64,000 nucleotides of DNA from an uncultured Clostridium sp. (GCA_947073285.1 CAMTJT010000004.1:7525-71524), one strand, 5' to 3'; positions 1-64,000 are shown, counted from the stretch's first letter. Program-made: numbers and translations. Notes: a model not told the origin generated them from the sequence alone.

Positions 1-1047
1 CTCATAGCTTTCGGTTTGCTTATCTGGATCTGCCTGTCTTGTTTTAATTGATGTAGCTTCATTTATTTGATGAGAGTTATTACTTCTTCCTCTTACCTCT
101 ATATCATGTGACAACCATTGTCCATTTCTTCCTTGTCTTGCTTCTTCTATATCTAGATAGCCATATTGGTCAAAATGAATTGCAATACGAATATCCATTA
201 TATCTGAATCTGCTGTATTTAAGCCTTTGGTTTGCATGACTTGATATGGCACTTGTTTTATAACAGGCTTTCCATCATTTCCTAAACTAACTGTTTCCTG
301 TCTTAAAGATGTATTAGAAGGCTCAATATATTTAGATGGTTGTATTTGTCCATTTTGGTCAATATACTCTGCTCTTATAACTCCACTTTCATCTTTTCTA
401 AAGTATAAATTTTGCTCTACATTTGGATGATCTTTATAAAAGTTACTAGTTTCTTTTAGCATTAAGATATTTCCTTCTGGCACTTTTGTTTTTTGAGCAA
501 TTTGTTTTCTTTGTTCTTGTTCTTTTTGTGTTTCTGTTTGATTTTCTGGTTCTTCTTGTTCTTCTACTCCACTTGTCCCTATTTCTTTTTTCTGTTTTTG
601 TCTTTGTATCGTTTGCTCTCTTTCTTCTTTAGTTAATATAATATCTTCTTTTTCTAACTCTTGTGGCAACACAAAATCTAAGTCTTCTAATTCTAACATC
701 TCTACATATTTTTCGTCTATTTGTTTTAAGCTTTCTATATATTCTGGCATAAAATGTAGCTTTCCTTGTGTATCTACTGTGGCAATTAAACTATTGGTAT
801 TAGCAGAATACAGTTCATAAGTAACACTATTTTCTTGTGTATTTACTATTTTAGCTACTAATACATCTTTTTCTGCTAGCCCACTTCCTTGAAATTCAAA
901 ATTTTGATAATAATTTACAGTTTCTACACTTATATTTTCGTTTCCTTGCTCTATTAAAGCATAAACTTCTAACATTTTTTGCTTTATTTCTCGCTCTTTT
1001 TCTATAGGACTTTTGGTGTTAATCTTATTTAAATTATTTTCTGGCAT
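1..1047 (-). CDS. Conjugative-element protein of unknown function; C-terminus cut by the window edge (349 codons visible)
   Basis: Absent from the ORF track because no stop lies in the window. I hand-translated 361-1047 and 1-36 from ATG 1047 (GGGAG 6 nt upstream), reading MPENNLNKINTKSPIEKEREIKQKMLEVYALIEQGNENISVETV... and ...QADPDKQTESYE at base 1; 37-360 was not checked codon by codon. E/Q/K-rich central linker. Confidence 0.6.
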   Translation of the reverse strand, partial: MPENNLNKINTKSPIEKEREIKQKMLEVYALIEQGNENISVETVNYYQNFEFQGSGLAEKDVLVAKIVNTQENSVTYELYSANTNSLIATVDTQGKLHFMPEYIESLKQIDEKYVEMLELEDLDFVLPQELEKEDIILTKEEREQTIQRQKQKKEIGTSGVEEQEEPENQTETQKEQEQRKQIAQKTKVPEGNILMLKETSNFYKDHPNVEQNLYFRKDESGVIRAEYIDQNGQIQPSKYIEPSNTSLRQETVSLGNDGKPVIKQVPYQVMQTKGLNTADSDIMDIRIAIHFDQYGYLDIEEARQGRNGQWLSHDIEVRGRSNNSHQINEATSIKTRQADPDKQTESYE

Positions 1048-1155
1048 TTTTTACTCCCATCTTTTCTAGTTTAGATTTTTCTAATTCTAAGAAGACAATA
1101 TCTTTGCTCAATGTTTCCTTATTTTTATCGTAACACGCCTATCCCTCACACGACA

Positions 1156-2511
1156 TTATTTGCTAAATGACATTACAAAGTCTGTTCCTTCTTTTAATTG
1201 CATTACAAATGTTTTAGTAACTGTATTCTTATTTTGACTTGTAGCATCACTAATAGTAATTTTATATAAATAATTATCTCCTTGTATTTCTGCCTCACTT
1301 GCAGCTAGTTTGTTTTGTTCAAAAAAGTTTGTTTTTATATAATTTTCAAATTGTTCTAGACTAGTAAAGTTATTTGCTTTAAAGGTATTATCTAGTTTAT
1401 GATAAGCATATTTATAGTCTTTATTATTAATTGCTTCAAAGAATTTTTGAATATTTAATAATACTTTTTGCTCAGCGGTAGCATTAGTATACTTTTCTTT
1501 AAATTCTGGTAAGTCTATTGTATAAGTATCTAATATAACTGCATATTGCATTGGTGCTGTTTCTTTAAATATATAATAATTACCATAATCGTCTATACAA
1601 ACATATTGCGTATAATCATTTTCCTGTGTTACTGCATATTTATTTAACCCTCTTTTTTTTAAGTTTGTAATATATTTTGCGTATTCTTCTTCTGTAGCAA
1701 AATCTTCTTGTTTTTTGATACTATAAATATCCATTGAAATAAGTTGTTCTTGCTTATTACTAATATATTGTTTATATTCTTGTAACCCTGCATATTTTGC
1801 CTTTTTATATTCTTCATCTAATGAACTATATGCTTTTTCTTGATCATGCAATGATTGATAAATATAGTTTTTAAAATACTTGGTTGCAATTTCTTCTTTG
1901 CTTAAGGTAATTTGTTTTAATTCATTAAATTGTGTTCTTTGAATTTTTCTTTCTTCTTTTTGTTTTGTTCCTTTTATTTTGCTTTCATATTCTTGTTTTG
2001 TTAATGGCTCTATTTTTATACTTAATGTACTTCTATCTACATAAACAATATTATATTGTTCTAACTTATTTTGTTTTTGTACAATTTCTCCATATGCATA
2101 ATAGATAGGATATAATTCACTCTCATTTACATATAGTTCATATAATTTAAACTCATAATCACTGCTTTCTATTTTAGGTAAATGATTTTTGATATTCTCT
2201 TCTGTAATTTGGTTATTACTAATATATTCTTGTGTTACTAGCTCATATAAAGCTTTTGCATTTCCTACTCTTAGATATAAACAATAATTTTGTAAGTTCT
2301 TCTCAATAGAAAAGAAGGTATTATAATCCTTTTCTGGTATGATTGTTGTTGCAATATCAACAGAAGTATCTGCTTCTCCTAGTGTGTCTTTATTTTGACT
2401 TCCTAATAGTCCTTGTTCTGACTTTTTAGTCAATAATACTATTAATAATATTCCTAATAATAGAATAATAAAAATAACTACAAAGATAATCCATTTTTTT
2501 ATGTTTTCCAA
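1156..2511 (-). CDS. Membrane-anchored conjugation accessory protein (possible VirB8/TcpC-like by position)
   Basis: 451-aa ORF. N-terminal TM helix (IIFVVIFIILLLGILLIVLL) followed by repeated modules of the NTF2-like lipoprotein style (FFEAINNKDYKYAYHKLDNTFK...). Lies directly downstream of the hydrolase, as Orf13 does in Tn916-type modules. The functional label is positional inference. Confidence 0.55.
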   Translation of the reverse strand: MENIKKWIIFVVIFIILLLGILLIVLLTKKSEQGLLGSQNKDTLGEADTSVDIATTIIPEKDYNTFFSIEKNLQNYCLYLRVGNAKALYELVTQEYISNNQITEENIKNHLPKIESSDYEFKLYELYVNESELYPIYYAYGEIVQKQNKLEQYNIVYVDRSTLSIKIEPLTKQEYESKIKGTKQKEERKIQRTQFNELKQITLSKEEIATKYFKNYIYQSLHDQEKAYSSLDEEYKKAKYAGLQEYKQYISNKQEQLISMDIYSIKKQEDFATEEEYAKYITNLKKRGLNKYAVTQENDYTQYVCIDDYGNYYIFKETAPMQYAVILDTYTIDLPEFKEKYTNATAEQKVLLNIQKFFEAINNKDYKYAYHKLDNTFKANNFTSLEQFENYIKTNFFEQNKLAASEAEIQGDNYLYKITISDATSQNKNTVTKTFVMQLKEGTDFVMSFSK

Positions 2512-2622
2512 GGTGTTTTCCTCCTTGTATCTATATTTAGGTTTTTAAACGGTTACCCATAAACCGCTCTATAACAATTATTATATTTTGTTATATTGCT
2601 ATTCTAAACTTTACTTTTATTT

Positions 2623-5445
2623 TTATTGACTTACCTTGATATAACAACATAATGATTTTAATACTTCATCAATGTTTTCCCAGCCATTTGATTTTCCTGA
2701 CCATGGATTTGATACATATACTTCATCTGCTGAATCATTAATATCTAATAATACCATCCAGTGTTGATTTGAAGTATATGGATTGTTATAACCATGTTTA
2801 GATCCTAAAACGTGGATAATAACAACATCTCCTGTTTTTAAGTGGTCTTGAATATCTTTTTTATTTGTACTTGCTACTATTGTATTGGCATGTTTCTCTT
2901 CTCCAATACTAATTCTCGTACTACCTCTAGCATACTGACCTGCTTGACTAGACATGCTTATTAATGATTTTCCAGCCCATTTTGCTGGTGTAAAGTCATA
3001 ACCATATCCACTTGTCATAATTGCTAAACAAGTAACACTACATCCTTGTGATTTAATAGTTCCATCTGAACCATATGGCATAGATGCCCATGGTCCTACA
3101 TTTTGTTTGTACTCTGTAAAAGTTTTTCCTGCTTTGTTAGTATATGTACTTAATTCTAATCCATCAATATCTACTACACCATTTGTTCCTGAACTGTTTT
3201 CTTCATATTTAAAGATTTGTGGTTCATTACTAGTTGTTCTTGTAATTGGTTTATTAGGTGCATAATCAAATCTGTTTAATTGTTCTTGTGTATAGTAAAT
3301 ATAACAAGATCTACCAAATACTGGTCCTGCACTAGATTGTGAGAAATCATAAATTCCTTTTACATAAGTTTCAAATGCTGCATCTCTCATAGGAATGTGA
3401 CCTGCTGCTCCTCCACCTAAAGCACACCACCAATTATCCCAAATAAAACGGTTATGTTCCCATGAATTGATTTCATATTGACCTGCTCCTGCTTCATATA
3501 CTTGTTTAAAAGTATAGCCGTTTCTAGTAGGCAAATAACCAAAATTGTAAATAATAGTAGTTAAAGCATAGAGTTGTTGCCTAGATAAATTCAAACCTGA
3601 AGTTGCATTTATTACTGAGTCATAATATGTTTTTTGGATTTCGTCTCCTATTTTATCTACTAACTCTTTTTCTACGTAAATTTGCATTTGATAAACTTCA
3701 TCATTTGTATATTCTGCTTCTGCACCTCTTGTTAAAAAACTATTTACATATTCTTCTACACTAGTAACAGTTGTTTCTTCACCATCTTTTAATACTCTTC
3801 CTGGCTCATTAAATTTACTATGATGTGATTTCCACTGAATATCTGCATTTCCTATTGTTGGCCAACCAACGCCATCTCCATACATCAAATAGTATTTTCC
3901 ATCTGCTGATTGTGGTGCTTGCGTAGAGTGTGAAAATTGCCTTAAATAACCAGATAAACTTGAATTTGAAATAGTATCAAATCCACCATTTGGCTCAAAT
4001 AAGCTTAGGTCTAATTCTGTTACTCCATAGTTTTTACCTGTACATAAGTATAATACATATCTCATAATATGTTCTACAGCTTGTGTTCTTTCATTGTTTT
4101 GTAGCATTTGTAATAAAATACCTGCTCCATTTACAATATCTCCAAGTGGAGCTTCTTTTCTATATGATTGTGGTAATTTATATGGTGTTTTTAGCATTTT
4201 TATTAGTTCTTCTGTTTTATCTTCTGGTTCTTTAATTATTCCTTGTTGATAGGTAGTATGGTTTGTTGTAATTTGTACAGATTGTTTTTGTTCTACTTTT
4301 CTAGTTCTTGTTCCTTCATAATGTCTAATAATACTTCCATCTGGCTCCTCTATTCTATTGACAAAAACAAAATCAAATTGCCCTTTTTCTTCATCTGGTA
4401 TTTGATTACTTGGTTCTGTATCTCCAATTTCTGTTGTAGTTGTGTTAACTACTTGATTATACGTATATTTTTGTGAAATAAACCATGTATCAATAGAAAT
4501 AATTTTTACAACTGGTGTTATAGTTGTTTGTGTTGTAGACTCTGTTTCTGTTTGTTCTTCTCCTACTGAGCTAACAGGTTCTGAATCTTCAGTTCTTATA
4601 TATTCTCCATCACTAGTATAGTACATATCTCTATCTATGGTTTCTGTTTCTATTTTATAGGTACGAGTTGTTGTTGTAATTTTTTCTTCTTGTTCATCCA
4701 TAACTCCAATTACAATTCTTGTTTCATTAATTACTTTATCTGCCAACGCTCTTACAAACTCAGGGTTTTCTGTAATAATTGCTAAATCTAGTAAAAATTC
4801 TACTGGCATTATATATGGTAATAATTGATTTTTATAGTTTAGTTTTTGTATATTGACTTGTTGGGTTGCATTTCCTTGTTCATCAGTGGTTGTTTTAGTA
4901 CTAGCAATACATAATTTATCCCCATCTATAGAAAAATATTTTAAAATTTCGTCTGCTCCTAAAGCTTGAAATTGATCAAATGGAATATAAATTAAATCTT
5001 CTAAATTTTCTGTTGAATCTTTTACTTTTTTAACATATACTCTACCATAATATTTATCTTGTACTTCTGGTGTTCCTCTATTAATCTCTTGAGTTACTAC
5101 TTCTGCTGCATATATTTTTTTTAAGTCTTCTGTTGTTAAATGAATTTTTTCTTTGCTTGTTCCTAAATCAGCTAACATTTTTTCTAAAATTGCTACTTGT
5201 TCTTCTTCTATTAAAATGGAGTCATCTGTAGCATTGTATTTTACAGGATTTTTCTTCATGTGTTCTCCTGTTTTTTTGGAAAATTGATCCATTAAGGCAT
5301 CATAAGATGACACTAAACTAACAATAATGATTGCCATAACTACTCCTACAATCATTAGTTTTTTTAGTGGTTTTTTCAGTATTGTTGTTACTGTCTTTTT
5401 TGCCTTTTTTAATCCTTCCATTAATTTTTCTCTAAAATTATCCAT
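2623..5445 (-). CDS. Bifunctional peptidoglycan hydrolase of the conjugation apparatus (lysozyme-like region plus C-terminal Cys/His peptidase)
   Basis: 940-aa ORF with an N-terminal TM anchor. Central YGDGVGWPTIGNADIQW region. C-terminal papain-like signature QGCSVTCLAIMTSGYG ... QHWMVLLD (NlpC/P60- or C39-like). Positional equivalent of Tn916 Orf14 / TcpG / CwlT. Confidence 0.8.
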   Translation of the reverse strand: MDNFREKLMEGLKKAKKTVTTILKKPLKKLMIVGVVMAIIIVSLVSSYDALMDQFSKKTGEHMKKNPVKYNATDDSILIEEEQVAILEKMLADLGTSKEKIHLTTEDLKKIYAAEVVTQEINRGTPEVQDKYYGRVYVKKVKDSTENLEDLIYIPFDQFQALGADEILKYFSIDGDKLCIASTKTTTDEQGNATQQVNIQKLNYKNQLLPYIMPVEFLLDLAIITENPEFVRALADKVINETRIVIGVMDEQEEKITTTTRTYKIETETIDRDMYYTSDGEYIRTEDSEPVSSVGEEQTETESTTQTTITPVVKIISIDTWFISQKYTYNQVVNTTTTEIGDTEPSNQIPDEEKGQFDFVFVNRIEEPDGSIIRHYEGTRTRKVEQKQSVQITTNHTTYQQGIIKEPEDKTEELIKMLKTPYKLPQSYRKEAPLGDIVNGAGILLQMLQNNERTQAVEHIMRYVLYLCTGKNYGVTELDLSLFEPNGGFDTISNSSLSGYLRQFSHSTQAPQSADGKYYLMYGDGVGWPTIGNADIQWKSHHSKFNEPGRVLKDGEETTVTSVEEYVNSFLTRGAEAEYTNDEVYQMQIYVEKELVDKIGDEIQKTYYDSVINATSGLNLSRQQLYALTTIIYNFGYLPTRNGYTFKQVYEAGAGQYEINSWEHNRFIWDNWWCALGGGAAGHIPMRDAAFETYVKGIYDFSQSSAGPVFGRSCYIYYTQEQLNRFDYAPNKPITRTTSNEPQIFKYEENSSGTNGVVDIDGLELSTYTNKAGKTFTEYKQNVGPWASMPYGSDGTIKSQGCSVTCLAIMTSGYGYDFTPAKWAGKSLISMSSQAGQYARGSTRISIGEEKHANTIVASTNKKDIQDHLKTGDVVIIHVLGSKHGYNNPYTSNQHWMVLLDINDSADEVYVSNPWSGKSNGWENIDEVLKSLCCYIKVSQ

Positions 5446-5498
5446 TTTTTCGTATTTGCTAATTTAGGTTATTAGCTAATTCTCCTTTTTTACTTTTA

Positions 5499-6473
5499 TT
5501 ACAAATCAATACGCATACCTAATGTTTGTGCCTCTTGTCCTGTTAAAGTTTGGTCATAATTTGTTACTATATCTAAAAATTCAATGGCATCTACTTTTCT
5601 TTCTTCATTGTACATTTTACTAAATTTAATATTTAATATCGTAGTTGCTTGTGGCCTTACTATTAGGTTTTGAATTGCTTGTTCGTCCATATTAGATGGA
5701 TATTGTACTTTTTTTTCATCTATCATATATACTCTTTGTTCCCTTGATACTAAGATAGTTTGATTTGTTTGATTTGTAATTTGTATTTGATATATTTCAT
5801 ACTCTGTATATGCTTGTTTTTGTAATAATTTCATATAGATAGAATTTGAATCTACTGTTTTATCTAATACTTCTTTATATAAAAATTTATTAATGCTTAA
5901 TTTATCTTCTTTTTCTTGTTTAGTTATTCTAATATAGTCTTGTAAAACATTATTACTAGTATTTCCGCCATTTGCTAAGACATCTGTTAAGTAACTTACT
6001 TTGTAAATTCCATCTTCATACATACTTTGTTCTACTTTAGCTGTTCTTTTTTCACCAAAGACTTGATTTACATAGTTTTGCCTAAAGTCATTTATTGTTG
6101 GATATAGCACTTGTTTACAATCGTTAGTAAGCATATTGTAAGCTTCTTCTATTTGATTTTGATTACAATATTGTGCAAATTGATTAATTAAATTTTGTGC
6201 TGTTTTACGATATTGTTCTTTTATATAACTACTACTGTTATTACTTGGTTCTGTATTGGTCTGTTGTACTTGATTTTCTTGCCCCACACCATTTGCTTGT
6301 CCATTTTGCAACTGCTTATTTGTTTCTTCTGTTGGTTGTTGCCACATTTTTTGTTTACTACTTCTAATGAGTCCAAAAATAACTTGTAATAGAATAACAA
6401 AGAAGGCTACTATGATAATAACTGCCCATATTGTTTTCCTATTTTGGTTATACTTTCTAAACAGATTATTCAT
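5499..6473 (-). CDS. Membrane-anchored conjugation accessory protein, unknown function
   Basis: 324-aa ORF. N-terminal TM helix (IWAVIIIVAFFVILLQVIFGLI), Q/N-rich linker, then a globular domain with an NTF2-like style motif (FAQYCNQNQIEEAYNMLTNDCKQVL). Confidence 0.55.
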   Translation of the reverse strand: MNNLFRKYNQNRKTIWAVIIIVAFFVILLQVIFGLIRSSKQKMWQQPTEETNKQLQNGQANGVGQENQVQQTNTEPSNNSSSYIKEQYRKTAQNLINQFAQYCNQNQIEEAYNMLTNDCKQVLYPTINDFRQNYVNQVFGEKRTAKVEQSMYEDGIYKVSYLTDVLANGGNTSNNVLQDYIRITKQEKEDKLSINKFLYKEVLDKTVDSNSIYMKLLQKQAYTEYEIYQIQITNQTNQTILVSREQRVYMIDEKKVQYPSNMDEQAIQNLIVRPQATTILNIKFSKMYNEERKVDAIEFLDIVTNYDQTLTGQEAQTLGMRIDL

Positions 6474-6542
6474 TTTGTAGCCTCCTATTATATTAAACTA
6501 TTTCTTATACTGTAATTTTCTTATCATATAGATTTCCTGTTT

Positions 6543-9500
6543 CTACGATACTGTCCATTTCTTGATTTTTCTAATTCCGTCTACATATTTTTCTGTATTT
6601 TCTTTTGAGAAACCTCTTCTTTCTAGTGCTTCTCTTGTTATCTTTAAGTCTCTCTTGCTTTCTACATCAGATGCTAAACTTGCAAGTAGTAATTTCTCAT
6701 CTGTTACATATCCTGAACCAAATTTACCATCATCAGCTTTCATAGCTTTTGTAATAACTTTATCATCTGTAATTCCTAATTCTCTATATTTCATAGCATC
6801 TCTTCTCATGATTTGTTGTGCTTCTTTTGCAGATACTCCTAATTTATCTTGATAGTATTTTCTCTTTTCTCTATCTCTTACAAATCTAGCATCTGCTTGT
6901 GCATTTTGTCTTGCTTCGATTTCATCTTCTGTATGAGTTGCTGCATATTGTGCTTCTATAGCATCATCTATTCTAGAAGAAATACCTTTTGTTCCTTCTA
7001 ATGAACGGGTAATTCCTGTTCCTGCTGCTAAACCTGCACCAGCACCTCCTAATGCCCATTTTCCAAAGTTTGAAAAATCATCTGATACTAATGCTGCTGT
7101 ACCTCCTGCTATTGCTCCTGCTCCTATTAATGTACCTTTGACTGCTGCTTTTCCAATTGCTTTTCCTGCTCTTGGTGCTACATAAGCAATACCATTTCCA
7201 AGTGATTTTGCACCTTTAGCAACATAACCTTTTGCAGTTTGTGCATGTTTTGCTAAACTAATACCAGTATTACTTGCTGCTCTTCTAAATGCTGCACTAG
7301 TATTATTTCTATAGGCGTTATATATTCCTTGTTTTGCTTTTCCTACACCTTTATCAATTTGCCCTGCTGTCCAATCTTTTGCTGCACCTAGTCCCTTAGC
7401 AGTGTAACGGATTGGTGCTGTAGCTATACCTCCTGCTGTTTTAGCAAATCCTCCAATTGCTCTAACTCCTCTTTGTGCTTTGCTACCATCATATTTATTT
7501 TTTGCCCAGTTTGCAAAATAGCCACCTAAACCTTGGTTATATCCTGCTTCATCTGGATATTGTTCTCCTACCATATCAAAAATTTCATCTTCGTCAAATC
7601 CCGCATTTCTTAAAGACTCTGCATATTCCTCTGGTGACATACCTTGTTGTGAATTCTGTTGATTTTGTGCTCTTTCTAATGCCTCTCTTTGTGCATTATC
7701 TATTTCATCGTTTTCTATGTCTGCTTCTAGCATTCTTCTTTGCATGTCTTCTGCATTAGCTGGTGGCTCTGGAGGTGTATTTTCTTCATTGTTTCCTCCG
7801 CTTCTACCACTTAAGTCTGGTCCTCCATCTGGTCCTCCTCTTGAGCCTCCATTTGAATTGTTGTTAGAGCCACCATCGTTACCACCCTCTGGTGCACCTC
7901 CACCAACTCTATCAAATAAGTCATCTGAGTTTTTCCCCTTATCTGCTGTTCTATTACTAGATGGTAATTTCTTATTATCTTCTTTACCACCTCTTTGATT
8001 TTTGCCACCTCTTCCAAGCATTTTTCCTAGGGCATTAACTCCTTGCATTGCTAAAGCTCCACCTAAAGCTGAGCCTCCTGCAACAGTTGATGCTTTGTCA
8101 AATCCAAAGAATTTACGTAGTAGCTTTTCTGCTTGTAAAATAAATCCTAAAGCAACTAAACCATAAATAAGGTTATCCATTACTAAATCTAATGCTGTTC
8201 CCATTAATACAGTATAAATTACTAAATGTACTGGTTGAATTAGTAAGTTATAGATATATTCTTTTAACCATGTATTAAAGCCTTGTGCACTACCATCTTT
8301 GATTTTATCAAGTGGATAAGTCATTGCCATTAATGGTGCAATAATGGTTAAGAAAGTAAGCATCATTAATCTTTTTAAATAGCGGAATAAGAACAGTACT
8401 GTATATATAACTAATGCTAAATAGATAATTGTGTAACCAAATTGTCTCATTAATACATCATCATCAGACATTGCCTGTGGTTCTAATTGGAGTTCTATTC
8501 TTGCTTTTCCCATCATATTAGATGGCCATACTAATAGTTTATCTCCTGTTTCTGTATCATCTATAATAGCACCTGCCTTCATCATCGCTTCAGAAATACT
8601 ACCTGAATCACCTGAAAAGACTTTACTTCCATCATCAAATTCATATTCGTTTAAGTCTCTACTATCTCCTTCTCCTTCATTTCCAACAGATCCACCAGAA
8701 GAACCAATAATAATTCCATATTCATCATTCATTGGCACAATGGCTTTTGTAATTTCTTCTGTAATAGTAACTGCAAATGCCATAATATAGTGCATGAAAA
8801 ATAGTAAACACATAGCAACTAGCCAATCTAGTAAACGTTGTTTGTATTTTGCTTTATCTTCTGCACTACTACTAATTAAAATTCTAATTCCTACATAGAC
8901 TAGAATAGATAGTAAAGCTACAATTGCTAAGTTTCTAAGTGCATAATACCATGTAGATACAATTGGTTGAAGAGTAAGAGCACTTGATTTTTGTTCTACT
9001 GCTTGCCCATCTATTGTTGTAGTATCTTCGTATTTATTGGGGTTAAAAAAGTTAACATCTAATAAAGCAACTTTGTTTTTAAAGATTTCTTCTGGACTAA
9101 TTGCAAATACTGGCATCTGCAATTTTTCTGGTAAAGCTTTGGACGAAAGATAGGTTGCTGCCATTCCTGTACCAATAGATACTGTAGCTGTTACTAGTAT
9201 TAGTTTAATACCTGCTACTACTGCTGCTAAACTAACTCCTCCTGAAAATGGAGCTCCTGCTAAACCTATTGCAATTGCTACCGCTCCACCTATAACTCCT
9301 GCCAGTGTTCCGAATGACTGCTGGTAACCAATCTTTATCATACCTTATTGTTACAAATGAAGCATCCATTCCAAACAAAATAGATTGCACCAGTGTGATA
9401 ATTCCATCTGCAACAACTAATAATAAATCTTTAATTGGTTCAAATAGAATTCCTCCTGCTGTTGAAGCTGCTGATGCTGCTAAGGAGAGATTGGGTGATA

Positions 9501-9576
9501 TAAAATTAAATAATATTACAAATACGACAGCTAGAATTATTTTTTGCGTAATTGTTTTTCCTGTCAAGAACTTCAT
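6543..9576 (-). pseudogene. VirB6/TcpH-like polytopic mating-channel protein, reading frame broken near its 5' end (two ORFs 9232..9576 and 6543..9341)
   Basis: The 114-aa ORF supplies the signal peptide and first hydrophobic segments. The 932-aa ORF supplies multiple TM helices, a G/N/S-rich linker and an A/G/K-rich tail. The 932-aa frame has TAA two codons upstream of its ATG and no SD. Skipping the C of ATT-CGG-AAC (9312-9310) joins the frames as ...YDKDWLPAVI|GTLAGVIGGAVAIAIG... Confidence 0.7.
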
Positions 9577-9577
9577 A

Positions 9578-11563
9578 TTATCCTCCTAAATAGGTTTGTC
9601 TTACATTTTTGTTTTTCATCTGTGCTATTTTGTTTAAGTTTGTTTCTACAAACTCAAATTCTTTTGCGGTTGGTTGGATTTGGATAATAGCACTATCTGC
9701 TCCAACTTTTAATAGTCCTTCTCCTTTGAAACAAGTAATTAAAAAGTCTGATTCTCCTTCACTTAGTTTGAATACTTCTTTTAAGTACTGTATTTCTGAT
9801 TTATCTTGTGCTAAAAATAGCTTTGTATCTGATGAAGTAAGTACTGCCTGTGCTTCTGGTTTTTCATAAAAGTCTTGAAACCTTTGTGAAATAATGGCAA
9901 GTGATACATTTCTTTTTCTGGCACGTCTTGCCATGGTGTTTAAGAAATCTACTGCTTCTGGATATGGTAATAGCATCCATGCTTCGTCGACTAATACCCT
10001 CTTTTTAGCAGCTTTACTTCTATCTTCACTGTTTTTCTTTACGTATTTTTCCCATATCCATGCAAGTAATATTTGTTGTGCTAAAGGTCTTGCAAACCTT
10101 TCTTCTAACCCTGATATGTCTAAGTTAATAAATAGTGTTCCATCTAATAGGTCAAAAGTAGATTGTCCATCAAAATAGGCCATTTGCCCATCATATTCTC
10201 TAATGTATTGTTTCATAACTTTTAGTAAATAACTATAATGGAAACTATAATCTGGGTTTGTATTTGATGCTGCCTTTTCTTGTATTCTTTTATACCATGA
10301 ACCAATGGTTGGCATTTTTTTCTTTTCTTTTCCTAACATATTACCTGATATTGTCTCACTTGATGCTGCATATAAACTGTTTGGGTCTGAGGTAATACCA
10401 TGTGCTGCATATTCTTCTGATACTGATTCTGCTATAATTTGTTTGGTAAGTTCGTTTACTTCTTGGCTTCTGGTACTACCTCTTGCCATAGTAAGTAAGG
10501 CTTGTGTTACGTCTTCTACTTTGTTTTCTACACTAAGAACTAATCTATCTCTACCTGTAATTTCATCTTTTACTACTTCTGTTTCAATATCAAATATATT
10601 AATAACTGTTTTAGAGGTTGGTGATAATACTACATTAATACCACCTAAGCTTTCTGCTACAATGCTATACTCTCCTTCTGCATCTAGTGCTAAACTTTGT
10701 ATTCCCATAAGTACTGCACTGCGTGAGATTAATGTTTTCATGGTAACTGATTTACCAGCACCAGATTTTGCAAAGATTACCATGTTATAATTGGTAAGTG
10801 AGTTATGGAAGTTATCAAATAAAATTGGCACTCCCGTTTGTTTATTGATTCCAAGTGGTATTCCTGTTGGATGCCCTACCTCTGAAGTTGTAAATGGAAA
10901 TACAGTTCCCATAGATCTACGATCAAAGGTATGTGTTTTTTTGATTTTATCTTCCATAAGTGGAAGGTTTGATTGAAATGCATCTTCTTGCATTGCCCAT
11001 GCACTTTTTACATTGACTAATGATTTTGACATTTCTGTTGCTAGTAATTTTGTGTATTTGTCTAAATCATCTAAACTGTAGGCAAATAAGGTTGCTACAA
11101 TAGATGCCTCATATAGTTTGTTATAACCTGCTGCTATTTCATCTCTTAATTGTTCTGCTTCTAGCCTTTTTTGCCCTAAGGTACTTTCTCTATTGATGTT
11201 TCCTCTATCTGCTGCCACTATTCTTTCTGTTTCTAGTTCGTTAATGACTCTGTTTAATTCATTTTGTGATCTTGATTCTTGTATTGGATTAATGTAAATA
11301 GAGGTATTAATATCTCCAAATAGGTACATATCTCTAAATAGTTCTGGGAAAGTACACATTCTTGGCAAGCTTGATACGAAAAAGCTTCTTGCATATCTTG
11401 TAACATTTGATATGATTTCTAAGTGATCGATATTGCTAGTATCTACCCCAGATGGTGCAATTAATTCTTTAATGGTTTTCTTTTTTAATATTTTATATTC
11501 ATCTGGTTTTGTATAATCATTATGCTGTAACCCTGCTTCTTTCATTTTGCTTTTCTTGCTCAT
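9578..11563 (-). CDS. VirB4-family conjugal transfer ATPase (TraE/PrgJ/TcpF/Orf16-like)
   Basis: 661-aa ORF. Walker A FAKSGAGKSVTMKTLI, Walker B RVLVDEAWMLL, and the typical N-terminal VirB4 domain of Gram-positive systems. Confidence 0.9.
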   Translation of the reverse strand: MSKKSKMKEAGLQHNDYTKPDEYKILKKKTIKELIAPSGVDTSNIDHLEIISNVTRYARSFFVSSLPRMCTFPELFRDMYLFGDINTSIYINPIQESRSQNELNRVINELETERIVAADRGNINRESTLGQKRLEAEQLRDEIAAGYNKLYEASIVATLFAYSLDDLDKYTKLLATEMSKSLVNVKSAWAMQEDAFQSNLPLMEDKIKKTHTFDRRSMGTVFPFTTSEVGHPTGIPLGINKQTGVPILFDNFHNSLTNYNMVIFAKSGAGKSVTMKTLISRSAVLMGIQSLALDAEGEYSIVAESLGGINVVLSPTSKTVINIFDIETEVVKDEITGRDRLVLSVENKVEDVTQALLTMARGSTRSQEVNELTKQIIAESVSEEYAAHGITSDPNSLYAASSETISGNMLGKEKKKMPTIGSWYKRIQEKAASNTNPDYSFHYSYLLKVMKQYIREYDGQMAYFDGQSTFDLLDGTLFINLDISGLEERFARPLAQQILLAWIWEKYVKKNSEDRSKAAKKRVLVDEAWMLLPYPEAVDFLNTMARRARKRNVSLAIISQRFQDFYEKPEAQAVLTSSDTKLFLAQDKSEIQYLKEVFKLSEGESDFLITCFKGEGLLKVGADSAIIQIQPTAKEFEFVETNLNKIAQMKNKNVRQTYLGG

Positions 11564-12767
11564 TTTCTTTTGTACCTCCTTCTTCTTTTGTGTTTTTTCT
11601 TGGTCTGCCTCTACGTTTTGCTGTATCTTGGTTTACTTTGTTAATTGCTCTTTCTGCAATTTCTTCACCAACAATGTGTTTATTTTGCTCTAATATTGCT
11701 TTTGCTAGTTGGTCAATTAAGTCTGCTTTTTGTGCTTGTTTTTTCTCTATTGCTTTTTGTTTGTCTGATTTTGCTTCTATTACTTTTTGGTTTGCTTTTT
11801 CGAATGCTTCTTTTTCTATTTGATTATCTATTGCTGTCATTTTTTTGTCTAGTACATCTGGTGCTGTTGAATATAATTCATCATAACCTGCTTGAATTGC
11901 TTTATCTACCCCATAAATTTCAGCATTATCACGGTTGTATGCTACATATAGTAAGTCTACTAATGAGTTAGAATCTAGCACTCTACCATTTACACCACAT
12001 ACAGATAATGTTCTTATAATAGATTGTGCCCTTGTATATAATTCTGAAAAAGCTAAGTTTCTAATTTCTTGTTTGTCAAAGTTGTTTTCACCAAGTTCTT
12101 CTGGATAATATGGAATAACTACATAGTATTTTTGATTTAATACATTTTTATTTAAACTCATTCTTTCTGTAGTGTAGATAATATCTTTTCCATATTCATA
12201 TAAGTTCATTGTTTTGGTTAGTTCATAAAATGCTGCATTTAGTTGCTCTTCTGTGTATCTTCCTGAATTTAGCATTTCATTGTATTTTCTTTGTTCTCTT
12301 TCTAGTTCTTGTTCGATTTCTTGTATTTTGTTACGATAAGTATGAATACTGCTTTCTAAGTTAATGGTTCTTGTTTGTGTATAAATTTGAATAGGATGCC
12401 TTAGGGTATTTAAGAATTGAATGAATCCTTCTTCTACTGCATTTTTTTCTAGTTCTGACATTAAGTCATAGTTAACACCTTGGCATTCTACTACCATGAC
12501 ATATTTTGCACCATTTTTAGTACATATCATGTTATCTTCAATTTTATCAAATTCCATAAAATCAAATACTGATTCTACTGAGTATGATTTTGGTGCTTTT
12601 TTGTCTTTTCCGTTACCTACTGTAGCTGTGTTTGTTGTTTCTGTTTTATTTTTTGATTTAAAATATAAGATACAAAGAACACCTAATAAAACAAACATTA
12701 TCATTACGATAACTCCAATTAGTATGGTTATTAAATCAATCATTTTTTTTGCCCTCCTTGTATACAT
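11520..12767 (-). CDS. TM-anchored conjugation protein with a VirB4-N-terminal-like region, coiled coil and K/E-rich tail
   Basis: 415-aa ORF with an N-terminal TM helix (ITILIGVIVMIMFVLLGVLCILYF). The segment ICTKNGAKYVMVVECQGVNYDLMSELEKNAVEEGFIQFLNTLRHPIQIY resembles the non-ATPase N-domain of VirB4 proteins. No Walker motifs. Overlaps the VirB4 start by 44 nt. Confidence 0.6.
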   Translation of the reverse strand: MYTRRAKKMIDLITILIGVIVMIMFVLLGVLCILYFKSKNKTETTNTATVGNGKDKKAPKSYSVESVFDFMEFDKIEDNMICTKNGAKYVMVVECQGVNYDLMSELEKNAVEEGFIQFLNTLRHPIQIYTQTRTINLESSIHTYRNKIQEIEQELEREQRKYNEMLNSGRYTEEQLNAAFYELTKTMNLYEYGKDIIYTTERMSLNKNVLNQKYYVVIPYYPEELGENNFDKQEIRNLAFSELYTRAQSIIRTLSVCGVNGRVLDSNSLVDLLYVAYNRDNAEIYGVDKAIQAGYDELYSTAPDVLDKKMTAIDNQIEKEAFEKANQKVIEAKSDKQKAIEKKQAQKADLIDQLAKAILEQNKHIVGEEIAERAINKVNQDTAKRRGRPRKNTKEEGGTKENEQEKQNERSRVTA

Positions 12768-13080
12768 ATATTTTCTTTCCTGCTGTTTTGAATTTTATAG
12801 CTCTTTTGATAATATCATCTATATTTTCTCCACCAGTTTTTTTGGTAAATTCTAATTTGCCTAGCTCTGGAACTTTTAAAGTACCTATGGCAAACCCTAT
12901 TAATGCTAAGGCTGCTACACAGATAATTCCTACCATTGTTAAATTTAACGCTGAAAAGATAAAGTAAAAGATAAGACCTATTCCACCTGCTACCATAGTA
13001 TAAATAATACTTTTTGCTGTGAAGATAAATAGTATTCTACCTTCTCCTTTTACATTTCTGGGTAATTCATATGTGCCCAT
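12736..13080 (-). CDS. PrgI-family (VirB3-like) small membrane protein
   Basis: 114-aa ORF. N-terminal YELPRNVKGEGRILFIFTAKSIIY followed by two TM helices. Position immediately upstream of the VirB4 region. Confidence 0.65.
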   Translation of the reverse strand: MGTYELPRNVKGEGRILFIFTAKSIIYTMVAGGIGLIFYFIFSALNLTMVGIICVAALALIGFAIGTLKVPELGKLEFTKKTGGENIDDIIKRAIKFKTAGKKIYVYKEGKKND

Positions 13081-13174
13081 TTTACGTTTTCCTCCTTTGT
13101 TTGGTTAGTTTTGTAACATCTAGTTATACTTAAATATTATTATAGCAAAAAACATCGAAAATTGTAACCCAAAA

Positions 13175-13205
13175 TGCAAAAAAAGTGCATAAAAATGCAC
13201 TTTTT
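13175..13205 (-). terminator. Rho-independent terminator/attenuator after the pilin genes
   Basis: Stem AGTGCAT (13184-13190) / ATGCACT (13195-13201), flanked by a 7-A run on the plus strand, which is a U-run on the minus transcript. Confidence 0.6.
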
Positions 13206-13242
13206 AATCTATTTGTAATATACCTGTAATATGTTTGTAATA

Positions 13243-13623
13243 TTACTCTCCTGTTCCACCAAGTGATGCAAGTTGTACTACTACTGTAGTAATTGCTGAT
13301 GCACCAAATATTAAAACAGCACCTACTAAGTATGGTATCATGGTTTTTTTGTATTCTGCTTTTTCTGAAGCACTACCCATCATATATTTAATACCTAGTA
13401 CTAATAGAATTATAACTGATACAACAACACCTACTGTTGTGATAATACCAATGATTTGGTTACCAATATTAACAACTTGCTCTTGTGCATCACTTGCAGT
13501 TCCTTTTAAGCTGTTTGCAATTTCTCCTGGATTAACATCAACTGCTGCACACATTGGCATCATTACCATTACTAGCATCATAGCTACTAACATAATTCCA
13601 AGTATTTTTGTTGCTTTTTTCAT
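13243..13623 (-). CDS. VirB2/TrbC-like pilin-type protein, paralogue 3
   Basis: 126 aa with a signal peptide and two C-terminal TM helices. Shared motif GIKYMMGSASEKAEYKKTMIPYLVGAVLIFGASAI. Confidence 0.7.
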   Translation of the reverse strand: MKKATKILGIMLVAMMLVMVMMPMCAAVDVNPGEIANSLKGTASDAQEQVVNIGNQIIGIITTVGVVVSVIILLVLGIKYMMGSASEKAEYKKTMIPYLVGAVLIFGASAITTVVVQLASLGGTGE

Positions 13624-13691
13624 TTTGTATCCTCCTTTATTTTTTGTTTATTTTAGAATGTTTCAGGTTTGAAACAATTTTAAAAACATAT

Positions 13692-14075
13692 TTATCTTAA
13701 TATAACAATAACTAATCTCCAAATACCAAATGCTCCAAATATAACTACACAGCCAATAACAAATGGTATTAAAGATTCTTTGACTTTTACTTTTTGTTCT
13801 ACACTACCTGTAATAAATTGTATTCCTAGTACTACTGCTATAATAACTGCTATACATGTTCCAAGAATGAGTAAGGTGTTATAGACTAAATCTGATGCAT
13901 TGTTTAATGCTTCCATATCTAGTGTGTTATCTGCATCTGCTTTACCTTTGTTAACAAAATCATCTGCTCCTCCAAAAATATTACTAAGGCTTGTAGCTTG
14001 TACTATATTATGCGGAAACAGAAACATACATAACAAAATAGTAATTAATAGTGTGATTGTTACTTTTTTTATCAT
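13692..14075 (-). CDS. VirB2/TrbC-like pilin-type protein, paralogue 2 (most divergent)
   Basis: 127 aa with a signal peptide. Motif GIQFITGSVEQKVKVKESLIPFVIGCVVIFGAFGI aligns with the other two copies. Confidence 0.65.
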   Translation of the reverse strand: MIKKVTITLLITILLCMFLFPHNIVQATSLSNIFGGADDFVNKGKADADNTLDMEALNNASDLVYNTLLILGTCIAVIIAVVLGIQFITGSVEQKVKVKESLIPFVIGCVVIFGAFGIWRLVIVILR

Positions 14076-14278
14076 AATTCGACTTTTCCTTTTCTATTCT
14101 ATTATACTATAGGTTTGGTAAGTTTGCAATTACCTTTTGAAAATTTGTTTATTTTATTGTTACTAAATAATAACTTTTTTTATCACCATTACTGAATATA
14201 TTAAAAATGGCATTACTTTTTAGTTAATATAAACCTTCAAAAATTAAGAGTATATTTAATTATAAGTAATAATATTTT

Positions 14279-14704
14279 TTAGTTAAGTCCGCTTTCTTGT
14301 ACAATACTTGCAATAATATTTACAATGATAGAGGCTGAAAATAGTAAGAATGCTCCTATAATATAAGGTAACATACTTTTTTTGTATTCTGCTTTTTCTG
14401 AAACACTGCCAAGCATATATTTAATACCTAAAATTAATAGTGTAAGTGCTGATGCTACTACTCCCACAGTAACAATAATTCCAACAATATTGCCTGCTTT
14501 TTGGGTAATTAATTCTGAATCTGCATCTGTTATACCACCTGGCTTATAGGAATTTGGATTATCAATTGGACTTGTTCCTGTATCCACATGACCTCCACCA
14601 CCGCCAGGTCCAGCTGGTACTAATTGAGCTTGTGCCAATGGAGTTAATTGTAATAAAAATAGCAGTGCTATTAAAATAATAGTTATATTTTTTTTTATTT
14701 TCAT
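14279..14704 (-). CDS. VirB2/TrbC-like pilin-type protein, paralogue 1
   Basis: 141 aa. Signal peptide ending PLAQA, a G5 tract, and motif GIKYMLGSVSEKAEYKKSMLPYIIGAFLLFSASII. Confidence 0.7.
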   Translation of the reverse strand: MKIKKNITIILIALLFLLQLTPLAQAQLVPAGPGGGGGHVDTGTSPIDNPNSYKPGGITDADSELITQKAGNIVGIIVTVGVVASALTLLILGIKYMLGSVSEKAEYKKSMLPYIIGAFLLFSASIIVNIIASIVQESGLN

Positions 14705-14715
14705 GTTTGTTTTCT

Positions 14716-14737
14716 GGTATTATAAATTTATAATACC
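14716..14737. promoter_or_regulatory. Perfect 22-bp palindrome in the leader of the first pilin gene (operator or RNA hairpin)
   Basis: GGTATTATAAATTTATAATACC lies between a GGAG (about 40 nt upstream of the ATG) and the start codon at 14704. Confidence 0.3.
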
Positions 14738-14875
14738 ATTTCTCCTTTCTAGCTTTTTGCCTTATAGTCCTATCTTGTTTGTATCATAGCATATATTTTT
14801 GTATTTTTCTATTCTTTCTTTAAAATGTCATATAAATGTTATGCTTTTGTAATATTTATGTAATACAAGTACAAT

Positions 14876-14921
14876 AAAAAGAGGAAGAGAAAGAACTATA
14901 ACTAATAAGTTCCTTCCTTCC
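14876..14921 (-). terminator. Probable terminator of the GC-rich membrane gene
   Basis: Imperfect stem GGAAGAGAAAGAAC / GTTCCTTCCTTCC, followed on the minus strand by a U-run. Confidence 0.45.
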
Positions 14922-14935
14922 CCTGCAATAAGATT

Positions 14936-15280
14936 TTAGCCAAATTTTTTTGTATTATAAAGAAGTACTACCTGATACCCTATTCTTACTATCAGCTGTG
15001 ACAACAAGTTTCCAAATCTTACCACACCAAAGATCCAGTTTTTAAAGAATACCAAAATAAACAGCACAGCCATTGCACTTACAATGAGCTTGCTCCCCTC
15101 CCAAATGCTGTTTTTCACGCAGAAGATGTGCAGTAGGTAAGGAAGTGCCTGAATGGCCGCCCACAGCAGTAAGCTGAACAATCCTGGTGCTCGATGAAAC
15201 CATATCAGGCTGGTAATCAGCTCTATCAGCCACGCCAGCCCTGTCCAGAACAAGAAAGTAGGTACAGTCTTTTTTCTCAT
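14936..15280 (-). CDS. Small 4-TM membrane protein of unknown function, compositionally foreign (GC-rich)
   Basis: ORF 14936..15346. The best start is ATG 15280 (GGAGG 8 nt upstream), giving MRKKTVPTFLFWTGLAWLIELITSLIW.... 15040-15300 is visibly far more GC-rich than its flanks. Confidence 0.6.
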   Translation of the reverse strand: MRKKTVPTFLFWTGLAWLIELITSLIWFHRAPGLFSLLLWAAIQALPYLLHIFCVKNSIWEGSKLIVSAMAVLFILVFFKNWIFGVVRFGNLLSQLIVRIGYQVVLLYNTKKFG

Positions 15281-15516
15281 TGCTTTTTCCTCCATTTTTT
15301 TGTTGTAGTGTGTGTACAGGTCTATCCTAAAAGGAAGGAAATACATCCTTCACTATTTAGCAAAAAGGATTTCTAAAAAGTACTTACATACTTTTATTGT
15401 AGCATATCTTTACATAATATTCAACCTTTTTACCTACATAAATTTTACACTAATTTCTCTTCTTAAATAGCTATTACATTATAATTTAAGAAGAATTATC
15501 TTAATAGAATTTATAT

Positions 15517-15708
15517 TTATGCCTCACTTGTCACTAGTGTACCTCTGGCATTTTTAGTTCTATTTCCTAAGTTCATCTGTGTACTATAATATTGGGCAAT
15601 TAGCTGATCTAATTCCACACTAATTTGATATGTAATACTATAATCATTTCCATTAATAATACTTTCATTTAATTTTTCTCTTAATTTACAAATTTCATCA
15701 TTTAACAT
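15517..15708 (-). CDS. Spo0E-like sporulation regulatory (aspartyl-phosphate phosphatase family) protein
   Basis: 63 aa. EICKLREKLNESIINGNDYSITYQISVELDQLIAQYY matches the Spo0E helix-hairpin pattern (S.eLD.LI..Y). Confidence 0.7.
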   Translation of the reverse strand: MLNDEICKLREKLNESIINGNDYSITYQISVELDQLIAQYYSTQMNLGNRTKNARGTLVTSEA

Positions 15709-16085
15709 ATTGGTTCACTCTCCTTTTTCTCTTTTTTCTCTTTTGTATATATTTAAAATACCATATTTTTACAAAGTAGTCAATCTATTTTTTGCTATTT
15801 TGTAGTATTTTGCCAGTTTTTCGTATGACTTTTTTTACTATTTTTTGACATATTTCTACATTTTCCTTTCTTTTTCGTTGTTTCCTCGCTTTTTCTTGTA
15901 TAATTAGGCTTTTTTAGCAAAGTTTTATTTTACCTTTTAACTTTAAAATTAAGTTTGTTGTTTTATAATTATTTAACTATTTTGTTCTTTCACCACATAA
16001 TGGCAAAATCTGCGATTTTTTTCCTATACAATAAGAAACCTAACCTTGTTGTATAGCAAAAATCTGTGATTTTTGCTATACAATA

Positions 16086-16133
16086 AAAAGTGAAAGCTTT
16101 CTCTTTATTAGAGTTTAAACTTTCACTTTTTTT
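16086..16133 (-). terminator. Rho-independent terminator downstream of the M16 peptidase pair
   Basis: Perfect 11-bp stem AAAAGTGAAAG (16086-16096) / CTTTCACTTTT (16120-16130) with flanking A/T runs. Confidence 0.7.
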
Positions 16134-16178
16134 CATTTCCATATATTTAATTTTTATTAAGATAGTAGTATTTCATTT

Positions 16179-17453
16179 TTAATTTGGTTCTATAATAGAT
16201 ATTACTTTATTTTCTTCTTTAAATATATTTTGTAACACGTTTTGAGTATATTCTTTTGTGACTGTTTCAAATTGTTCTATATAATCAAAACTTTGAACAC
16301 CTTTCATTGTATCTGCTAAAAACATTCTAGCAATATCCCCTACACTGTTATATTCTACTACATAATCTCCATAGATTTTTCTTCTATTACGTTCAAATTG
16401 TTCACTATCTAATCCCTCTTTTTTCATTTGCTCTATTGTTTGCATTATTCCTTGTTCTATTTTGTGAGGGTCCTTAGAGGTTCCAGATATTAAAATATGT
16501 GCATATTGTTCATTAAATTCATAGTCAAAGCTTGGTTCTGAAAGTAACATTCCTTCTTGATAACATTTTTGATATAGTTTTGAACTTTTCCCTATTATCA
16601 TATTTAATAAGATTTCTACTGCTATATGTTTTTTTACTTTTTCTTCTTTACAGTTTTCTATATCTTTATATCCCATCATAAAAATTGGTGTACTTACTTC
16701 CATTTTGTCTGTTTTTAATGTTTTATTAATTTTCTCTTCTTTTGGTGGATATATTCTTTTAATTTCTCCTTGATTTTCTTTTGGTATTAGTCTTTTTTTG
16801 ATTTCTTCTAGTATTCTTTCTGGTTCAAAGTCTCCACATGCTACTAATACCATATTTGATGGATGATAAAAAGTGTTATAGCATTTATATAATACATCTG
16901 GTGTGATTTTGCTAATGGATTCTACTGTTCCTGCAATGTCTATTTTGATTGGGTTTTCTTTGTATAAGCAATCCATGGCATTTATATAAAGTCTCCATCC
17001 TGGGTCATCATCATACATTCCTATTTCTTGCCCTATAATTCCTTTTTCTTTTTCTACATTTTCTTGTGTAAAGTATGGATGTTGTACATAATCCATTAGT
17101 TCATTTAGACCTTCTTCAAAATGATTTGTACATTCAAAAAGATAAGCTGTATGGTCATTTGTGGTGTAGGCATTGGCATCTATTCCTAATGCCATCAAAG
17201 TATCTAGACTATTTGTTCCATTTGGTTGTTCAAACATTTTATGTTCTAAGAAGTGAGCTACTCCATCTGGAATATATACTTCTTCTCCTGTTTGTGGCAT
17301 AATAAAGTGATTGTCTATTGAGCCAAAATGAGTTCCCCATATGATGTATTTTTTCTTAGTGTTTTTCTTTGGGATTATCATTACTTTTAACCCATTTTCA
17401 AGTTCTTCTACATAAGCTTTTTCTTTTATTTTTGAACTTTCTATTATTTTCAT
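16179..17453 (-). CDS. M16 (pitrilysin/insulinase) family zinc peptidase, catalytic subunit type
   Basis: 424 aa with the HxxEH zinc motif in GVAHFLEHKMFEQ. Confidence 0.85.
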   Translation of the reverse strand: MKIIESSKIKEKAYVEELENGLKVMIIPKKNTKKKYIIWGTHFGSIDNHFIMPQTGEEVYIPDGVAHFLEHKMFEQPNGTNSLDTLMALGIDANAYTTNDHTAYLFECTNHFEEGLNELMDYVQHPYFTQENVEKEKGIIGQEIGMYDDDPGWRLYINAMDCLYKENPIKIDIAGTVESISKITPDVLYKCYNTFYHPSNMVLVACGDFEPERILEEIKKRLIPKENQGEIKRIYPPKEEKINKTLKTDKMEVSTPIFMMGYKDIENCKEEKVKKHIAVEILLNMIIGKSSKLYQKCYQEGMLLSEPSFDYEFNEQYAHILISGTSKDPHKIEQGIMQTIEQMKKEGLDSEQFERNRRKIYGDYVVEYNSVGDIARMFLADTMKGVQSFDYIEQFETVTKEYTQNVLQNIFKEENKVISIIEPN

Positions 17454-17630
17454 GTTCTTTTTCCCTTCTATTTTGTTTTTAGAATTTTAACTTTTCTAAG
17501 ATATTTTTATCTTTATACTATGTTCGTAAACTAATAGTTACTAATGTTATTGGTTTATAGAACTCACATTTTCTAATTATTTAATTGAGTTTATATTTTA
17601 TGCAATTTGTGTATAAATCAATATTAATTA

Positions 17631-18905
17631 TTAGTCTTTTAAAAAGTAAATAGTATTTACTTTTACGGTTTTTGCTAAATCTATAATTTGCTCTTTGCTT
17701 ACTTGTTTTATTTTGTTTTTATATTCTTCAATACTAACAAATCTATCTGCTAGTTCTTGCCCATAATAGTAGGTAATTTCTGTATCTTGTTCTTCTGTAA
17801 TGCCTTCTACTGATGCTAATATTAGTTCTTTGCTATTTGCTAAGTCTTCTTGGGTGAAATCTCCTTTTTTCATGTCTTCTAATTGTTGTTTAATAGTTTC
17901 TACTGCTTTGTCATATTTTTGTATTTCAATTCCGCAACGAATAAAGATTGTGTTTTTAGTTCTATTATATCCTGAATTCGCAGTGTAAGCTAAGCTTTGT
18001 TTTTCACGTACATTTTGGAATAATTTTGAGTTTGCTCCTCCCCCTAAGATTGCATTATATACTGAGGCAATAAATCTAGAGTTTTCTGCTGTGCATTGTA
18101 TGTCTAAGCCCATTACTAATTTTCCTTGTGTTACTTGCATGCTTTCGCTAATTTGCTTTTCTTCTTTTTCTTCTTTGTTTTCTGTTGCTTCATTATTGAT
18201 AATATATTCTGGATTTCTAGCTGAAAGTTTTTGTACTTGCTCATTTTGTTCTACTAGTTGTTTTAAATTATAGTTTTTAGTTTCTCCTGAACAAAAGATG
18301 TCTATTTTGCAGTTTTTGATTAGGTTTTGGTAGTATTCATATAGGCTTTGTGGCGTGATAGTTTCTAAGTCTTCTATATAACCATATTTATATAGTCCAT
18401 ATGGTTTGTCTTTGAACATTTCTTCTATACATCTATCATAGCTATATTTGTTTTTGTTGTCGATTTTAGCTTCTATGATTTGTTTTAAGTTGCTTTTTTC
18501 GCCTTCTACATATTCTGGTTTAAAGCTATTGTTTTCTAAGAGTGGATTTAGTACTATGTCTAATAAGATTTCTAAGCTTTCTTGTACTAGTTTTTCTGGT
18601 TTTGGCAAGTATTCTTCGTTTAAGGTTTCTAAATAGAATTTGATTATATGATTATCTCCTGTTTTTTCTACTCCACAATCAAAGCTTGCTCCATACATCA
18701 TTTCTAGCTTTTGACTAATTTGTTCTTGTGATGGCAATTTTTTTGTTCCTCTTCTTAATACTGCTGTTAAAAGTGCATTTAAGGTAACATTTTGCCTTTT
18801 TAGCGGTGTTGCTATAAACACAGCATATAAATTTGTTTTATAGTTTTCTGTATGAATTTGATGTAGTGTAATTCCTTGCTTTATTTCTTCTTTTTGATAA
18901 TTCAT
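17631..18905 (-). CDS. M16 family peptidase-like protein, non-catalytic partner type (no HxxEH)
   Basis: 424 aa of the same length and architecture as its neighbour. The zinc motif position reads LLTAVLRRGTKK. Paired arrangement as in ymfF/ymfH-type loci. Confidence 0.75.
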   Translation of the reverse strand: MNYQKEEIKQGITLHQIHTENYKTNLYAVFIATPLKRQNVTLNALLTAVLRRGTKKLPSQEQISQKLEMMYGASFDCGVEKTGDNHIIKFYLETLNEEYLPKPEKLVQESLEILLDIVLNPLLENNSFKPEYVEGEKSNLKQIIEAKIDNKNKYSYDRCIEEMFKDKPYGLYKYGYIEDLETITPQSLYEYYQNLIKNCKIDIFCSGETKNYNLKQLVEQNEQVQKLSARNPEYIINNEATENKEEKEEKQISESMQVTQGKLVMGLDIQCTAENSRFIASVYNAILGGGANSKLFQNVREKQSLAYTANSGYNRTKNTIFIRCGIEIQKYDKAVETIKQQLEDMKKGDFTQEDLANSKELILASVEGITEEQDTEITYYYGQELADRFVSIEEYKNKIKQVSKEQIIDLAKTVKVNTIYFLKD

Positions 18906-18968
18906 GTTTTTTCTTCGTATAATGTATTTTTTATTATACGAATCTCCTTTCTTTTATTTGCTTTTTAG

Positions 18969-19052
18969 TTAATGATAAGTTATGTATGGTAATTGTTTTA
19001 TTTGTTTCTTGATTAATGCTAAGTTATGTATGATAACTGTTTTATTTGTTTT
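18969..19052. repeat. Tandem direct repeat, 2 copies, 44-nt period
   Basis: TTAATGATAAGTTATGTATGGTAATTGTTTTATTTGTTT (from 18969) versus TTAATGCTAAGTTATGTATGATAACTGTTTTATTTGTTT (from 19013). Lies in the leader/promoter region of the M16 operon. Confidence 0.7.
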
Positions 19053-19328
19053 GTTACTTATTGTTGTTATTATATCCTATTTAAGAAAGTTTATACAATA
19101 GGTTTTGGTCATTTTAATTTCAAATTTATATTTCTTATTCTATTGTAAAAGCACCAACGTTTGAGTTGATGCCTTATTTTTAATAACATTTAGCTTTTTA
19201 CAGCCTTTATTTTTCCATTTTTATTGTATATTCATTTTTATAAGTTTGTATTCCATCTTGTGATACAGATTTGAAATAAATGTAGTGTTTTTAATCAATC
19301 TCGTAATATCTATCATATCAAGCTTTAG

Positions 19329-19360
19329 AAAAGGGCTTATTTTGTAAATAATCCCTTCTT
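19329..19360 (-). terminator. Terminator after yqeY
   Basis: Stem AAGGGCTTATTT / AAATAATCCCTT (one mismatch) directly after the stop at 19364, with a U-run on the minus strand. Confidence 0.55.
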
Positions 19361-19363
19361 TTT

Positions 19364-19804
19364 CTAACTTAATAATTGTTTTGCTATTTCATTGATTGTT
19401 TTTCCGTCTGCTGATGCTCCTAGCTTTTCTTTTGCAGTTTTCATAACTAGCCCTATTTCTTTCATAGTGCTTACATTTAATTCTTGTATGATTTGTTTTA
19501 GTTTTTCTTCTATTTCTTCTTTTGATAGTTGTTCTGGCAAATATTCTTCTAATATTTTAATTTCTTCTTTTATTTGATTGATTAAGTCCTCTCTACCACT
19601 TTTTTCATAGTCTGGTATGGAGTCTCTTCTTTTTTTAGTTTCTTTTGCGATAATTTCCACAATTTGTTCATCTGTTACTTGTATTTGTTTGTCTTTTTCT
19701 ACTTGCAATATGGCTGCTCTTACCATTTGCACCACATTTTTACGAAGGTCATTTTTTTCTTTCATTGCATTTTTTAAGTCTTCTAATAATTTTTCTTTTA
19801 GCAT
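19364..19804 (-). CDS. yqeY: GatB/YqeY domain protein
   Basis: MLKEKLLEDLKNAMKEKNDLRKNVVQMVRAAILQVEKDK... is typical of the family. Start ATG 19804 has GGAGG 6 nt upstream (the longer track ORF starts at 19834). Classic rpsU-yqeY linkage. Confidence 0.8.
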   Translation of the reverse strand: MLKEKLLEDLKNAMKEKNDLRKNVVQMVRAAILQVEKDKQIQVTDEQIVEIIAKETKKRRDSIPDYEKSGREDLINQIKEEIKILEEYLPEQLSKEEIEEKLKQIIQELNVSTMKEIGLVMKTAKEKLGASADGKTINEIAKQLLS

Positions 19805-19925
19805 AATTTTCCTCCTTATTTTTATTTGTTGCATTTATTGCAACAGTATTAGCTTATCGTTTAATCTTATCATTCAAAAAAGGAATTAAAAATTATTGGT
19901 GTTATAACTTTTAATCCCTCCATTT

Positions 19926-20096
19926 TTAAAATTTTCTTTTTCTTGCTGCCTCTGATTTTTTCTTTCTTTTTACGCTTGGCTTTTCATAATGCTCTCTTTT
20001 TCTAACCTCTTGTAATACTCCATTTCTAGCGCATTGTCTTTTAAATCTTTTTAAGGCATCTTCTATATTTCCATTATTAACTTTTACTTCTGGCAT
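19926..20096 (-). CDS. rpsU: 30S ribosomal protein S21
   Basis: 56-aa ORF, below the track cut-off. Hand translation gives [56 protein letters not shown]. Confidence 0.9.
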
Positions 20097-20185
20097 ATTT
20101 TGTTTCCCCTCCCTTCAGTAATTACACTCTTACGTGTGGGATTTTACTTTCGGAGCTTTTTTAATTTCTTCTCCGTACGTTTTTT

Positions 20186-38392: not shown

Positions 38393-39382
38393 TTAATTAT
38401 TAATCTCTTTTTCTATAAGATAATTATTATATACAAATAGTAAATTTCCTATATAAGCGTTTTCTCTATATATTTTTCTAATAGCAATATTTTTTATACT
38501 TTTAAATGGTCTATAAATTCCATAATATTCATTGTTAACCAGAGTACTATTTTCATATGGGCATATCCCAAATAAATATTCATATATTTTCTTTACTTCT
38601 TCCATTGTTAAATTTTTTGTTTTATTAATTTCAATAGAAGGTATAATGTAATTTATTCCTAAATCAATACTCCCCAAGTCATCATAGTAGGATGCGTATT
38701 TGCTATTACCTTTTAAGTAACAAGGAATATTTCCTCCTTTTTCATCAATGAATTTATAATAATTTAGTTCTTCTTCATTTAACCTTAATATTGATGTATT
38801 ATCACTGTATGAAAATATTTCAAAGTTCTGCAGTGCATTAAACCAAATATCTAATACTGCAGCAGATTCTTTCTCGAAACTACGGTTTTTTATAATATTA
38901 TCACAATATTCATTTGTAATTTGAAAATAGTCAGTTATTTTATATAAGTATTTAATGCAATCTGCTTTTGTTATATATGCTTCATTTTTATCAAGTGTGT
39001 ATAGCCTATATAATGTTTTGCAAATAACTATAAATGGCTTTATGGGATATGAACTTTCTTTGTCATAATTTACTTTAGTTAAATTTTCAAAAATTAATTC
39101 TTCATATTTTAATTGATCATTAAGATAGAATTGTATATTTTTCCCTAATTTATTTTCCTTATTTATTATTCCAATATTTCTTGTAGTTGTTAACAAAGCA
39201 TTTGGATTCCCTGATTTTTTCATTTTTTGAGGAAATGTTTCTATTAATTCACTTGATGTTATTTTTGATAAGTAAGAATATGTATTTACTATATTGATTA
39301 TTGTATTAAACAATTCTTTTCCCTCATCTGTAAAAAAATTTTTTCCTCTATCTAAATACCAAATATTACTATTATCACTCAT
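38393..39382 (-). CDS. Uncharacterised 329-aa protein translationally coupled to Dcm (candidate restriction endonuclease or specificity partner)
   Basis: Its start overlaps the dcm stop (ATGA, 39379-39382). No nuclease motif could be assigned by eye. Confidence 0.5.
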   Translation of the reverse strand: MSDNSNIWYLDRGKNFFTDEGKELFNTIINIVNTYSYLSKITSSELIETFPQKMKKSGNPNALLTTTRNIGIINKENKLGKNIQFYLNDQLKYEELIFENLTKVNYDKESSYPIKPFIVICKTLYRLYTLDKNEAYITKADCIKYLYKITDYFQITNEYCDNIIKNRSFEKESAAVLDIWFNALQNFEIFSYSDNTSILRLNEEELNYYKFIDEKGGNIPCYLKGNSKYASYYDDLGSIDLGINYIIPSIEINKTKNLTMEEVKKIYEYLFGICPYENSTLVNNEYYGIYRPFKSIKNIAIRKIYRENAYIGNLLFVYNNYLIEKEINN

Positions 39383-40482
39383 TTATTTGTATCCTTTTTA
39401 TCATCAAAATTTATTGACTCCATAATTGATTTTGTAATTTCCTTTAATACAGGAACTGCTATAGAATTTCCAGATTGTCTATATGCAACTGTATCTGGTA
39501 CTACTACTTTAAAATCTTTAAATCCCATAAGCTTTAAACATTCATTGGGAGTCATTTTTCTTGCCACTGCATCTTGTCCATTATAATTTCCTACAAATAT
39601 TCTTTCATCTTTATAAAAATTCTCTTTTGGTGTTTCTACTCTAAAGTCTCCTATCCAATTAAACTGTTGATTAGCTGTTTGACATCCTATTATATCTCTA
39701 TTAACTCTTGCCCTTCCTTCATTTCTTTCAGGTGTTGTTACATATATAAATCCTTTTTCTCCTAAGTAATATTTGTCATCTACTTCTGTGTCTAAAAAGT
39801 CTGATGCTTTATCTTGCAAATCTACTCTTTTAGGAAATTCAAATTCTCTTTTATATTCAATGTCATTATTTATTCCAACAACAAAAACTCTTTTTCTCAT
39901 TTGTGGCAACCCATAATACTGTGCATCCATTACTTTAAATTTTATATGATAATTTAAACTTTCAAATACATCTTTTATAACACGCCACGTTTTCCCCTCA
40001 TCATGATTTAATAACCCTGTAACATTTTCAAAGATAAATGCCTTTGGTTGAATTTCTTTAATTAACCTTGCATAATCATAGAATAGAGTTCCTCTTGTGT
40101 CTTCTAATCCTCCTCTTTTACCATATGTTGAAAAACTTTGACATGGACTACCTCCAACAAGTAAATCAACTTCACCTTTAAATTTTTTCCCATCTAAAAA
40201 TCTAATGTCTTCATACCATCTGTCTTCTGTAATATCATAATTTGCAAAATAAGATTTTTTTACATTATTTTCTTTTCCTGTAGCATCATAAATTTCTCTT
40301 ATTTTCTTTTCCTTTTCTTTTTCTGATAATCCTTCTATCTGTCTTTTTATACTTTCTTGATCTATATCTAAGTATCTTTCTCCATTATCACATGCAAATA
40401 CTATTTCATATTCTATATTCATTTGTTTTAATGCTTGTTCTATTGCCCCAATTCCACTAAAAACTGTTGCTAATTTTATCAT
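39379..40482 (-). CDS. dcm: DNA (cytosine-5)-methyltransferase
   Basis: Motif I FSGIGAIE, motif IV GGSPCQSFS, motif VI FIFENVTGL, motif VIII QMRKRVFVVG, motif X GNSIAVPVL. Confidence 0.95.
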   Translation of the reverse strand: MIKLATVFSGIGAIEQALKQMNIEYEIVFACDNGERYLDIDQESIKRQIEGLSEKEKEKKIREIYDATGKENNVKKSYFANYDITEDRWYEDIRFLDGKKFKGEVDLLVGGSPCQSFSTYGKRGGLEDTRGTLFYDYARLIKEIQPKAFIFENVTGLLNHDEGKTWRVIKDVFESLNYHIKFKVMDAQYYGLPQMRKRVFVVGINNDIEYKREFEFPKRVDLQDKASDFLDTEVDDKYYLGEKGFIYVTTPERNEGRARVNRDIIGCQTANQQFNWIGDFRVETPKENFYKDERIFVGNYNGQDAVARKMTPNECLKLMGFKDFKVVVPDTVAYRQSGNSIAVPVLKEITKSIMESINFDDKKDTNK

Positions 40483-40587
40483 TACTGTATTTCTCCTTTT
40501 AAAAACTCATTTTATACTTTCTTATTTAATATCATTTATTTTTTTCCTTAATTTATGCACTCTATTCTTTCTTTAAAAAGTTTTAGT

Positions 40588-41292
40588 TTAGGATTTTCTA
40601 AGTTTATTTAGCTCTACTCCACTTTCTATAAATAGTTCTTCTACATATTTTTCTAATCCTCCATTTACTAAATATGGATCTATTACTTGAAGTTTCATTG
40701 TATTTAATGTCATTATCCTTCTAAATTGATCTCTATCTGTTACATTATATAAAAATTTCTTATATAAAATTTCATTAAACAGATCTTTTCTATAACCATA
40801 TGTACCTGTTCTATCAATTATATTTAATATGGTATCTGTAGTGTTATCTTTTAAAATTTTCTTGGTTGTTTTTTCATCATCTTTCCATGCTAGATATATA
40901 TACCACCATAATGTCTCTAACCACATTCTTCTTGGCTTTTTATAATATCTATCTTCACTTATTTCATATCTATATTTTATAATTTCAGGACAAACTTTTA
41001 ATTGTATATATCTCCAAATGTCATCATCACCTGCTTCGTTTTCACTTATTTGATATTTAAAGGTTAATAGCTTATATAATTTTATTCCAAATATATAGTC
41101 TACATCATATGCTTTATTCTTTATGTCACTTACTCCTATCTCAAGTTCTTTTAATGTTTGATGGAATTCATTTAAAACATCTTTCCTTAACTCATCATAA
41201 CTTTCATCACAACTTGGATTAAAATTATTATTTTTATTCATTTCTTCAAAGCATTTTTTTGATTTTACTTTGTTTAATTTTAACCAATCCAT
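40588..41292 (-). CDS. Uncharacterised 234-aa protein of the Z1/GHKL operon
   Basis: ORF in the operon. W-rich core DDDIWRYIQLKVCPEIIKYRY...KPRRMWLETLWWYIYLAW. No motif assigned. Confidence 0.55.
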   Translation of the reverse strand: MDWLKLNKVKSKKCFEEMNKNNNFNPSCDESYDELRKDVLNEFHQTLKELEIGVSDIKNKAYDVDYIFGIKLYKLLTFKYQISENEAGDDDIWRYIQLKVCPEIIKYRYEISEDRYYKKPRRMWLETLWWYIYLAWKDDEKTTKKILKDNTTDTILNIIDRTGTYGYRKDLFNEILYKKFLYNVTDRDQFRRIMTLNTMKLQVIDPYLVNGGLEKYVEELFIESGVELNKLRKS

Positions 41293-41301
41293 TTTTTCTC
41301 C

Positions 41302-42231
41302 TTAATCAATTATACTATCTATTGCTGTTTTTATTGAAAATAAAATTTCTTTAAATTCATTTACTCTAATATCAAAAAAGTTAATCCAATACTTTGCAAC
41401 ATTTCCTATTATTTGATCTTCTTCATAATCACTATTGCAGATATTTTCCAGGTTTTCTTTGCTAATAACATCTGCTATAAATAAAGCTATAAATTCAGAA
41501 ATAATTTCTTTCATTAATGGTGTTACTGTAGTCCCTTCAGCATTCAAATTTTTAAAATCTTTATGTGCTTTATTTAGATATAAGCAGATATTATCTTCTT
41601 CAAATAAATCTTCGTTGACATCCATATAATTAAATTCTGCATACCATAAAGATTTATTTTTATCATCAATTACTTTTATAGGAAATATTGAGCCTTTTCC
41701 TTCTAAAAATATTTCTAGTTCTTGATATGCTCCTAATACAGTTCCACTATTATTAGCATACATATCATTTTCGTATGATTTATCTACATATAATATTATT
41801 TTAATTCCTAATTTATCAGCTAACTCTCCTTTGTTAAAATTTAAATTAATACAAAAGTCTTGCTTAGTTTTTTCCTCATTATAGGCTATTTCAGTGATTT
41901 TTTTACTTATATTTTTATTAGTTTTCCTGCAATAATAATTTGTGGCAATTCCCAAAATGGAATTTTTATTAGCTACCCCAATTTCTTCATTGAATAGCAA
42001 ATTTTTATCTTGTATAGTACAATCAATATTAATATTCAAGTTGTCTTTTAATGGCGTCCATGTACCATATTCATCATCTAGAAAATATTGATTCTTTTCA
42101 ATTGGTGTTAATTCTAAATCTCTAGTTATATTATCTTTTATGTAATTAATTTTTATTTCATTAATCTTAAATCCACTTTTTTCTATTAAATTATTAGTTA
42201 AAGTTGGAAAACTTTCTAGTATATTACTCAT
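41302..42231 (-). CDS. Uncharacterised 309-aa protein of the Z1/GHKL operon (possible PD-(D/E)xK nuclease)
   Basis: Overlaps the GHKL gene end by 8 nt. Candidate D...E-x-K elements IILYVDKS ... ELEIFLEGKG. The assignment is weak. Confidence 0.5.
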   Translation of the reverse strand: MSNILESFPTLTNNLIEKSGFKINEIKINYIKDNITRDLELTPIEKNQYFLDDEYGTWTPLKDNLNINIDCTIQDKNLLFNEEIGVANKNSILGIATNYYCRKTNKNISKKITEIAYNEEKTKQDFCINLNFNKGELADKLGIKIILYVDKSYENDMYANNSGTVLGAYQELEIFLEGKGSIFPIKVIDDKNKSLWYAEFNYMDVNEDLFEEDNICLYLNKAHKDFKNLNAEGTTVTPLMKEIISEFIALFIADVISKENLENICNSDYEEDQIIGNVAKYWINFFDIRVNEFKEILFSIKTAIDSIID

Positions 42232-44308
42232 TACCTATCTCCTCTTTTACTCTAGATAAGATTCCTTTATAATTTCTATTATTATATTTATAACACAATC
42301 TGCCTCTAATTTTTTTTAATTGACTACCTTGCTTTAATTTAATGCTCCATCCAATCCAACTTTTTAATTTTTCAGTATATCTTTTTTCCAAAATTATATT
42401 TTCATCTTCATACTTATTAATATACTTGTTTATCTTTTTATTTATGTAATACTGTATTTGTTCACCTTCACCATATGTTAATAACTCAATTTTTATTAAT
42501 TCAACTGGAAATTCTTTATTTTCAAAATCTTCTTCCCATTTTTTTCCTGTCATTTTAAAGTCTTCAGCTACTATTTCAAATTCATATTCTATGTTTCTAT
42601 CATTTGAATTAAGATTAATTTCAAAGTCTTTACTTATAGTTTTATCTATATTATTTCTAATTATTGATTCATCAATGAAATTTAAATTTGATTTTGAATT
42701 TCTTCTTAGAAATTTGTTTGCATTTATTTCTTTTTTATTTTCATTTTCATTAAATGATGATGGTCTTTTTCCAAATCCTATTGGTGGCAATAATCTATTT
42801 GTTAAAGTCCTACTTAATCTTGTATCAACACTTCTAGTTATTTTATAGTCTATATCTTCATAGCAATTGTTAATTTTACTTTTTATTTGATTTTGAACTC
42901 TTTTAATTATAGTATAATTGGATAAATCTATCCAGTCTGCATGATCTGCTTTTTCACATGCTCTTAGATATTTTTCAAAACTTTTCTTTTCATCATCTTC
43001 TTTTACTTTTATTAGATTGCTTGAGTTGGCTATAAATAATCCAATTATGTAGTTGCCATCATTTACTTTTATACTATTTGACCAACTTTCTCCAACATCA
43101 TATTTTAATAGCATACCTGGTCTTCTACAAAATGTGATTATAGAATATCCATCATCTTTTTCATTATATTTTGTATTAAAAATTTGTAAATATGGACTTG
43201 GCTCATTATATGGTTGATTCATTTTTAGGTCATCTTTATTCATTTTTATATATGCAATTTTTCCTGCTTCTGTTTCATTTAAAAATGTATTTAATAATTT
43301 TATATTTTCTACCTTTATACTATTATCTTTTATACTTCCTGTACCTGCATTATAAAGCTCTTGTATTTTCTTAAATAATGGTAAAAAGTCTTCTTCTGGA
43401 TGAAAATATTTATTATTTATTTTCAATTTTAAGTATGGGTTATCTTTAAAATATGGATTCATTAATCTTGGTGCATACCATCTTTGTACTGAAACTTTTA
43501 TATATTTATCTACACTTTCATTCCATGGCAAAGCATTGTCTTCTTTATTAGCATCATTTAATAATTTCTTTTCGTCTATAAATGGGATTATAACTTTAGT
43601 TCCTGTACTTTCTCCTTCAAAAGCTTTTAATTGAAAAATTTCTAATATTTGCTTTATTTCTTCTTCATCTGTTAAAGGGTTTAGTTGATCAATTTCATTA
43701 TTTTTCTTTCCAAACCACATAATTCCTGTTTTAGGTCTGCTTTCATTATTATAACTTGGTATAATTGTATTTTCTTCATTTTCAACTAATGATATAACCA
43801 TTCTAGATTCATAGTTATCATAATTTTTAATTCTTGAATAGAATATTACCAGTCCAATCCCTACTCTATAATATACTGTTTTACCATATCCCCAAGATCC
43901 TCCTGAATTTTCTATAGTTTGAGCTTTTCCAATATTAAAGATTAGATTTATAAATTTTCCATAATTATTATTTATAACTTCACTCATATTCTTTGGTCCA
44001 GTTAGACCTGTTGTATTTGTATCACTAAAACTTATAAATGTATCCAAATTTTCATCTTTATGTTTTTCTAATAGCTTACTTCCAAAAGGTTCAATACTAT
44101 TGGCTAATTTCTTTTCATCAAACTTTGAAATATTTATCTCTACATCAACACTAGCACTAGTATCTAACTTTGCATCAAGTGAATTTTGTATTGCTTCTCT
44201 TGTTAATAAATCTAAAATTGGTATGTCATTATTTTGAATAGCTCTTAATAATGAACTTCCTGATATTCCCATATATTCATTTCTTAAAATCTCATAATCA
44301 AATTTCAT
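42224..44308 (-). CDS. GHKL-superfamily (MutL/MORC-like, HATPase_c) ATPase
   Basis: 694 aa. Bergerat N-box REAIQNSLDA near the N-terminus and a glycine-rich lid GGSWGYGKTVYY. Confidence 0.75.
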   Translation of the reverse strand: MKFDYEILRNEYMGISGSSLLRAIQNNDIPILDLLTREAIQNSLDAKLDTSASVDVEINISKFDEKKLANSIEPFGSKLLEKHKDENLDTFISFSDTNTTGLTGPKNMSEVINNNYGKFINLIFNIGKAQTIENSGGSWGYGKTVYYRVGIGLVIFYSRIKNYDNYESRMVISLVENEENTIIPSYNNESRPKTGIMWFGKKNNEIDQLNPLTDEEEIKQILEIFQLKAFEGESTGTKVIIPFIDEKKLLNDANKEDNALPWNESVDKYIKVSVQRWYAPRLMNPYFKDNPYLKLKINNKYFHPEEDFLPLFKKIQELYNAGTGSIKDNSIKVENIKLLNTFLNETEAGKIAYIKMNKDDLKMNQPYNEPSPYLQIFNTKYNEKDDGYSIITFCRRPGMLLKYDVGESWSNSIKVNDGNYIIGLFIANSSNLIKVKEDDEKKSFEKYLRACEKADHADWIDLSNYTIIKRVQNQIKSKINNCYEDIDYKITRSVDTRLSRTLTNRLLPPIGFGKRPSSFNENENKKEINANKFLRRNSKSNLNFIDESIIRNNIDKTISKDFEINLNSNDRNIEYEFEIVAEDFKMTGKKWEEDFENKEFPVELIKIELLTYGEGEQIQYYINKKINKYINKYEDENIILEKRYTEKLKSWIGWSIKLKQGSQLKKIRGRLCYKYNNRNYKGILSRVKEEIGNE

Positions 44309-47066
44309 TAAAATCCTCTCCCATTTCTTGGGTCCATATAACTCTATTTCTATTTTCTTTATTGGTGTTAGGTATGTATATATATAGTCCTAATATGTCT
44401 GTTTCAAAATTTAAAGCTGTTCTTGTTGGATTTCCTTCTTTATCATTACTCATTCTTTGAACAGTTGAGTCTTTATCTATAAAATATAAAAATAATTTCG
44501 GTTTTTCTACATTTTCTAATGTTCCTTCATAGCCTTTTTCATATAAACATGCATTTTCTCTATCTTTAGGATTCCTTAAAATACCTATATCTATTGTATT
44601 TTCTAAATGTTTTACTCTTCGTGAACGATTTACTTTATTAATGTTTATCCCTTCTGCAATTTTTATTTTCTCCTTTTTACTATTTTCTTCTGTATTATCA
44701 CTTCCAATAATAATATCCCAATTATTTAGTTTTTCATCATTTTTTTGTTCACTCATCCATTTATAAAAGTCATTGATATTTCCAAAAAATCTATCGTGCT
44801 TATAATACTTTAATTGTTTAAATAGATTATCTTCCACTTCTTTATATTTGATATTATTAAATACAAAACTGTCTTTTATTATTTTGTATTTATTTTGACT
44901 AAATAACTTTTTTATAAATTCTACGCCTTTTTCTTTGTTTTCTTTTTGAATTATTGGGTTGCTATCAAATACAACTGTTTGATTATCAACTTTTTCGTAT
45001 GTCGCACCTACTCTTAATGCATTTTGTGACTTATTTTTCGATGTTAATAAAAATCTTGTTAAATATGAACTTTGTATTTTTGGTGCATACTCAGAAGGTT
45101 TAGTGCCTAAGTCATATTTTTTCAAATCTCCCCTTAGTCTATTTTCTATGTATGATACTTCTTTGAATTTTGCTTCTGCTTCTTTAGTTAACCATATTCT
45201 GGGTAATAATTCATATCCTATTCTATATCCAAACCATCTGCCCATCTGCATTAGCGTGTCTGCTTGAGCCACTTTTCTTGAAAAATATGATGATGTCAAT
45301 CCATCTAATGTTAACCCTCTAGCTAATGTATTTCCTCCAATTACGATTAACCCACTAGCAACATCTACATCTCCTTTTTCTGGATATGCTAATCTAATGA
45401 AGTTACCACTTTCATCTATTCCCCTTTTATTGTTAGAATTATCTATGACGATATGTATTCCTTTATGGAACTTTAGATCTCCTTTTTCAGTAATTGTAAT
45501 ATGAGAAATTTCAACTTCTAAAATAGATATTATCTCATTTTTAATGTCATCAAATTTTGGATAGTCATTTACTGGATGCAATCCATCAAAATTGTAATTG
45601 CTCATTATACGTAAAAATCCTTCTTTTGATAGTTTTCTTTTTTCTATATCATATATTTTCTCACATTCATCTAATAATTTATTTTTATTCATATTTAGCC
45701 ATTTTTCAACAGCATCTGCTGTATTTTTGTGAACTCCAGTATTTGTATTAGTGTGAATAAGCATACTTACTGGTTTCAAAGATTTTCTATATCTTTGCAC
45801 AGCTAATGTACAGATGAACCAGCAAATTGAATTTTTTAAAGATTCTGGAAAATCTAGATTATCGACACTTAAATTTTCCATTTTTTTATAGTCGTTTTCA
45901 CTTATTTCTTCTAATATAGGCAGAGAATCTATTATATCATCTTCATTTCCAAATATTTCTCCTGCACCAATATATTGACTAGATTTTGGCAATGATATTA
46001 TAAAATCTTTTGGATACAAACTTTCTTCACTGTTTTCATTTAAAAAATTTCCATATGGAGTTGCAGTATAGCTAATGTAGTTGGTAGAATGAAATTTTTT
46101 ACAATTTACAAGTTCTAATATTAATTTATTTATTTTCGTTCTTTCTATTTCTTCTTTCATTTTCCTTGTATTTAAACTTGCTTGATCTGCCTCATCATCA
46201 ATAATAACAATATTCATTTTGGCTTTGGTTGCAGCAGATGTGTAATCTATTAACCATTTGTTTAGATTTTTCAATCTTGTAGAGTTTTTTAAACATACAG
46301 TTACTACTCTTGCTTTTTCATTTTGTAAATATCCATCTAGCTTTACACCTTTTATATTGTCAAAGAATTTCCATTGAATATTTGAATTTGGCGAAAATTC
46401 GATATCTGCTTGTAATCTATTTAAATTTTGTCTTCTTAAATTTTCTATCGTTCCCGATAGCATAATAAAAATATTATATCCATAATCAGCTCCCATTGTT
46501 ATTACAGATTCAATATTAGTAGTCTTTCCTGATTGAACATATCCCATTACGAGTCCTTTGCCTGATTCCTCATTTTGGGAGTCTCTTTTCAAACATTCTA
46601 GTATTCTTTTAGCACTACTCTCAGAATTTACTATTGTTTCCATTCCTGGAAATTTTTTCATGAGCATTTCTTTAAATACCATCCATGCAGAATTTGGATT
46701 TGTAGGCACTGTTATGGTTTGTCTTATGTTTCCAGTATCATATAAATATCCTGTTGATTTTTCCACTCTTTCATCTATACTTTTTCTATAATCAACAAGC
46801 TGATCCCATTTTTCTTTATAGTCTTTTGGAAATCCATATATTTCCCATATTTCTTCAAATTTATTTTTATACTTTTTTATTTCTTCCCATTCAATATTTT
46901 CATTCTTTTTCTTTATCTTGTCTATTTCCTCTAAACAACTTTCATATTCTGGTTCCCAATTATACTCTATCATTATACTACTCCATAAATATATTTTCCT
47001 ATTACATTTTATATCATAAATCGACTTTTCTCTCAATAAATATAGAGAATTTTTCTTACTTTGCAA
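44298..47066 (-). CDS. Z1-domain superfamily-2 helicase-like ATPase
   Basis: 922-aa ORF. Walker A GYVQSGKTTN, DEAD-like VIIDDEADQAS, then a Z1-type C-terminal region. An alternative start, ATG 46973 (MIEYNWEPEYE), has a GGAG 7 nt upstream. Confidence 0.75.
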   Translation of the reverse strand: MQSKKNSLYLLREKSIYDIKCNRKIYLWSSIMIEYNWEPEYESCLEEIDKIKKKNENIEWEEIKKYKNKFEEIWEIYGFPKDYKEKWDQLVDYRKSIDERVEKSTGYLYDTGNIRQTITVPTNPNSAWMVFKEMLMKKFPGMETIVNSESSAKRILECLKRDSQNEESGKGLVMGYVQSGKTTNIESVITMGADYGYNIFIMLSGTIENLRRQNLNRLQADIEFSPNSNIQWKFFDNIKGVKLDGYLQNEKARVVTVCLKNSTRLKNLNKWLIDYTSAATKAKMNIVIIDDEADQASLNTRKMKEEIERTKINKLILELVNCKKFHSTNYISYTATPYGNFLNENSEESLYPKDFIISLPKSSQYIGAGEIFGNEDDIIDSLPILEEISENDYKKMENLSVDNLDFPESLKNSICWFICTLAVQRYRKSLKPVSMLIHTNTNTGVHKNTADAVEKWLNMNKNKLLDECEKIYDIEKRKLSKEGFLRIMSNYNFDGLHPVNDYPKFDDIKNEIISILEVEISHITITEKGDLKFHKGIHIVIDNSNNKRGIDESGNFIRLAYPEKGDVDVASGLIVIGGNTLARGLTLDGLTSSYFSRKVAQADTLMQMGRWFGYRIGYELLPRIWLTKEAEAKFKEVSYIENRLRGDLKKYDLGTKPSEYAPKIQSSYLTRFLLTSKNKSQNALRVGATYEKVDNQTVVFDSNPIIQKENKEKGVEFIKKLFSQNKYKIIKDSFVFNNIKYKEVEDNLFKQLKYYKHDRFFGNINDFYKWMSEQKNDEKLNNWDIIIGSDNTEENSKKEKIKIAEGININKVNRSRRVKHLENTIDIGILRNPKDRENACLYEKGYEGTLENVEKPKLFLYFIDKDSTVQRMSNDKEGNPTRTALNFETDILGLYIYIPNTNKENRNRVIWTQEMGEDFNEI

Positions 47067-47685
47067 TTTTCTCCTTCTATTTTAAGTTAAATAATTCTAT
47101 GGGATTAACTTTGAATTTCAACATATTAGCTAGTTTCTCTACTTTCATCTCTACTTTTTCTTTGCATTGTAATTCTTCCTATTTTTTGAAAATTCATTTA
47201 TACATTTTTTTATTTTATCTTTAGTACCTCTTTATATGGTGCTAATTCTCCTGCATATATTGCAATAGTTTCACTATTTTTCTAGTATTTCCTATTTATT
47301 TGCGTAATTTTTAATTATCTATTGACTTTTTATAGTTAGTCACCTCTATTAATTTGTCTCATTATATCATTATTCTTTTTATTTTTCACCAATTTTGTAA
47401 TATAAATTACTTTCTCCTTAATTTTTGTCTAAACTCCCTACTCTCTGCTAAATTAGTGCTTTTTACTTTGCTTGTTAGGGTAAGACTTAAATTTATGTCC
47501 TTCGGGTTATGAGCGTGTAAGTGTTGGTATTGCTGATATTTGTGTTACTTTGTTATGTGTTGTTAGAGTAAGTTTGTCGCTTAAATGAGTGATACTTTGT
47601 TTGTGTTAAATTGTGTGTAAAATTGGCTAATTTTGTAGGAAGTGTGACCAAGATGTGACATGGAAACCGTAGAAAAAAACACATA

Positions 47686-47934
47686 TTACTGTGCTTCTTC
47701 ATCATTAATTTCTTTAACCTGCTCTAAATATTTATCTATAAATTCCTTATATTTATTACATATATTCTTTTTTTCTTGATCCATTTCTTCATTAATTTCT
47801 AATTTCATTTCTGTATTAATATTAGGATTAGTTAAGTATATTATTAACTCCCTATATTCTTCGTTGTTTAATATTCTATATTCCCTTTCTTCTAATTGTA
47901 AAATTATCTCTCCTTCTTCATTTTCTCTAAACAT
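47686..47934 (-). CDS. Small highly acidic 82-aa protein, translationally coupled to the PHP-ATPase
   Basis: TAATG stop/start overlap at 47936-47932. E/N-rich sequence with no motif. Confidence 0.5.
   Translation of the reverse strand: MFRENEEGEIILQLEEREYRILNNEEYRELIIYLTNPNINTEMKLEINEEMDQEKKNICNKYKEFIDKYLEQVKEINDEEAQ

Positions 47935-64000: not shown

What the first reader, a model, noticed from the sequence alone, without database searches (positions are those of the whole stretch)
38393..47066. Six-gene Z1-helicase / GHKL-ATPase / Dcm operon with non-canonical partner genes
Six co-directional genes with overlaps or tiny gaps: Z1 SF2-like ATPase (922 aa), GHKL/MutL-MORC-like ATPase (694 aa), a 309-aa protein, a 234-aa protein, a C5 cytosine methyltransferase, and a 329-aa protein coupled to it by ATGA. 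Established knowledge: GHKL plus Z1 modules linked to cytosine methylases were predicted by comparative genomics to be methylation-dependent restriction-type systems, and from memory they correspond to the Mza-type defence system. As I recall, the commonly described relatives carry Vsr and AIPR/PD-(D/E)xK components. Here I recognise neither Vsr nor an AIPR-like protein. Three partners (309, 234 and 329 aa) have no motif I can assign, apart from a weak D...EGK in the 309-aa protein. This may be an undescribed variant architecture.
Basis: partly seen in the sequence, partly recalled or inferred. Interest (0 to 1): 0.7.

Follow-up and report, generated by a model that had tools for sequence, protein, structure and literature searches.

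The report
Nuclease-deleted Z1/paraMORC restriction-like operon
The six genes are real, but they are a known, untested kind of seven-gene restriction-like defence operon whose DNA-cutting gene was deleted, and the six remaining genes are still kept intact by natural selection.

Summary
The six co-directional genes exist on the minus strand, 38393-47066. They are a Z1 SF2 ATPase, a GHKL ATPase with the paraMORC2 signature, a 309-aa protein, a DUF6339 protein (234 aa), a C5 methyltransferase and a 329-aa protein.

This is not a new Mza variant. Z1-paraMORC-309aa-DUF6339 is a fixed core in 60 related loci. In 58 of them it is joined to a nuclease (DUF4420 PD-(D/E)XK or PLD/NgoFVII), and usually to Dcm. 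This architecture was predicted by Iyer 2008 and by Miller 2022 ("Type I") and has never been tested.

All eight nearest lineages carry DUF4420 between DUF6339 and Dcm. The window has an approximately 0.8-kb deletion there, with remnants of both gene ends. A second deletion removed an adjacent Mrr-like nuclease.

The deletion is shared by a sister sub-lineage seen in many samples. Since those two lineages split, the six genes show dN/dS 0.16, so they are not decaying.

The 329-aa protein is restricted to one clade and has a confidently predicted fold with no structural match. It sits where Vsr sits in other relatives.

Verdict: a naturally disarmed but maintained variant of a known predicted system. 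Interest is moderate.

The parts
44298..46973 (-). Z1-domain SF2 ATPase/helicase, 891 aa from the conserved ATG. The longest ORF extends to a TTG at 47066 (922 aa).
   Evidence: Pfam Z1 at 2e-52. PADLOC MzaC at 1e-44 (partial) and 'Type II helicase domain protein' at 3.5e-36. Motifs, counted from the ATG at 46973: Walker A GYVQSGKT at residue 144, DEAD at 260, TATP at 303, and the Z1 motif DTLMQMGRWFG at 572. The last matches the 'DThhQXuRhFG' signature of Iyer 2008. Relatives start at the ATG.
42224..44308 (-). GHKL-type ATPase of the paraMORC2 kind, 694 aa
   Evidence: Invariant in 44 homologues: E38xxxN42xxD45A46, D96...G101L102xG104, G136G137xxG140xG142K143, T235G236T237, and E452xxxH456. 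ExxxH is the paraMORC2 signature (PMC2292703). hhalign against E. coli MutL aligns only the N-box, probability 2.8%. No Pfam or PDB sequence hit. PADLOC PDC-M33A at 7e-11. The family is large: 418 cluster representatives at E<=1e-30.
41302..42231 (-). 309-aa core protein of unknown function; probably a non-catalytic adaptor
   Evidence: Present in 60/60 complete related loci directly after the GHKL gene. AF2 pLDDT 83: N-terminal beta-sandwich plus a C-terminal helical bundle. Foldseek gives only weak generic beta-sandwich matches (Wzt CBD, RhoGDI; query TM 0.2-0.28). Residues conserved in at least 90% of sequences are all structural (W, G, F, P, L, Y, N). No Pfam, PADLOC or NCBIfam hit.
40588..41292 (-). 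DUF6339 protein, 234 aa; core component
   Evidence: PF19866 (DUF6339) is on record for this exact protein and for all 18 homologue clusters. The local hmmscan gives DUF6339 for only 3 of 15 members (best 7.7e-5) and no hit for the window protein itself. Present in 58/60 related loci.
40483..40607 (-). Deletion scar of the DUF4420 (PD-(D/E)XK) nuclease gene. The 5' remnant has the start codon changed from ATG to ATA and carries indels. About 41 nt of the 3' end remain, followed by the Dcm ribosome-binding region.
   Evidence: The window lacks L001 positions 7140-7968, and the equivalent stretch in L002 and L003. That gene is DUF4420 in L001 and L003 (E about 1e-25). Against shuffles, the 3' remnant is matched in 0/2000 and the 5' remnant in 65/2000. 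The same junction is seen in L012, L013 and L100-L105, from other samples.
39379..40482 (-). C5 cytosine DNA methyltransferase, 367 aa
   Evidence: Pfam DNA_methylase at 6e-71. TIGR00675 dcm at 2.5e-71. Motifs FSGIG (8), PCQSFS (113), ENV (152), QMRKR (194) and GNSI (338) are intact. dN/dS is 0 since the deletion.
38393..39382 (-). 329-aa clade-specific accessory protein, overlapping Dcm by ATGA. All-alpha, rich in winged-helix-like elements, with no match to a known fold.
   Evidence: Only 26 homologue clusters were found. Three of them carry a C-terminal Topo-I-type zinc ribbon. AF2 pLDDT 89, pTM 0.89. No Foldseek match below E 0.65 in PDB or 0.9 in BFVD; only local winged-helix similarities. 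Always the last gene of the seven-gene operon. Vsr is present in 0/10 loci that have this protein and in 31/50 that lack it. dN/dS 0.04 since the deletion.
38275..38365 (-). Scar of a second deleted gene, an Mrr-like type IV restriction endonuclease: about 60 nt of its 3' end (38306-38365), followed by a hairpin shared with the convergent gene (38275-38306).
   Evidence: L001 10244-10978 encodes Mrr_N + Mrr_cat (1.5e-28) and PADLOC mREase_IV. L001 and L002 have about 0.8-0.9 kb here that the window lacks. The remnant alignment includes the last codons and the stop. Coordinates.

Best explanation
The locus belongs to a widespread restriction-modification-like defence family that has been predicted by computation but never tested.

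**Family architecture.** A fixed four-gene core is joined to a nuclease and one or more C5 methyltransferases. The core is a Z1 SF2 ATPase, a paraMORC2 GHKL ATPase, a ~310-aa beta-sandwich protein and DUF6339. The nuclease is either DUF4420 (PD-(D/E)XK) or a PLD/NgoFVII-type enzyme. The window's clade has a seven-gene form: core, DUF4420, Dcm, and a 329-aa protein.

**How the intact system probably works (inferred by analogy).** Dcm marks the host's own DNA. The nuclease acts on unmarked DNA and depends on ATP hydrolysis by the Z1 motor, as shown for CglI/NgoAVII. The GHKL protein may act as an ATP-driven clamp or looping factor, as Iyer 2008 proposed.

**What happened here (shown).** An approximately 0.8-kb deletion removed DUF4420. 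A second deletion removed a neighbouring Mrr-like nuclease. The operon therefore encodes no recognisable nuclease.

**What it does now.** It can still methylate, and both ATPases keep intact motifs. The deletion is shared by two sub-lineages found in many samples. Since they split, all six genes have stayed full length under purifying selection. The six-gene form is therefore a maintained, disarmed derivative and not a dead relic.

Most likely Dcm and the 329-aa protein continue as a methylation-linked pair. The ATPase core either works with an effector encoded elsewhere or has a role that does not need cleavage. This last step is inference.
For: **Identity and family**
- Pfam Z1 and Dcm. GHKL and ExxxH motifs. 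DUF6339.
- In 60 non-redundant related loci the counts are: p309 in 60, DUF6339 in 58, Z1 in 59, Dcm in 56, and a nuclease in 58 (DUF4420 in 52, NgoFVII in 9).
- Literature: Iyer 2008, PMC2292703; Puigbo 2017, PMC5379612; Miller 2022 'Type I', with components of 925, 704, 298 (DUF4420), 231 (DUF6339) and 310 aa plus a cytosine methyltransferase.

**Deletion**
- DUF4420 lies between DUF6339 and Dcm in L001, L002, L003, L009, L015, L018, L019, L021, L022 and a GCA_016648615 contig.
- Scar alignments. The Mrr scar.
- No DUF4420, Mrr, Vsr or NgoFVII homologue elsewhere in the 64 kb.
- The same junction appears in independent assemblies.

**Maintenance**
- Window against L100, both carrying the deletion: 98.95% identity over 10.6 kb, 37 synonymous and 27 nonsynonymous codon changes, omega 0.16, binomial p = 4e-12 against neutrality.
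- The scar itself differs by 1 substitution and 1 indel in 105 nt, so it is as old as the split.

**Analogy**
- Z1 N-proteins hydrolyse ATP only together with their R-protein, and cleavage needs both (PMC4267653).
- The Z1 protein hits PADLOC 'Type II helicase domain protein' at 3.5e-36.
- Relatives with RE_NgoFVII in place of DUF4420.
Against: - No member of this family has been tested, so the restriction mechanism is inferred by analogy.
- The GHKL assignment rests on motifs only. Every profile search against Pfam and PDB failed, and hhalign against MutL gave 2.8% probability.
- Purifying selection after the deletion shows retained function but not which function.
- A nuclease could be encoded elsewhere in the genome. 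Only 64 kb was available.
- A cryptic nuclease activity in the 329-aa protein, DUF6339 or the Z1 C-terminal domain cannot be excluded from sequence or fold alone.
- The divergence used for the post-deletion dN/dS is small (dS 0.025, 64 changed codons).
Confidence: 0.7

Rival explanations
1. Still a working restriction system. The 329-aa protein, or another retained component, supplies the nuclease or effector activity, so DUF4420 became dispensable in this clade.
For: - All six genes are under purifying selection after the deletion, and p329 is among the most constrained (omega 0.04).
- p329 has many invariant polar residues: D11, R12, K14, N15, E95, E99, D107, K108, K115, D178, R302.
- Some homologues carry a DNA-binding zinc ribbon.
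- The DUF4420 loss seen here lies inside the p329-bearing clade.
Against: - The p329 model is all-alpha with winged-helix-like elements and has no structural match to any nuclease.
- No PD-(D/E)XK, HNH, PLD or GIY-YIG signature was seen in p329, p309, DUF6339 or the Z1 C-terminal region.
- The nine other p329-bearing lineages all keep DUF4420, which argues that the two are not redundant.
Confidence: 0.15
2. A dead relic. Restriction was lost, Dcm persists as an orphan methylase, and the other genes are simply too young to show decay.
For: - R-M systems commonly decay by losing the nuclease first (general knowledge).
- Two nuclease genes were lost independently.
- Only 2 of 60 related loci lack a nuclease, so the nuclease is normally essential to the system.
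Against: - Post-deletion dN/dS is 0.16 overall. For the four core genes alone there are 29 synonymous and 26 nonsynonymous changes, where about 81% nonsynonymous is expected under neutrality.
- All six genes have the same lengths in both deletion-bearing sub-lineages.
- The scar remnants are 67-76% identical to intact genes, against 80-99% among the intact genes themselves. The loss is therefore not very recent.
Confidence: 0.1
3. A variant of the Mza (MzaABCDE) defence system.
For: - The Z1 protein hits PADLOC MzaC at 1e-44 and NCBIfam MzaC at 4e-62.
- DUF4420 proteins of relatives hit MzaD weakly, at 2e-4 and 4e-7.
- Miller 2022 notes about 20% identity between its AIPR-containing Type II and MzaBCDE.
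Against: - NCBIfam MzaC scores 210 bits against a 1500-bit cutoff.
- No MzaB hit for the GHKL protein or for any of 44 relatives.
- No AIPR (MzaE) and no MzaA in or near the operon.
- Mza has no methyltransferase in the descriptions read here, whereas this family is built around Dcm.
Confidence: 0.03
4. Two unrelated modules: a plain type II R-M pair (Dcm + the 329-aa protein as endonuclease) that happens to sit next to an ATPase module.
For: - The ATGA coupling of Dcm and p329.
- Type II endonucleases are often orphan sequences with no family hits.
Against: - In all 10 lineages p329 occurs only as the last gene of the Z1 operon, never as a free-standing Dcm + p329 pair.
- Its fold is not nuclease-like.
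- Dcm is an integral part of the family in 56/60 loci, with or without p329.
Confidence: 0.04

Closest known systems
Miller et al. 2022 'Type I' candidate defence system (Nat Commun, PMC9523054, Supplementary Table 11)
   Same: It has a Z1 protein (925 aa, against 891/922 here), a MORC-like protein (704 against 694), DUF6339 (231 against 234), an unannotated protein (310 against 309) and a cytosine methyltransferase. The family has a broad taxonomic spread.
   Different: Its DUF4420 PD-(D/E)XK core gene (298 aa) is deleted in the window. The window's clade has an extra 329-aa gene after Dcm that is not in that description.
Iyer, Abhiman and Aravind 2008: the third operon type, in which paraMORC families stand in for MORC (distinct SFII helicase + novel restriction endonuclease + DCM, often with Vsr) (PMC2292703)
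   Same: The helicase has the DThhQXuRhFG C-terminal domain, which is Z1. The GHKL protein has the ExxxH motif of paraMORC2, a family said to occur in Gram-positive bacteria. It is associated with Dcm.
   Different: The 'NRE' endonuclease is absent here and Vsr is absent. The 309-aa and DUF6339 core proteins and the 329-aa protein are not mentioned in the passages of that paper read here.
CglI / NgoAVII ATP-dependent type II R-M (M + R + N proteins; PMC4267653)
   Same: It combines a C5 methyltransferase with a DEAD-Z1-C 'N' ATPase. Nine relatives of the window operon carry an RE_NgoFVII/PLD nuclease in place of DUF4420. It is the only Z1 system with biochemistry.
   Different: It has three genes only, with no GHKL, 309-aa, DUF6339 or 329-aa partners. 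Its R protein (PLD + B3) has no counterpart in the window.
Mza (MzaABCDE) anti-phage system
   Same: It has a Z1-domain protein (MzaC) and a nuclease (MzaD) that is weakly similar to the DUF4420 of relatives. Defence has been validated experimentally (bioRxiv 10.1101/2022.06.16.496414).
   Different: The window fails the MzaC equivalog cutoff. It has no MzaB-like hit, no AIPR (MzaE) and no MzaA. The window system is methylase-linked.

Membership tests
Z1-paraMORC2-DUF6339-DUF4420-Dcm predicted R-M-like system (Iyer 2008 / Miller 2022 Type I) | SF2 helicase with a Z1 domain (DThhQXuRhFG motif) | tested here: met
   Pfam Z1 at 2e-52. DTLMQMGRWFG, Walker A and DEAD are intact. Motif definition.
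Z1-paraMORC2-DUF6339-DUF4420-Dcm predicted R-M-like system (Iyer 2008 / Miller 2022 Type I) | GHKL ATPase of the MORC/paraMORC kind; paraMORC2 is marked by an ExxxH motif | tested here: inconclusive
   All four GHKL motifs and E452xxxH456 are invariant in 44 homologues. No profile-level support: Pfam and PDB give nothing, and hhalign against MutL aligns only the N-box at 2.8% probability.
Z1-paraMORC2-DUF6339-DUF4420-Dcm predicted R-M-like system (Iyer 2008 / Miller 2022 Type I) | DUF6339 protein of about 231 aa | tested here: met
   PF19866 is on record for the exact window protein and for all 18 homologue clusters. The local hmmscan is weaker: 3 of 15 members, best 7.7e-5, and no hit for the window protein itself.
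Z1-paraMORC2-DUF6339-DUF4420-Dcm predicted R-M-like system (Iyer 2008 / Miller 2022 Type I) | Unannotated protein of about 310 aa between the GHKL and DUF6339 genes | tested here: met
   A homologue is present at that position in 60/60 complete related loci. Equivalence with Miller's cluster is inferred from size and position only.
Z1-paraMORC2-DUF6339-DUF4420-Dcm predicted R-M-like system (Iyer 2008 / Miller 2022 Type I) | PD-(D/E)XK nuclease DUF4420 ('NRE'), listed as a core gene | tested here: not met
   The gene is deleted and only a scar remains at 40483-40607. No homologue elsewhere in the window. It is present in all nearest relatives.
Z1-paraMORC2-DUF6339-DUF4420-Dcm predicted R-M-like system (Iyer 2008 / Miller 2022 Type I) | C5 cytosine methyltransferase | tested here: met
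   PF00145 at 6e-71 and TIGR00675 at 2.5e-71. Catalytic motifs are intact.
Mza (MzaABCDE) | MzaC, a Z1 protein at equivalog level | tested here: not met
   NCBIfam NF041933 scores 210 bits against a cutoff of 1500. The PADLOC MzaC match is partial.
Mza (MzaABCDE) | MzaB partner protein | tested here: not met
   No MzaB hit at E<=0.1 for the window protein, nor at E<=0.01 for 44 family members.
Mza (MzaABCDE) | MzaE (AIPR) and MzaA | tested here: not met
   No AIPR or sigma/HTH family in the six proteins or their neighbours. The ORFs upstream of Z1 have no hits.
Mza (MzaABCDE) | MzaD nuclease | tested here: not met
   Only the DUF4420 proteins of relatives hit MzaD, and weakly (2e-4 and 4e-7). 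The window has no such gene.
CglI/NgoAVII-type ATP-dependent type II R-M | N protein: DEAD-Z1-C ATPase | tested here: met
   PADLOC 'Type II helicase domain protein' at 3.5e-36. Domain description from PMC4267653.
CglI/NgoAVII-type ATP-dependent type II R-M | R protein: PLD nuclease + B3-like DNA-binding domain | tested here: not met
   No significant RE_NgoFVII or PLD homologue in the window; the best hit has E 0.017, at an unrelated place. Present in 9 of 60 relatives.
Plain type II R-M (Dcm + 329-aa endonuclease) | The partner protein has a nuclease fold or motif and occurs as a two-gene module | tested here: not met
   A confident AF2 model (pLDDT 89) has no nuclease match. p329 is found only inside the Z1 operon. 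Catalytic activity itself cannot be tested with these tools.

The most novel reading that the evidence does not exclude
The Z1-paraMORC2 core has a selectable function that does not need its canonical nuclease. The orphan-fold 329-aa protein is coupled to Dcm and occupies the position where Vsr sits in other relatives. It may be a new kind of methylation-linked DNA-transaction protein. One possibility is a functional analogue of Vsr that repairs T:G mismatches arising from 5mC deamination. Another is a new DNA-recognition or effector subunit that allowed the clade to lose DUF4420.
Probability: 0.25. Interest if true: 0.75.

Novelty: new variant of a known kind. Interest (0 to 1): 0.5.

Why it matters
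This family is large. The GHKL partner alone has 418 cluster representatives (one per 50%-identity cluster) at E<=1e-30. It has been predicted three times as a defence system and has never been tested.

The window offers a natural experiment: a clade in which the predicted nuclease, and a neighbouring Mrr-like nuclease, were deleted. The two ATPases, two unknown core proteins, the methylase and a clade-specific protein nevertheless stay under purifying selection.

If that holds, the ATPase core does something useful without its own nuclease. That would change how such paraMORC/Z1 systems are modelled.

The 329-aa protein is also a concrete candidate for a new activity linked to 5-methylcytosine. 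Its predicted fold is confident and has no match.

For annotation, the result shows that a 'novel six-gene architecture' can be a deletion derivative. Comparison with near relatives is needed before a variant is called.

Tried and rejected
- **Near-identical DNA in public phages or plasmids:** none found.
- **Sequence or profile links from the 694-aa protein to HATPase_c or to PDB GHKL proteins:** none found, using the single sequence, a 6-sequence profile and a 44-sequence profile. hhalign against E. coli MutL aligned only the N-box. The GHKL call therefore rests on motifs.
rejected. The K of 'EGK' is not conserved, the fold is a beta-sandwich plus helices, and the conserved residues are structural.
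- **The 329-aa protein as a type II endonuclease:** no support from fold searches in PDB or BFVD.
- **A broken DUF6339 gene in locus L010, as a possible sign of decay:** it is a scaffold gap of Ns, not a frameshift.
- **Promoter and terminator scan:** uninformative in this AT-rich DNA, with 69 promoter-like sites against 75 expected.
- **Genome-collection scan with the single Z1 protein:** it returned only 3 close loci. The broader census came from the metagenome scan with the GHKL alignment.
- **Other recurrent accessory families among 258 unlabelled neighbours:** none is widespread.
- **First attempt at iterative HMM building:** it timed out and was rerun with faster settings.

Full report
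**1. Observation**

The six ORFs exist on the minus strand with the stated lengths. They are tightly packed: 11-nt and 8-nt overlaps, a 9-nt gap, a 105-nt gap, and an ATGA overlap.

- Pfam confirms the Z1 domain (2e-52) and the C5 methyltransferase (6e-71). The other four proteins have no Pfam, NCBIfam or PADLOC family, apart from a partial PDC-M33A hit for the 694-aa protein.
- The Z1 gene probably starts at the ATG at 46973 (891 aa), not at the TTG at 47066. Conservation and the ORFs of relatives begin there.
- The region has 22-27% G+C and lies in a defence or mobile island.

**2. The near relatives have seven genes**

A genome scan with the Z1 protein found three uncultured Clostridia MAG contigs that are 80-87% identical in DNA. 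All six window proteins have collinear orthologues there. Each relative also has an extra 298-aa gene between the 234-aa gene and Dcm.

That gene is DUF4420, a putative PD-(D/E)XK nuclease (E about 1e-25).

More distant homologues of the 309-, 234- and 329-aa proteins are few (20, 18 and 26 clusters). Their contigs show the same order: Z1, a ~695-aa protein, a ~310-aa protein, DUF6339, DUF4420, Dcm, and a 329-aa-like protein.

Two further relatives differ in the module that follows the core:
- Edaphobacillus has core-Dcm-DUF4420.
- Another contig has core-RE_NgoFVII(PLD)-Dcm-Vsr.

**3. The deletion**

DNA alignment shows that the window lacks L001 positions 7140-7968, and the equivalent stretch in L002 and L003. 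That stretch is almost the whole DUF4420 gene. The flanks align at 82-88%.

The 105-nt 'intergenic' gap is a scar:
- The 5' end of DUF4420 is recognisable, with ATG changed to ATA and with indels.
- The last ~41 nt of the gene are also recognisable.
- Against shuffled sequence, the 3' remnant is clearly significant (0/2000) and the 5' remnant weakly so (65/2000).
- The remnants are 67-76% identical to intact genes. Intact genes are 80-99% identical to each other over the same segments. The neighbouring DUF6339 gene shows no such excess divergence. The loss is therefore not very recent.

A second deletion removed an Mrr-like type IV endonuclease that follows the 329-aa gene in L001 and L002. 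About 60 nt of its 3' end remain.

No DUF4420, Mrr, Vsr or NgoFVII homologue occurs elsewhere in the 64 kb.

The junction is not an assembly artefact. It is present in contigs from other samples (L012, L013). It is also present in six contigs of a sister sub-lineage (L100-L105), whose DUF6339 protein is recorded on 19 contigs.

**4. Family census**

A metagenome scan with an alignment of 44 diverse homologues of the 694-aa protein returned 80 loci. I called ORFs and labelled them with HMMs built from the loci already in hand.

Among 60 non-redundant loci with at least 4.5 kb downstream of the GHKL gene:

| Component | Loci (of 60) |
|---|---|
| 309-aa family | 60 |
| DUF6339 | 58 |
| Z1 | 59 |
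| Dcm | 56 |
| Any nuclease | 58 |
| DUF4420 | 52 |
| PLD/NgoFVII | 9 |

- Only the window lineage and L098 lack a nuclease. L098 has an HTH protein in that position.
- The 329-aa protein is confined to one clade of 10 lineages.
- Vsr is present in 0 of those 10 and in 31 of the other 50. Fisher p = 2.7e-4, not corrected for phylogeny. This probably reflects a single evolutionary event.
- The 329-aa protein occupies the position just after Dcm where Vsr usually sits.

**5. What the proteins are**

*694-aa protein.* It keeps these motifs in the canonical GHKL order, invariant across 44 sequences of 29-46% identity:
- E38xxxN42xxD45A46
- D96...G101L102xG104
- G136G137xxG140xG142K143
- T235G236T237

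It also has E452xxxH456. Iyer et al. 2008 give ExxxH as the signature of paraMORC2. They describe operons that combine such GHKL proteins with an SFII helicase bearing a DThhQXuRhFG domain, a novel restriction-fold endonuclease, Dcm and Vsr. The window Z1 protein has DTLMQMGRWFG.

Profile searches did not confirm the GHKL fold. I therefore mark this feature as inconclusive at the profile level.

*309-aa protein.* It is modelled (pLDDT 83) as a beta-sandwich plus a helical bundle. Structural matches are only generic. Its conserved residues are purely structural. It is likely an adaptor.

*329-aa protein.* It is modelled confidently (pLDDT 89, pTM 0.89) as an all-alpha protein with winged-helix-like elements. 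It has no significant match in PDB or BFVD. Three homologue clusters add a Topo-I-type zinc ribbon.

None of the retained proteins shows a nuclease signature.

**6. Is the disarmed operon decaying?**

No.

- Against intact relatives, all six genes show dN/dS 0.06-0.22.
- The stronger test compares the window with L100. Both carry the deletion, and their scars differ by one substitution and one indel in 105 nt, about what the flanks predict. The scar is therefore as old as their split.
- Across the six genes there are 37 synonymous and 27 nonsynonymous codon changes, giving omega 0.16. Under neutrality about 81% of changes would be nonsynonymous (binomial p = 4e-12).
- All gene lengths are unchanged.

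| Gene | dN/dS since the deletion |
|---|---|
| Dcm | 0 |
| p329 | 0.04 |
| DUF6339 | 0.10 |
| GHKL | 0.14 |
| Z1 | 0.23 |
| p309 | 0.44 |

The remaining genes have been kept by selection after the nuclease was lost. The sample is small (64 changed codons).

**7. Mechanism**

*Shown:* the identities of Z1 and Dcm, the deletion, and the selective maintenance.

*Inferred by analogy:* in intact relatives Dcm protects host DNA. The nuclease (DUF4420 or PLD) attacks unmodified DNA with the help of the Z1 ATPase. In CglI/NgoAVII the Z1 'N' protein hydrolyses ATP only with its R protein on unmethylated sites, and cleavage needs both. The GHKL protein would act as an ATP-driven clamp or looping factor, which is the proposal of Iyer 2008.

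In the window, canonical cleavage is gone. My best reading is a disarmed but functional derivative. The rivals are an alternative effector (p329, or a nuclease in trans), a young relic, an Mza variant, and a plain type II pair. They are weighed in the rival explanations.

**8. Comparison with known systems**

- *Closest description:* the 'Type I' candidate of Miller et al. 2022. Its components are Z1 925 aa, MORC-like 704 aa, DUF4420 298 aa, DUF6339 231 aa, an unknown protein of 310 aa, and a cytosine methylase.
- *Earlier descriptions:* Iyer 2008 and an island noted by Puigbo et al. 2017.
- *Mza:* a distant relative only. The window fails the MzaC cutoff and has no MzaB, AIPR or MzaA. MzaD, the demonstrated Mza nuclease, is weakly similar to the DUF4420 of relatives.
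- *CglI/NgoAVII:* the only Z1 system with biochemistry.

**9. Verdict**

The architecture is a deletion derivative of a known, predicted system. It is not a new system.

Two things are new:
- A natural nuclease-less form that is maintained by selection.
- A clade-specific orphan-fold partner of Dcm, sitting in the position that Vsr occupies elsewhere.

Interest is moderate (0.5).

Noticed in passing
window 47934-50417 (-): An 827-aa protein with an N-terminal PHP domain (weak Pfam hit, 6.5e-5), a P-loop (GSRGSGKT) and a C-terminal match to the PADLOC 'Ppl' defence protein (1.8e-23). It is probably a second, independent defence gene directly upstream of the Z1 operon. An 82-aa ORF (47686-47934) is coupled to it by a start/stop overlap.
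   Followed up: partly
window 57130-63996: A type I R-M locus with two hsdS genes on opposite strands (57130-58308 minus strand, 59456-60664 plus strand). A tyrosine recombinase lies between them (58379-59365). hsdM (60698-62272) and hsdR (62287-63996) follow; hsdR reaches to within a few bases of the window end. The layout is that of a phase-variable (shufflon-type) specificity system.
   Followed up: no
window 33643-35179 (-): A ComM/YifB-type Mg-chelatase-like ATPase is split into two overlapping ORFs (231 aa and 303 aa), which suggests a frameshift. The same split is called in the independent contig L012, so it may be real and not a sequencing error.
   Followed up: partly
window 36743-38213 (+): A DUF6731 protein (350 aa, 5e-43) and a 134-aa protein converge on the operon. 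The pair travels with the Z1 operon in L001, L002, L012 and L100-L104. Function is unknown, and there is no PADLOC hit.
   Followed up: partly
window 51514-53721 (-) and 55769-56668 (+): A primase/helicase-like protein (CHC2 zinc finger, D5_N, DUF5906) and a tyrosine integrase. G+C drops from about 30% to 22-27% from about 35 kb onward. This suggests that the defence genes sit on an integrated mobile element.
   Followed up: no
window 46974-47685: About 700 nt upstream of the Z1 start contain no convincing ORF on either strand. Homology with relatives ends here, between about 46984 and 47088 depending on the relative. This is the likely promoter or regulatory region, or an island junction.
   Followed up: no
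L098 13835-14458: This is the only other related locus (of 60) without a recognisable nuclease. A 207-aa Xre-type HTH protein occupies the nuclease position, followed by Vsr and two Dcm genes. It may be a second, independent loss or replacement.
   Followed up: partly
L030, L034, L037, L042, L044, L048 (e.g. L042 17255-18010); L033, L048, L083, L085 (e.g. L033 17254-17661): There are sporadic accessory genes downstream of Dcm or Vsr in distant relatives. One is a ~250-aa protein with a C-terminal HNH-like motif. Another is a ~130-aa NUDIX (MutT-like) protein. Neither is widespread.
   Followed up: no
L018 10976-11674; window 36310-36627 (-): In L018 the gene after the 329-aa homologue combines Mrr_N with a MazG-like domain. 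The window and L003 carry a stand-alone MazG-like gene near the operon. This is a recurrent but unexplained association of MazG-like pyrophosphatases with this island.
   Followed up: no
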